The notes beneath the pieces are model-generated. The model saw only the letters and a program-made list of their open reading frames with translations, ran no database searches and was not told where the DNA came from. Shown piece after piece: positions 1 to 64,000 of a DNA stretch of 64,000 bases (position 1 is the stretch's first letter; each line of letters begins with the position of its first letter). Source of the stretch: an uncultured Planctomycetota bacterium (GTDB lineage: Bacteria > Planctomycetota > Planctomycetia > Isosphaerales > Isosphaeraceae); the NCBI GenBank assembly GCA_963737655.1, contig CAVTTN010000002.1, positions 6,464,001-6,528,000 of the forward strand. Direction: 5' to 3'. The position numbers were made by a program, and so were the translations under genes.

Positions 1-528
1 CTGGAGGCCGGCGGTGGCGAAGTCGCGGACGAGGTGCTCGGCGTTCAGGGCGACGAGGTCCCACGGGCGGGTGATCCACTGGCCGCCCACGTCGACGCAA
101 AGCGAACGGTCCTGGACCTCGTCGAACCAACCGGCGACGCCGTTGGGTTCCAGGCCCGAGGCGGCCTGGGGGCCGACCAGGGCCAGGGCGGGCTGGCCGT
201 CGCAAAGGCCGACCCACGGGGAGCTTCCGTCGGTGGGAGGGACGAAGTCAACCGGCGGGACCCAGCGGGCGTTGGCGACCACGACCTCGCCCCGGGCCAG
301 CCAGTCGCGGTCGTTCACGGCGGTGTGGGGGTCGCGCTGGCGCTGGATCGGCGCCAGCCAGGGGCGGATGACGGCCGATCGCCGGGCCGGCCCCGGGCCG
401 ACGCCCAGGGCCCGGGCGATCTTGGCCCCCAGCGTCCCCCCTCCCAGCAGGAGGTCGTAGGCCGGGCGGGTCAGGGTCAGCGGCTCCAGGCCGGCGACGG
501 CATGATCTTCGACGAGGCAGAGACGCAT
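1..528 (-). CDS. Putative sugar nucleotidyltransferase, GlmU-like N-terminal domain (runs off window start)
   Basis: Manual translation from ATG 528: MRLCLVEDHAVAGLEPLTLTRPAYDLLLG...NARW...ITRPWDLVALN, matching the LxPLTxTRP and RPWDL motifs of this family. Not in the ORF track because it is truncated. Confidence 0.8.
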   Translation of the reverse strand, partial: MRLCLVEDHAVAGLEPLTLTRPAYDLLLGGGTLGAKIARALGVGPGPARRSAVIRPWLAPIQRQRDPHTAVNDRDWLARGEVVVANARWVPPVDFVPPTDGSSPWVGLCDGQPALALVGPQAASGLEPNGVAGWFDEVQDRSLCVDVGGQWITRPWDLVALNAEHLVRDFATAGLQ

Positions 529-716
529 GATGATCCGCTCCTTCCGCGGCGCAGAGCGCCCGAGGGTCGAGAGATCCGAGGAACCGGGGGGATGTCTCGA
601 CCGGGGAGAGTCCGCCGGACGTCGCGCCCGCGATCACTCCGATCCGTCGGAGCCGCCCCGATTATACGGAGCGATCGGAAGCCCCGGCCAGCCCGGTTCC
701 GCTCGCCTCAGCAAAC

Positions 717-1199
717 TTATCGGACCTTCATGAAACGCAACGAATCGGTGTCGAGATCCAGCAACGCGACGGTCCAGGCCGCGGCCCGGTGCAGGGCCCC
801 GGGGTTGATCAGGCGGGTCGGGCCGATCCGTTCATCCCGGGGGACGTGGGAATGGCCCAGGAGCAGGTAGTCGGGCAAGCCCTCCTCCAATCGACGGATC
901 TCGGCCGGGAGGTCGCCGTGAGCGACGGCGATCCGCCGGCCCGCCAGGGTGACCTCGCCCCCCCAGCCCAAGCATAGGCCGCCCACGGCGTCGATGGCGG
1001 CCCTCAGGCCGATCTCGTCGAAGTCGTTATTGCCAAAGACGAAATGGCACGGAAGGAGGCCGCACTCGTGGACCACGTCGGGCGTCGTGAGGTCGCCGCA
1101 GTGGACCAAGGCCTCGGCCCCGGACTCCTCCAGGAGCCTCACGGCCCGGGTAGTCCGGTCGATCCGGTCGTGGGTATCCGAAAGGATTCCGATCCTCAT
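717..1199 (-). CDS. YfcE/MJ0936-family metallophosphoesterase
   Basis: Motifs SDTHD, HCGD, GNND, AHGD, GHSH, NPG. Confidence 0.92.
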   Translation of the reverse strand: MRIGILSDTHDRIDRTTRAVRLLEESGAEALVHCGDLTTPDVVHECGLLPCHFVFGNNDFDEIGLRAAIDAVGGLCLGWGGEVTLAGRRIAVAHGDLPAEIRRLEEGLPDYLLLGHSHVPRDERIGPTRLINPGALHRAAAWTVALLDLDTDSLRFMKVR

Positions 1200-1492
1200 G
1201 GGTCTGTCGGCCCCGTCCTGGCCCTTGAGTTCGGTGGACCGGGCTCACCGGCTAGCCACGCCGGAGATCCCGGGTTAAACTTAGGGGAGAGCGTCAAGGT
1301 CTGCCGATCCGACCGGGCCCGCCCCGGGGTGGTTCGGGGCCTTCGAGAAGCTCGACGGCCGCCCCCTGTTCGGGCGGCCGGCGCCCGGCCGAGAGGAAAC
1401 GGTCGGGCGCGGGAAGGGATCCCCCCGACGGCCTCCTCGCGGAGGTCCTCTCCCTTCCCCGGTTCTGCCCGCGCCGCGCGGGGAGGTGTCCA

Positions 1493-1726
1493 ATGTCGCT
1501 CTTGACCCGTCCGTCCCGTCGCAAGAAGACCACGACTTCGAAGGATCTCGCCACCCCTCCGGCGAAGATGGCCCGAGAGGCCGAGGCCCCCGACCGAGGC
1601 GGCGAGGCCGCCCATCGCGAGGCCCCCGAACGAGGACGCGTCCGCGTCGCCGAGGCCCCCGACGCCGGGGAAGGCCGCGCCGCCGCCCTCGATCACGAAT
1701 TCACCCACGGCCGCAGCCAGAGCTGA
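1493..1726 (+). CDS. Small hypothetical protein with three EAP(D/E)xG repeats
   Basis: GGAGGTG ribosome-binding site just before ATG 1493; no recognisable family; 3' end uncertain. Confidence 0.4.
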   Translation: MSLLTRPSRRKKTTTSKDLATPPAKMAREAEAPDRGGEAAHREAPERGRVRVAEAPDAGEGRAAALDHEFTHGRSQS

Positions 1727-1914
1727 GCGGTCGGGCCAGGACCGATCCCGATCCCTGTTCGAGATCGCCGCCGGAGGCCCCACCGCCCCGCTCTGCCGGC
1801 CCGGACGGGACGATCCTCGAACCTCACCCGTCGAGGACGACCACCTCAGGCCGGCATCCCCCGCCCCGGGACCGCCCGTCGGTCCCGGGGCGGAGCTCGT
1901 GACCGACCGCCCGG

Positions 1915-2709
1915 TCAGCGCCGGCCCGCCTCCCGGAGCAACGCGCTCGCCCACGCCGCATCCTCCGCCGAGAGCGGGGGTTCCGGCTCGGCTCGATAGT
2001 CGATCGCCAGCGCGTATCGGCCGTTCTTGTAGGCCAGATCGACGATCGCCTGAAGGTCCAGGACCGCGTCGGCGTCCTTGGGCCGCAACGGGATGCCGAT
2101 CCTCGGCAACCTCTCCCGCAGGGGCAGCGGATAGATTTCCAGCGCCGCGTCATGAGGGCTTCGGGAAACGCTGGCAAGATAGGAGGAGCGGATCGACGGC
2201 GGGAGCGATTCCGCCTCCAGGGGCAACCCGCGATGGCCTCGTCGTAAGAGGTCGATCTCGACCAGGCTGGTCTTCGAGGACTGGATCGCCGAGAGCTTGC
2301 GGAGATATTCGCGGCGCCCGGGGCCCTTGCGCTTGTACCAGGGGCTGAGGACCTCGATCACGGTCACGAGCTTCTCGCGGGAGCCGGGCTCGACGATTTC
2401 AATGTAAGTCTCGGTCCTCCGCGACTTTCGGGGAACGAGGATCGGCCTCGCAGAGTCGGATTCGGGTTCGGCGACCAGGACCCCGCCGCCTCGTCCGGAC
2501 TTCCTCCGGGCGGGCTTGGTGACCATCACGTCCGGGTAGAACGACGCCGGCTCCGGCGCGGCGATGACCACCCTCTCCTGCATCCGGGCCCGCAGGTCCG
2601 GCGGCAGCTTCTCCTGGACGGCGTCGCAGGAGTAGGTCACGAGCCGTCCGTGAATATCGCCCCACGAGGCTTCCAGATACGGGTCCATGCCCGGAAACGG
2701 ACTGGCCAT
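1915..2709 (-). CDS. DUF4058 family protein
   Basis: MASPFPGMDPYLE N-terminus; VTVIEVLSP, LVEIDLLR and YxxxIDY motifs; GGAGG RBS. Confidence 0.93.
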   Translation of the reverse strand: MASPFPGMDPYLEASWGDIHGRLVTYSCDAVQEKLPPDLRARMQERVVIAAPEPASFYPDVMVTKPARRKSGRGGGVLVAEPESDSARPILVPRKSRRTETYIEIVEPGSREKLVTVIEVLSPWYKRKGPGRREYLRKLSAIQSSKTSLVEIDLLRRGHRGLPLEAESLPPSIRSSYLASVSRSPHDAALEIYPLPLRERLPRIGIPLRPKDADAVLDLQAIVDLAYKNGRYALAIDYRAEPEPPLSAEDAAWASALLREAGRR

Positions 2710-3188
2710 CAGCGGTCCTCCCGATCGGTGGAGCCCATCGTATCACATCGATCCCGGAGATGCCGAGGTCGTCCGTCGACGCATGCATGCCGGCGTGAAC
2801 GCATTGATGACATGCAGTTGTGTTAAAATGGGTCGGATGTTGTGTGAGATCAACACGACGTACCCCAAAGTCATTGCAAAGGTTAGGTCTGGTTCTGCCG
2901 AACCTTATGGATTTGACGAAGGATTTGCGTCGAGCCGACCGATGATTCATGTTGAAGGACGTTCCGGGCCGCGTCGGCCTGGACCCCGGGCTCGGTTGCC
3001 TCGACCCGATGGTGCGTCCGCCTCGCGAACCGTCCTGATCGATTTCGGGCTCCGCCTGAGAGACCTCCCCGTCCCAGCGGCGGTTTGCGGATCATTCCCC
3101 TTCTTCGAGTCCTCACCTGCCGGCGCCGACAGGCACTCGATTCCCGTTCGATCCCCGTCGCTCGCCTCGCCTCCTCATGGGAACTCCG

Positions 3189-5216
3189 ATGCCGCTCCGC
3201 CCCCGCGACGATCGCGGCCCGCGCCGGCCGTTTCGGCCCTCGGTCGCTGCCCTGGAAGCCCGGGAGTTGCTGTCCAGCCTCCCCTCCGCCCCGACGGCCG
3301 ACGAGCAGTACATGCTCCAGCTGATCAATCGGGCCCGGGCCAATCCCCCGGCGGAGGGTCAGAGGCTCGTGGCCCTGGCCCAGACCGACCCGACGCTCCA
3401 GGCCGCGACCCAGGGCGTGGACCTCTCGGCGTTCCTCCGCGAGATTGACAGCTACGGCCCCCTGCCCCCCCTGGCCTTCAACGCCCGCCTCAACGCCGCC
3501 GCCCTGGACCACGACGCCGCGATGCTCGCGGCCAACAATCAAGTCCATGCCCCCAACGGATTCCTGGTCAATCCGTCGCTCGGGCTGGTCGCCGGGGACG
3601 GCCAGGCGTATTACCCGGTGAGCTCGTCGACTTCTTGGGCCACCGGCGAGAACGTCTTTGCCTATTCGGGCAACGTCCCGGCCGGATCGACCCGGAGCTA
3701 CGTGGATTACTTCGAGGCCGGTCTGTTCATCGACTGGGGCAACCCCGACTTCGGCCACCTCAAGAACTTGCTGGCCCCGGGCCCGGCCGAAGCCGCCGCC
3801 GCCGGCCAACTCCCGTTCAGCGAGATCGGCATCGGCCTGATGACCGGAGTGACCCCGACGACCCCCGCCCCGGCGAACCCGGAAAACCCCGCCAATCGCG
3901 GCCTGAACGTCGGCCCCGACCTGCTCACCCAGGAATTTGCCTGGAAGACCGGGCCGGCCTCCCTCACCGGCGCCGCCTATCTTGACTCCGATGGCAACAA
4001 CTTCTACACGCCCGGCGAAGGGCTCGGCGGGATCACGATCCAGGCCGTCGGCCAGCACGGCGAGGGAAGCTTCCAGACCGTGACCTGGGACTCCGGCGGC
4101 TACTCCCTTTCGCTCCCCGCCGGGACGTACACGGTGACCGCCTCGGGCCCGAACCTCCCGGCGCGATCGTCGGTCGTGACGATCGGCCAGGACAACGTCG
4201 AATGGGACATTCAGGCCGAACCGACCGTCTCGAAGGCCGATCAGCCGGTCCCGGGCAACTACGACGGCCTGGGACACGCCGAGATCGCCGTCTATCGGTC
4301 CTCCACGGCCCAGTGGTTCATCTCCGGCCCCAACGGCGGCCGGTCGGTGACCTTCGGCGAACCCGGCGTGGACATCCCGGCCCCCGGCGACTACGACGGC
4401 GACGGCAAGACCGACATCGCCGTGTACCGGCCGACCACCGGCCAGTTCCTGATCCTCGGCTCGAAGGTCGGCCCCGAGGTCCTCGCCGTCGGGACCCCCG
4501 GCCAGGGCGTGCCGGTCTCGGCCGATTACGACGGCGACGGCAAGGCCGACCCGGCGGTTTACGACCCCTCCACCGCCCGGTGGACGATCCTCGGCTCCTC
4601 CTCCGGGCTCCGGAGCTTCTCGTTCGGCCAGCCGGGCGTCGATCAGCCGATCCCGGCCGATTATGACGGCGACGGCAAGGCCGACATCGCCGTGTATCGC
4701 CCCTCGACGGCTCAGTGGCTGATCCTCGGCTCCTCGACCGGGGCCCGGGTCACGAGCTTCGGCCAGCCGGGCGTCGATCAGCCGATCCCGGCCGATTACG
4801 ACGGCGACGGCAAGGCCGACCTGGCGGTCTACCGGCCGACCACCGCCCAGTGGCTGATCCTCGGCTCCTCGACCGGCCCGAAGGTCGCCTCGTTCGGCCA
4901 GCCGGGCGTCGATCAGCCGATCCCGGCCGATTACGACGGCGACGGCAAGGCCGACCCGTCCGTGTTCCGGCCCACCACGGCTCAGTGGTTGCAAAGCCTT
5001 TCGCGAGGAGGGGCTTCGGTCACGACCTTCGGTCAGTCCGGCCCGGCCCCGACGGCCTCGGCGCCCGCCTCGCCGACCACGACGACCACGACGGTCCGCA
5101 GCCAGTCGATCGGCTCGGCCCAGGCCATGACGTCCCCCGCGTCCACCACGCCCTCGATGACGCTCCCAACCCGCCGAAAAGCCACAAAGACGCACAAGGC
5201 CACCCGACGCGTCTAG
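3189..5216 (+). CDS. Secreted protein: planctomycete extracellular motif + CAP/SCP-like domain + SdrD-B-like segment + FG-GAP-like repeats
   Basis: LEARELLS; EQYMLQLINRARANP, GEN, GHLKNLL (CAP); six repeats of P(G/A)DYDGDGKAD; Thr/Lys-rich tail. Alternative start 3177. Confidence 0.88.
   Translation: MPLRPRDDRGPRRPFRPSVAALEARELLSSLPSAPTADEQYMLQLINRARANPPAEGQRLVALAQTDPTLQAATQGVDLSAFLREIDSYGPLPPLAFNARLNAAALDHDAAMLAANNQVHAPNGFLVNPSLGLVAGDGQAYYPVSSSTSWATGENVFAYSGNVPAGSTRSYVDYFEAGLFIDWGNPDFGHLKNLLAPGPAEAAAAGQLPFSEIGIGLMTGVTPTTPAPANPENPANRGLNVGPDLLTQEFAWKTGPASLTGAAYLDSDGNNFYTPGEGLGGITIQAVGQHGEGSFQTVTWDSGGYSLSLPAGTYTVTASGPNLPARSSVVTIGQDNVEWDIQAEPTVSKADQPVPGNYDGLGHAEIAVYRSSTAQWFISGPNGGRSVTFGEPGVDIPAPGDYDGDGKTDIAVYRPTTGQFLILGSKVGPEVLAVGTPGQGVPVSADYDGDGKADPAVYDPSTARWTILGSSSGLRSFSFGQPGVDQPIPADYDGDGKADIAVYRPSTAQWLILGSSTGARVTSFGQPGVDQPIPADYDGDGKADLAVYRPTTAQWLILGSSTGPKVASFGQPGVDQPIPADYDGDGKADPSVFRPTTAQWLQSLSRGGASVTTFGQSGPAPTASAPASPTTTTTTVRSQSIGSAQAMTSPASTTPSMTLPTRRKATKTHKATRRV
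4623..4990 (+). repeat. Intragenic 135-bp tandem repeat encoding 45-aa FG-GAP-like units
   Basis: ttcggccagccgggcgtcgatcagccgatcccggccgatta recurs at 4623, 4758 and 4893. Confidence 0.9.
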
Positions 5217-5297
5217 GCCGCGACCTCGGCCCAGCCGGCCCGGACCAAACCGGGCTGACCGCCGCCGAGAATCGGCCCGGGAGTCCGTCCTGGCCCC

Positions 5298-5327
5298 TTG
5301 ACCCGGGAGCGCGCCGGCGGTTAGTCT
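5298..5327 (+). promoter_or_regulatory. Sigma-70-like promoter of the PTS cluster
   Basis: TTGACC-N18-TAGTCT. Confidence 0.55.
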
Positions 5328-5394
5328 GATTCATCGCTCGAGGACCCCTTCACGGGATCGCGGGCGAGGCGGTCGAGCCGGAAGGAGTGGTCGG

Positions 5395-5649
5395 TTGGAC
5401 CTTGAGATCACGACCCACCACGGCGGCCCGGAGTTGACTCGTACCCGGCGGAAGGCCGGGGCGTCGCGGCCGGGGTTCGGTGGTCGGCGATCGATCGAGG
5501 CCGAGACCCGGAAGCCCGGCTTTGTCGCCCGGGTCGAGCCGCCTTGGAGAGGTGACGAGGAGAAGGTCCAGGGGGATGGGGACGCGGTGGCCCCGGGCGG
5601 GACGTTGGCGAGCCATCGCGACGGGCTCGAACCGCCGGGATCGCGGTGA
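5395..5649 (+). pseudogene. hpf: Degenerate ribosome hibernation factor (HPF/RaiA) remnant
   Basis: AAGGAG RBS then TTG. LDLEITTHHG / RKAG..FGG..SIEA / RKPGFVAR / EEKVQG are collinear with the recalled planctomycete HPF consensus, with internal deletions. Sits at the usual position upstream of PTS IIA. Confidence 0.6.
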
Positions 5650-5833
5650 TCGGCCGTCGGCCCGTTCGACGGACCTGCCGGCCCGCCCCGAAGGCGGTCG
5701 GGTGTCCCTGGCCCCGGTCGGCCGAGGCCCCCGGATCGTCCGGCGGCCGCCCGCGTCTCAGCCCCTCGATCGCGAGGGCGGGCCCGAGCCGGAACGAACC
5801 GGCCGGAGACCGCGTCGGACTGTGGAGGGCTGG

Positions 5834-6304
5834 ATGAAGCTTTCGGATTTCGTGGTGCGCGACGCGATCCTGGTCGATCTCCAGGCGACAACCAAGGAAC
5901 CGGCGATCCGGGAGATCGTCCAGAGCCTCTGCGGCTCCGGCCGGTTGGCCGAGGCCGACGCCGACGGCGTGGCCCGGGCGATCCTCAACCGCGAGGAGCT
6001 CGGCTCGACCGGGATCGGCCAGGGCGTGGCCGTCCCCCACACGCGCCACCCCAAGGTCGATCGCCTGATCGGCACCGTGGCCCTCTCCCGCAAGGGCGTG
6101 GACTTCGCCGCCCTGGACGGCGAGCCCGTCGATGTCTTGTTCCTCCTGGTCTCCCCCCCCAATCAGCCGGGCGACCACCTCCGGGCCCTGGAGAACATCT
6201 CCCGTCACCTGAAGGACGAGCGGTTCGTCAGCTTCCTCCGCCAGGCCAAGACCCGCGAGCAGGTCATCGACGTGCTCGACGAGGCCGATCAGACCGCGTC
6301 CTGA
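5834..6304 (+). CDS. PTS IIA component (fructose/nitrogen, PtsN-like)
   Basis: REELGSTGIGQGVAVPH, DFAALDGEPVD; GGAGGG RBS. Confidence 0.95.
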   Translation: MKLSDFVVRDAILVDLQATTKEPAIREIVQSLCGSGRLAEADADGVARAILNREELGSTGIGQGVAVPHTRHPKVDRLIGTVALSRKGVDFAALDGEPVDVLFLLVSPPNQPGDHLRALENISRHLKDERFVSFLRQAKTREQVIDVLDEADQTAS

Positions 6305-6472
6305 CGAATCAAGCCGAATCTGATCGAACCGTGCCGCACCGAACGCCGCGATCCCGGCGCGCCGAGACGATCGGGATCCTATCCGCGAACCCGACGGCCC
6401 GAGGGGCCGATGTCCCGGCCCCCTCCCGCGCGAACTCGCCCCCGGGCCGAGCCGAGCTGAGCCGAGCTTTCG

Positions 6473-6787
6473 ATGACGAACGACGAACCGGTCGCCCGCC
6501 GCCAGGTGGAGATCCTCAACGCCCTGGGCCTCCACCTGCGCCCGGCGGACAAATTCGTCCGGCTGGCCGGTCGGTACGCCTCGGAGGTGCGGGTCCATCT
6601 CGGCGGCCACGCCTTCAATGGCAAGAGCATCCTCGACCTGACCAGCCTGGCGGCCGAGAAGGGCACGGTCCTGGAGATCGAGGCCCGGGGGCCCGACGCC
6701 CCGGCGGTCGTCGAGGCGCTGGCCGCCCTGGTCGCCGCCCGGTTCTACGAGGACGACGAGGGGCAGGACGAGGGCCCCGAGCCATGA
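6473..6787 (+). CDS. ptsH: HPr family phosphocarrier
   Basis: GLHLRPA (phospho-His) and NGKSILDL (regulatory Ser); acidic tail. Confidence 0.95.
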   Translation: MTNDEPVARRQVEILNALGLHLRPADKFVRLAGRYASEVRVHLGGHAFNGKSILDLTSLAAEKGTVLEIEARGPDAPAVVEALAALVAARFYEDDEGQDEGPEP

Positions 6788-6881
6788 AATCCCGGGACGC
6801 GGCGCCCCTGCGCCGCTCGACGCCCGAGCCAACCCCCGGGCCGAGCCTTCCCCCTCCTCCCCCCGGACCGGGGACACCTCC

Positions 6882-8679
6882 GTGCCGCGCGCCTCGAAGA
6901 AGACCGCCTTCGCCCCCATGGCGATCCTCCCCGGGATCGCCGTGAGCCCCGGGATCGCCATCGGCCCGACCCTGGCGCTGGACCCCGCCGGCTTCGCCCT
7001 GCCGGCCCGCGCCATCGCCGCCGAGGCCGTCGTCCCCGAACTCCAGCGCCTGGACCTCGCCCTGGACGCCGCCCGGATCGGCGCCGAGGCCGCCGAGGCC
7101 GACGCCCGGTCCCGGCTCGGGCCTCAATATGCCGACATCCTCGGGGCCCACGCCCGGATGATCTCCGACCCGTCGCTCCGCCGCGACACCAGGAGGGCCG
7201 TCGAGTCCGGCCGGGTCGCCGCCGAGCACGCCGTCCGGGACGTCCTGGAAGGGCACGCCGCCCGTCTCGAAGGGCTGGCCGACGCCCACCTCGCGGCCCG
7301 AGCGGCCGACGTCCGCGACATCGAGGGCCGGATCCTCGCCGCCCTGGCCGGCGGAGACGCCCGACCCTCGGCCGCCATCGCCCCGGATGCCCCCAGCGTG
7401 ATCCTGGCCCACGACCTCTCCCCCAGCCAGACCGCCGGGCTGGACCCCGGCCGCGTCCTGGGGTTCGCCACCGAGGCCGGCGGCCGGACCTCTCATACGG
7501 CGATCGTCGCCGCCGCCCTGGAGATCCCGGCGGTCGTCGGCCTCGGCAAGTTCCTCGACCGGGCCGGGGGCCCGCTCGGCGATCGTCGACGGCGACGAGG
7601 GCCTGGTCGTCCTGGACCCCGACGCCGCCACCCTCCGCAAGTACCGCCGGGCCGCCTCCGAGCGCGCCGCCCGCTTCGCCGGGCTCTCCAAGCTCGCCAA
7701 CCTCCCGGCCGAGACCCGCGACGGCCAGGTGATCCGCCTGATGGGGAACATCGAGTTCCCCGCCGAGGCCGCCGGCTGCCTCGAACGCGGGGCCGCGGGC
7801 GTCGGCCTGTACCGGACCGAGTTCCTCTACCTCAACGCCGACCGCGCCCCGACCGAAGACGAGCAGTTCGCCGCCTACGCGGCCGTGGTCCGCTCCATGG
7901 CCGGCCGGCCGGTCACGATCCGGACCCTGGACCTCGGGGCCGACAAGCTCGTCTCCTATCAGGGAGGGGCCGAGGCGTCGGCGAAGAACCCGTTTTTGGG
8001 GCTGAGGTCCATCCGCCTGTCGCTCCGCGACCCGGCCCTGTTCCGCACCCAGCTCCGGGCGATCCTCCGGGCCAGCGCCCTGGGGGACGTCCGGGTGATG
8101 TTCCCCCTGATCTCCACCCTCGGCGAGTTCCGCCGGGCCCGGGCGATCGTCGACGACGTGGCCGCCGAGCTGAGGGCCGAGGGCGTGGCCGTCCGCGAGG
8201 GTCTGCCCGTCGGCGCCATGATCGAGGTCCCCGCCGCCGCCGTGATGGCCGATCGGCTGGCCGAGGAGGTCGATTTCTTCTCGATCGGCACCAATGACCT
8301 GGTCCAGTACACCCTGGCCGTCGATCGCACCGACGAGACCGTGGCCGACCTGTTCAGCCCGGCCGATCCGGCCGTCCTCCGCCTGATCGCCCTGGTCGTC
8401 GAGGCGGCCCGGCCGAGGGGCCTGGAGGTCACGGTCTGCGGGGCGATGGGCGGGGAGCCGCAATACGTGCCGCTGCTCCTGGGCCTGGGCCTGAGGTGCC
8501 TGAGCATGCCTCCCCACCAGTTGCCCGAGGTCAAGCGAGTGATCCGCGGCCTCGACATGGCCCAGGCCCGCTCGATCGCCGCCGAGGCGCTGAAGCAATC
8601 GACGGCCGAGGCCGTGGTCCTCGCCCTGGGAGGCCCTTCGCCGACCCGTCCCAAGAAACCCGGGGAGCGCGTCGGATGA
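6882..8679 (+). CDS. ptsI: PEP-protein phosphotransferase (Enzyme I), frameshifted near 7570
   Basis: GIAVSPGIAIG and GGRTSHTAI in frame 1; GVGLYRTEFL, MIEVP, FSIGTNDL in frame 2. Break falls in a G run. Start may be 6918. Confidence 0.93.
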
Positions 8680-9329
8680 GCCAGGACGCCGCCGCCTCCC
8701 CGCCGACCCGGATCCGCCTCAGGTTCGCCAAGGAAGGGGACTTGCGCCTGGTCAGCCACCACGACCTGATGCGCTGCCTGGAGCGGATGCTCCGCCGGGC
8801 CGAGCTCCCGGTGGCGCAAAGCCAGGGGTTCAACCCCCGGCCCAAGGCCACCTTCGCCCTGGCCATGGCGCTGGGCATCGAGGGCCGACGAGAGGTCCTG
8901 GACCTGGAGTTGACCGAGCCGATCGCGCCGGAGGACGTCCTCCGCCGGCTCTCCGAGCAGGCCCCCGAGGGCCTGGTGTTCTCCCGGGCCGAGGCGATCC
9001 CGCCCGGCCGGGCCGCCCGGGTGGTGGCGGCCGAGTATCGCCTGCCGATCCCCGAAGACCGCCGCGACGCCGCAAGAGCCGCCGTCGCCGACCTGATGAC
9101 CCGAGAGTCCCGCCCCTTCACCCGCCGTCGTCCGGACCGCACCGTCGAGATCGACCTGCGCCCGTTCGTCCTCGGGGCCGACCTCGAACCCCACGGAGAC
9201 CTCCATCTCCGCCTGAAGATCGCCCCCGACGGCTCCGCTCGGCCCGAAGAGGTCGTCGAAGCCCTGGGCCTGTCCGACCTGACCGCCTCCGGCGCGATCC
9301 TGGTCCGCTCCGACGTGGAGCTGGCCTGA
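8676..9329 (+). CDS. TIGR03936/DUF2344 radical-SAM-associated protein
   Basis: RLRFAKEGDLRLVSHHDLMR, SQGFNPRP, GSARPEEV; ATGA overlap with the ptsI stop. Confidence 0.92.
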   Translation: MSQDAAASPPTRIRLRFAKEGDLRLVSHHDLMRCLERMLRRAELPVAQSQGFNPRPKATFALAMALGIEGRREVLDLELTEPIAPEDVLRRLSEQAPEGLVFSRAEAIPPGRAARVVAAEYRLPIPEDRRDAARAAVADLMTRESRPFTRRRPDRTVEIDLRPFVLGADLEPHGDLHLRLKIAPDGSARPEEVVEALGLSDLTASGAILVRSDVELA

Positions 9330-9349
9330 CTCGGTCGTCGTCCGTTGCC

Positions 9350-9532
9350 AGTTGTCAGTCCTCAGTCGTCATGGAGAAGTCGTCAGTCGTCAGTCCACCG
9401 ATCCGAGGACGCTTCCTCCGACTCGTCCCTCCCGATCGTTGCCTTGCCGGATCGACGACCGGCGCCATACCGCCGAGGTCGTCTCCCTCGACCCATCGAC
9501 GACCGACCGCTGAAGACCGAGGACCGACAACT
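9350..9532. repeat. Imperfect inverted repeat of AGTTGTC-type heptamers bracketing the rne leader
   Basis: agttgtcagtcctcagtc (9350-9367) versus gaccgaggaccgacaact (9515-9532), 2 mismatches. Confidence 0.65.
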
Positions 9533-9572
9533 CTCTCCTCCACCAAGCCAAGCCCACAGAAAGACCGACCGC

Positions 9573-12500
9573 ATGAAGAAAGAAATGCTGATCAACGTGC
9601 TCCAGCCCGAGGAGTGCCGGATCGCGATCGTCGAGGATGGCATCCTGGAAGAGCTTTACGTCGAGCGAACCAGCCACGAGAGCTATACCGGGAACATCTA
9701 CAAGGGCAAGATCGTGAACCTCGAACCGGCCATCCAGGCCGCGTTCGTCGATTTCTCGGTGGGTCGCAACGGGTTCCTCCACGTCTCGGACGTCGAGCCC
9801 CAGTATTACCGCCGACTGATCAACGAGGACGCCGAACTCGGAGCCCGGGACCGGGGCCGCGAACCCCGCCGGGAGGCCCGAGACCCCCGAGACCGCGACG
9901 AACCCCGGAGGGCCGAGGAGAAACCCGCCCGGCCCGCCCCTCCGCCGCCGTCCTACCCCGACGATCGGTTCTGGGACCGCGAACGCCCGGACCGCTCCGA
10001 AAAGGGCCGCCGCGACAAGACCGACCGCCGGTTCGGCGAGGGCCTGGTGGACGATTGGGACCTCCCGCCGCCCCCGCCCCGCCCCTCGCCCGCCCCTCCG
10101 CCGGCCCGAGAGGAGCGACCCGCCCCCGCCGCCCGCCGGCCCGAGCCCGAGGAGCCGCTCTCCTGGTCGCTCCCCAGCCGGGAGCGCGACCGCGAGGCCC
10201 CCGAGCCCGAGGAGCCGAGGTCCCGGATCGGCCGGGCCGCCCCGCCTCCCCCACCGGCCGAGCCGGCCGACCCGCTGGAGGCCGACCTGCCCCCGAGCCG
10301 GACCCAGCGATCCCGGGCCGCCTCGCCCCCGCCGCCGTCCCGCCCCGCCCCGCCTTCGCCGCCCGTCGAACCCGAAGACGTCCCCCGGACCCCCGCCCGG
10401 GACCCCGAGGCCGAACCGCGACGAGGCTGGGGCCGAGGCCGGGCCCGGCCCGCCGAGCTCCTCGAGGCCCGCGCCGAGCCCGAACCCGAGCCCGAACCCT
10501 TCCTCCCCGATCGCGAGCCCGAGCCCGACCCGGCGTTCGACGACGCCGACGCCCCGCCCCGTCGCCGAGGAGGCGGTCGGGCCGCGATCCGCTCCCGAGG
10601 GGCGAGCGCGAGCCGGCCCGCCCCCGGGCCGTCGAACCGCCGGCCGTCGAGAGGCTCCGCGAGCCGGTCGAGGAACCCCTCCCGCCGGACGACGAGCCCG
10701 AGCCGCTCCCCCCGCCGCCCCGGGCCCGCCCGGCCGATCCCGAGGCCCGTCCTCCCCGCCGGGAACGCGGACGGTCCCGGGCCGCCGAGCCCGAAACCCC
10801 CCGGGAACGCGCCGCCCCCCACGACCGCGCCGGAGAACCCGGCTACATCCCCCGCCGCGAACGCGTCCGGCCGCCCGAAACCGCCGCCTTCGACGTCCCG
10901 GCCGAACCCGCCTCCTGGCGGGCCCCGAGCCCGAACCCGCCCCCCTCGACGAGTTCGCCCGGATGCTCGAACGCGACGACGACGCCGACGCCGAACCCGG
11001 CGAGGACGAGGCCGGGGCCCGGGGCGAAGGCCCCCGCCGCCGCCGTCGCCGACGGGGCCGCCGCCGAGACCGGCCCGAGGTCGAGGCCAAGGCCGGCGCC
11101 GAGCCCGATCTCGATCGCGACGAGGACCTCGAACCCGACGAGGACTTCGAGTCCGTCCCGCCGCCGCCCCCGGCCCGTCCCGCCCGGCGAGCCGCCCCGG
11201 CACCGCCCCCGCCTCCGGCCTTCCTCGACGAGCCCGCCGAGGACCTCGGCCGGGAGGACTTCGACTTCGGCGACGAGGACGACGACGAGGGCGGACTCGC
11301 CGCCCTCCACGATGACTCCGCCGACCTCGAACCGGCCGAACCCGACGAGGAAATCGACCCCGAACTCGAGGAAGAGATCCGCCGCGAGATCGAGGAGATC
11401 ACCGAACTCGAACGAGAGATGGGACTTCGGGGAACCACCGAGGCCCGCCCCCGTCGCGGGGACGCCGCCGGGCCCGAGCCGGCCGGTCGAGGCCCCCGGG
11501 GCGCCCCCAGGGGCCGCGGCCTCAGCAAGCCCCCGATGCAGGACATCTTCCGCCGAGGCGATGAAGTCCTCGTCCAGGTCATCAAGGAGTCGATCGGCAC
11601 CAAGGGGCCGACCCTCTCCACCTATATCAGCATCCCGGGACGCTATCTCGTGTTGATGCCGGGTTTGAACCGCGTGGGCGTCTCCCGGAAGATCGCCGAC
11701 GAGGGCCAGCGCCGCCGCCTCCGCGAAATCATGAACGCCCTGAACCCCCCCAAGGGCCTGGGCTTCATCGTCCGGACCGCCGGGCTGGACCGCACCAAGC
11801 GCGAGCTGGCCCGGGACCTCGCCTACCTCCTCCGGCTCTGGAAGGTCATCCTCCGCCGGATCAAGAAGGCCAAGGCCCCGGCGCCGATCTACCAAGAATC
11901 GGACATGATCACGCGGACGATCCGCGACATCTTCAACGCCGAGATCGACACGATCTGGATCGACGAGCCCCAGGCCTTCGAACGCGCCCAGGAATTCCTC
12001 CGCGTCGTCATGCCCAAGTTCGTCACCCGGCTGAAGTTCTACGACGACAAGGTGCCGCTCTTCCACAAGTATGGATTGGAAGCGGAGATCGCCAAGATCC
12101 AGAGGAGGCGGGTGGACCTGCCCGAGGGCGGCTCGATCGTGATCGACCCGACCGAGGCCCTGGTCGCCATCGACGTCAACTCGGGCAACTTCCGGGTCGA
12201 GAACGACGCCGAGAAGACGGCCTACGAGATGAACCTCCGGGCCGCCAAGGAGATCGCCCGCCAGCTCCGCCTCAGGGACCTCGGCGGGGTGATCTGCAAC
12301 GACTTCATCGACATGCGCGACGAGCGCAACCGCCGAGGCGTCGAAAAAGCCCTGAGAGACGCGATCAAGCGCGACCGGGCCCGCACGAAGATCCTCCGGA
12401 TGAGCCAGTTCGGCATCATCGAGATGACCCGCCAGCGCATCCGGCCCAGCCTGAAGCGCTCGGTGTACGAGGACTGCACCCACTGCGGAGGCGCCGGCGT

Positions 12501-12795
12501 CGTCAAGACGGCCGAGAGCATGGCCATCGACGTGATGAGGCTGCTCGCCCTGGCCTCGCACCGGGAGGAGATCCGCCGGGTGAACGTGAGCGTCTCCCCG
12601 GCCGTGGAGACGTATCTCAACAACCGGAAGCGTCGAGAGATCGCCAAGATCGAGGTCGAGGCGAACCTCACGATCCACGTCCGCTCCGAGGAAGACGCCC
12701 CCGGAGAGCACCTCCAGCTCGACTGCTTCGACGCCCAGAATAACGAAGTCAGGATCTTGCCAGCGCCCCCGCCGCCCCCGCGCCGGGGACGGTGA
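9573..12795 (+). CDS. rne: RNase E/G family ribonuclease with long low-complexity insertion; two apparent frameshifts (~10590, ~10950)
   Basis: MKKEMLIN..GNIYKGKIVNLEPAIQAAFVD..GFLH, then EVLVQVIKE..KGPTLST, GFIVRTA, IDVNSG, DFIDM, EMTRQR and CTHC Zn-link. Confidence 0.93.
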
Positions 12796-12863
12796 GGCGT
12801 CCTCCAACTTCGAGACCGGCCGCGGGTCTCACGGATCCTGTAGGTATTTAGCGGCTCGGGGGC

Positions 12864-12946
12864 GGTCCCTGTAGGGTCCGCCATTGCGGACCTCTTCGGT
12901 CACGGCATGATCGAAGAGGTCCGCAATGGCGGACCCTACAGGGACC
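12864..12946. repeat. REPIN-like doublet (GTAG + GGTCCGC-CATT-GCGGACC)
   Basis: 35-bp perfect inverted arms at 12864-12898 and 12912-12946, each internally palindromic. Confidence 0.88.
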
Positions 12947-13244
12947 ACATCGTCTGGCGCTAAACATGTACCCCGCTCCTTGTCGCTGAGGCCGGCGATT
13001 ATTGATATTCATAAAAATATTTCGATTTTCAAGCCGTAGGCGGACGATTCAGCGGCCACCGACGCGCCGAGCCGGTGACCCTGATCATTCCGGTCGCGGA
13101 GGGAACTTTGAGGCTGGGATGCGGGAGCCCCTCGGATAATATGAGGGTGAGGCCGACGAATAGGTTTCGAGTTGGGCCGCGGATCGCCCCGAAGGCTATG
13201 CCCGACATCACCTGATCGGCAATTGCGGGATATTGGAGGTGGCC

Positions 13245-14879
13245 ATGTCGGCTCGCGTCCTCATGATCGCGGCGGCCCTGCTCGGTTTGGCGACGGTCGC
13301 CCCGGCTCGGGCCGACGACCCGCCCGTCAAGTTCGACGCCGCGGCCGTCCACCCCTGGACCGAGATCCAGCCACCGGCCGCGAAGGACGGCGGCAAGTCC
13401 GATCACAAGGCGGTCCTGATCGTCATCCCGGTCTCGGCCAACTTCAAGTCCAGGGCGGCCGAGGACCGGGTGGACACGGTTCGCTACAGCCTCCGCGTGC
13501 CCGACGATGCCGACGTCATCGACTTCCTGCCCAAGACCCGGATGGGCAGCGTCATCGACGGCTCGGTGAAGGTCGCCGCGGGCGAGACCGTCCAGACCGA
13601 CGTGAAGGTCAAGTGGGGCGCGCAGGGCGGCGCCGGCCTCGGAGGCGACATCTACGGCTGGAAGCTGAACCTCGGCGCGAGCGGGAGCCACGCCAAGGAG
13701 ACGGACGAGTTTCAGGGCCGCGCCACGAGCGTCCAGTACAGCTACCGCCCCGACTTGCAGAAGGTGGTCGTCGCCGGGCACGAGGACAACCAGAAGGTCC
13801 TCTACTGGGACATGAACAAGTTCGGCCAGGTGACGCGCGCCGGCAGCCAGGAACTCGCCGTCCTCGTCGTGGTCCCCAAGGACCGGACCGAGATGGCGAT
13901 CAAGCTCTCCTGCTCGGCCAAGGAGGGGGACGCGATCGTGGCGGACGCCGAGCGGACGGTGGCCGTCTACCTCAGCGGCGACGGCGACGCCCGGAAGCGG
14001 GCCAATGCGCTGGTCGCCAAGGCCAACGGCCCCGCCACCCGGCCCGAGATCACGACGAATACCCTCGGCATGAAGTTCGCCGCCATCCCAGAGGGCGAGT
14101 TCGACCTCGGCTCGCCCCCCAAGGATCAGGACGCCGACGCCGAGGACTCCGAACGCCCTCGGCACCGGGTCAAGGTCTCGGCCTTCCGTCTGGGGGTCAC
14201 CGAGGTGACGGTCGGCCAGTTCCGTCGGTTCGTCGAGGAAACCGGATACAGAACCCGCGCGGAGCGGCAGGGCGACGCATCGACATGGCGGAAGCCCGAA
14301 TTCGAGCAGACCGACGCCCATCCGGTCGTCGAGGTCACCTGGACGGATGCCGTGGCGTTCTGCAACTGGCTGAGCCGATTGGAAGGCCGCAAGGAGGTCT
14401 ACAAGACCGAAGGCGACCACGCCACGGTCCCCAATTGGTCGGCCGACGGATATCGCCTACCAACCGAGGCCGAGTGGGAATACGCCTGCCGCGCGGGGAC
14501 CAAAACCCGGTTCTCCTGTCCTCCCGGCGAATTGGGCCGATATGCTTGGTTTTTCGAGAACGCGGGCGGCCACACTCATCCCGTGGGCGAGAAACTCCCC
14601 AGTCGGTTTGGCCTCTACGACATGCACGGAAATGTCTTCGAGTGGTGCTGGGATGGGTACCATTCCAACAGCTACCATCGGCCGTCGGGCTTGCCTGCCG
14701 ACCCGCGCGGACCTTCCGAGGCGTCGCACCGGATCGTCCGGGGAGGTGGCTGGGTCGATGAGGGCAAGTACTGCCGGTCGGCGTACCGGAATTGGTTCGA
14801 GCCCTCGCATCGGAGCGAATACCTGGGCTTCCGGCTCGCGGTAAGTCCGTCGGAGGCCAAGCCGAGCCCGGGCGAGTGA
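13245..14879 (+). CDS. Secreted protein: unknown N-terminal domain + FGE-sulfatase (SUMF1/C-type-lectin fold) domain
   Basis: Signal peptide; TNTLGMKF, RLPTEAEWEYACRAG, GLYDMHGNVFEWC, RGGGW, GFRLA; GGAGG RBS. Confidence 0.9.
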   Translation: MSARVLMIAAALLGLATVAPARADDPPVKFDAAAVHPWTEIQPPAAKDGGKSDHKAVLIVIPVSANFKSRAAEDRVDTVRYSLRVPDDADVIDFLPKTRMGSVIDGSVKVAAGETVQTDVKVKWGAQGGAGLGGDIYGWKLNLGASGSHAKETDEFQGRATSVQYSYRPDLQKVVVAGHEDNQKVLYWDMNKFGQVTRAGSQELAVLVVVPKDRTEMAIKLSCSAKEGDAIVADAERTVAVYLSGDGDARKRANALVAKANGPATRPEITTNTLGMKFAAIPEGEFDLGSPPKDQDADAEDSERPRHRVKVSAFRLGVTEVTVGQFRRFVEETGYRTRAERQGDASTWRKPEFEQTDAHPVVEVTWTDAVAFCNWLSRLEGRKEVYKTEGDHATVPNWSADGYRLPTEAEWEYACRAGTKTRFSCPPGELGRYAWFFENAGGHTHPVGEKLPSRFGLYDMHGNVFEWCWDGYHSNSYHRPSGLPADPRGPSEASHRIVRGGGWVDEGKYCRSAYRNWFEPSHRSEYLGFRLAVSPSEAKPSPGE

Positions 14880-15027
14880 ACAGGGCCGGGGTGCGGAGCC
14901 GGGATCACTCAGGCCTCGAGATCGGTGCCACTCCGGCGGAGCCGGACCCTGGAGCGGAGGCTCGCACCCGGTTCGCGATGCGGAACGGCGGCGCCCGAGG
15001 GGCTTCGATCCGCGGGGAATTCCCGAG

Positions 15028-15369
15028 TTAGCTTCCGAAGTCCCGGCCGTCCCGGCGCGAGGGATGCCACTCCTCGTCCGGACCGAGGAGGCGAACGCCT
15101 GGTTCCGCGCGACCGGGGCGGGGTTCCCTCGCGCCTGGCCGATCGAGGATCTCTCGGATCGGGGGCCGCCCTGGGTCGAGGGCCGACAGGTGGTCCAGGG
15201 CGAAGGCGTTCAGGTCGCGGAGATCCTCGTCGGTCCAGGCATCGGAGTCGTCCACTTCGGGGGTTAGCGGGGGGATCAGGTCCTGGAGGATCATCGCCGC
15301 GAGCCGGAGGCGTTCGGGGGGCGGTAGGTGGCGGATGCTCGCCGAGTAGATCTCTTGAGCCGTCGTCAT
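15028..15369 (-). CDS. Small hypothetical protein, antitoxin-like
   Basis: LPPPERLRLAAMILQDL...SDAWTDEDLRDL resembles small putative antitoxins; GGAGG RBS. C-terminal ~45 aa looks like read-through. Confidence 0.6.
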   Translation of the reverse strand: MTTAQEIYSASIRHLPPPERLRLAAMILQDLIPPLTPEVDDSDAWTDEDLRDLNAFALDHLSALDPGRPPIREILDRPGAREPRPGRAEPGVRLLGPDEEWHPSRRDGRDFGS

Positions 15370-15640
15370 CGGGCGACCTCCTTCGATCGGACTTCAGGAT
15401 ACGTGACGAGTCGTTCGGAGAACAGGATCCACCTTGGTCCGATCGGGGTCCGCATGTTTGGAGGATTGGCGATCGATCGACCGAACGATGGCGTTCGGCC
15501 AGATCACCTGGGCGTTTTCCGAACGGCGATCCGGGCGGGAGGGCGGTTGCGGGGGGCGGGGCGTCTCGGGTATCGTCGCCGGCCGGGTCGAGGGATTTTC
15601 TTCAGGGATGGCCTGGTCTTGATTTCGAGATGGGGATCGC

Positions 15641-16687
15641 ATGCCGATGATGCCGATGATCCGGCTCGCCGCCGTTCTGGCCGTCTCGCTGGGAGTGCTC
15701 TCGGGGACTCGGGGGGACGATGCGGAACCCTCGACCCGCGAGGCGATCGATTCCGCGTATCGGGCGGCCGTCTTGCAGGCGGATCGGCTCCATCTCCAGA
15801 GATTGGCCAAACTTGCGGCGACCCAGCCGAAGGATGAGGCGGCCCGGACCTATGAGGACCTGTTCCGCTCGGCCATCGGTCGGGGGCTGCCGGTCGAGGT
15901 CGAGGCTGCCGCCGATCGGGTCCTGGCGGGGGAAGACGCTCCGGCCCGGGTCCAGTTCCTGGCCCACGTGGTCCGGGTGTTCGCCCGGGTCGATCGCGGG
16001 GCGTATCGCGAGTCGCTCGACGCCGTCCTCGCCGCCGCCCGCGCCGGCCGGGCCGAGGGCGGGAAGGCCGGGGCCGTCTTGCCGGCGGAGACCCGGCTCT
16101 CCCTCGTGGATTCGTACTTCCAGAAACTCGTTCGTGCGGGCCAGTTTGGGTTGGCCAAAGAAGCGATGGAGGCCATCGCCGGCTCCGCCGAGCATCCGGC
16201 CGTCCGCGACCTGGCCGCCAACCGGCTCCGCCAGGTCAGCCTTGTCGGGAAGCCGGCGCCCCCGATTGAGGGGAAGGACGTGGACGGCCGGGCCGTCAAG
16301 CTGGCCGACATGAAGGGGGACGCGGTCCTGGTCGTCTTCTGGGCGACGTGGAACGTGCCCGACGCCCAGAACGTGGCGATCCTGGCCCGGCTCCATGACG
16401 CCAACCGGGCCAAGGGGTTCCGCGTGATCGGCGTGAACCTGGACGCCCTCCAGGAAGGCGGGACCCCGGCCGAGGCGGTCGCGGCGGGCGTCCGCCGGTT
16501 CCTGTTGAATTACAACGTCCCCTGGCCGACCCTGATCGACGCTCCCGGCGAAGGCGGGATCGCGACGGCCTATGACGTGACCCAGGTGCCCTCAAGCTAC
16601 CTGATCGGCCGGGATGGCAAGGTCGTCGACCTGATGCTCAGCCCGGCGAACCTGGAAGCCGCCGTGACCAAGGCCCTCGCCCGTTGA
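15641..16687 (+). CDS. Secreted TlpA/redoxin-fold protein lacking CxxC
   Basis: GKPAPPIEGKDVDG, VLVVFWATWNVPD, VIGVNLD, VPSSYLIGRDGKV. Confidence 0.88.
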   Translation: MPMMPMIRLAAVLAVSLGVLSGTRGDDAEPSTREAIDSAYRAAVLQADRLHLQRLAKLAATQPKDEAARTYEDLFRSAIGRGLPVEVEAAADRVLAGEDAPARVQFLAHVVRVFARVDRGAYRESLDAVLAAARAGRAEGGKAGAVLPAETRLSLVDSYFQKLVRAGQFGLAKEAMEAIAGSAEHPAVRDLAANRLRQVSLVGKPAPPIEGKDVDGRAVKLADMKGDAVLVVFWATWNVPDAQNVAILARLHDANRAKGFRVIGVNLDALQEGGTPAEAVAAGVRRFLLNYNVPWPTLIDAPGEGGIATAYDVTQVPSSYLIGRDGKVVDLMLSPANLEAAVTKALAR

Positions 16688-16721
16688 GCTCCGTTTCTTG
16701 ACGGACCGGCGTGCCAGGGTG

Positions 16722-16763
16722 GTTGGGTGGCATGCTTACGAGGACGTAAGCATATCACCCAAC
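16722..16763. repeat. Hairpin between convergent genes; related to the REP-like family at 44957
   Basis: gttgggtggcatgcttacg-agga-cgtaagcatatcacccaac. Confidence 0.7.
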
Positions 16764-16777
16764 ACTTTGATGACCGC

Positions 16778-17542
16778 CTAGCGACGAGGGGCCGGAGGAA
16801 TGGGCGGCGCCGGTGGGATGGCTGGCGCCGGAGGGATCGTCTTGGGGACGGACGCCGCCATCTCCAGGTTGGTGTAGAGCGACATCAGGAAGACGTGGAA
16901 CGTGTCGGCGACGGCCGGGGTCTTGGTCTTGCGGACGAAGTCCAGCGCGGGTCGTCCGTAATCCAGGAGCTTGCGGCGAGCGTCCGTGACGGCGGAGACC
17001 GGCGCGATCCCCTGGGCCTGGTACTCCTTGAGGACCAGGGCCACGGCCTGATCGGACAGCGAGCGAGCCGGCAGGAGGTCGGTCCCAGCCGGGGCGTCGG
17101 CGATCCAGACGAATTCGCCGTAGCGATTGAAGAAGTTTCCGAGCGACACGGTCCTCGGCGGGGGCGGTGCCGACGCCTGGGCCGAGGTCGCGGTCGCGGC
17201 CGGCGCCGATCGGCGAGGGGCGGGGGTCTCGGGGTGGCGGGCCACTCGCTCCTCGATCGCCCGGCGGGTCGCCACGTCGTAGCTCATGAATTGCTGGTAA
17301 CCGGCCTGGTCCATCGCCTCCACGGGAGCGACCACGCCTCCCCCTCCGCCGCCGGAGCGGGCCGAGTAGGCGGCCTGGCCCGCCTGGAGCGACCTCTGGT
17401 CGATCGCCTTGGCCACAACGCCGCCGTTCTCGGGGTTATAAAGCCCCCAGCCGCCCCAGAACTGGGCCTCGGCCCGGCCCGGACCGAACGCGAGCGCCAG
17501 GAACAGGGTCATCGCGCCGCATCGCATCGCCTGGTTGCCCAT
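16778..17542 (-). CDS. Secreted hypothetical protein
   Basis: Signal peptide ending RAEA-QFWGG; coding-like codon use; Pro-rich tail. Confidence 0.75.
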   Translation of the reverse strand: MGNQAMRCGAMTLFLALAFGPGRAEAQFWGGWGLYNPENGGVVAKAIDQRSLQAGQAAYSARSGGGGGGVVAPVEAMDQAGYQQFMSYDVATRRAIEERVARHPETPAPRRSAPAATATSAQASAPPPPRTVSLGNFFNRYGEFVWIADAPAGTDLLPARSLSDQAVALVLKEYQAQGIAPVSAVTDARRKLLDYGRPALDFVRKTKTPAVADTFHVFLMSLYTNLEMAASVPKTIPPAPAIPPAPPIPPAPRR

Positions 17543-17608
17543 CGTGGCCGGCCCCCTTCGCCCCATGTGTCCGGCTGGATCATAGCCCGGCCGGGCCTGC
17601 TTCACAAC

Positions 17609-18877
17609 TCATGGCCGGATCGGGATCTCGGCGGAGATCGGCCGTTGCTTCTGGACCATCCGCGTCCCCTCGCCCACGAGCCTCAGGTACCAGTCGCTCG
17701 GCAACCCTTCGTAGCCGACGAATGGGGCCTGTTTCGGCGGGGAATTCGTGACCTTGAAGATCGCCGTGCCCTCATCTACCTCGTCGAACATGGCCACGAA
17801 CACCGAGTCCACCTCCATCCTGGCCAGCTCGTGGAACTGCTCCCAGAGGAATTGGCCTTTCCGTCGGGGGATGTCGCTGGTGCCGGGCCGGTTTCGCTGG
17901 AGGTTGCTCCAGGAGAAGCCGGGGTAGACCGTCGGCAGCCAGAGGACGCCTCGGCGGTCGCAATCGCGTTTATCCTCGGCCCAGTAGTTGGTTGTGGCGT
18001 GCTTGACTCCCTGGGAATCGATCGAAACGTTCCCGATATTCCAGGGGGAATAGCCGTCGAGCCGATCCAGGACCGCGCGCCATTCCGGGTCCTGGTCCTT
18101 CCGCCAGTCCCAGGCCCCTCCGCCGATCAAGAAGGCGGGATGGGGGCCGTCGGCCGCGAAGAACGCGATCAGGCGGCGGGCGATCTCGGGCGTCATCGGG
18201 TTGTGGGCCTGGTTCCGGTAGAACCCCCAGACCTGCACCACCGGCCGGCCCTTCTCGTGGATGTACCGGGCGTCGGCCGGGATTCCGGCGGCTTCCAGTC
18301 TCTTCCATTCGTCGGTGAGGACCTCGACGATGCGATCGGGCGGCATCCCGGAGATGTCAAACGACAGGGCCCAGGCCCGGCCGGTGTCGCGAGCGGCCTT
18401 GCGGACGAGATCCAGCACCCGCCTTCTCGACTCGATCCGCTCGTTCGACAGCCCTCCCGGCAGGTCCACCAGGAAATGCTGGAGCCAGACGCCCTCGATT
18501 CCCGCGTCTCGCATCCACCGGAAGTGGCGGGCGACCGTCTCGGCGTTGTCGGAGCTGAACAGAGAGGCCGGGCGGCCGTCGGAATCCGTGAATCCGGGGG
18601 CCGCAAAGCGTTCCGCCGGGCCGAATTCCGTCATGTCGGGCCACATGTCGAAGGTGAGCGTCCCCGGCGCGATCCTGTGTTGATCGCGGCTCCAGTGGAC
18701 CCAGCCCATCCCCGACGGATCGCCCGGACAGCGGAACCAGCCCTGATAACCGCACAGGACCTTGCCGCGAACCGTCGTCGCATCGACAACGCCGGCCTCA
18801 TCTTCGGCCGACGAGGCCGGGGGAGACGCTCCTCCTCCGATCGCGACCAGAAGCAGCCCGACACCGAGGCGATTCAT
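17609..18877 (-). CDS. Glycoside hydrolase family 71/99-like protein
   Basis: GKVLCGYQGWF, DMWPD, HFRWM, YPGFSW, AMFDEVDEGTAIFK. Confidence 0.88.
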   Translation of the reverse strand: MNRLGVGLLLVAIGGGASPPASSAEDEAGVVDATTVRGKVLCGYQGWFRCPGDPSGMGWVHWSRDQHRIAPGTLTFDMWPDMTEFGPAERFAAPGFTDSDGRPASLFSSDNAETVARHFRWMRDAGIEGVWLQHFLVDLPGGLSNERIESRRRVLDLVRKAARDTGRAWALSFDISGMPPDRIVEVLTDEWKRLEAAGIPADARYIHEKGRPVVQVWGFYRNQAHNPMTPEIARRLIAFFAADGPHPAFLIGGGAWDWRKDQDPEWRAVLDRLDGYSPWNIGNVSIDSQGVKHATTNYWAEDKRDCDRRGVLWLPTVYPGFSWSNLQRNRPGTSDIPRRKGQFLWEQFHELARMEVDSVFVAMFDEVDEGTAIFKVTNSPPKQAPFVGYEGLPSDWYLRLVGEGTRMVQKQRPISAEIPIRP

Positions 18878-18902
18878 TCAGGGGCTCCGATGCGAAGTCC
18901 GG

Positions 18903-19673
18903 TCAACTCGGCAGGATCGGCCGGGCCCACGCGGCGAGGTCCTCGCGGAGAGGCGGGGTCGGCGGCTCGGAGTAGTCGATCAGCAAGTCGAACCGGGCGC
19001 GATCGTACAGGGCGTGCAAGACCATCCCAAGCTCCAGCGGCGGCTCGGGGTCTCCCGGCAGTAAAGGCAGATGGATCAAGGGGATGGGGTCAGGGAGGTT
19101 GAACGCGAAGAGCTGCGCCCGGGGCCTCCGGGGTTCCCGACTGATCAGGATGCGATAATCGCTGTGACGTCCCCCGCCGACCCAGTTCATCGGCTTCCCC
19201 GCGCGGAGGAGGTCGATCTCGACGAGGTTCGTCAGGCTGTCCAGGACCCGGGCCCTCTTCCTCTCGTACTTCCGCCGCCCCCTGGCCATCAGCTTGTTGG
19301 CCGGCGACATCATCTCCAGCAGGGTGATGAGCTTCCGCGTCTTCACCGAGCGGATTTCGAGGTAGGTCTCGCGGATTTCCTCGACGCTCGGGATCTCGAC
19401 CTCCAGAACCTGGCCCCCAACCTCGTCCCTGGCCAGCCCCCCGGGGCCGGGGGCCGGATGATGGGTCGAGACCGACAAATCCGGGACGCCGATGAACGCG
19501 AGTTCCTCGGGCGAGGTCAGCGTGTTCGTCCTCTGCTCCAGGCCCACATAGTATTTTGGGGCGACCAGGGGCGAGAGTGCGTCCGCGACCGCGGCGATGA
19601 GGCGGCTAGGCACGTCCGGCCACAACGCCGGGTGCTCCGACCACGGGTCCATGCCGGGGAATGGCGGTCTCAT
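18903..19673 (-). CDS. DUF4058 family protein (second paralog)
   Basis: MRPPFPGMDPW, EMMSPANK, LVEIDLLR, YDRARFDLLIDY. Confidence 0.92.
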   Translation of the reverse strand: MRPPFPGMDPWSEHPALWPDVPSRLIAAVADALSPLVAPKYYVGLEQRTNTLTSPEELAFIGVPDLSVSTHHPAPGPGGLARDEVGGQVLEVEIPSVEEIRETYLEIRSVKTRKLITLLEMMSPANKLMARGRRKYERKRARVLDSLTNLVEIDLLRAGKPMNWVGGGRHSDYRILISREPRRPRAQLFAFNLPDPIPLIHLPLLPGDPEPPLELGMVLHALYDRARFDLLIDYSEPPTPPLREDLAAWARPILPS

Positions 19674-19679
19674 GCGTTC

Positions 19680-19709
19680 AGTATAACAATCCGTCCGTTC
19701 GCCGGTCAA
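19680..19709 (-). promoter_or_regulatory. Sigma-70 promoter giving a probable leaderless DUF4058 mRNA
   Basis: TTGACC-N18-TATACT with extended TG, 6 nt before the ATG; no RBS. Confidence 0.7.
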
Positions 19710-19847
19710 TCGGGTTGAGAGTGACCTTGCGGGATTCCCCCTCCGATCGCTAAGATTGACCCCTTCCGTCGGGGCGGACCGCCTCTCGACGACGCCCGCA
19801 CTCTGCGATTGGGGCCCAAGTCCGGGCCGGCAGGAGCTTTCCGAGCG

Positions 19848-20165
19848 ATGTACGCCATTTTCGAGAACGGTAGCCACCAGTACCGGGTCAGCGAAGGAGA
19901 CCTCGTGACCGTCGATCGCCGCGACGGCGAACACGGGACCGAAGTCATCTTCGACAAGATCCTGCTCGTCGCCGGAGGGGACGGAGCCGCCACGATCGGC
20001 GCCCCGCTCGTGGCCGGGGCGAAGGTCGTCGGGACGATCGTCCGCCAGTTCCGCGACAAGAAGATCATCATCCAGAAGTTCCGCCGCCGCAAGAACATGA
20101 GGCGGAAGCGCGGGCATCGCCAGCCCTACACCACCATCAAGGTCACCGCCGTCAGCATCGCCTGA
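19848..20165 (+). CDS. rplU: 50S ribosomal protein L21
   Basis: MYAIFENGSHQYRVSEGD...KFRRRK..RKRGHRQPYT. Confidence 0.97.
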   Translation: MYAIFENGSHQYRVSEGDLVTVDRRDGEHGTEVIFDKILLVAGGDGAATIGAPLVAGAKVVGTIVRQFRDKKIIIQKFRRRKNMRRKRGHRQPYTTIKVTAVSIA

Positions 20166-20627
20166 CGGATCGGCCTCGCCGGATCGTAACTCGCTTCCTC
20201 TCCGCCGTTGCAGGCCCCCGTTCGGGCCTGGAACGGCGTTCGCATTTCTTGACCTTTCGGCAGAGCGATCACGTCCGGCGCAATTCGGCGATCCTGCCGA
20301 AGCCTTTTTCTCCAGATTGCCCGGCCCTCCCTACCGCCGATTTTCTTTCCATCTTCTCGGGCGCGGTTAAGATACCGGATGGCATGTCCACCGTCCCCGA
20401 AGGGTAAGTCCGAGCCAGGTCGACGGGAATTTCTCAATTCTTGACGGTTCGGGACTTCGGTTGCCGCTCGCGGCGAACTCGGTGGGTTTCTTGACGGCTC
20501 GGTCAAGTTTCCATGACTATCCACCCGATCATTAAAAAAATCCGTTCAGTGGTGGACAAAGGTCTTGACAGAGCCGGTCCGAACTGGCACAACGCAGCGA
20601 TCACCAGGTCCGAACCGGAGAACGTCC

Positions 20628-23612
20628 ATGGCGACGGTCAGCGAGCGGGCATCCAAGACGGGTAGCGCGGATCAGGGCCGGACCTCGTCGCGACGGGGGA
20701 TGGCCGTCCCCCGGGTCTTCAGCACGCCGGGCGTCTCGCCCTTCGACACGGTCGATTGGGACCTCCGCACCGCGGCGATCAAGGACGAGAAGGGGCGCGT
20801 CCTGTTCGAGCAGACCGAGTGCGAGGTCCCCCGGACCTGGAGCCAGCTCGCCACCAACGTGGTCGTGAGCAAGTACTTCTACGGCGAGATCAACACGCCC
20901 GAGCGAGAGACCAGCGTCCGCCAGTTGATCGATCGCGTCACCAGGACGATCTCCGACTGGGGCCGCGAGGATGGCTATTTCGCCTCGACCGAGGACGCCG
21001 ACGCCTTTTATGACGAATTGACGACCCTCTGCCTCCAGCAGTTCGGCTCGTTCAACTCGCCCGTCTGGTTCAACGTCGGCCTGTACCACCGCTACGGGAT
21101 CGAGGGGCCGGCCAACAACTGGCGATGGGACGAGGAAACGCGAACGGTCGTCCGAGCCGAACGGGCGTACGAGTACCCGCAGGGGTCGGCCTGCTTCATC
21201 CAGTCGGTCGATGACGACATGGAATCGATCATGAGGCTGGCCACGTCCGAGGCCATGCTCTTCAAGTACGGCTCGGGCACGGGCTCGGATCTCTCGACGC
21301 TGCGTTCCAGCCGCGAGAAGCTCTCCGGCGGGGGTCGGCCCAGCGGCCCGGTGAGCTTCATGAGGGTCTACGACGCGATCGCCAGCGTGGTGAAGTCCGG
21401 CGGCAAGACCCGCCGCGCCGCCAAGATGCAGACGCTCAAGATCTGGCATCCCGACGTCCTCGAATTCATCGAGTGCAAGACGAAGGAAGAGAAGAAGGCC
21501 CAGACCCTGATCCGCGCCGGCTACGAGGCCAATTTCAACGGCGAGGCGTATGCCTCGGTCCTGTTCCAGAACGCCAACCTGACGGTCCGGGTGACCGACG
21601 GCTTCCTCCGGGCCGTGGAATCCGGCGGCGACTGGACCACCCGCGCCGTGACCACCGGCCGCCCGATGCAGACCTACAAGGCCGGCGACCTCATGGACAA
21701 GATCGCCGAGGGCACCTGGCTCTGCGGGGACCCCGGCCTCCAGTACGAGGATACGATCCAGCGCTGGCACACCTGCCCGAACACCGCGCCCATCAATTCC
21801 AGCAATCCTTGCAGCGAGTACATGTTTCTGGATGATAGCGCGTGCAACCTCGCGTCGATCAACCTGATGAAGTTCCGCCGGGAAGACGGCTCGTTCGACT
21901 TCTCGGGCTTCCGCGCGGCGTGCCGGGTGTTCATCACGGCCCAGGAGATCCTGGTCGATCACGGGAGCTACCCGACCGACCGGATCGCCCTGAACAGCCA
22001 CAAGTTCCGGCCGCTGGGCCTGGGTTACGCGAACCTCGGGTCGTTGATCATGGCCTCGGGTCGGCCGTATGACTCGGACGAGGGCCGGGCCCTGGCCGGC
22101 GCGATCACGGCGATCATGCACGGGCAGGCGTACCTCTCGTCGTCGGAACACGCGGCGAACCTCGGGCCGTTCGACGGCTTCGCCCTGAACCGCGAGCCGA
22201 TGCTCCGCGTGATGGAGATGCACCGCTCGGCCGTCGAGGCGATCGATCCCTCGGTGCCGCCCGAGCTCCTGGACGAGGCCCGCGCCGTCTGGGACGAGTG
22301 CCTGGAATCGGGCCGGAAGCACGGCTATCGCAACAGCCAGGTCACCGTGCTCGCCCCCACCGGCACCATCGCCTTCATGATGGACTGCGACACCACGGGC
22401 GTCGAGCCCGACATCGCCCTGGTGAAGTACAAGCAGCTGGCCGGCGGAGGGATGCTCAAGATCGTCAACCGGACGGTCCCGATGGCCCTGAAGACCCTCG
22501 GGTATGACGACCCGACGATCCGAGGGGTGATGGACTTCGTCGACGAGCACGACACGATCGAGGGGGCGCCGGGCCTGATCGACGAGCACCTGCCGGTGTT
22601 CGATTGCGCCTTCACGCCCCGAGGCGGCACGCGGTCCATCGCCTGGACGGGCCACGTGAGGATGATGGCGGCGGTCCAGCCGTTCCTCTCCGGGGCGATC
22701 TCCAAGACGATCAACATGCCCCGGGAATCGACGGTGGCCGACATCCGCGAGGCGTACCTCGAAGGCTGGAGGCTGGGCCTGAAGGCGGTGGCGATCTACC
22801 GAGACGGCTCCAAGGAGAGCCAGCCGGTGAGCACCTCGACCGAGGAGAAGCAGGCCGAGCAGAAGCTCGCCGCCGCCTCGCCCGAGCCGGCCCCAGTGGC
22901 GGCCTCGGAGCCTCGCCCGGTCGCCCCGGTCGTCGCGACTCCGGCCCCGGTCCCCTCCACTCCCCAGCCCCGCCGCGAGCGGCTCCCCGATACTCGGCGG
23001 AGCCTGACCCACAAGTTCGACATCCAGGGGCACGAGGGATACGTCACCGTCGGCTTCTTCGCCGACGGCCGACCCGGGGAGCTGTTCATCACGATGGCCA
23101 AGGAAGGCTCGACGATCGGCGGCCTGATGGACACCATCGGGACGCTGGTCTCGATGGGCTTGCAGTACGGCGTCCCCCTGTCGGTCTTCGTCAACAAGTT
23201 CGCCCACCAGCGGTTCGAGCCGGCCGGGTTCACCAAGAACCCGGACATCCCGATCGCCAAGAGCGTGACCGACTACATCTTCCGCTGGCTCGGGATGGAG
23301 TTCCTCCCCGGCTACCGCGAGGCGAATTCCCCGAAGCGCGACTACAGCGAGCCGGTCGAGCTCCCGTCGGCCCCGACGGTGAAGGTCAACGGCCACCGCA
23401 AGGCCACCGTGGCGGACCTGGACCACCCCGAGGCCATCGTCCACCAGATCCAGCCGATCGACCCGGCGGCCGAGGCCCGGGAGGTCCAGCAGGAGCAGTT
23501 CGCCCACTTCCAGTCCGATGCCCCGGCCTGCGACAACTGCGGGGCCCTGACCGTCCGCTGCGGGACCTGCTACCGCTGCTTCAACTGCGGCAACTCGATG
23601 GGCTGCTCCTGA
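20628..23612 (+). CDS. nrdJ: Vitamin B12-dependent (class II) ribonucleotide reductase with TSCPD domain and C-terminal Zn ribbon
   Basis: FNSPVWFN, SNPCSE, GLGYANLG, APTGTI, AISKTINMP, YRDGSK; terminal CDNC..CYRCFNCG..GCS. Confidence 0.96.
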   Translation: MATVSERASKTGSADQGRTSSRRGMAVPRVFSTPGVSPFDTVDWDLRTAAIKDEKGRVLFEQTECEVPRTWSQLATNVVVSKYFYGEINTPERETSVRQLIDRVTRTISDWGREDGYFASTEDADAFYDELTTLCLQQFGSFNSPVWFNVGLYHRYGIEGPANNWRWDEETRTVVRAERAYEYPQGSACFIQSVDDDMESIMRLATSEAMLFKYGSGTGSDLSTLRSSREKLSGGGRPSGPVSFMRVYDAIASVVKSGGKTRRAAKMQTLKIWHPDVLEFIECKTKEEKKAQTLIRAGYEANFNGEAYASVLFQNANLTVRVTDGFLRAVESGGDWTTRAVTTGRPMQTYKAGDLMDKIAEGTWLCGDPGLQYEDTIQRWHTCPNTAPINSSNPCSEYMFLDDSACNLASINLMKFRREDGSFDFSGFRAACRVFITAQEILVDHGSYPTDRIALNSHKFRPLGLGYANLGSLIMASGRPYDSDEGRALAGAITAIMHGQAYLSSSEHAANLGPFDGFALNREPMLRVMEMHRSAVEAIDPSVPPELLDEARAVWDECLESGRKHGYRNSQVTVLAPTGTIAFMMDCDTTGVEPDIALVKYKQLAGGGMLKIVNRTVPMALKTLGYDDPTIRGVMDFVDEHDTIEGAPGLIDEHLPVFDCAFTPRGGTRSIAWTGHVRMMAAVQPFLSGAISKTINMPRESTVADIREAYLEGWRLGLKAVAIYRDGSKESQPVSTSTEEKQAEQKLAAASPEPAPVAASEPRPVAPVVATPAPVPSTPQPRRERLPDTRRSLTHKFDIQGHEGYVTVGFFADGRPGELFITMAKEGSTIGGLMDTIGTLVSMGLQYGVPLSVFVNKFAHQRFEPAGFTKNPDIPIAKSVTDYIFRWLGMEFLPGYREANSPKRDYSEPVELPSAPTVKVNGHRKATVADLDHPEAIVHQIQPIDPAAEAREVQQEQFAHFQSDAPACDNCGALTVRCGTCYRCFNCGNSMGCS

Positions 23613-23621
23613 AAACCGGGG

Positions 23622-23694
23622 ATGTCGGGTGCATGCCATGCGCCATCTTCGATTCGTCGTCAGTCGAAGATGGTGCATGGCATGCACCCGACAT
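23622..23694. repeat. REPIN-like doublet (GTCG-GGTGCATG family) between convergent genes
   Basis: Arms at 23622-23652 and 23664-23694; same family as 38507. Confidence 0.85.
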
Positions 23695-23700
23695 GATCGT

Positions 23701-24366
23701 TCACGTGGGATTGCCCAGGTGGGCGAGGAAGTCCTGGAGGGCCGGGCGACTCGCGGTGATCGAGGCCCCGTGCCCTCCGGGATAGGTGTAGACGTGTCCG
23801 TTGGTGAAATCGTCCGCGAAGCTTGCCGCGCTTTGCGAAGCGGTCACGTTCTGATCTCGGAGGCCGAAGGCCGAGGCGATGTAGGCCGTCGAGGGGCTCG
23901 GACCGCTCAGCGCAGCGATCCCGCCCTGGGTGAACGGGACGTGGGACCGAACATAGGTGGCGAACCGATCGCGCCCGTGGAACTGGAAATAGTCGCGGAG
24001 GTCCGGCGGGCCGTAGTCGTTCAGGACCGCCGTGACGTGCAGCGAGGGATCGGCCGAGAGCCTCATCGCCAGGGCTCCGCCCGCGCTGAAGCCCACCAGC
24101 CCGATCGGCTGGCCATGACCCATCGCCCGGATCTGGTTGGCCAACGCCCGGACCGCCCCGGCCGTCGCGATCGTCGGATAGGAAAGCTGGACGGGCCTCT
24201 GACCGGCCGCCGCCAGCACCGATGCCGCGTCGGCCGTCAGCGAATTCGGCCCGGCCGGCGAGAACGCATTCCCGTTCAGGATGAAGACCAGGGTCGAGAG
24301 GGTCCGGCCCTCCACCGCTTCCACCCCGGGCACGAATCGCCCCGCCCCAGCTCGTCGCGCGCTCAT
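23701..24366 (-). CDS. Small alpha/beta-hydrolase-like protein with planctomycete extracellular motif
   Basis: VEAVEGRTLS leader; GFSAGG elbow; candidate catalytic Asp (RDQNV) and His (GGHG). Confidence 0.75.
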   Translation of the reverse strand: MSARRAGAGRFVPGVEAVEGRTLSTLVFILNGNAFSPAGPNSLTADAASVLAAAGQRPVQLSYPTIATAGAVRALANQIRAMGHGQPIGLVGFSAGGALAMRLSADPSLHVTAVLNDYGPPDLRDYFQFHGRDRFATYVRSHVPFTQGGIAALSGPSPSTAYIASAFGLRDQNVTASQSAASFADDFTNGHVYTYPGGHGASITASRPALQDFLAHLGNPT

Positions 24367-24466
24367 CGGCCCCCCCTCAAAAAGATGTCCTTCGACGTTA
24401 CATCCTTTTCGAGGGGCCAGTCAACGAAATAAATTACCCAATTTACCCAAATTCTGATAATATGAC

Positions 24467-25912
<1,446 letters not shown>

Positions 25913-25913
25913 C

Positions 25914-28303
25914 TCATTCCCTCGTGAGGAACTCGTCGAGGTTCAGGAGGACCCTCGCGACGGTCAGCCACGCCGCCGCCTCGTCCCCCTCGGTTCGCAC
26001 CTTCCTCAGCAGCGATTCCAGCCGGTCCCGCTCGCGAGGCGACGGCGACCGGGCCACGCAGAGGCGGAACGCCTCGTCCAGCCGCCGAGAATCCGGCCGT
26101 TCTCCGCCTCGCAATCGCGAGGCCAGCGCCCGGCGCATTCGACGAACGCCTCGTCATTCAAGAGCGTGAGCGCCTGAAGCGGCGTGTTCGACCGCAACCT
26201 CCGCGTGCAGGACCGCGTGCCGTCGGGGGCGTCGAACAGGGTGAACAGCGGGTGGGGGGTGGCCCTCCAGAAGAACGTGTACATCCCTCGACGGTAGCGG
26301 TCGGGCCCGGTGCTCGTCTTCCACTCGCGGCGCATCTGGCCGAGGTTCATCACGCCGTCGGGCTGAGGCGGGAACACGCTCGGCCCGCCGATCGCCGGGT
26401 TCAGCAGCCCGCTGGCCTTCAGGGCCGAGTCCCGGACGAACTCCGCGTCGAGCCGGACCCGCGACTGCCGGGCCAGCAGCCGGTTGTCGGGGTCGATCGT
26501 CGCGAGGTCCGATCGGAAATTCGACGCTTGCCGATACGTGGCGCTCGTGGCGATCAAGCGATGGATCGCCTTCGGGCTCCAGCCCCCGTTCACGAACTCG
26601 GTGGCCAGCCAGTCGAGCAATTCGGGGTGGGTCGGCGGGGTGCCCTGGGTGCCGAAGTCGTTCTCCGTCTCCACGAGCCCTCGGCCGAATTCGGCCTGCC
26701 AGAAGCGGTTGACCGCGACCCGGGCCGTCAGCGGGTTCGCCGGATCGACGAGCCATCGGGCCAGGTCCATCCGGTCGGGCGCCCCGCCCGGGCTCGCCAG
26801 CGACGGCAGGGCGGCCGGCACTCCCGGCGAGACCTTCTCGCCGAGGCGGGTGAAATCCCCTTGAATGAGGACGTGACTCTCTCTCGGTTTCGATCGCTCG
26901 CGGACGATCAGCGTCGTCGGCCGTTTCGCCACGCCCTTCTTCAGCTCGGCGATCTTCTTGCGATGGGGAGAGCCGGCCGGGTCCTGCTCGACGAACGCGG
27001 CGAGGACGGTCGTCTTCTGCTCCGCGGACCTCTTCTCGGGCACGGTGTCGAACGCGGCGCGGACCTCCTGCGATTGCTTCTGGCGGCCGCCCATGTCCAG
27101 GCCGTCCTCCCACGCCTTCCGCTTCGCGTCGACCTCGGGGTCGTCGGCCAGCGTCGCGAGATACGCCGCCACGGCCTCCTCGGCGCGTTTTTCGGCGGCG
27201 ACCTCGTCGGGCGAGGCGAGCGTCAGCGCGACCTCGTCGACGTTGTTGAAGAAGGCGAACAGGCGGTAGTAATCGGCCTGGGGGAGCGGGTCGAACTTGT
27301 GGTCGTGGCACTGGCAGCAGCCCATCGTCAGGCCGAGCCAGACGGAGGCGGTTGTGTTCACGCGATCGAGGATCGATTCGATGCGGAACTGCTCCACGTC
27401 GATCCCGCCCTCCTCGTTGATCGGCGTGTTCCGGTGGAACCCGGTGGCGATCTTCTGGGCCATCGAGGCGTCGGGGCGGAGGTCCCCGGCGATCTGGTCG
27501 ATGGTGAACTGGTCGAACGGCATGTCGCGGTTCAGGGCGTCGATCACCCAGTCGCGATAGGGCCAGATGGAGCGGGGGGCGTCGATGCTGTAGCCGTTGG
27601 AGTCGGCATAGCGGGCGGCGTCGAGCCACAAACGGCCCCACCGCTCGCCGTAGTGAGGGGAGGCGAGCAGGCGATCGACCATCCGTTCGTGGGCGTCGGC
27701 CCTCTCGTCATGAACGAACGAATCGACCTCCTCGGGGGTCGGCGGCAGGCCGATCAAATCGAGGCTGGCGCGGCGGATGCGGGTCGCGCGGTCGGCCTCG
27801 GGCGAGGGGGCAATCCCCTCCTTTTCGAGCCTCGCGAGGATGAACCGATCGATCGGGTTCTTGACCCAGGCTTCCTCGCGGACGGCCGGCAAATCGGGCC
27901 GTTTCGGCGGGAGGAAGGCCCAGTGGACGGGCGGCTTCGAGGGGATTTCGTCGTCGGGGGCCGGGGCCCCGGCATCGATCCACCGACGGATCGCCTCGAT
28001 GTCCTTCTCGGGCAAGGGCGGGCGCTTCAGGGGCATCCGGGCGCCGGCCCCCTCGCCCCGGAGGGCCAGGACGATCGGGCTCTCGGCCCCCTGCCCCGCG
28101 ACCACGGCCGGGCCGCTCGTCCCGCCCTGGAGCAGGCCCTTCGCCGTATCGACCCGCAATTTCGCCTTCGGCTTCGTCTCGCCGTGGCAGCGGACGCAGT
28201 GGGTCGCCAAAAGAGGCTTGATGTCCCGGACATAATCGACGGCCGGCCCATCGGCCGGGAGGACGCCGATCAGGGACGACAGCGCGAGGACCAGTCCATT
28301 CAT
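25914..28303 (-). CDS. PSD1/PSCyt2 and planctomycete cytochrome c domain protein; frameshift near 26135
   Basis: CVRCH, HWAF, YGERW, CCQCHDHKFDP, PTHPELLDWLA, TPLQALTLLN; C-terminus LLNLDEFLTRE is in a second frame. Confidence 0.93.
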
Positions 28304-28439
28304 GATGAGGACCCGTCGAGAGCGATCGGGAGAGAAGCGGCGGGGAGACTCCAGGGTACTCCGAGAGAGGCCCAGAAATCCAGGGGTTTTGACCCATACC
28401 CGGGCCGGATCGGTCGCTCCGGATTCGGAAAGCGGCCGT

Positions 28440-28565
28440 TCTGGGTGGCCCCGGTTCTCGAACCGGGGCGGCGGAGCCGCAAGAGGCCCGGAACCTTGAC
28501 GGGCCGCGAGGGCCTTCGCCTCTTCTCGCTTCGCGACCCCGGTTCGAGAACCGGGGCCACCCAGA
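28440..28565. repeat. REPIN-like doublet (GGGTGG-CCCCGGTT family)
   Basis: 29-bp perfect inverted arms at 28440-28468 and 28537-28565, each palindromic. Confidence 0.87.
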
Positions 28566-28680
28566 GCAACGCTCGACTCTGGACCTTGCGATTTTGGGGT
28601 GATCCCGGTTCGTGGACCGGCGCATCCGACCTCCGGCTCGGACCCGGATTGACGGAGGATTCCGGGCCACGCCCGGGTGC

Positions 28681-30408
28681 TCAGGCCCGTTCGCGGAAGG
28701 CGGCCAGGGCCTTCGCCACCGAGGCTGGCGCCTTCGCGTTCAGGACGTCCGACGCCTCCAGGCCCGCTCTTCTGGCCACTCCGATCCCGAAATCCAGGTT
28801 CGCGAAGCCTCCGGTGGAGTGGGCGTCGGGGTTGATCACGATCGGGATTCCCAGTTTTTTCGCCTTCCGGCAGTGGTCGGCGTCGAGGTCCAGGCGGTGG
28901 GGGTCGGCGTTGATCTCGATGGCCGTCCCGGCCTTCGCGGCGGCCTGGAGGACCCGGTCCAGGTCCACCGCGTAGGCGTCTCGCGAGAGCAAAAGACGGC
29001 CGGTCGGGTGGCCGAGCATCGTGACCCTCGGGTTCTCGACCGCCTGGCAGATCCGTTGCGTCATCGCCTCGCGATCGAGCCCGAAATTCGAGTGGACGCT
29101 CGCGACGACGTAATCGAACCCGGCCAGGACGTCGTCGGGGAAGTCGAGCGAGCCGTCCGCGAGGATGTCGCACTCCGTGCCCTTGTAGACATGAAATTTC
29201 TTGCCGAGTTTTGCATTCAAGGCGTCGATCTCGGCCCATTGCTTGCGGACTCGGTCGATCGACAGTCCTCCGGCGTAGGCGGCGGCCCGGGAGTGGTCGG
29301 CGATCCCGAGATATTTCAACCCGAAAGACATGGCGGCCTCGGCCATCTCGTCGAGCGTCGCGCCGCCGTCGCTCCAGTCGGTGTGGCAGTGGAAGGTGCC
29401 GGTGAGGTCGTCGAGCTCGATCAATCGGGGGATCGGCCCGCGCTCGGCCATCTCGAACTCGCCGACGTCCTCGCGGAGCTCGGGGGGGATGTAGGCGAGG
29501 CCCAGGGCGGCGAAAAGCTCCGCCTCGTCGCGGCAGGGGACCGGCCCGTTCGGGCCTTCGAGCCGGTATTCGTTCAGGGTCATGTCGCGGGCGAGGGCAC
29601 GTCGCCTCATGGCGATGTTGTGGGCCTTCGAGCCGGTGAAATAGTGGAGGGCGAACGGGAATTCGGAGTCGGAGACGCCCCGGACGTCGCACTGCACCCC
29701 TTCGGCCAGCCTCACGCTCGCCTTCGTCGGCCCGTGGGCGAGCACCTGCGCCACCTCGGGCCGCGTCACGAAGGCGTCGAGGATGGGTCCGGGATGCTCG
29801 GAGGAGAACAGGATGTCGAGGTCGCCGATGGTGTCGGCCCTCCGGCGGAGGCTCCCGCAGACCTCGGCGCGGATCACGCCTTTCGACGTCTTCACGACTT
29901 CAAACAAGGGGGAGACGAGCCGTCGGGCGGTGCTCTGCAAGATCCGGTCGCCGCTCTTTTCGAGGAAGGCGATCCCTTCGAGGATCTTGGCCTGGGTCTT
30001 GGCGCCAAAACCCTTCGCATGGGCGATCTCGTCGGCCTCGGCGGCGCGGCGGAGGTCGGCGAGGCTCTCGATCTTGAGATCCTCGTGGAGCGTCTTGATC
30101 TTCTTCGGCCCGAGCCCGGGGACCCGCAACAGGGCGACGAGGCCGGGCGGGGTCTCGCGGCGGAGGGCCTCGTATTCGGGGAGATTGCCGGTCGTCACGA
30201 GCCGGGCGATCTTGGCGAACATGGTCGCGCCGATGCCCGGGACGTCCTTCAAGGACTCATCGTCGATCATCGCCGACAGGTCCTCGGGCAAGCCCTTGAG
30301 CGCCTGGGCCGCGTTATGATAGGCCCGGCAGCGGAACGCATTCTCGCCCCGGACTTCCAGGAGGGTGCCCATCTCGTCGAGGACTCGGGCGACTCGGGCG
30401 GTTTCCAT
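28681..30408 (-). CDS. polX: DNA polymerase X / PHP exonuclease
   Basis: GENAFRCRAY, GSLRRR..GDLDIL, YFTGSKAHN, HCHTDWSDG, GHPTGR, PDAH. Confidence 0.96.
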   Translation of the reverse strand: METARVARVLDEMGTLLEVRGENAFRCRAYHNAAQALKGLPEDLSAMIDDESLKDVPGIGATMFAKIARLVTTGNLPEYEALRRETPPGLVALLRVPGLGPKKIKTLHEDLKIESLADLRRAAEADEIAHAKGFGAKTQAKILEGIAFLEKSGDRILQSTARRLVSPLFEVVKTSKGVIRAEVCGSLRRRADTIGDLDILFSSEHPGPILDAFVTRPEVAQVLAHGPTKASVRLAEGVQCDVRGVSDSEFPFALHYFTGSKAHNIAMRRRALARDMTLNEYRLEGPNGPVPCRDEAELFAALGLAYIPPELREDVGEFEMAERGPIPRLIELDDLTGTFHCHTDWSDGGATLDEMAEAAMSFGLKYLGIADHSRAAAYAGGLSIDRVRKQWAEIDALNAKLGKKFHVYKGTECDILADGSLDFPDDVLAGFDYVVASVHSNFGLDREAMTQRICQAVENPRVTMLGHPTGRLLLSRDAYAVDLDRVLQAAAKAGTAIEINADPHRLDLDADHCRKAKKLGIPIVINPDAHSTGGFANLDFGIGVARRAGLEASDVLNAKAPASVAKALAAFRERA

Positions 30409-30439
30409 CGAGGCGGGCTCCCGGGAATCGAAGCGAAGT

Positions 30440-30500
30440 TCGTAGGGCAGGCCTCGGCCTGCCGGGCGGATGCGACCGCAGGCCGAGGCCTGCCCTACGA
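30440..30500. repeat. REPIN-like doublet (GTAG-GGCAGGCC family)
   Basis: tcgtagggcaggcctcggcctgc and its exact reverse complement at 30478-30500. Confidence 0.85.
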
Positions 30501-30550
30501 GGGTCCGTCGAGTGACGTCCGCGGGAGCATGTTACCCGACGGTGGGCGAG

Positions 30551-30811
30551 TCATCCGGGGTCCTTCATCCCGAACATCTCGGCGAGTTCGTCGGTGAAGT
30601 CGTCGAAGTCGGGAGCCATCCAGATCCGGCCCCGCCATTGGCCTCCGACTCGCGGCGTGTTGTCTTCCTCTCCGGTCTTCGGCGGCTCGACTGAGACGAG
30701 GCGGACGGCGGGCTTGCCGTCGCGGGCGATCACGATCTCCTCGCCGGCCTCGGCCCGGGCGATCAGCTCGGCGAGGTGGGAGGATGCATCGTGGATGTCG
30801 GTCGTGGGCAT
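30551..30811 (-). CDS. Phd/YefM-family antitoxin (no toxin gene adjacent)
   Basis: IHDASSHLAELIARAEAGEEIVIARDGKPAVRL...G.WRGRIWMAPDFD; GAGGAGG RBS. Confidence 0.9.
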   Translation of the reverse strand: MPTTDIHDASSHLAELIARAEAGEEIVIARDGKPAVRLVSVEPPKTGEEDNTPRVGGQWRGRIWMAPDFDDFTDELAEMFGMKDPG

Positions 30812-30936
30812 GGCGGCCTCCTCGGTCGGCTTCAGTCTAACCCGCGTCCCGGAGGGCCGACAATCGCAGCGAGGCCGAACCGAGGGGGAGTCCGCGCCGG
30901 GCGGATCGTTCCCCCTCGGATCGAGGCGCCAGGTGG

Positions 30937-31494
30937 TTATTCGCCGGTGTCGTCGCGGAGGGGAACCCCGTGGAGGACCGCCTGGACGACGATCTTCTCG
31001 GCCGCGGCATCGACGACCTTGTTCAGGGGGACCTTGGACGACGAGCCATCCTTCTTCTCGCAGACGAGGTAGTAGTTCGTCTGGGTCCGGCGGCCGTGGG
31101 TGACCTCCTTGACCTGGCGGATCTGGAGCAGGTCGGCGAACTTCACGTCGTGGACCGTCCCGCCATAGATCCCCGTCTGGACGCGGAACCCCGAGGGGGA
31201 GACCGTCACCGTGTCCATCCAGATCGACGGCCCGAACCCGACGACCCCGAGGACGCCGAGGATCATCAGGGTCCAGGAGAACCTCGTGGTCTTCTTGCGG
31301 AGGGCCCAGCCGGCCGGCGCGGCCACCGCCCCGGCGATCATCACCGCGACCGGAATCCACCAGTCGTAGCGGTACGTGAACGTATCTCCGTTCTGGGTCT
31401 CCTGGACGCACCCCGCCAGAGAGGCAAGGGCCAGGGCCAGGACCAAGAGGCGCCCGCGCCGGTCGATCATCGTCGGAAAAGCCGCCATCGCCAT
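30937..31494 (-). CDS. Hypothetical membrane protein, possible lipoprotein
   Basis: LASLAGC lipobox-like sequence, two hydrophobic helices, soluble C-terminal domain. Confidence 0.75.
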   Translation of the reverse strand: MAMAAFPTMIDRRGRLLVLALALASLAGCVQETQNGDTFTYRYDWWIPVAVMIAGAVAAPAGWALRKKTTRFSWTLMILGVLGVVGFGPSIWMDTVTVSPSGFRVQTGIYGGTVHDVKFADLLQIRQVKEVTHGRRTQTNYYLVCEKKDGSSSKVPLNKVVDAAAEKIVVQAVLHGVPLRDDTGE

Positions 31495-31734
31495 CCTCTC
31501 GCGGTTCGAAGGATCCCTTCCGGGTCGGCCGCCGACCCGATCCGGGAACATGATGGCATGAGTTCGTGCCTCTGTCCACCCGACGGCTCGGGTTCGGGCG
31601 GTTCGTGGAGGGAAGCCGGGTCACATGCGATCACGACGGCTTCGCGGGGTTCGGCCCTGGCGATCGGCCCGGGCGGGTGGGAGGATGCGTCAGAAGGTGC
31701 TCTCCTCAGACCGCGTGAGTGAGGGAGGTTCGCG

Positions 31735-32370
31735 ATGGCGGATGCGAAGCCGGGGCCGAGGGTTCTTCCAGCGTGGTGGGCCGGAGTGGTGGGAGGGGCG
31801 GTGTCGACGACCCTGGCCATGCTCCTGCTCTGCCCCATCGCGAGCCTGATTCCCCGCACGAGGCCGTCGGGCGTTCCTTACTTTGCGGGGGAGTGGATCG
31901 AGGTGTTGCTGATCGCGAGCATCGTCGGGGGCCTGGTGATCGGCGCGCCGATGGGCCTGATCGGTGGGCTGATGGGCGGGTTTTGGAGGCGCTATGACCT
32001 CGCGATGGCCGTCGGGGGACTCTCGGGGGTCTTCATCGGATTCTCGGTCTTCGCCGAGGTCTCGGATCGGCTCGACCCGGTCGCGAGCTCAACGATGGGG
32101 GCGACGGGGGCCTTCGTGGGATGGCTCGGAGGGTGCGTAGGGGCCTGGCGCGGAGTTGGGCGTGCCCGCCGAGGGTCGGTGCCTTCCCGGGTCCGCTTTA
32201 CCTCGCTTCAGGTCATGGAGTACGTGGCCATCCTCGCGGTCCATCTGGCGGCCTATTTGGCTCAGGACCGATCGTTGCGTCAGGTCGAGTGGGTGTCCCC
32301 CTCGACCCCTCGTCCGCCGGCCGGTGGAACTCCAATGATTCGGGTTGACGGTCCCCGGATTGCCCGATAA
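31735..32370 (+). CDS. Hypothetical Gly-rich multi-pass membrane protein
   Basis: GGAGG RBS; 4-5 hydrophobic segments. Confidence 0.65.
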   Translation: MADAKPGPRVLPAWWAGVVGGAVSTTLAMLLLCPIASLIPRTRPSGVPYFAGEWIEVLLIASIVGGLVIGAPMGLIGGLMGGFWRRYDLAMAVGGLSGVFIGFSVFAEVSDRLDPVASSTMGATGAFVGWLGGCVGAWRGVGRARRGSVPSRVRFTSLQVMEYVAILAVHLAAYLAQDRSLRQVEWVSPSTPRPPAGGTPMIRVDGPRIAR

Positions 32371-32867
32371 AGTGCCGCCACTTCGGGCCGGTCCCGTCAA
32401 GGTTGATGGGATTCGGGCCCACCGCTCGGGGGGACGTCGGCGACGTCCGAGACGCCCCTCGAACCGGGAGACCTCGGACCTGGGAATGGATTCCGGCGAT
32501 GGCTTCTTGCCCGATTTCGGGCCACTCCCCCGACGCTCACCCTCGTTTGGCCGTCCCGATCGATCGTCCCTGGTTCGGCGTCCCCTCGCCGTTCCGAGGC
32601 GGAAGGCGCGTCTTCGGACGCCCGGCCGCCGCCTCCGCCCGGAGGAGATGTGTTGACAGGTTAGGTAGGTCCGTCCGAAAGGTTCGCCTTGTCTCGTCGG
32701 AGTGCTTCGGCCGTCCGCAGCGGTCAGCCCGAGGCAAGGCCCGTCAAGTCGATCGGAGCCGAACGACCCGCCGCGATCAGGACGACGCTCGCCTTGCGCA
32801 GGAGGCGCCTGGCGTGACCTCTATTTCGTCCCACGTCGCCCGTCGCGGCCGGCTTCAAGGAGTTCCC

Positions 32868-33581
32868 ATGCACCGGATGCGCCGCTTCATCGCCCTGACC
32901 GGCCTGGTGGTCTCGACCTGGACCGTCGGGGCGTCGTCGGCCTCGGCCGACCTGCTCCACCCCTCGACCGACCCGCAGACGTATCCCGACATCATCGCCA
33001 ACCTGGGCAAGGGTGTCAGCTACACCTACGACCCGGGCAGCCAGCAGGGCGTGTTCCACCTGAAGAACACCGCCTACGTGCTCGTCACGGGCAACGACGC
33101 CAGCAGCGAGTACGACATCGACCCCGCGGCCGACGGCTCGCGCTACCAGGTCCTCAATGTGACCCTGGACAAGAACGGCAACTACGTCGATGACCCGGGC
33201 AACCTGTACCAGGTCTACGGCAGCATCACGGCCAACGGCAAGACCTACAGCGGCCTGTTGCTCGAAGGCAAGCCGATCGACTTCGCCACGAGCAACGCCG
33301 GCGGCGTCACGCAGTTCCAGGCCGACCTGAAGCTGGACACGGCCGGGGCCCTGTCCTCGCTGTTCGGGCCGAACTCGTACATCCACCTGATCGCCGAGAC
33401 CGGCAACGGCTTCACCGGCTCGTGGCAGCAGGACTTCACCATCTCCAAGGTCTCGACCAACACCCACGGCCCGGACGTCGCCGGCCAGCCCTTCCCCGTG
33501 CCCGAACCCACCGCGATGGTCCTGCTGGCCGTCAGCGGGGTGGGCCTGGTCTATCGCCGCCGCCGCCAGCGGCTGGCGTGA
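32868..33581 (+). CDS. PEP-CTERM sorting domain protein
   Basis: Signal peptide; C-terminal VPEPT + hydrophobic helix + RRRR; AAGGAG RBS. Confidence 0.93.
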   Translation: MHRMRRFIALTGLVVSTWTVGASSASADLLHPSTDPQTYPDIIANLGKGVSYTYDPGSQQGVFHLKNTAYVLVTGNDASSEYDIDPAADGSRYQVLNVTLDKNGNYVDDPGNLYQVYGSITANGKTYSGLLLEGKPIDFATSNAGGVTQFQADLKLDTAGALSSLFGPNSYIHLIAETGNGFTGSWQQDFTISKVSTNTHGPDVAGQPFPVPEPTAMVLLAVSGVGLVYRRRRQRLA

Positions 33582-33688
33582 GCGAAGTTGTCAGTTGGCG
33601 AAGTTGTCAGTTGTTAGCAAGAGACGCAAGCGGCGGCACGGTCCCTGGGATCGCGCCGCCGCTCCGTGTCACGGACAACTGACAACTA
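33582..33688. repeat. AGTTGTC heptamer inverted element with central hairpin (possible bidirectional terminator)
   Basis: gcgaagttgtcagttg x2, GC hairpin 33630-33662, then acaactgacaact. Confidence 0.75.
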
Positions 33689-34522
33689 ATCCGCCAGGAA
33701 CGTGGCCGAGAGCTTGCCGAGGGCCTCGTTCTCGATCTGTCGGACCCGTTCGCGGGTGAGGCCCAGGGATTCCCCGATCTCCTTGAGGGTCTTGGGTTGC
33801 TCGTCGTTGAGGCCGAACCGCATCCTCAGGACGGTGGCCTCGCGCTTGTCCATCTCCTCCAGGCGGTGGAGGACCAGCTTGAGGTCGTCGGCCTCGACCA
33901 TCTCGACGTCCGGGGCGCGGGTCCGTTCGTCCATCAGCATCTCGCCCAGACTCCAGCCGTTCTCGGGCTGGTCGGTCTGGGGGACGAGGTTGTACACCTT
34001 GATGGCCTTCTTGACGATCGCCAGCTTCTTCTTGGGGAGCTCCAGGACCCGGGCGATCTCCTCGACCGTCGCGGGCCGGCCGAGCTGGTCCTGCAAGTCG
34101 GCGGCGGCCCTCCGCCACTTGCAGAGCAGCTCCATCATGTAGGCGGGGATGCGGATCGGCTTGGCCGTGTTCACCAGCGCCCGCTTGATCGATTGCTTGA
34201 TCCAGTAGCTGGCGTACGTGCTGAAGCGGGTGCCGACCTCCGGGTCGAACCCCTCGACGGCGCGGAGCAGGCCGAGGTTCCCCTCCTCGATCAGGTCCTG
34301 AAGGGCCAGGCCCTTGCCCACGTAGCCCCTCGCGATGTTGACCACCAGGCGGAGATTGGCGCGGACCATGCGATCTCGGGCCGCGTTGTCCCCCTGCTCG
34401 ATCCGGTAGGCCAGCATCTTTTCCTCGTCGGCCGTCAGCAGGGCCATCTCGTTGATCTCGCGGAGGTACGTCTCCAGGGGGCTCTGGACGGTGTCCCGGC
34501 GGTGTCGGCGGATTCGAGCCAT
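33686..34522 (-). CDS. Sigma-70 family RNA polymerase sigma factor (RpoD/RpoS-like, no region 1.1)
   Basis: YLREI, ANLRLVV, DLIEEGNLGL, FSTYASYWI, TRERVRQIE. Confidence 0.96.
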   Translation of the reverse strand: MARIRRHRRDTVQSPLETYLREINEMALLTADEEKMLAYRIEQGDNAARDRMVRANLRLVVNIARGYVGKGLALQDLIEEGNLGLLRAVEGFDPEVGTRFSTYASYWIKQSIKRALVNTAKPIRIPAYMMELLCKWRRAAADLQDQLGRPATVEEIARVLELPKKKLAIVKKAIKVYNLVPQTDQPENGWSLGEMLMDERTRAPDVEMVEADDLKLVLHRLEEMDKREATVLRMRFGLNDEQPKTLKEIGESLGLTRERVRQIENEALGKLSATFLAD

Positions 34523-34935
34523 TCGGGTCCTCGTCGTCTCGTCGGGTCGCGTCGGGGTCCGCAACAACGGATGGATCGCATCTGGGTCGGCCGGGACGGG
34601 CCCGAGGTCGCCCCGGGCGACCCGTCGCGGCCCCTGTCCCGCAGTCTTTATCGGGCTGTCAAGGCTGAGAATTTAGGTAGCTCTGTCGATTTGGCAAACC
34701 TGGGGGAATTGCGGGGAGAATGATCTGTAACGAATTGTGGAGTTCGCCGGATTCTGTGGCCGATACCTGGACGTGAGGCGCTTTGGCGCAGTGGATGAGG
34801 GCACACTGCCCTCGGCGGGCGCCCCTGGGCGAGCCGGTCACGGATGGCCGGTCGAGCCGAGACGCCGGGCCGCCGCCCCGATGTCCGACCCCCCCCCTTC
34901 GACGGGCTTCGGACGGCCCGAAGGAGACCTGGCTC

Positions 34936-35190
34936 ATGCTCTTCGCGTACTTCGGACCCGAGACGGTCCTGCCGCTGGCTTCGGTCGTGGCGACGGCCGT
35001 GGGCGTGGTCCTGATGTTCGGCCGGATGACGTTCCGCCTGGCCCTGGCCCCGTTCAAGTGGGTCGGGCGATCCCGCCGCGATTCGGGCCGGAACTCCGCC
35101 GTCGCCGGCCCCGCCGCGTGGCGGTCGCGGCCCTCGATGGCCGACGCCGGGCCGGACTCCGAGCCCAACGCCTCGGGACGGGGGGCCTGA
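34936..35190 (+). CDS. Small membrane protein leading the AlkP cluster
   Basis: AAGGAG RBS; MLFAYFGPETVLPLAS followed by a TM helix. Confidence 0.75.
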   Translation: MLFAYFGPETVLPLASVVATAVGVVLMFGRMTFRLALAPFKWVGRSRRDSGRNSAVAGPAAWRSRPSMADAGPDSEPNASGRGA

Positions 35191-35193
35191 GCC

Positions 35194-37046
35194 ATTTCCG
35201 CCATCACCAAGGTCCTCGTCGTCGGCCTCGACGGCCTGGAGCCCTCGCTCGTCGATCGCGGGATCGCCGAGGGGCGGCTCCCGAACCTGGCGAGGCTCCG
35301 GGCCCGGGGCGGCTCCTCCACGGTCGCCACCTCGGCCCCCGCGCAGACCCCGGTGGCCTGGTCCTCGTTCGCCACCGGGAGGAACCCGGGCGGCCACGGC
35401 GTGTTCGACTTCCTCCGCCGCGACCCGGCGACCTACTTGCCGGACCTCGCCCTCTGCAGGCACGAGCAGAAGAACGCCTTCTCCCCGCCGAAGGCCGTGA
35501 ACCTCCGCAAGGGGACGACGATCTGGGAGCACCTCTCCGCTTCCGGCGTCGCCTCGACCGTCCTCCGCTGCCCGTGCTCCTACCCGCCCGAGTCGATCAA
35601 GGGCCGGGTCCTCTCCGGGATGGGCGTGCCGGACCTCCGCGGCGGCCTCGGCACCGCCACCTTCTTCACCTCGGCCCAGGATGAACGGCCCGGCGAGGCC
35701 GAGCAAATCGTGAAGGTTTCCCCGGCCCTCGACGGCTCCGTGACCACCGCCCTGATCGGCCCGAGGAACCCCCGCGATCGTTCGGAGACCCGGTTCGAGA
35801 TCGCCGTCACCCCCCTGCCCGACTCCAACCGGGCCCGGCTCCGCTCCTCGGGTTCGCCCCGGGAGCTGGTCCTGGAAGTCGGCCGGTGGAGCGACTGGCT
35901 CAAGGTCGCCTTCAAGGTCGGGATGTTCGGCTCGGCGAAGGGGATGGTCCGGTTCTTCCTCGACCGGATCGGGCCGAGTTCGCGCTCTATGCCTCGCCCG
36001 TGAACTTCGACCCCGACGCCCCCCCCTTCCCGATCAGTTCGCCGGGCGACTACGCCTCGGACCTCGCCTCGGAGATCGGCCACTTCTTCACCACGGGGAT
36101 GGTCGAGGACCACTCCGGGCTGAGCAACGGCCGGATCGGCGAGGAAGCCTTCCTCCACCAGTGCGACCTCGCCTGGGAGGACCGCGAGGCCATGTTCAGG
36201 CGAGAGCTGTCGCGGTTCGACTCCGGGTTCCTCTTCTGCCTGTTCGACACGCCCGACCGCGTCCAGCACATGCTCTGGAGGCACACCGAGCCCGACCACC
36301 CGGCCAACCGCCATTCGCCCGCGCGTCCCGAGATGGCCCGCGAGCTGGAAAAGCAGTACGAGAGGGCCGATTCCGTGGTCGGCGAGGCCCTCGCGGCGGC
36401 CGACGACCGCACCCTGGTGATCGCCATGAGCGACCACGGCTTCGGGGGGTTCCGCCGATGTGTCGACCTGAACAAATGGCTTCATGACGAGGGTTTGCTC
36501 GCCCTCCGAGACGGCCTGAGGCCCGGCGACGGGGCCGGCGACCTCCTCCGGGGCGTCGATTGGTCGAAGACGAAGGCGTTCGCCGTCGGCCTCGGCGGGA
36601 TCTACCTGAACCTGGAAGGCCGGGAGGCGCAGGGGATCGTCAAGGAGGCCGAGGCCGAGGATTTGAAGGCCCGGATCGCCGAAAAGTTGAGCGGCCTGGA
36701 CGATCCCGGCCGGGGCGAGGCCGTGAAGTCGGTCCGCACCCGCGAATCGCTCTATCGGGGGCCTCACGTGGCCGACTCGCCCGACCTCCTCGTCGGCTTC
36801 GCCCGGGGGTATCGGGCGTCGTGGGCGTCGTCGATGGGCGGGATCTCGGCCGATTTGATCGAGGATAACGTGAAGCCGTGGGCCGGCGATCACATCGTCG
36901 ATCCGTCGCTCGTCCCCGGCATCCTGTTCATGAACCGTCCGTTCCGCGGAGAGGGGGCGAGGCTCGTGGACCTCGCCCCGACGATCTCGACGGCCCTGGG
37001 CGTCGCGCCCGGGCCTCTCATGGAAGGGGAGGCGCTGCTCGCATGA
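35194..37046 (+). CDS. Alkaline phosphatase family (type I phosphodiesterase/nucleotide pyrophosphatase) protein; non-canonical start, frameshift ~35975
   Basis: KVLVVGLDG, PAQTPVAWSSFATGRNPG.HG, DRVQH, SDHGF, GDH; no ATG before the first motif. Confidence 0.88.
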
Positions 37047-38503
37047 AGATCCTCGTCATGGGCCTCGACTGCGCCGACCCGGAGCTCCTCCTCGGGATGG
37101 ACGACCTGCCGAACGTCCGCCGTTTGATGGAGGCGGGGTGCTTCGGCAAGCTCGAAAGCGTGGTCCCGCCGATCACCGTCCCGGCCTGGATGTGCATGGC
37201 CACGAGCCAGGACCCCGGCTCCCTGGGCGTCTACGGCTTCCGCAACCGGGTCGATCACTCGTATAACGGACTCGGCATCGTCAACGCGCGCTCGATCACC
37301 GAGGTGGCGATCTGGGACCAGGTGGCCCGCGAGGGCGGACGCTCCGTCCTGATCGGGGTCCCGCCCGGGTTCCCGCCGAGGAAGGTCAACGGCATCACCG
37401 TCGGCTGCTTCCTCACGCCCGACACGACGAAGGACGTCTTCACGCACCCTCCCCAGATCAGTGATGAGATCCGCGCGCTCGTCGGCCATTATCCGGTCGA
37501 CGTGAAGGGCTTCCGCACCGGCGACAAGGGATGGTTGCGCGACGAAATCCTCGACATGAGCCGCAAGCATTTCGAGGTCGTCCGCCACTACCTCAAGAAC
37601 GCCGAATGGGACTACTTCCAGTTCGTCGAGATCGGCCTGGACCGCGTCCACCACGGCTTCTGGAGCCATCACGACCCCCTGCACGTCCAGCACGACCCGG
37701 ATTCGCCGTTCAAGGAGGTCGTGCGCGACTATTATCGCTATCTCGACGGGGAGATCGGCTCGATCCTCGAGCTCCTGGCCGAGGACACGGTGGTCTTGAT
37801 CGTCTCCGACCACGGCGCCCGGCGGCTCGACGGCGGGTTCTGCGTGAACGAGTGGCTCGTCCGCGAGGGGCTGCTCGTCCTGAATTCCTATCCCGAGACG
37901 GTCACGCCCTTCTCGAAGCTGGACGTGGACTGGTCGAAGACGAAGGTCTGGAGCGAGGGCGGCTACTACGCCCGGGTCTTCTTCAACGTGAAGGGCCGGG
38001 AGCCGTCCGGGACCATCGAACCGGCCGATTACGAGGCGTTCCGCGACGAGATCAAGGCCCGGTTCGAGGCCACGACCGGCCCCGACGGCCAGCCCCTGGG
38101 GACGCTGGTGTTCAAGCCCGAAGACGTGTACAAAAAAATCAAGAACGTCGCGCCCGATCTGATCGTCCACTTCGGGGCGCTGGCCTGGAGGTCGATCGGC
38201 GGCGTGGGGTATCCGTCGCTGCACATCCAGGAAAACGACACGGGCCCGGACGACTGCAACCACGCCCAGCACGGCGCGTTCGTCCTGGCGTCGTCGAACA
38301 ATCCGGTGAGGGGGGAAGTCGAGGGCGCCCACCTGCTGGACATCGCCCCGACCCTGCTGGAGCTCGGCGGCTACGACGTCCCCGAGACGATGCAGGGCCG
38401 ATCGCTGGCCTCCGGCGCGCTCGCGGCGGTCGGAGCCGAGGGGTATTCGGAGAGCGAGGAAGACATCGTCCGAAGCCGCCTGAGCGGGCTGGGTTACATC
38501 TAG
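37043..38503 (+). CDS. Alkaline phosphatase family (phosphodiesterase-like) protein
   Basis: MGLDC, PPITVPAW, DRVHH, SDHG, C-terminal RLSGLGYI; ATGA overlap with the upstream gene. Confidence 0.92.
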   Translation: MKILVMGLDCADPELLLGMDDLPNVRRLMEAGCFGKLESVVPPITVPAWMCMATSQDPGSLGVYGFRNRVDHSYNGLGIVNARSITEVAIWDQVAREGGRSVLIGVPPGFPPRKVNGITVGCFLTPDTTKDVFTHPPQISDEIRALVGHYPVDVKGFRTGDKGWLRDEILDMSRKHFEVVRHYLKNAEWDYFQFVEIGLDRVHHGFWSHHDPLHVQHDPDSPFKEVVRDYYRYLDGEIGSILELLAEDTVVLIVSDHGARRLDGGFCVNEWLVREGLLVLNSYPETVTPFSKLDVDWSKTKVWSEGGYYARVFFNVKGREPSGTIEPADYEAFRDEIKARFEATTGPDGQPLGTLVFKPEDVYKKIKNVAPDLIVHFGALAWRSIGGVGYPSLHIQENDTGPDDCNHAQHGAFVLASSNNPVRGEVEGAHLLDIAPTLLELGGYDVPETMQGRSLASGALAAVGAEGYSESEEDIVRSRLSGLGYI

Positions 38504-38506
38504 TCC

Positions 38507-38781
38507 CGTAGGGTGCATGAAAGGCACCGTCATGTCGGGTGCATGAAATGCACCAACCACGCGGCGGCCACCCGGCCGCCCACCGTTTCCCCTCGGGACG
38601 ACCGATGATCCGATCGGAATCCGACGGAAATCGGAATCCGACGGAAATCGGAATCCGACAGACCTCGGAATCCGACAGACCTCGGAATCCGACGGGAAGA
38701 CGCGGAAGGCGGCCCTCGGGCCGCCGCGTGGTTGGTGCATTTCATGCACCCTACATGACGGTGCATTTCATGCACCCTACG
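38507..38781. repeat. Compound REPIN-like element: 63-bp inverted arms with two REP units each
   Basis: Arms at 38507-38569 and 38719-38781, 2 mismatches; unit GT(A/C)GGGTGCATGAAA(T/G)GCACC. Confidence 0.9.
38614..38698. repeat. Five 17-bp tandem units with palindromic core TCGGAATCCGA
   Basis: Units start at 38614, 38631, 38648, 38665 and 38682. Confidence 0.92.
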
Positions 38782-38938
38782 AGGGCCCTTCGCTGGCGGA
38801 GCCGCCGAAAAGTGCGCTCGTAATCCTTCGCGAGATCGCTTAGATACTCGTCCGTCGCGGCCTTCTGGAATCGGCCTCTCCTGGGATCACATCTAGTCGC
38901 GCGTCCCCCCCTCGCCCGCGATTTGGAGACGTGGTTCG

Positions 38939-40876
38939 ATGATGGAAGCTGGTCAGGAAGACGCGCCCCCGGGCCGCGATGGGCCTTCGCCCGGGTCGCC
39001 CTGGCTCTCGGGGCTGTGGTTCGGGCTGCTCGCCGGGGGCGTCGAGCTCGCCGTGGACGCCGCCTACTGGGCGATCCGGCCGAGAGTGACCGTCGCCTCG
39101 ATCCGAACCAATCGCCATCATCTCTGGATGGTGCCCACGTCCGACCTGGTCGTGGTGGGCGCGGCGGGCCTGCTGTTCACCCTCGGGGCCAGGCTCTCGC
39201 CGAAGCTGGTGGCAAGAATCGGCCCGACCGTCCTGGCGGCCCTGGCCGCCCTGACGGTGATCTGGTCGGTCGATCGGCTCCACCCGAATTCGGGGATCAT
39301 CCTGGCCTGCGGGCTCGGCGCCTCGGCGGGCCGGGCGATCGCGCGATGGCCCGAAGGATTCCGCCGGCTGGTCCGGCGGACCCTGCCGGTCGGCCTGGTC
39401 GTCCTCCTCGCCTGGACCGCCTATCAGGCCAGCCGGGTGATCGGCGCCGAGGGCCGCGCCCTGGCCGGGCTCCCGGCCGCTCGTCCCGGGTCGCCGAACG
39501 TCCTCCTGCTCGTCATGGACAACGTCCGGGCCGACGCCCTAAGCCTCTACGGCGCCCCTCGCGACACCTCGCCCAACCTCGCGAGGATCGCGAGCCGAGG
39601 GCTGAAGTTCAACGAGGCGAGGTCCGCCGCGTCGTGGACCCTGCCCTCTCACGCCAGCCTCCTGACGGGTCGGTGGCCTCACGAGCTGTCCGTGACCGTG
39701 GATTCGCCCCTGGACGACGCCCGCCCCACCCTGGCCGAGACCCTGGCCGCTCGCGGCTACGTCACGGCCGGGTTCGTCGGCAACACGTACTATTGCAACG
39801 GCTGGTACGGCCTCGATCGCGGCTTCTCTCGCTACGAGGACTTCGCCGCGAACGTGGAGGTCTCCCCGGTCGAGACGATCCGCGCCGGCTCCCTCGGCGA
39901 GTGGATCGTCGGCCGGTTCCACATCATGGCCAAGGAGTGGCCCGGCGACCCCCGGACCCGGAAGACGGCCGATGACATCAACACGAGCTTCCTCTCCTGG
40001 CTCGACGCCCGAAACGGCCGCCCGTTCTTCGCGTTCCTGAACTACTACGACGCCCACGAGCCGTTCCAGCCCCCTCCGGGCGACCCCCGCCAGTTCGGCC
40101 TCAGCCGCCTGCCCGAGGCCGACCGCGCCGCCATCCTCAAGGCGTATGCCCACCTCGCGAAGAAGAAGCCCGGCGAGCCCCGGCCGAACGAGGCCGAGGT
40201 CGTCGCGAAGGCCGCCGAGCTGCTCCGCGACTCGTACAGCGACTGCATCGCCTCGCTCGATCGCCGGATCGGCTCCCTGATCGACGAGCTGGAGAGGCGG
40301 GGTGTCCTGGATGACACCCTGGTGGTGATCACCTCGGACCACGGCGAGGAGTTCGGCGAGCGGTCGCTGTTCGGCCACGGCGTGAGCGTGTATCGGCCCG
40401 AGGTCCACGTCCCCCTGATCGTCCTGGAGCCGGGTCGATCGCGGCGAACCGGCGAGGTCTCCCGCCCGGTCAGCCTCCGCGACTTCCCGGCGACGGTGGC
40501 CGGGGCGGTCGGGCTGGGGGAAGCGTCCCCCTTCCCCGGCGATTCCCTGGCCACGGCCCGGAACGACGACCGGCCCTCGCCGATCCTCTCCGAGGTCGAG
40601 CATCAGACGAAGTTCTCGCCGTCGCCGTCGATCCCCGCGTCGCTCGGGCCGATCACCTCGATCGCCGACGGCCCGATGGTCTACATCCGCAACGCCGACG
40701 GCCGCGAGGAGCTGTTCGACCGCCGGACCGACCCGGCCGAAGTCCGCGACGTGGCCGGCGCCTCCGGCTCGACCACGACGCTCGCCCGGTTCCGAGACGC
40801 CCTCGGAGCGATCCAGGGACAGGCCCGAGAACCGCAAACGGCCGGACGGGCCGCCGAGGGGAGGGTCGTCCGATGA
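38939..40876 (+). CDS. Membrane-anchored sulfatase-like hydrolase/transferase
   Basis: About 5 N-terminal TM helices; NVLLLVMDNVRAD, SWTLPSHASLLTG, NYYDAH, TSDHGEEF, GHG. Confidence 0.9.
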   Translation: MMEAGQEDAPPGRDGPSPGSPWLSGLWFGLLAGGVELAVDAAYWAIRPRVTVASIRTNRHHLWMVPTSDLVVVGAAGLLFTLGARLSPKLVARIGPTVLAALAALTVIWSVDRLHPNSGIILACGLGASAGRAIARWPEGFRRLVRRTLPVGLVVLLAWTAYQASRVIGAEGRALAGLPAARPGSPNVLLLVMDNVRADALSLYGAPRDTSPNLARIASRGLKFNEARSAASWTLPSHASLLTGRWPHELSVTVDSPLDDARPTLAETLAARGYVTAGFVGNTYYCNGWYGLDRGFSRYEDFAANVEVSPVETIRAGSLGEWIVGRFHIMAKEWPGDPRTRKTADDINTSFLSWLDARNGRPFFAFLNYYDAHEPFQPPPGDPRQFGLSRLPEADRAAILKAYAHLAKKKPGEPRPNEAEVVAKAAELLRDSYSDCIASLDRRIGSLIDELERRGVLDDTLVVITSDHGEEFGERSLFGHGVSVYRPEVHVPLIVLEPGRSRRTGEVSRPVSLRDFPATVAGAVGLGEASPFPGDSLATARNDDRPSPILSEVEHQTKFSPSPSIPASLGPITSIADGPMVYIRNADGREELFDRRTDPAEVRDVAGASGSTTTLARFRDALGAIQGQAREPQTAGRAAEGRVVR

Positions 40877-42811
40877 GCATCCCGGTGGATTCGAATCTTT
40901 CGCTGGAGCCGGTGCCGGAGCCGAAGGGCCTGGGCCCGATCGGGCTGGAGGCGGCGGCGGTGGGCGTCGGCCTGGTGGCGGGCCTGGCCGAGCTCGGCTG
41001 GGTCGTCCTCCGCCCGGCCCTGGGCCTGCCCGTGGCGATCGACGCCCTGAGGATCAACCGCTTCGTGGCGTGGATGGCCCCCCTCTCCGACGCCGTCCTG
41101 TTCGGGATCGCCGGCCTGGTCCCCGCCCTGATCGCCCTGAGGTGGCCGAAGCTCGGGCGGAAGGTCGCGGCCGTGATGCTCGGCGGCCTGTTCGCCTGGG
41201 CGTTGATCGAGCGGGTCCCGGCCACCCTCCACTGGGCGGCCCGGCTCGCCCTGGTCGCGGGCCTGGGCACGCAGCTCGCCCGGCTCGCGGGGAAGCACCC
41301 GATGGCGACCGCCCGGGCCGTCCGGTTCGGCGTCCCGGCCCTGGTCGCCGCGATGGCCGTCCTCGGCCCGATCGTCCATTTCCGCGAGGTCGGCCGAGAG
41401 GCCCGGTCGCTGGCGGCCCTGCCCCCGGCCGATCCCTCGTCGCCCGACGTCTACCTGATCGTCCTGGACACCGTCCGGGCCGATCACCTGAGCGCCTTCG
41501 GCTACGACCGCGACACCTCGCCGAACCTGGCGAGATGGGCGGATCGGGGCGTCCGGTTCGAGAATGCCAGCTCCACCGCCCCGTGGACCTTGCCCTCCCA
41601 CGCCAGCCTGTTCACCGGGATGTGGCCCCACGAGCTCGGCGCCGACGAGTTCCACGCGATGGGCCCGTCGCCCCGGACCCTCGCCGAGGTCCTGGCCTCG
41701 CGAGGCTACGTCACGGCCGGGTTCGCGGCGAACTCGTACTACTGCAACGCGGCGTACGGCGTCGCCCGCGGGTTCGCTCACTACGAAGACTGTTATGAAA
41801 ATGCGACGATTTCGCCGGGCGAGGTGCTCCGCGCCTCGATCCTCGGCCGGAAGGTCGCGTCGGTCGCCTCGCGATGGACCGGCTGCCCTCCTCCCGAGGC
41901 GTCGGAGGACAAGAACGCGTCGAGGCTGACCGACGACGTGTTGAGCTGGGTCGACCACCGAGGCGGCCGGCCGGCGTTCGTGTTCGCGAACTATTTCGAC
42001 GCCCACGCGCCGTACTTGATCCCCGAGGGCGTCTCCGCCCGCAAGTTCGGCCTCGTCCCGGCCTCGCCCGACGAGGTGAAGCTGCTCCGCCGGTGGCACC
42101 AGGGGGACAAGCGGAACATCACGCCGAGGCAGGCGGAGCTCGTCCGCGACAGCTACGACGAGTGCCTCGCGTTCCTCGACTCGCAGCTCGGCCGGCTCCT
42201 GGACGAGCTGGAGAAGCGGGGGCGGCTCCATCGGTCGATCGTGATCGTGACGTCCGACCACGGCGAGGAATTCGGCGAGCACGGGCTGTACGGCCACGGC
42301 CGGAGCCTCTACCGGCCCGACTCCACGTCCCCCTGGTCGTCGTCGGCCCCTCGGTGCCGAAGGGCGCGAGGATCGGCGACCCGGTCAGCCTCCGCGACTT
42401 GCCGGCCACGATCCTGGACCTCCTCAAGGCGCCGGACCGGCCGAATTCCCCGGGCGGTCGCTGGCGGCGGCGTGGTCGGGAGGCGGATTGGGGCCGGCCC
42501 CGATCCTGGCCGAGGTGGCCCACAAGCCGAAGTCGAAGAAGATCAGGAACCGGCCCCCGGCGTGGCTCGGGCCGATGTGGTCGGTGCAGACCGGGGCGAT
42601 CAAGTACATCCGCAACGCCGACGGCCGCGAGGAGATGTACGACCTCGCCGCCGACCTCGGCGAGACCCGGAACCTCGCCGGGACCGGCCCCCGCCCGACG
42701 GTCCTGGAGGGCCTCCGCCTGACCCTGGATCGGCTCCGAACCGGGACCGACCTCCCGGCCGAGGCGAGCGTGGCCTCCGGCGAGGGGAACGCGGACATCC
42801 TCCGGCGATGA
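40873..42811 (+). CDS. Membrane-anchored sulfatase-like paralog; frameshifts ~42320 and ~42450-42490
   Basis: LDTVRAD, PWTLPSHAS, TSDHGEEF; HVPL and YIRNADGREE continue in other frames. Confidence 0.87.
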
Positions 42812-42821
42812 GATGAGAAGA

Positions 42822-42898
42822 CGTCGGCCTCATGCCAGGCACCCCCGGCCCTTCTCGGATGAAGAGAAGCGCCGGGGATGCCGGACATGAGGCCGACG
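42822..42898. terminator. Long hairpin between convergent sulfatase and rpsA genes
   Basis: cgtcggcctcatg...cttctc / gagaag...catgaggccgacg. Confidence 0.6.
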
Positions 42899-42906
42899 AA
42901 CCGGCG

Positions 42907-44750
42907 TCAGGCGTCCTCGCCTTCGGCCTCGTCTTCGGCTTCGTCTTCGGCCTCGGCGTCCGCTTCGGGTTCGGGCGCGGGTTCGGCCGGCTCGGCGGTC
43001 CCGCCGAGGCTGAACAGCGGGCCTCCCCCGCCGAGTCCGCCCTTGAGCTCCTTCGAGGGCGGGGTGGTCGTCGAGGCCGCGGCCTCGCCGTCCTCGCCCT
43101 CGATCTCCTCGCCGTCGGGCCCGGACTTCTTCCGGGAGAGGCCGATCTTCCGCTCTCCGCGATCGACCCGGAGGATCTTGACCTCGATCTCGTCGCCGAC
43201 GTTGACGACCTCCTCCGGGCTATCGACCTTGTGGTCGGCCAGCTCGGAGATGTGCAGCAAGCCTTCCAGGCCCGGCTCCAGCTCGACGAACACGCCGAAG
43301 TTGGTGAGCTTGGTGACCTTGCCCGTGACGACGTCGTTGGGCTTGTAGCGGTCGGGGATGTCCGTCTCCCACGGGTCCTGCTTCAGCTGCTTCAGGCCCA
43401 GGGCGATCCGCTTGCGCTCCTGGTCGACGTTGAGGACCTGGCAGACCACGCGCTGGCCCTTCTCCAGCAGCTCGTTGGGGTGGCCGATCTTGCGGGTCCA
43501 GCTCATGTCGCTGATGTGCAGGAGGCCGTCGATCCCTTCCTCGATCTCGATGAAGGCGCCGTAGTTGGTCAGGTTGCGGACGGTGCCCTCGATCATCGTG
43601 CCGGGCGGGTACTTCTGGGCGACCTGGTCCCACGGGTTGGCCTGGGTCTGCTTCATCCCCAGCGAGATTTCCTGCTTCTCGCGGTTGATGCCCAGGACGA
43701 CGACCTCGATCTTGTCGCCGATGTTGACCAGCTCGCTCGGATGGTTGATCCGCTTCGTCCAGGACATCTCGGAGATGTGAACGAGCCCCTCGATGCCTTC
43801 TTCCAGCTTCACGAAGGCGCCGTAGGACATCACGTTGACGACCTCGCCCAGGACGCGGGTGCCGACCGGGTACTTGTCGGCGACGTTCTCCCACGGGCTG
43901 GCGCGTCTTCTGCTTCAGGCCCAGGGCGATCTTCTCGCGGTCCTTGTCCACGTGGAGGACCATGACCTCGATCTGGTCGTCGATCCGCACCATGTCGCTC
44001 GGGTGGTTGATCCGGCCCCAGGACATGTCGGTGATGTGCAGCAGGCCGTCGATCCCGCCGAGGTCGACGAACGCGCCGAAGTCGGCGATGTTCTTGACCG
44101 TCCCCCTGCGGACCTGCCCGACCTCGATCTCGCCCAGGAGGTTCTTCTTGAGCTGCTCGCGGGTGATCTCGATCAGCTTGCGGCGGGAGACGACGATGTT
44201 GCGCCGGCCCTCGTCGATCTTGAGGATCATGCACTCGATGGTCTGGCCGATGTAGTCGCCGATGTCGCTGGGGCGGCGGATATCGACCTGGCTGGCGGGC
44301 AGGAAGACGTTCACGCCGATGTCGACGAGCAGGCCGCCCTTGATCTTCTTGGTCACGAGCCCGGCGACGACGTCGCCCTCGTGATACTTGGAGATCACCA
44401 TCTCCCAGGCGCGCATCCGGACGGCCTTGCGCGCGAGACAGGACGATCTCGCCGGTGTCGTCGTCCATGCCCTCCAGGAGGACGTCGACGCTGTCGCCGT
44501 GCTGGGGGGGCGCCTCGCCCTCGTCCCACTCGTTCAGGGGGACCAGGCCCTCGGACTTGTAGCCGATATCGACGACGACCTGGTCGCCGACGGTCTCGAT
44601 GACCTTGCCCGAGACGATCCCGCCGATCTCGAAGCCCTGGCCCCCGCCGAGGGCGTGCTCCATGGCGTCGATGTCGCCGTCGGTGGCGACGGCCAGGGCC
44701 ATCTCGTCGTCGCTGATGTCGAATTCGCGGAGGAGATTGCGATCAACCAT
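42907..44750 (-). CDS. rpsA: 30S ribosomal protein S1; frameshifts ~44430 and ~43900
   Basis: MVDRNLLREF, DIGYKSEG, FLPASQVD and repeated S1 motifs (FGAFVDLGGIDGLLHITDMSW etc.) spread over three frames. Confidence 0.95.
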
Positions 44751-44956
44751 GAAAAGGTTCGATTCCACCCGATCGAGGGCCGTCCCCAGCCGCGGCGCGG
44801 GCGGTCCGGGAGTCGTCGGCCCCGTCGGCACGAGGGCAAGACAGAGAACGGGCCGATCCCCCGCGCCCGGGGACGGCCACGACCGATTGCGACGCAATTC
44901 CTCATTGTAACGCCGCCGGACGGCCGGGCCCAGGGCAACTGGCGTTTTCCGAGAGG

Positions 44957-45052
44957 CCCGGATGGCATGCTAACGTCCGCGTGAGCATGTCTTCCGATCG
45001 AGCGAAGTCGGGCTGGAGACATGCTCACGCGGACGTCAGCATGCCACCCGGG
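44957..45052. repeat. REPIN-like doublet (GGGTGGCATGCT family)
   Basis: Arms at 44957-44992 and 45017-45052, each palindromic. Confidence 0.85.
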
Positions 45053-45689
45053 CCCGACCGTCGTCGTCGGGCGACCGCGAAGGATGGGCAAATCGGGCCG
45101 ATCACGCCGACTCTGACCTTGAACGAGAAAATCATCAAATCTGTTAGGAAATTCATGTATAAGGACCGTAAATTCCCTGAAATTGACCGTCGCGAGGAAG
45201 TTGACTACACTTTTTGTCGAAAAAACGCGAAAAGGGCGGAAATCCTAGGGGATTCGCGGCGCAACGGGGCGTGCGCGGGCAGGTCGGCTCATGTCCGAAC
45301 GTCTCGATAAAAAAGTCGCAAAGCCCATCGAATCCCGGGGATGCGGCGGACCGCCTCGCGACCCATTTGGCCCCAATCTCGCACTTTGGCCTGCACGACT
45401 CTGGGCGCGAGTTCGATCCACGATTTCACAATCGATCGCATGATAGCGTGGTGAATCGGATCATGAATCATCCGCGGCCGACGGATTCGGTGATCGCCGG
45501 GCGGCCGGCTTTCGATGATCCGGGATGAGCGGCCGGCGTGGCCGGGCGACCCCCGTCTCGGGGCGAAGCCTCCTCGCCGATCGCGGAACGCCTCGCTCAC
45601 GAAAAGTTCATTCGACGGCCGGCGCGATCGCGGCCAAGATCGAGAGGAGTTCCCGATCGCCCCGCCTCCTTTCGGATGAGACTCGCGCC

Positions 45690-46670
45690 ATGACGAAGAC
45701 TCGCCCCGTCTCGATCGGCTCGCTGGCCCTGGCCCTGGCCTTTTTCGGCGGGACGGGGCGCGCCTCGGCCCAGGCGGCCCCCCGGCTCTACGTGCCCCCG
45801 CCCGACGCCGAATGGACGGCCGATGCCGAGGTCGCCGAGCCCCGGCCCGTGACCGGGGATGGCCTCGGCGCCGCCCAGGGGATCGCGGTCCGCGACGGCA
45901 AGGTCTACGCCTATGGCGACGTCCGGTTCCCTCCGCCCCGCGTCGGCGTGATCCGCGAATATGACCTCGACCTGAAGCCCACCGGCCGCGCGGTGTGGCT
46001 CCGCAAGGACGGCAAGCCCCTCCTGCTCCATCCCACCGGCCTGACCTGGGACGACCATTTCGGCACGTTCCTGGGCGACACCGTGGACAAGAAAGCGGTG
46101 ATCTACCGGCTCGACTGGGACAAAGCCTGGGCCGAGGGGAACCTGGACCACGCGGTCCTGGACGTGGTCGAGGACGACGCGGCGGTCAACGGCTGCCGGC
46201 CGGCGCTGGTCACGGTCAACGGCCGAACCCTGTTAGCCACCGCCGATTACGGCGACGTCCGGCCCGAGCTTCGGCTCTACGACCCGGACCTCCTGCTCAA
46301 GGCGAAGAGGTCCAGCGCCCCGGGGGTCGTGGCGGCCCGGGTCCTGGCCGGTCCGTGGAACCAGAACCTCCACTGGGACGCCCAGACCCGCCGCCTGACC
46401 TGCGTTCAGAACGTGATCGAGGGCCGAGGCTGGCGGCTCGACGTCCTGGATCTCGACAAGGCGCTGGCCGACGGCCGGGCCTCGGGGCCGGGCGTCCGGG
46501 TGGCCGTCGAGACGTTCCCCCCTCACGACGAGCTCGAAGGCTACTGGCCGCTGGATCGCCGAAGGTCGCTGCTGATCACCTCCAGCCCGACCCACAATAT
46601 CCTGATCGGCGAGATCCGGGCGACGCCCCCGAGGCCATCCCCTCCGCCTCCGCCGGCCGCGGGGCGATGA
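45690..46670 (+). CDS. Secreted hypothetical protein, probably beta-propeller-like
   Basis: Signal peptide ASAQA; AAQGI, HPTGLTW, ELEG strand repeats. Confidence 0.75.
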   Translation: MTKTRPVSIGSLALALAFFGGTGRASAQAAPRLYVPPPDAEWTADAEVAEPRPVTGDGLGAAQGIAVRDGKVYAYGDVRFPPPRVGVIREYDLDLKPTGRAVWLRKDGKPLLLHPTGLTWDDHFGTFLGDTVDKKAVIYRLDWDKAWAEGNLDHAVLDVVEDDAAVNGCRPALVTVNGRTLLATADYGDVRPELRLYDPDLLLKAKRSSAPGVVAARVLAGPWNQNLHWDAQTRRLTCVQNVIEGRGWRLDVLDLDKALADGRASGPGVRVAVETFPPHDELEGYWPLDRRRSLLITSSPTHNILIGEIRATPPRPSPPPPPAAGR

Positions 46671-46758
46671 GCCGGCGAGGCCGACACCGGGCCGTCTCCT
46701 GTTCGCGTCGGTCGGGATCACGAGGACTGGCCCCGGGTGAACCCGCCCGGCGCCGCTC

Positions 46759-46787
46759 TTGACCGAACGGCCGAACCGGATTAGCCT
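46759..46787 (+). promoter_or_regulatory. Sigma-70-like promoter
   Basis: TTGACC-N17-TAGCCT upstream of a small lipoprotein gene. Confidence 0.55.
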
Positions 46788-46831
46788 CCCGGCCCGTCCC
46801 GGATCGGGCGGGCCGAAGGAGGCGGGCCATC

Positions 46832-47050
46832 ATGTCGCGACGGATCGCTCTGGGCTTGGTGGGTCTGGCGCTGATGGCCTCGGCCGGAGGCTGCCAGACG
46901 ATGCAGACGCCCTGGAATCGCGACCCGGTGCCTCGGGAGGAACCCGAAGACCCGGCGGTGATCGCCCGTCGCGAGCGGATGAAGACGGCCGGGATGCTGC
47001 CGGGGCTGTCCCGGGGCGGGTTCGCGGCCGAGTCGCCCGTCTCGCCCTGA
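46832..47050 (+). CDS. Small putative lipoprotein
   Basis: AAGGAGG RBS; signal peptide ending AGGC; followed by a hairpin at ~47094-47142. Confidence 0.75.
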   Translation: MSRRIALGLVGLALMASAGGCQTMQTPWNRDPVPREEPEDPAVIARRERMKTAGMLPGLSRGGFAAESPVSP

Positions 47051-47619
47051 CCCCGGCCCGCCCGCGCGACCTCGAACGCGAAGAAAAGCCGAGCGCGGCC
47101 CGCGGGGCCTCTCCGTCCGTGGAGAGGGGTCCCGCGGGCCGTGCGGCCTTCCCGCGAGGGTCCGCGGCCGGGCCCAGGGCCCGGACGCCGTCCCTCGGAA
47201 ATGAGTGCGATCCCGGCGCGCGCGTCCTGCCGGCTCGGCATCGACCCATCTTATTTTTCCAGCAATACGATCTCGGCCAGGCCCGGCGGCGGTGCCGGGG
47301 CGAAGGGAGGGGCCGGGAGGTCTCGGGACGGGTGGGGGACCAGGCTCGCGGCCAGCGTCGGGGCCGCGTTCCCATGTCGGTGGCCAACATACGACCGGCC
47401 CCCGGCCTCGTCAACCCTGAGCCGTCGGAGTTTTTCCGACGGCCGGGGCGGGGCCGTCGCTGGCGGAATACCGACAAGGCTTTACGGATCGGCAAGATTT
47501 TCCGTTTCGCCGACTTTGGCCCGATCACCCCCCGGCCCGACCAGTGGCGGAGGGCCGGGACCCGCGATAGACTGCCTTCTGGGAACGCCTTCGGGGACGA
47601 CCAGCGGAGCGGAGACAGG

Positions 47620-48306
47620 ATGAGGAACGTGGTCACGATCGACGGCCCGGCCGGGGCGGGCAAGAGCACCGTGGCCAGGCTCCTGGCCGATCGGCTCGGA
47701 TGGCGGCTCCTGGACACCGGCGCCATGTACCGCGCCGTGACCCTGGCGGCCCTCCGCGCCGCCGTGGACCTGGCGAGCGACGAGGCCCTGGGCACGCTGA
47801 CCGCCCGGGTCGAGGTCCGCCTGCCTCCCGGCCAGGTCCTCCTGGACGGCGAGGACGTGACCGGCCTGATCCGCTCGGTCGAGGTCACCCGGGCCTCGCG
47901 ATACCTGGCCGACAGCCCGAGCGTCCGGGGGCAGATGGTCCGGCTCCAACGGGCCTTCGCCGCCGAGAACCCGGTGGTGGCCGAGGGCCGCGACCAGGGC
48001 ACCGTCGTCTTCCCCGACGCCTTCCGCAAGTTCTTTCTCACGGCGACCCTGGAAGAACGGGCCCGCCGTCGCCTGGCCGAGTTCCTCGCCCGGGGCGAGA
48101 CGATCGACGCCGCCTCCGTCGCCGCCGACCTCCGCGACCGCGACAGCCGGGACGAGGCCCGGGCCATCGCCCCGATGAAGCCCGCCGCCGACGCCCGGCT
48201 CGTCGATACCACCGGGATGGACCTCGTCGCCGTGATCGACCTGCTCGAAGGAGAGGTTCGAGCCGCCCGAACCGGGTCCCCGACCCCGGAGCCCTCTCGG
48301 CCATGA
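47620..48306 (+). CDS. cmk: Cytidylate kinase
   Basis: IDGPAGAGKST, LDTGAMYR, EGRDQGTVVFP. Confidence 0.97.
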   Translation: MRNVVTIDGPAGAGKSTVARLLADRLGWRLLDTGAMYRAVTLAALRAAVDLASDEALGTLTARVEVRLPPGQVLLDGEDVTGLIRSVEVTRASRYLADSPSVRGQMVRLQRAFAAENPVVAEGRDQGTVVFPDAFRKFFLTATLEERARRRLAEFLARGETIDAASVAADLRDRDSRDEARAIAPMKPAADARLVDTTGMDLVAVIDLLEGEVRAARTGSPTPEPSRP

Positions 48307-49007
48307 CCACCGCCGAGGCCCCACCCGCCCGCCCCGGGGCCGTCGCCCCCTCTCGCGACCGCTCCCTCGTCAAGATCCTCTGGTATCGGCTGATCCAGCA
48401 GGTCGTCACCCAGGTGGTCTCGGTCTCCGGCGGAATCCGCGCCACCGGCCGGGGGGATTTCCCCGCAAGTGGCGGCGTGATCTTGCTTTCGAACCATTTG
48501 AGCCATCTGGACGTCTTCGTCCTCGGCCTGCTCTTGCCCCGCCCCCTGAACTACGTGGCCCGATCGACCCTGTTCGTCCCCGGCCTCGGCTTCCTGATCC
48601 GATCGGTCGGCGGGTTCGCGATCCAGAGGGACGGTCGGGGGTCGGAGGGGTTCAAGGAGACCCTCCGCCGGGTCCGCGCCGGGGGGATCGTGACCTTCTT
48701 CCCCGAGGGCACCCGGTCCCCCGACGGCGATCTGAAGGCCCTGAAACCCGGGATCGTAGCCCTCGCCGGACGCGCCGGGGTGCCGATCATCCCGGCCGCG
48801 ATTGCCGGGACGTTCGAATCCTGGCCAAAGTCCCGGGCCTTCCCCCGTCCCCACCCCATCCGGGTCCACTACGGAAAGCCCATCTTCCCGGCCGATCTCA
48901 AGGGCCTCGACCCCGACTCCATCGTCAAACTCCTCCAGGACCGAATCCTCGAAAGCCAATCCATCGCCCGGGAGGGACTTCGCGGCGACCTGGGGGCATT
49001 CGGGTAA
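48303..49007 (+). CDS. plsC: 1-acyl-sn-glycerol-3-phosphate (lysophospholipid) acyltransferase
   Basis: NHLSHLD, FFPEGTRS; ATGA overlap with cmk. Confidence 0.92.
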   Translation: MTTAEAPPARPGAVAPSRDRSLVKILWYRLIQQVVTQVVSVSGGIRATGRGDFPASGGVILLSNHLSHLDVFVLGLLLPRPLNYVARSTLFVPGLGFLIRSVGGFAIQRDGRGSEGFKETLRRVRAGGIVTFFPEGTRSPDGDLKALKPGIVALAGRAGVPIIPAAIAGTFESWPKSRAFPRPHPIRVHYGKPIFPADLKGLDPDSIVKLLQDRILESQSIAREGLRGDLGAFG

Positions 49008-49322
49008 GTACAGGACATGCGTGGACCCCGTGAATCGTCCCGAATCGCCCGCAAAACTCCCCCGGAATCGCGAGCTTTCTCCCCCATCCCAATCCTCCAC
49101 GAAATTGCGGTTGGCGGATTTTGGGGGGTCGGGTAAAGTCCCGACGATTCGCGGCCGACCGGACCCGGCGGCGTGCTCCCAGAGTCTCCCGGCTCGGCAC
49201 CACGGACGGGCCGGGTCGAAGGTCGGTCCCGGCGGCGGTCTTCTCTCGGGCCGAGGGATCGACTCGCCTGCCTTCCCCATCGAGGAGGCGGCGCGAAGGT
49301 CGCTCGGCGAAGGAGCTTCTCG

Positions 49323-49730
49323 ATGCGACAGGCCCAGCAAACGCGGATCGCCGCCCTGATCGCCCTGGCCGGGCTGACCTGGGGGAGCGGATGCATCCAC
49401 AACCACTATTACGGCTATCCCGCCGGCCAGGCCGTCTCGGCCTGCGACCCGCAAGTCGGCACGATCACCGCCTCGATCCCGGCCGTCGGCACGGTCTGCG
49501 AGGTCTCGCCCGGCTCCTCCGGGGCGATGGTGGCCCAAAATACCCCGATCTCGGGCCGGGCCACCCCGATCCTGAGCAACGCCAGTCGCTCGCCGGGCCG
49601 GGTGATCGTCAGCCAGCCCCTGGGCGGGAACCTGGCGGGCCGGAACGTCGCGTGGAAGCGCCGCGACCCCGAAAGCCTGGCCACCACCCGCACGGAAGGG
49701 GCCTATGAGGACGGGACGGAAGTCCGCTAG
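49323..49730 (+). CDS. Hypothetical lipoprotein
   Basis: AAGGAG RBS; signal peptide ending GSGC. Confidence 0.7.
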   Translation: MRQAQQTRIAALIALAGLTWGSGCIHNHYYGYPAGQAVSACDPQVGTITASIPAVGTVCEVSPGSSGAMVAQNTPISGRATPILSNASRSPGRVIVSQPLGGNLAGRNVAWKRRDPESLATTRTEGAYEDGTEVR

Positions 49731-49781
49731 ACCCCGCCGATCCCCCATCTCCCGAATCCGCCCCGGAATGCCGGAGCCACC

Positions 49782-50654
49782 ATGCCCCGCCTGGATTTCC
49801 GAGACGCCCGCTGCCTGGTCACGGGGGCCTCGACGGGCCTGGGCCGGGCCCTGGCCGCCGAGCTCGTCCGCCGAGGGGCCCGGGTCGCGCTCGTGGCCCG
49901 GAACGAGGCCCGCCTGGACCAGGCCCGAGCGGCCCTGATCGCCTCGGGGGCACCGGCCGCCGCCGTCCTCCCCATCGTCGCCGACATCACCTCCTCCGAC
50001 GACCGTTCCCGCCTTTTTGAAACGATTGACCACCATTTCGGAACCGCGCTGGACCTGGCGATCAACAACGCGGGCCTCGGCGCCTACGGCCGGTTCGAGA
50101 GCCACGACGAATCGGTCGCCCGCCGCCTCTTCGAAACCAATGTCTTCGGCCTGATGGAGATCGCGCGGGCCGCCCTGCCCCGCCTCCGCCGAGGACGGCC
50201 GGGCCGGACCCTGGTGAACATCGGCTCGATCGTCGCAAGGCGAGGGCTGCCAGGACGTTCCGAATACTCGGCCAGCAAGTTCGCCGTGACCGGCTTCACC
50301 GAGGCCATCCGGGCCGAATGGGCCCGGGACGACATCCGGGTGACCCTGATCAACCCCGGCTTCACCGCCACCGAGTTCGAGAAGAACCTCGTGGTGGACA
50401 CCGCCGTGTACAAAACCCAACAACGCCGAACGATGACGGCCGAAGCGGTGGCAAGAGCCACGCTCAAGGCCATCGAACGCGGCAAGAACGAGGTCACGCT
50501 CTCGCCCGGCGGCCGGCTGATGGTCCTGACCAACCGCCTCCTGCCCCGATTCGTGGACTGGGGCCTCTCGCGATGGACCAAACGCCTCTACAACGAGGCC
50601 GAAGCCGCCGAATCCCGACCCGAGCCAATTGCCGGGGCCCCAACCCACCCTTAG
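49782..50654 (+). CDS. SDR family NAD(P)-dependent oxidoreductase
   Basis: TGASTGLG, NNAG, YSASK. Confidence 0.95.
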   Translation: MPRLDFRDARCLVTGASTGLGRALAAELVRRGARVALVARNEARLDQARAALIASGAPAAAVLPIVADITSSDDRSRLFETIDHHFGTALDLAINNAGLGAYGRFESHDESVARRLFETNVFGLMEIARAALPRLRRGRPGRTLVNIGSIVARRGLPGRSEYSASKFAVTGFTEAIRAEWARDDIRVTLINPGFTATEFEKNLVVDTAVYKTQQRRTMTAEAVARATLKAIERGKNEVTLSPGGRLMVLTNRLLPRFVDWGLSRWTKRLYNEAEAAESRPEPIAGAPTHP

Positions 50655-50667
50655 AATAAGCCGCCCG

Positions 50668-50739
50668 GGGCGATTAGCTCAGTCGGTAGAGCCCTGCTTT
50701 ACACGCAGGATGTCACAGGTTCGAGTCCTGTATCGCCCA
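50668..50739 (+). tRNA. tRNA-Val(TAC)
   Basis: Acceptor GGGCGAT/ATCGCCC, D arm, anticodon stem CCTGC/GCAGG with loop TTTACAC, T arm ACAGG-TTCGAGT-CCTGT; CCA not encoded. Confidence 0.97.
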
Positions 50740-50809
50740 CTGGAAGTCTTTATTTAACAAGGGTTTGCAATTATTTCGGCGAGTTCTAGTCCGCATGCCT
50801 TTTCCGCAG

Positions 50810-50975
50810 GATGATGCGACCGCGGCGCGGACCTTGTCCAGGCCCATGGCTCCGATCAAGGTTACCGACTCCCTTGACGGCGCTGCTGACGACGCGACCC
50901 GTTCCCCTCGCGGGTCTCGGCCTCCAGGCGTCATGGCCGATGTGACCCCGGTCTCGTCCACGAAAAGAAGCCCTG
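50810..50975 (-). pseudogene. IS630-family transposase fragment
   Basis: FVDETGVTSAMT..GRDPRGERV..ESVTLIGAMGLDKVRA matches the first-Asp region of IS630 DDE domains; the rest is missing. Confidence 0.78.
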
Positions 50976-51286
50976 ACGGGACATCGAAGCCGATCGAGGC
51001 CTTCCTGATCGAGGATCGAAGCGGTCCCTCCAGGTCAAGGGTCAGCCGAATCGGTCGGGGCCCGGAGTTCGAGTGGCCGGTGATCGTCAGGACGTTGAAA
51101 AGGAACCGGACGGCGAGTTTCGGTCGAGAGACCTCACGGTGATCGCCATCACATCCGAGAGGCGGCAGTCAGAGGCCCCCCTCTTTCGCAGGGTGCTCCG
51201 CAACGGAACCGAACAACAATGAGGGGCCGGAACGCTCGATAGGAAGCGTCCCGGCCCTTGCGATAAGTCCGGCACGTCGCGAGATT

Positions 51287-54200
51287 CTACCTCGCGATGG
51301 GGCGTGGTCCGTGTGCTCGATGGTTATTGGTTTTCGACACCGGAAGGACCCCTTGGGGCGTGGCGGCCCGCGCGACGACCCGGACCGCGGCGGCATGGGC
51401 GGCCTTGAGGGCGCTCTTGTGCGGGACCACGACGGTGTGCTTCTTGCCTGCGTTCGGGGTTCCGAGCGGGTGCTTGGGCGACGCGTCGCCGTTCGGGGCC
51501 TGCCACGTCGTGAAGACCTTCTGTTGGGACCCTTGGAGCCCGATGACGAAGTCGCCGCCCGGTTTGTTGTTGCCCGAGCCAAAATACCCGTAGAACTCGC
51601 CGTCGAGGGCGTTGCCCGCGACGTCACGCAGGCCGTTGCCGGACAGCGTGCCTGCCCCGTCCGCGGAGTCGATGGTCAGGAGGAAACGGCCGCTGCCGAG
51701 AGCCGTGCCGTTGTCGATCGCGATCGTCAAGGTCTGCCGGTCGGTCGGCAGAGACGCGGGGGTCGCCGACAGCGAGGTCATGGGGTAAGGCGACTTGGTT
51801 GTCGGGTGCCCCGGTGCATACGCGCCAAAATGGTAGTTCGCCTTGTCGACCAGGGCGGTCTGGTCAAGCCCGGAGCGGTCGTCGGCCGCGGTCACGATGA
51901 TTCGTCCCTGCTTCCGGTTGAACTGAAGGCTCAGGACCTTCGGCCCCACCGTGTCGATGACGAGCTGCTGCGGCACGTAGGCGACGGCCACCGTCTGGCC
52001 GGAGGCGTCCGTGGCGGTGACGCCGATCGTGTAGACGCCGTCCGCCAGCGGCGAGTTGATCGGCACCGTGAACCGGCCGTCGGCACCGGTGGTGGCATGA
52101 CCCACCGGCGTGCTCCCCGAGGCCGAGATCGCGAACAGTTGGATCGTCGAGCCGGGCTCGGACCCGCCGAAGAAGCTGGGCGTGTTGTCGTTGGTGATGC
52201 CGTCGGAGTTCGACACCCCGTGGTCGTCCGCCGGGTTGAGGATCACGGAGACGTTGATGGGGACATCCGCCACCGCCGCGGTTCCGGCGAGGGCCAGCCC
52301 CTGGCCGCCGTCGTCCTTGACCGTGACGCTGATCGGGAACATGCCCGTGCCGTTGGCGTGGGCATCCGCATAGGTGTGGCTGCCGGTGATGACGAAGGCG
52401 GTCCCGACACCCCCCGGCTGGCTGATGCCGCCGAGGCTGGTGGTGCCGTCGCCCCACGAAATCGTGGCGGTGAAGTCGCCGACCGAACTGGAGGGGTTGG
52501 TGTCGTGGAACGAGCCGACCAGGACGTTCGAGAGCGGGAGCCGTTCGGTCGCCGAGAGGTTCGGCGTCGCGACCGGGACGAGGGAGGCGTCGGAGACGAG
52601 CGCGACGTTCGCCGTCATGGCTCCCCCGGACGGGTTGTCCAGGTCGCTGATCGCAACGTGGACGACGTAGCTGCCTGGTTCGGCATACGTATGCGACGGG
52701 GCGAGCACGCTGTAGCCCGTGGCACCAGACCGGATGCTGCCTTCGACGGCCGGCGAGCTATCGCCCCAGTTGATCGTCGCCGCGAAGTTGCCGATCGGGG
52801 CCAGGTTGTCGCCGTGATCGAAGGTCGCGATGACCTGGCCGGCGACGGTGGCGAGCCCTTCCGTCGTCGAGATCGGCAAGGCCGTGGCGGCCGTGATCCG
52901 CGAGGCCAGGACCGTCGCCTGGGAAGTGATCGTCGTGCCCGCCCCGCCCGAATCATTGACGGTGACGGTCGCGGTGAACGTGCCCGCCCCGGCGTAGGTG
53001 TGGTTGCCGAAGACGCTAAAGCGCGCTCCGGCGCCGAGCCGCCGACCAGGACCACGTTGCCGGTCGAGGGGGCTGTGTCGTCGCCCCAGTCGATGGTGGC
53101 CAGGAAGTCGGCGGCTGACGCCGCCCGGTTGCCGTCGACGAAACTTCCGAGCGGCACGTTGACCAGCGGCGCGGCTTCGGCCGTCGTCACGGCGACGCCC
53201 GACGCACCGGAGAGGGGCGCGTCGAGGACGATGGCCAACGTATTCGTCTGGTCACGGTTGCCATCCGTGTCGACGACCGAGGTCCGGATGACGAACGATC
53301 CCTCCTCGGCATAAGTGTGGCTCCCCTGGACCACGAAGTTGCCCGAACCGTTGCCGGGCACGATGGTGCCGACGGACGGCAGGGTGTCGTCACCCCAATC
53401 GATCGTGGCGACGAAACCCGAGGTCGTCGCGCCCGGCGAGCTATCGGTGAACGTGGCGACGATCGCGCCGGTGAACCGCGTCCCTTCGATCGTATCGATC
53501 CGCGATCCCGGACTGAGCACCGGCAGGATGGGCGCGGCCGGCTTGACCGCCACGAGGTTGCCGCCGATCGCCGAGGACGGCGATTCGCTGATGGTCAGCT
53601 TCAACGCGTAGCTGCCCGGGTCGGCGTAGGTGTGGCCGACGCTGGAGGAGACACGGAAGCTCGTGCCACCCAGGGAGATGATCTCGACGGACTTATCGAC
53701 GGGCGACCCGTCTCCCCAATCGATGCTCGCCGAGTACTGGCCGACCGTATCGACCCCCAGGGCGTCGCTGAACGTCCCGATCACCGTCTCGGCGGGGATT
53801 GCGGTCCCTGCGGTCGCCGTCTGGGGCAGCACGGCCACGCTCAGGGTGGACTGGGCGACCGTCACGTTGGTCGATTCCGGGGCGATCGTCAGCGACTGTC
53901 CCCCGATGTCGTTGACCAGGACCATCGTCGCGAAGCTGCCCGGCGATTCGTACGTGTGCGAGCCGTACACCGCGAAGATCGCCCCGGCGGCGGTCCCGCC
54001 GATCCGCACGACCTGCATGTTGGTGTCGATGCCCGAGACATCGCCCCAGTCGATCGCCGCGACGAAGTCGGCCTCGGTCGCATTCGGGTTGGCGTCGACG
54101 AACGTCGCGACCGGGACCGAATACAGGGGCACGTGCTCGGCCGCAGAGACCGGGAGCGACTTGCCGGTCGTCAACGGCGCATCGAGGACCGAAGGGACCC

Positions 54201-57200
54201 GGGAAGTGGCGATGGACGTATTGTTATAGGCGTCGGTGACTCGGACGGTGATGGTGTAACCGTTCGGGCCCGCGTGGGCGTAGGTGTGGCCGCCACTGAC
54301 GATGAAGTCGGTGCCGACGCCGTCGGGCTGGGTGATTGTGCCGACGGTCGAGGGCGTGCCGTCGCCCCAGTCGATCACGGCGGCGAAATCACTAGCGCTA
54401 GCGGTGGGATCGCCGGAGGTGAAGCTGGCGACCTGAGTTGCCACCGGGATTGGCTGCCCCTCGGTCGCGCCGATCGCGCCGGCGGTGGAAGCCGTCAGCG
54501 AGGCGGCGGTCACCACCGCCGAGCCGTTTCCGATGCCGAAGATTGCGAAGGTGTCGGCGACATAAACCGTGATGGGATAAATCCCGGGCTTGGCGTAGGT
54601 GTGCGTGGGCGCGGAGATGGAGTACATGCCATCCGTCATAAACATTGGGTCGATTGTAGCCGGCGTGGATTGGCCGTCGCCCCAGTCGACAAAGGCTTGA
54701 TAGTTCTCCACGGGATCGGCTCCGCCCGCGTCGAAGAAGACGCCGACGGTCTGGTCGGGGGTCGGCGTGGCGGCGACGGCGCTGATCGAGAGGACCGAGA
54801 CCGACAACGGAGTCAGCGTGATCGACGCGGTCGTGTCGATCGTCGTGGTCTCGCCGCCCGAATCGGTCACGGTGATGGTCACCATGTAATGCAAGTCAGT
54901 CACCGACGTGTAGACGTGCGAGCCGCTGACGGCGAACTTCGCGTTGCTCGCCGTGCCCCCGACCAGGGTGGCGAAGCCGGTATCGGCGGGCGTCCCGTCG
55001 CCCCAGTCGATCGAAACGGTGAAGTCGGCGGCCGTGGCGAGCGGGTTGCCGTCGAGGAAGGTGCCGAGCGGGATGTTGGAGAGCTGCTGGCCCTCGGCCG
55101 CCTGGAAGGGGAAGGCGGTCGGGCTGCTCAATGGCGCGTCGGCGACCGAGGTGATCTGGGTCGTCGCGACGGACGCGTTGTTGAAGGCGTCGGTCACCCT
55201 CACAGTCACCGTGTAGCCGCCCGCCGTCTCGTGGGCGTAGGTGTGACCGCCGTCGACGAGGAATGCGGTGCCGACGCCGCCGGGCTGGGTGATGGTGCCG
55301 ATGGTCGAGGGCGTGCCGTCGCCCCAGTCGATCACGGCGCTGAAGCCGGCGACGGCGGCGGTCGGGTCACCCGAGAGGAATCTGGCGACCTGGGTTGAGC
55401 CAGGCAGCGGCTGTCCTTCGACTGCGCCAGTGATCGGGTTGCCGTCGAAGACCGTCAGCGAGGCGGCGGCGACCACAGCCAGACCATTTCCGCTGCCCGA
55501 AGTCGTGCCGGAGTCATCGACGGTGACCGTGGTGGGATAGAGTCCCGGCCTGGCATAAGTGTGCGCCGGCGCGTTGACGTTGAACAGGCCCGGTTGACCG
55601 GGGACGGCCGTGATCGTGACCGCCTCGGACGTGTCGTCGCTGGTGCCATCGCCCCAGTGGACGGTTGCCGAATAGTTCCCCACGGGATCGGCACCACCGG
55701 CGTCGAAGAAGGTGGCGATGACCTGACTGGCGGTCGGGGTGGCGGCGACGGCGTTGATCGAGAGGACCGAGACCGAAAGCGGTGTCTGCGTGACCGTCGC
55801 GGCCGTGTTGATGGTCGTGGTCGCGCCTCCCGAATCCGTCACCGAGACGGTGACCGCGTACGGCGAGCCCGCCGCCGAGGCATAGACGTGCGAGCCGCCG
55901 ACGGCGAACTTGGCGTTGCTCGCCGAGCCGCCCACCAGGGTGGCGAAGCCGGGATCGCTGGTGGTGCCGTCGCCCCAGTTGATCGACACGGCGAAATCGG
56001 CGGCCGAGGCCAGCGGGTTGCCATCGAGGAAGGTGCCGAGCGCGATGTTCGAGAGCTGCTGACCTTCACCCGCCCAGATCGGGAACCCCGTCGGGCCGCT
56101 CAGCGCCGCGTCGGTGACCGTGATGGAGGTGGTATGCGCGGCCGTCGAGCCGTTGAGATCGGCCACGTCGACGCTGAGGGTGTAAGGGGTGCCGCTGGTG
56201 TGTTCGGGGTAGGTATGGATGCCGCTCACGGTGTAGGTGGCACCGCTCTTGACGATCGTGCCGAGGCTCGAAGGACTGCCGTCGCCCCACGAAATCGTGG
56301 CGGTAAATTCGGCGGCGGTGGAATTGGGGTTGCCGTCGGTGAAGGTCATCAGTGCGATGGCACCGGTGAAGTTCACCCGGGCCCCCTCGGTGACCGACGC
56401 CGACGCGATCCCGCCGGTGGTCGTCAGAGGGGCGTCGGCAACGGTCGCGATATTGCCGCCAAGTCCGGTGGACGTCCCGTTGACGACGGTGAGCTTCAGA
56501 GCGTAGGTGCCGGGCGTGGCGTAGGTGTGCCCGTTTCCGGTATCGACCCGGAAGGCCGAACCGCCCAGGGCGGTGATGACGACGGACGTGTCGGGGGCCG
56601 ATCCGTCACCCCAATCGAGCGAGGCCGAGTAGTTGCCTACCGGATCGGCTCCGGCGAGGTCGAGGAAGGTCCCGACGGCCGTTCCCGAGAGGATGGCGGT
56701 CGCCTCGGTCGCCGTCTGAGGCAACGCGGTCACGCTCAGGGCTGACTGCATGACGTTCGCGTTCTCCGAGCCCGGCGTGATGGTGAGGGTCGAGCCGTCC
56801 TGATCCGCCACGTTGACGACGATCGAGTAGGAACCCGCCGCGTCGTAGGTGTGCGTCCCATAGACCGCGAAAATCGTCCCCGAGCCACCGCCGCCGACGA
56901 GGACCACCTCGGCGTTGGAATCGATGCCTGAATCATCCCCCCATTCGATCGTGGCGGTGAAGTCGGTCGCGGTCGCAAACGGGTTGGTGTCGACGAACGT
57001 CCCGACCGGGATGGACACCAGCGGCTGATGCACGACCGACGAGACCGGCAGCGGCGTGCCCGTGGTCAGCGGGGCGTCGGCGACCGAGGTGACCGGGGTG
57101 ATGGCGACGGACGAGTTGTTGAAGGCGTCGGTCACCCGCACGGTGACGGAGTAGCCGCCTTCGGCCCCGCGCAAGTAAGTGTGGCCGCCGCTGACGAGGA

Positions 57201-59813
57201 ACGTCGTGCCGACGCCGCCGGGCTGGGTGATGGTGCCGATCGTCGAGGGCGTGCCGTCCCCCCAGTCGATCACGGCGCTGAAACCGGTGATGGCGGCGGT
57301 CGGGTCACCCGAGAGGAAGCTGGCGACCTGGGTCTGGGGGGCGAGCGGCTGCCCTTCGACTGCGTCAGCAATCGGGATTCCGTCGGAGGCCGTCAGCGAG
57401 GCGGCAGCGACCAGGGCGAACCCATTGCCGCTGCCCGACGTCGTGCCCGAGTCAACGACAGACACGCTGATGGGATAGAGCCCGGGCGTGGCGTAGGTAT
57501 GTGCCGGAACGGTGACGGTGAACAGGCCCGGCTGCCCGGAGACGGCGGAGATCGAGACATCCGGGAGCGTGTTGCTGGTGCCGTCGCCCCAGCTCACGAA
57601 CGCGGAGTAGTTGCCCACCGGATCATTACCGCCGGCGTCGAAGAAGGTGGCGATGACCTGGCTGGAGGTCGGGGTGGCGGCGACGGCGTTGATCGGCCTG
57701 GCGTAGACCGAAAGCGGCGTCTGCGTGACCGTCGCGGCCGTGTTGATGGTCGTGGTCGCGCCTCCCGAATCGGTCACCGAGACCGTCACCGCGTACGGCG
57801 AGCCCGCCGCCGAGGCATAGACGTGCGAGCCGCTCACGGCGAACTTGGCGTTGCTCGCCGAGCCCCCGACCAGGGTGGCGAAGCCGGGATCGCTGGTGGT
57901 GCCGTCGCCCCAGTTGATCGACACGGCGAAATCGGCGGCCGTGGCGAGCGGGTTGCCGTCGAGGAAGGTGCCGAGCGGGATGTTGGAGAGCTGCTGGCCC
58001 TCGGCCGCCTGGAAGGGGAAGGCGGTCGGGCCGCTGAGTGCCGCGTCGGTCACCGTGATGGCCGATGTGTGCGTGGCCGTCGAGCCCGCGAGGCTGGTCA
58101 CGGTCACGCGGAGGGTGTAGGGCGTGCCGGTGGTGTGCTCGGGGTAGGTGTGGATGCCGCTCACGGTGTAGGTGGCACCGCTCTTGACGATGGTGCCGAG
58201 AGTCGCCGGCGAGCCGTCTCCCCAGGAGACCGAGGCAGTAAATCCGGCGGCGGTGGAATTCGGATCGCTATCGGTGTAAGTCATCAGGGCGATGGCGCCG
58301 GTGAAGTTCACCCGGGCCCCTCGGTGACCGACGCCGACGCGATCCCTCCGGTGGTCGTCAGAGTGGAGGCGGCGGCTCCGGAGACGAGTGCGAGGCCGTT
58401 TCCGATGCCCGAGGTCGGGTCAGAGTCATTGACCGAGACCGTGAGCGGATAGAGCCCGGACGCGGCATACGTGTGCGCCGGCGCGTTGACGTTGAACAGG
58501 CCCGGTTGCCCGGAGACGGCGGTGATCGTGACGGCTCCGGTCGTGTCGTCGCTCGTGCCGTCGCCCCAGAGAACGTTGGCGGAGTAGTTGCCCACCGGAT
58601 CGGCGCCACCGGCGTCGAAGAAGGTGGCGATGACCTGGCTGGAGGTCGGGGTGGCGGCGACGGCGTTCATGGAGAGGACCGAGACCGAAAGCGGCGTCTG
58701 CGTGACCGTCGCGGCCGAGTTGATGGTCGTGGTCGCGCCTCCCGAATCCGTCACCGAGACCGTCACCGCGTACGGCGAGCCCGCCGCCGAGGCATAGACG
58801 TGCGAGCCGCTCACGGCGAACTTGGCGTTGCTCGCCGAGCCGCCCACCAGGGTGGCGAAGCCGGGATCGCTGGTGGTGCCGTCGCCCCAGTTGATCGACA
58901 CGGCGAAATCGGCGGCCGTGGCGAGTGGGTTGCCGTCGAGGAAGGTGCCGAGCGGGATGTTGGAGAGCTGCTGGCCCTCGGCCGCCTGGAAGGGGAAGGC
59001 GGTCGGGCCGCTGAGTGCCGCGTCGGTCACCGTGATGGCCGATGTGTGCGTGGCCGTCGAGCCTCCGAGGTCAGTCACGGTCACGCGGAGGGTGTAGGGC
59101 GTGCCGGTGGTGTGCTCGGGGTAGGTATGGATGCCGCTCACGGTGTAGGTGGCACCGCTCTTGACGATCGTGCCGAGACTACTGGGGCTGCCATCGCCCC
59201 AGGAGATCGAGGCGCCGAATTCGGCGGCGGTCGAGTTAGGGTTGCCGTCGGTGAAGGTCATCAGGGCGATGGCGCCGGTGAAGTTCACCCGGGCCCCCTC
59301 GGTGACCGACGCCGACGCGATCCCGCCGGTGGTCGTCAGAGGGGCGTCCTCGACCACTGTGCTGCTGGTGATGAGGCCGTTGGTGGAGTCGGATTCGTCG
59401 GAGACCGTCACCGTGATCGGCTGGGAGCTGCTGCCGGTCTCCTCGGGAAAGGTGGTTCCACCCGTGACGCTGTACTGGGGCACGGCCCCCACGTTCGGCA
59501 CGAAGACGCTGCCGATCAGATTGATCGTGCCGACGGACGAAGTCGGCGTGGCCGTCGGCCCCCAGTTGATCGTCGCCGACAGGCCGCCGAGGGCGGAAGA
59601 GCTGGCGAACGTCCCGACCACCGCGCCGGCGAACGCCGTCCCTTCGACCGGGCTGGGCGCCATGATCACCCCGATCGGGTTGTCAATGGTCAGCAAGCAG
59701 CGATCTTCCAGTCGCTCGAGGAGGAACCGTCCACGACACTTCGTCGGATGACCGACCGAATTCCTCGTCGTCCGACCCTTCGCCTTCTGTGACTTGCCTT
59801 GACCCTGCGTCAT
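51287..59813 (-). CDS. Giant secreted adhesin-like protein (~2,840 aa) of tandem Ig/PKD-like domains; frameshifts at ~58318 and ~53035
   Basis: LERLEDRCLL leader; more than 20 repeats of 'F.A.I.WGDG...V.G.HTY'; DGITNDNTP..G..EPGSTI Big-type domain; LRDVAGNALDGEF..SGN..PGGDF C-terminal motif. Confidence 0.9.
54500..59340 (-). repeat. Near-identical ~1-kb intragenic duplications
   Basis: Three-domain block at ~59340-58380, ~58360-57410 and ~56430-55470, with a partial copy at ~55135-54500. Confidence 0.88.
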
Positions 59814-60293
59814 CGCCGTGACTCCCTGGAGATCCGCCAGCCTGGAACCGCAAATCCTCGCGAACCGCGCGACGAACCACCCGGAGCGAGCGAAGCTCGT
59901 TCGTCGAGAAAGTGGTATTGCGTCCGACGCGCAGAGGCTCAGACGATCAACCGATTGGCAGGTGTAGCCCCTGGGCCACGCGCTCGGTGTTTCGGGGCCG
60001 ACTCTGTTCGGTTCGCGGGCACTTAGGGGGAATCTAGAACAAGGATTGTCACGGGCCAGCTAATTAATTAATAGCGGATATGAATGCATGTTTTGTGCAA
60101 CTTCTTCGATAAATACCCTCAAGCTTCCCTGAACTCCGACATCCAAGAGAGGCAGAGAATGGCAGGGTTACGGTCTAGCGCCTTCGGAATTGGCGAGGAA
60201 ATCTGGAATTCCTGCAAACCATCAAACACGCAACGCGATTTTCTAAAGCATTGTGTCAAAGAAAGTTGTGTCACGCGGGCGAGCAATCCTCCG

Positions 60294-60340
60294 CCTGCTT
60301 CACACGCAGGATGTCGGGGGTTCGAGTCCCTCATCGCTCA
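60294..60340 (+). pseudogene. tRNA-Val(CAC) 3' fragment (att-like)
   Basis: cctgc-ttCACac-gcagg atgtc ggggg-ttcgagt-ccctc atcgctca; no D arm upstream. Confidence 0.88.
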
Positions 60341-60721
60341 TCGCAACCCTTGATTTGACAAGGATTTGCCGCCGTTCGTCGGCCGCCAGGGCACCTGCTC
60401 TCAGGCCAATCGGCTGGCCCGTAGAGGAGGGCCCTCGCCGATTGGGGCGCGAGAGGTGCGATCGACCTAGCGTGGTCGTTGCCAATTACCGGTCGGTCCG
60501 CACGCGGCTCAGGCGTGACACCGATCGATCCGACGTTCAAACTCTTGGCCAAATGTTGATATTACGAATGTGTCCCGATGCGACGCACGATCGCCGCAAG
60601 TTGCCCCGCCTCGGCGCTCATCGCTGTGACCACAGGTCGCGGCATGGTTACAATCGCTGCCGGCGACGGGTGGCGATCTACGTTGGACTACCCCCGATGC
60701 GCCACGATCTCGGAGTCAACC

Positions 60722-61117
60722 ATGAAGGCGATCCTCTCGATGGCGTTGGTCCTCGGGGCATCCGGCCTGGCGGGCGCGACGGACGACAAGGTGGCCGATC
60801 CGGTCGGGACGTGGAAGTGCAGTTATGAGATCGGCGATCAGAAGCGGACGTCCACCCTGACGCTCAAGAAGGAGGGGGACGCGATCGTCGGCACCATGAC
60901 CTGGCCGGACCAGAAGGACGAGAAGCTCAAGGACCCGAAATTCAAGGACGGGAAGCTGACGTTCTCCGCGGTGAGGAAGTTCATGGAGAACGAGATCCCC
61001 ATCGACTACACCCTGACGATCGACGGGGACAAGCTCAAGGGGAAGGGGGAGGCGGAGTTCGGGGGCCAGAAGCAGGAGTTCGACATCGAGGGCGAGCGCG
61101 AGAAGAAGGACAAGTAA
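60722..61117 (+). CDS. Small secreted beta-barrel-like hypothetical protein
   Basis: GGAG RBS; signal peptide; ADPVGTWK..LTLK..DGKLTFS. Confidence 0.85.
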   Translation: MKAILSMALVLGASGLAGATDDKVADPVGTWKCSYEIGDQKRTSTLTLKKEGDAIVGTMTWPDQKDEKLKDPKFKDGKLTFSAVRKFMENEIPIDYTLTIDGDKLKGKGEAEFGGQKQEFDIEGEREKKDK

Positions 61118-61375
61118 GCGTCGCGGAGTCCAAAGGGTTCCGAGGGCGGATGGACGAAGCGGGCCGAGCTTCGGTACCCCGATGCGGGGTCCCCTTTGCC
61201 CGCTTCGGTGTCGTCGCCCGAAGTGGCTTCCGATCCAGCGGTTTCGGCCCGTCGGGCCGAACCGAGCGAGCCGAGGTCAGCTGGCGCGCCGCTTCCCCGC
61301 TCGTCCCGGAACGACGATGGGCGGGGACGCCGCCTCGCTCGTCGATCCGGGCTTCGTGCGGTCGGCCCGGCCCGC

Positions 61376-62950
61376 TCAGGGCGAGGCCAGGGCGTCCAGG
61401 ACGGCATCGAAGGCGGGCTTGGGCTTGAGGGCCCGGTCCCAGAGCAGCGGGTGATTGGTGCGGCCGGCGACCGGCCAGGAGTTCAGCCAGGATGCGCCGT
61501 CGTGAGGGCCCCAGAAGGTCACTCGCGTGACCACGCCGGGGTGCTTCCGGACCGCCCGGAACAGACGCCCGTAGAAGCGGGCCTGGGCCTCGGCCACCTC
61601 CGGCGGTAGGCCGTCCCGATACGGGTTGGCCCCGCCCTGCTCGCGGGCCGCGACGTCGGCGCCGCCGTCGCGACGCGGTAAGACATCCACATCCAGCTCG
61701 GTGATCATGACCTTCACGCCCTCGGCCGCGTAGGCCGCGATCGCGCGGTCGAGCCGATCGGGGGCGTCGGCGTCGGCGAGCTTCATGTGGCACTGGAGCC
61801 CGACCCCGTCGAGGCGCACGCCCCGGGCCTTCAGCTCGCGGATCAGGCGGATCGTCTTCTCGAGCTTCTCGGGCTGCTCGTTGCTGTAGTCGTTGTAATA
61901 CAGCTCGGCGTCGGGGTCGGCCGCGTGCGCGAGCTCGAATGCCTTGACGATGTAGTCGTCGCCGATCGCGCGGCGAGCCGGCGTGTTGCGGAGGTATTCG
62001 CCCTTCGCGTCGCCGATCGCCTCATTGACCACGTCCCAGCCGATCACCTTGCCCTTGAAGTGGCCCATGACGGCGTCGATGTGGTCCTTGAGATTCTTCA
62101 GGGCCTCGTCGCGTGGCAGCGGCTTGCCGTCCGGGCCTCGGAACAGGAAGGCGGGCGACTGGCTGTGCCAGCAGAGGGTGTGGCCGACGACCTTCATGCG
62201 ATGGCGTTGGGCGAAGTCGACGATCTTGTCTGCCGGGGTGAAACGGAACTCGCCCGGCCGCGGGTGCAGGGAGATCGGCTTGAACTCGTTCTCGGCGGTG
62301 AGGCAGTCGAACTGTTCGGCGATCAGCGCCGCCAGGGGCGGGTTGTCCAGCTGCCGCGACGAGACCGCCGTGCCGACGAGGAATCGGCCCTTCGCGGCCT
62401 CTCGCAGGGACCGCGGCGCCGCGTCGTCCCCCGCCGTGGCGCGGACCTCCTCGCAGGCGAGGTAGCCGCCCGGAGGCGCTCCCGAGAAGCGGACGCAGGC
62501 GATGGCCGACGCCTTCACGGCCATCTCGAAGCTGGGGATCGGCTGCTCCGGCCCGGTCCGCTCCGGCACCCTGTCCCGGGATGCCCGGTCCAGGAGCTTC
62601 CCGTCGGCGTCGAACGCCTCGACGACCGCCTGGCTGCCGATCGAGCCCCAGAGCACGAGGGTGACGGCCGTCACCGGCTTCGGGAAGCGGACATCGACCG
62701 GGATCGACTCGTCCGCCATCGCGTTGAGGAGGCCCTTCCTCGGCGTCTTCAGGTGGGGGAAGAACATCACCTTCCCGGCGGCGCGGTTCCTGGTCGGCGG
62801 GCGCGACGGGGCGAACACGACGCCCTGCTCCTCGTAGCTCGGCATCGGCTTGCCGGCCTGGGCAGCGTCGAAGGTGATGAGAGTCGGGCCGTCGGCGGGC
62901 GCCCCGAGGCTGCCGAGGACTACCAGGGCGATCGAGAGGGCGTGCGTCAT
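61376..62950 (-). CDS. GH10 endo-1,4-beta-xylanase with extra N-terminal domain
   Basis: TAENEFK, GHTLCWHSQ, WDVVNEA (acid/base), YYNDY, ITELDV (nucleophile), TFWG. Confidence 0.95.
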   Translation of the reverse strand: MTHALSIALVVLGSLGAPADGPTLITFDAAQAGKPMPSYEEQGVVFAPSRPPTRNRAAGKVMFFPHLKTPRKGLLNAMADESIPVDVRFPKPVTAVTLVLWGSIGSQAVVEAFDADGKLLDRASRDRVPERTGPEQPIPSFEMAVKASAIACVRFSGAPPGGYLACEEVRATAGDDAAPRSLREAAKGRFLVGTAVSSRQLDNPPLAALIAEQFDCLTAENEFKPISLHPRPGEFRFTPADKIVDFAQRHRMKVVGHTLCWHSQSPAFLFRGPDGKPLPRDEALKNLKDHIDAVMGHFKGKVIGWDVVNEAIGDAKGEYLRNTPARRAIGDDYIVKAFELAHAADPDAELYYNDYSNEQPEKLEKTIRLIRELKARGVRLDGVGLQCHMKLADADAPDRLDRAIAAYAAEGVKVMITELDVDVLPRRDGGADVAAREQGGANPYRDGLPPEVAEAQARFYGRLFRAVRKHPGVVTRVTFWGPHDGASWLNSWPVAGRTNHPLLWDRALKPKPAFDAVLDALASP

Positions 62951-62953
62951 GGC

Positions 62954-64000
62954 TCAGGCCACCTCCAGGCCGGTCATCGTGCTTGTCGAGGGGCCGAAGC
63001 CGGCTTCCTCGATCCCCATCCTCCGGAGCATGGAGACGAACAGGTTCGGCAGCGGGTAGTTGCGTCCGCGGTCGAAGGCCAGGTGCTGGCCGTGGCGGAA
63101 GCCGCCGCCGGCGATCAGGGTCGGCAGGTTCGTCGTCGAGTGCGCGTTCGCGTCGCCGAGATTGGAGCCGTAGAGGACCATCGTGCGGTCGAGCAGCGCC
63201 TCGCCGTCTTCCCGGGCGGACTTCAGGCCCTTGAACAGGTCGGCGAGCAGCTTCATGTGCCATTCGTCGATGGTCTTGAGCTGCGTCAGCTTCTCCTCGG
63301 CCATCCCGTGGTGCGAGAGGTTGTGATAGCTGTCGGTGATCGTCGCGCCGGGGATCTGCACGACGGGCGTGCCGACGCTGTTGAGCATCAGCGTGATCGC
63401 GCGGGTCGAATCGGTCTCGAAGGCGAGGCGCGCGAGGTCGTACATGACCTGCACCCTGGCCATGTACTGGGCCGGGCTGGCCGGGTCGGTCGGCGGGCTG
63501 GCCTTGACCTTCGGCTTGGGCTTCTCGGCCCAGCCTCGCGACTCCTGGAGCCGGTGCTCCAGGTCGCGGACCCCCGAATAATACTGGTCGAGCCGGGCCC
63601 GATCGCGGGCGCCCACGCCCCGCCGAAGGTCCCTGGCCTGCTCGGCGACCGCGTCCAGGATGCTCCGCCCCGCGTCGATCTCGCGGATCTGCCGCTCGAT
63701 CTCGGCGGGCGTCCCTTGCAGGAAGAGCTGCTTGAACACCCCGGACGCCTGGCCCTCCGGCGGGATCGCGACGCCCGTCCGCGTCCACGACAGGCCGCGG
63801 CCGCCGTTGACCGCCAGGGTGAGCGACGGGAACCTCGTCAGCGTGCCGATCCTTTCGGCCACGAGCTGGTCGAGCGAGATCGAGTTCCGGAACGAGCTGC
63901 TGGCCGGGTGAGGGGCCGCGGTGAGGAAGCAGATGTCCGACGGATGGCCGCCGTCCACGAACGGGTGGGACACGCCGCTGAGCACGGTGAAGTCCGCGCG
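62954..64000 (-). CDS. DUF1552 domain protein (5' end outside window)
   Basis: [46 protein letters not shown]. Confidence 0.92.

Follow-up and report, generated by a model that had tools for sequence, protein, structure and literature searches.

A displaced tRNA-Val(TAC) 3' half flanked by palindromes as the probable relic of a tRNA-targeting element in a planctomycete genome

The closest described counterparts of the locus analysed here are islands integrated in tRNA genes. According to the excerpt of the Islander survey (PMC4383910), 2,083 of 3,919 islands were anticodon-centred (class A), tandem arrays are known and the island restores the gene. As in class A, our locus combines an intact tRNA gene with a downstream 3' fragment in the same orientation, 9,601 bp away and thus inside the 2-200 kb range given there, and the predicted crossover lies at the anticodon loop, identity of the fragment to relatives' genes beginning at 60292, that is, at tRNA position 25. 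Unlike the islands described in that excerpt, it holds no integrase, so that Islander's filter would reject it, and its two halves differ by 8 nt, the whole T-stem included. The excerpt on mycobacteriophage Boilgate, with attP and attB-4 in tRNA-Lys-TTT (PMC10865867), concerns an active phage with an integrase, whereas the element here is dead, the swap comprises a full, compensated T-stem and the fragment also differs at the wobble base. As far as the corresponding excerpt on integration-derived fragments mis-annotated as tRNAs goes (PMC9897764), the far copy is such an attR fragment, with no essential difference. The locus is classed as a relic that worked like a tRNA-integrated tyrosine-integrase island, and not as a member of that group.

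The window, that is, the whole stretch of 64,000 nucleotides that was analysed, contains the following features around the two tRNA copies:

49782..50654, + strand: SDR-family gene (Pfam adh_short; orthologue loci), the synteny anchor, which in relatives lies immediately before tRNA-Val(TAC)
50668..50740, + strand: resident tRNA-Val(TAC) (ARAGORN), putative attL, with the host 5' half and the anticodon at 50700-50702
50715..50731, + strand: foreign T-arm ACAGG/CCTGT of the resident gene, putatively supplied by the element, judging from mismatch counts against same-genus and Phycisphaerae genes
60292..60340, + strand: displaced tRNA 3' fragment, putative attR, with a host-type T-arm, C at the wobble position (60301) and a C-to-T change at acceptor position 71 (60338)

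An earlier note on this DNA had described a 47-nt repeat with 8 differences (wobble base, T-stem and one acceptor base), and the alignment bore this out. Positions 50693-50739 and 60294-60340 aligned without gaps with 39 of 47 identical nucleotides (blastn against the whole genome, E 3.7e-7), the differences being the wobble base (T at 50700, C at 60301), six bases of the T-stem (ACAGG/CCTGT in the near copy vs GGGGG/CCCTC in the far one) and acceptor position 71 (60338 T). Both copies lie on the + strand, with the far copy downstream, and their similarity runs about 30 nt beyond the tRNA ends. The far copy scored 28.6 bits against the Rfam tRNA model, just under the cut-off of 29; its interpretation as a D-armless tRNA was rejected, as it showed no cloverleaf fold (z -1.07). 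No second, older Val fragment was found downstream in the genome. In this assembly, nucleotide 26 of the resident tRNA-Val(TAC) is missing, a gap that the insertion model leaves unexplained.

Comparison with relatives revealed which of the two T-arms is foreign. The displaced fragment differed at only 2 of 49 nt from the Val(TAC) genes of the same-genus genomes G001 and G003, while the resident T-arm showed 6 mismatches to the same-genus Val(TAC) genes, and the resident 3' part was identical (47/47 nt, 0 mismatches) to a Phycisphaerae Val(TAC) gene (L054). The GGGGG/CCCTC stem was present in 43 of the 50 Val(TAC) genes fetched from the family. Since the six T-stem changes reach an existing allele, they are not drift. 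The comparison shows the ancestral gene at this locus to have been TAC with a GGGGG/CCCTC stem, and the far copy, as read from these alignments, is the displaced host 3' half. The proposal of the earlier note that integration had replaced the 3' half of the host gene was thus supported, with the host-type T-arm in the fragment and a foreign one in the resident gene; the locus is a clean case of this already known type of replacement. The same layout (ACAGG in the resident gene, GGGGG in the fragment, TAC in both) was found in two relatives, with the copies 28.6 kb (G460) and 2.6 kb (G464) apart, and resident T-arms altered to other types occurred in G444 and G459. Another 56 Val fragments in the family start at the anticodon stem or loop, and integrases lie directly behind Val genes in, for example, G519, G511, G476, G443, G007 and G022. 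Taken together, we estimate at roughly 85% the probability that a tyrosine-integrase element once entered tRNA-Val(TAC) at the anticodon loop and left this locus as its relic. It should be considered that the word island needs a caveat here, since no integrase lies between the copies and the GC content is host-like (0.64-0.70).

The earlier note had further suggested that the host gene was a Val(CAC) converted to Val(TAC) by integration, with the CAC half left behind. The fragment does carry CAC; its anticodon stem also occurs in intact Val(CAC) genes, which were found in 3 genomes of a 401-genome phylum sample, on a 767-bp contig of the family (G487) and in 14 metagenome loci, and a switch of anticodon would be mechanically possible if the mismatched overlap segregated to the tRNA side. 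Against this, the tRNA behind the SDR orthologue was TAC with the fragment's T-arm in all 7 relatives having one (23 relative loci scanned), and the three same-genus genomes all agreed with this. The fragment's T-arm was absent from all 14 metagenome CAC genes, and the family has Val(CAC) as a gene of its own, marked by a GGTGG 3' stem (30/30 loci inspected) and intact in this genome at C2:109696, away from the locus. The two comparisons proposed in the note thus gave the fragment's T-arm behind the SDR gene, with the anticodon TAC, and an intact Val(CAC) in the genome. These results leave the conversion with a next to negligible probability: because the resident anticodon is TAC as in relatives, the locus is an ordinary insertion scar and not a change of decoding identity, an event which would have been striking and which did not happen here. 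Several CAC-like hits were discarded, namely those in G474, G003, G001 and G477 (genes of tRNA arrays taken from the opposite strand, which we read as His) and those in G466, G457, G485, G486, G498, G463 and G481 (no T-arm).

The reading that the note had set against its own, in which the far copy is a passenger att brought from another locus and unrelated to the history of the resident gene, fared hardly better. No integrase joins the two copies, and in some relatives Val fragments lie on contigs away from a Val gene. However, the intact Val(CAC) of the genome differs from the fragment in both anticodon and T stems, and the far copy matches instead the ancestral allele of this very locus; it lies downstream in the same orientation, bracketed by palindromes in their usual registers, and a passenger would still leave the foreign arm of the resident gene to be explained. 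We regard this origin as exceedingly improbable. Whichever the source of the fragment's wobble C, the working gene is unchanged by it. This base would derive, with a slight preference, from the element's side of the crossover, the other option being later drift like that of the adjacent C71T. A changed wobble base also occurred in 3 of the 56 other family fragments, and a warning is in place that anticodon differences in att fragments are common.

A local duplication of the tRNA gene, followed by conversion of its T-arm from another Val gene without any integrase, was also considered. Among the 41 Val(GAC) genes fetched from the family, ACAGG/CCTGT was the most frequent stem (19 genes), and a Val(GAC) gene for comparison is absent from this assembly; yet GCAGG/CCTGC, not ACAGG, was the stem of both Val(GAC) genes seen in same-genus genomes. 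Moreover, the fragment lacks its 5' half exactly as att fragments do, and a simple duplication does not explain the palindrome at -52, making this course of events very improbable. Under the favoured reading of an inserted element, an attP with an ACAGG/CCTGT arm would have crossed over in the anticodon loop, and the host would have kept its 5' half and anticodon while gaining from the element a T-arm and an acceptor 3' strand, in both of which pairing is preserved. It counts against this reading that no same-species empty site occurred among the genomes compared and that an old scar resembling the palindrome comes after each of the three same-genus Val(TAC) genes. No downstream synteny shared with relatives, from which a true empty site could be defined, was found within C2 6.38-6.72 Mb.

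The att-like copies are flanked by a 29-bp palindrome with an 11-7-11 layout, which was scored with a matrix trained only on other genomes, over 63,972 positions of the window:

50741..50769, no strand: palindrome on the inner arm of the element, a candidate for an IHF-type site (18.0 bits, rank 1 of 63,972; 8/9 to the IHF consensus)
60242..60270, no strand: palindrome on the other arm of the element, with an offset of -52 from the anticodon stem of the fragment, likewise a candidate for an IHF-type site (15.6 bits, rank 2)
60342..60370, no strand: palindrome after the fragment (14.5 bits, rank 3)
60251..60273, + strand: TTGTGTCA pair, with copies at 60251 and 60266, one in the palindrome centre and the other overlapping its right end

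The three highest-ranking positions in the window were thus the three att-flanking sites. Among relatives, the offset of -52 was the modal position, found in 22 of the 30 fragments scoring above 8 bits; the fragments of G460 and G464 have the palindrome at this offset. In the fetched loci, such a site came after 47 of the 96 full genes and 25 of the 56 fragments. The third palindrome suggests that the displaced piece was itself once the inner junction of an older element. Symmetry holds within single sites, and a strict palindrome pattern, applied to 5 genomes to follow a possible spread to other families, yielded 36 sites at spacer 7, 15 at spacer 9 and 24 for the reversed control. Genome-wide, 91 sites reached at least 14 bits; one of eight column-shuffled matrices gave 38, so composition accounts for part of the 91.

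The direct repeat TTGTGTCA at 60251 and 60266 reported in the earlier note was present, and among the 15 copies in the genome these two form the only close pair. Their proposed role as integrase arm sites is probably incorrect, as the pair lies in and across a palindrome at the modal -52 position and has no matching copy on the other arm; arm-type sites are related repeats on both arms, outside the bending-protein site, and the two arms (130 bp and 190 bp examined) shared no 7-mer.

When the three palindromes were scored against WATCAANNNNTTR, which we take to be the IHF consensus, their best strands had 8, 7 and 7 of the 9 specified bases; the palindrome resembles a putative doubled IHF site. 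Conversely, the best flat-background match of our matrix on lambda attP was the consensus-bearing site 33 bp right of the core, a weak match of 5.0 bits (rank 1 of 773, or rank 3 with local background). The genome encodes one IHF-beta-like protein (C2:2909589), which retains Arg42, Glu44, Arg46 and Val70 when aligned to 1IHF chain B, the residues listed for IHF-beta in the excerpt of bioRxiv 10.1101/2024.06.24.600358. No IHF-alpha was detected in the genome, whose second PF00216 protein lacks the R-x-E-x-R motif, and of 8 canonical matches fetched from five relatives, 7 were of the same beta-like type and 1 was HU-like. The best score of the protein, 87.5 bits vs 115, is below both NCBIfam IHF cut-offs, and the protein and sites are classed as IHF-like, not as IHF. 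As in lambda, insofar as the excerpt of bioRxiv 10.1101/2023.05.26.542337 describes it, relatives have the order core, bending-protein site and then triple direct repeats; the palindromic site here contrasts with that of lambda, an asymmetric one to which an alpha/beta heterodimer binds.

The palindrome could instead be bound by the integrase or by an unrelated dimeric regulator, or TTGTGTCA could be a true arm-site pair overlapping it by chance. An 11-7-11 layout also fits a tyrosine-recombinase dimer, the IHF-like protein falls short of the cut-offs just given, and the triple repeats of relatives, for instance TTGTACCA and TGTGACGA, resemble TTGTGTCA. On the other hand, those triple repeats lie outside the palindrome and not within it, and TTGTGTCA is absent from the other arm. 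Most of the 91 genomic sites, moreover, are far from tRNAs or integrases, and sites are enriched near sigma54-like promoters (4/35 vs 13/700, p 0.007). We consider such a non-IHF role doubtful, though far from negligible. The palindromes on both arms would rather bind a host DNA-bending protein, with reasonable likelihood the IHF-beta-like protein of this genome, as lambda's H sites do. A wider proposal, to which we give somewhat less than even odds, is that a lone planctomycete IHF-beta-like homodimer reads a fully palindromic doubled IHF site, that this site scaffolds tRNA-targeting integration complexes on both arms, and that related elements hop among the three Val isoacceptor genes, with strand exchange just 3' of the wobble base. 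T-arms would then be shuffled between tRNAs while the anticodon of the host stays protected, and the fragment would retain the wobble base of the element. Whether IHF-beta forms a homodimer and binds DNA specifically when it has no alpha partner is posed as an open question in the excerpt of bioRxiv 10.1101/2024.06.24.600358; with a conserved beta-like protein and a palindromic site of sharply defined spacing, it can be tested directly. As a candidate IHF-like site, the palindrome may be a more interesting by-product than the tRNA scar, and its matrix could help to map integrase-less islands in the family. A search of the main texts of openly available papers listed none that deals with tRNA att sites of planctomycetes or with an IHF site in this group.

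Between the two arms lie the following:

50815..51145, - strand: fragment of an IS630-family transposase, decayed and with an internal deletion (58% identity over 69 aa, E 1.7e-18; DNA matches)
51287..59813, - strand: giant PKD/Ig-like repeat protein gene, the only cargo (Pfam PKD, PKD_4, Big_13)

None of the 14 PF00589 matches of the genome lies within about 180 kb of the locus, and recombination itself cannot be shown because no integrase is present. A tblastn search with the genome's own integrase ORFs and those of 21 relatives gave matches only where the query overlaps a tRNA; the one candidate remnant, at 50692-50928 (G467 integrase tail, E 5e-5), was rejected, the tRNA overlap driving the match and the rest being IS630. 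Among solved structures, none matched the integrase of a relative at E 0.001. The IS630 relic sits where the elements of relatives carry their integrase. A homologue of it passes NF033545, the protein-level alignment is confined to residues about 39-78 and 129-196 of 313, and its element ends were not found. The integrase would have been lost, possibly through an IS630-linked deletion, stranding the gene for a PKD/Ig-like surface protein. If a single gene, the latter encodes about 2,840 aa, now split into three ORFs by two apparent 1-nt deletions; at a break, a G-run is shortened relative to two internal repeat copies. Paralogues exist in this genome and in related ones. The GC content of the cargo is host-like, with a GC3 of 0.86, and in G002 a distant PKD-like gene lies behind Val(TAC) without a fragment, which together suggest that the cargo may not have arrived with the element.

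Re-reading of the sequence and its alignment bore out the positions reported in the earlier note for the two tRNA-Val copies, together with the 8 differences over 47 nt: six in the T-stem, one at the wobble base and one at acceptor position 71. The features concerned are:

49782..50654 (+), SDR gene, synteny anchor directly upstream of the resident tRNA gene
50668..50740 (+), resident tRNA-Val(TAC) gene
60292..60340 (+), far copy, a tRNA 3' fragment 9.6 kb downstream

In the resident gene, which folds as a cloverleaf (z -3.9), the D stem abuts the anticodon stem directly (nucleotide 26 is missing); the far copy, by contrast, is no tRNA. An error in the assembly is the probable cause of the gap. 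One base is likewise missing at this junction in 4 of 93 family genes, although splits were seen in only 2 of 48 test genes. Gene content suggests that the organism is a planctomycete, and its assembly, in 3 contigs, is unclosed and 87.7% complete.

SDR orthologue loci were fetched from relatives, and 23 relative loci were scanned for a tRNA behind the gene. Seven had one, in all cases a Val(TAC) whose T-stem is the GGGGG/CCCTC also seen in the far copy. This allele was also found in the three same-genus genomes, in one of which (G002) the SDR gene does not adjoin Val(TAC). Against the genes of the other two (G001 and G003), the fragment had mismatches at 2 of 49 positions and the resident 3' part had them at 6 of 47, while a Phycisphaerae Val(TAC) gene was identical to the resident 3' part. 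Among the fetched family genes, which are not a random sample, the host stem occurred in 43 of 50 Val(TAC) genes and ACAGG/CCTGT in 19 of 41 Val(GAC) genes. Two further genomes (G460 and G464) showed the same arrangement of arms with TAC on both sides. Because of the relatives' alleles, the mismatch counts and the family stem counts, we take the fragment to be the half displaced from the host gene, and the T-arm of the resident gene to be foreign, so that the proposed swap of the 3' half by integration stands. The accompanying suggestion of a Val(CAC) to Val(TAC) conversion does not: with TAC in 7 of 7 relatives that have a tRNA behind the SDR gene, this anticodon is ancestral at the locus. 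Nor did the fragment prove to be a passenger att from an intact Val(CAC), since such a gene exists in this genome (C2:109696) but its stems are unlike those of the fragment. A CAC pattern was present in 99 of 120 family genomes, and all 30 inspected family CAC loci had a GGTGG stem.

The wobble C of the fragment could have come from the element, to which we assign a probability of about 55%, or have arisen by later drift, which we rate at slightly below even odds. Differences in fragments were enriched at positions 32-34 (11/168) relative to 35-73 (35/2,184, p 0.0003), favouring an element origin; using the nearest full gene as the reference for the right side, however, biases this comparison. 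With natural loop variants scored as matches, 7/168 differences remained (p 0.027), and restricting the count to the 23 fragments whose left identity is long, as here, gave 3/69 versus 13/897 (p 0.10, counted by hand). Like left arms occur at TAC, GAC and CAC loci (judged by eye), and 5 of the 14 Val(CAC) genes from metagenomes that share this anticodon stem have an ACAGG T-stem; both points also favour the element. Drift is favoured by a second, plainly damaging change in the fragment and by the exact donor arm accompanying TAC (40 of 40 genome matches). The wobble base was altered in 3 of 56 other family Val fragments (CAC in G524, TAC at a GAC locus in G457, AAC in G468), and one more of these reads TGC. 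An overlap rule for the anticodon loop is given in PMC8371274; according to PMC10865867, mismatches in the overlap mostly block recombination, although certain integrases put up with them or may work with a shorter overlap. Three independent fragments (L195/L220, L234 and L243) have the loop TCTACAC, which a single change separates from the TAC loop and likewise from the GAC loop; it is possibly a compromise attP serving two isoacceptors. At another locus (L205, G459), the resident Val(TAC) T-stem is half-swapped and mispaired (GGGGG/CCTGT), as expected from T-loop exchange with an ACAGG-type element.

Profile searches and translated searches with relatives' integrases found no integrase between the copies, and because of this the structure is classed as an island relic. 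It otherwise presents the textbook island signature outlined in PMC4383910, and resembles phage Boilgate, in which a tRNA 3' half is replaced by a differing allele (PMC10865867). What can be taken further is the IHF-like palindrome and a possible wobble-sparing exchange. A decayed IS630 transposase piece adjoins the tRNA end on its inner side, at the position of int in relatives' Val elements; here int may have been lost through an IS-linked event. The C-terminal part (residues 240-313) of a similar transposase lies 1.3 Mb away (G000:C2:5214863-5215099); the assembly holds no intact close copy. The remainder is a minus-strand PKD/Ig-like repeat gene with two breaks, at the first of which a G-run falls one base short of its length in two internal copies of the repeat. 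This family has several copies in this and related genomes, with host-like composition. In G002, a distant PKD/Ig-like gene (L237, 29% identity) is convergent behind Val(TAC), and the 16 kb of sequence read there holds no fragment. In the present window, genes for a GH10 glycoside hydrolase and a DUF1552 protein lie past the fragment (61376-63985); they show no synteny in the relatives read and are possibly cargo of an older element.

A palindromic matrix was trained on 208 flanks of Val genes and Val fragments from other genomes, this genome being left out, and gave the consensus CgTAAgTCcTT, 7 free bases, AAgGAcTTAcG. Of 63,972 window positions, the three that it scored highest were 50741, 60242 (the modal -52 offset) and 60342. 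The last of these lies behind the fragment and suggests that an earlier element had used this site. Symmetry was imposed during training and was hence checked separately: of 43 sites picked by their left half, 27 were matched by a good right half at spacer 7 and 0-4 at other spacers, and genome-wide half-site pairing gave 86 sites at spacer 7 and at most 11 at any other. Most of the 91 strong sites in the genome are distant from tRNAs, which points to a host protein as the binder. Each half broadly agrees with the IHF core YAANNNNTTR. In lambda, the matrix weakly selected the consensus-bearing site adjoining the att core. Sites were enriched near sigma54-like motifs (4/35 versus 13/700). A strict form of the pattern, run on 5 genomes to look at other families, gave 36 sites at spacer 7 and 15 at spacer 9, and 24 for a reversed control. 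A single protein encoded in the genome carries Arg42, Glu44, Arg46 and Val70, residues of IHF-beta:

G000:C2:2909589-2909855, IHF-beta-like gene (L259), single in this genome, highly conserved across the class

The protein is 78-89% identical across four genomes of the class and scores under curated IHF cut-offs; no IHF alpha subunit was detected in this genome or the relatives' matches looked at. A homodimer would yield a symmetric site. Two other genomes (G519 and G511) have two such paralogues each.

The TTGTGTCA pair at 60251 and 60266, put forward as integrase arm sites, probably does not serve as such: it overlaps the palindrome at 60242, has no copy on the tRNA-side arm and differs in position from relatives' triple repeats, which sit outside the palindrome. 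Candidate arm sites of this element may lie at 50776-50808, where there is a weak triple repeat. The palindrome motif is not mentioned for planctomycetes in the sections of PMC4682653 and PMC5683647 consulted.

Among 43 tRNA genes scored, six others, all on C2, have this palindrome (11.5-18.4 bits) immediately behind them, namely Arg(ACG), Pro(CGG), Gln(CTG), Cys, Gly(CCC) and Arg(TCG); there it probably marks old or current integration scars. No tRNA-Val(GAC) was found in the whole genome; GTC is the main Val codon in three genes counted, and the Val(GAC) gene most likely sits in an assembly gap. The loop TCGACAC, with C rather than the usual U at position 33, occurred in 39 of 41 fetched family Val(GAC) genes (e.g. 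L178-L216). G519 (L203), G520 and G024 carry three tandem full-length Val(GAC) copies spaced about 165-175 bp apart, each followed in G519 by palindrome-like sequence. Odd tRNA-like sequences lie at G000:C2:6624238, C2:52385, C2:4658944, C2:5970410, C2:7114446 and C2:1543087, comprising an Ile(TAT) call, an atypical 'Leu' call, a weak Ser-like match, two Gly fragments and a Lys fragment.
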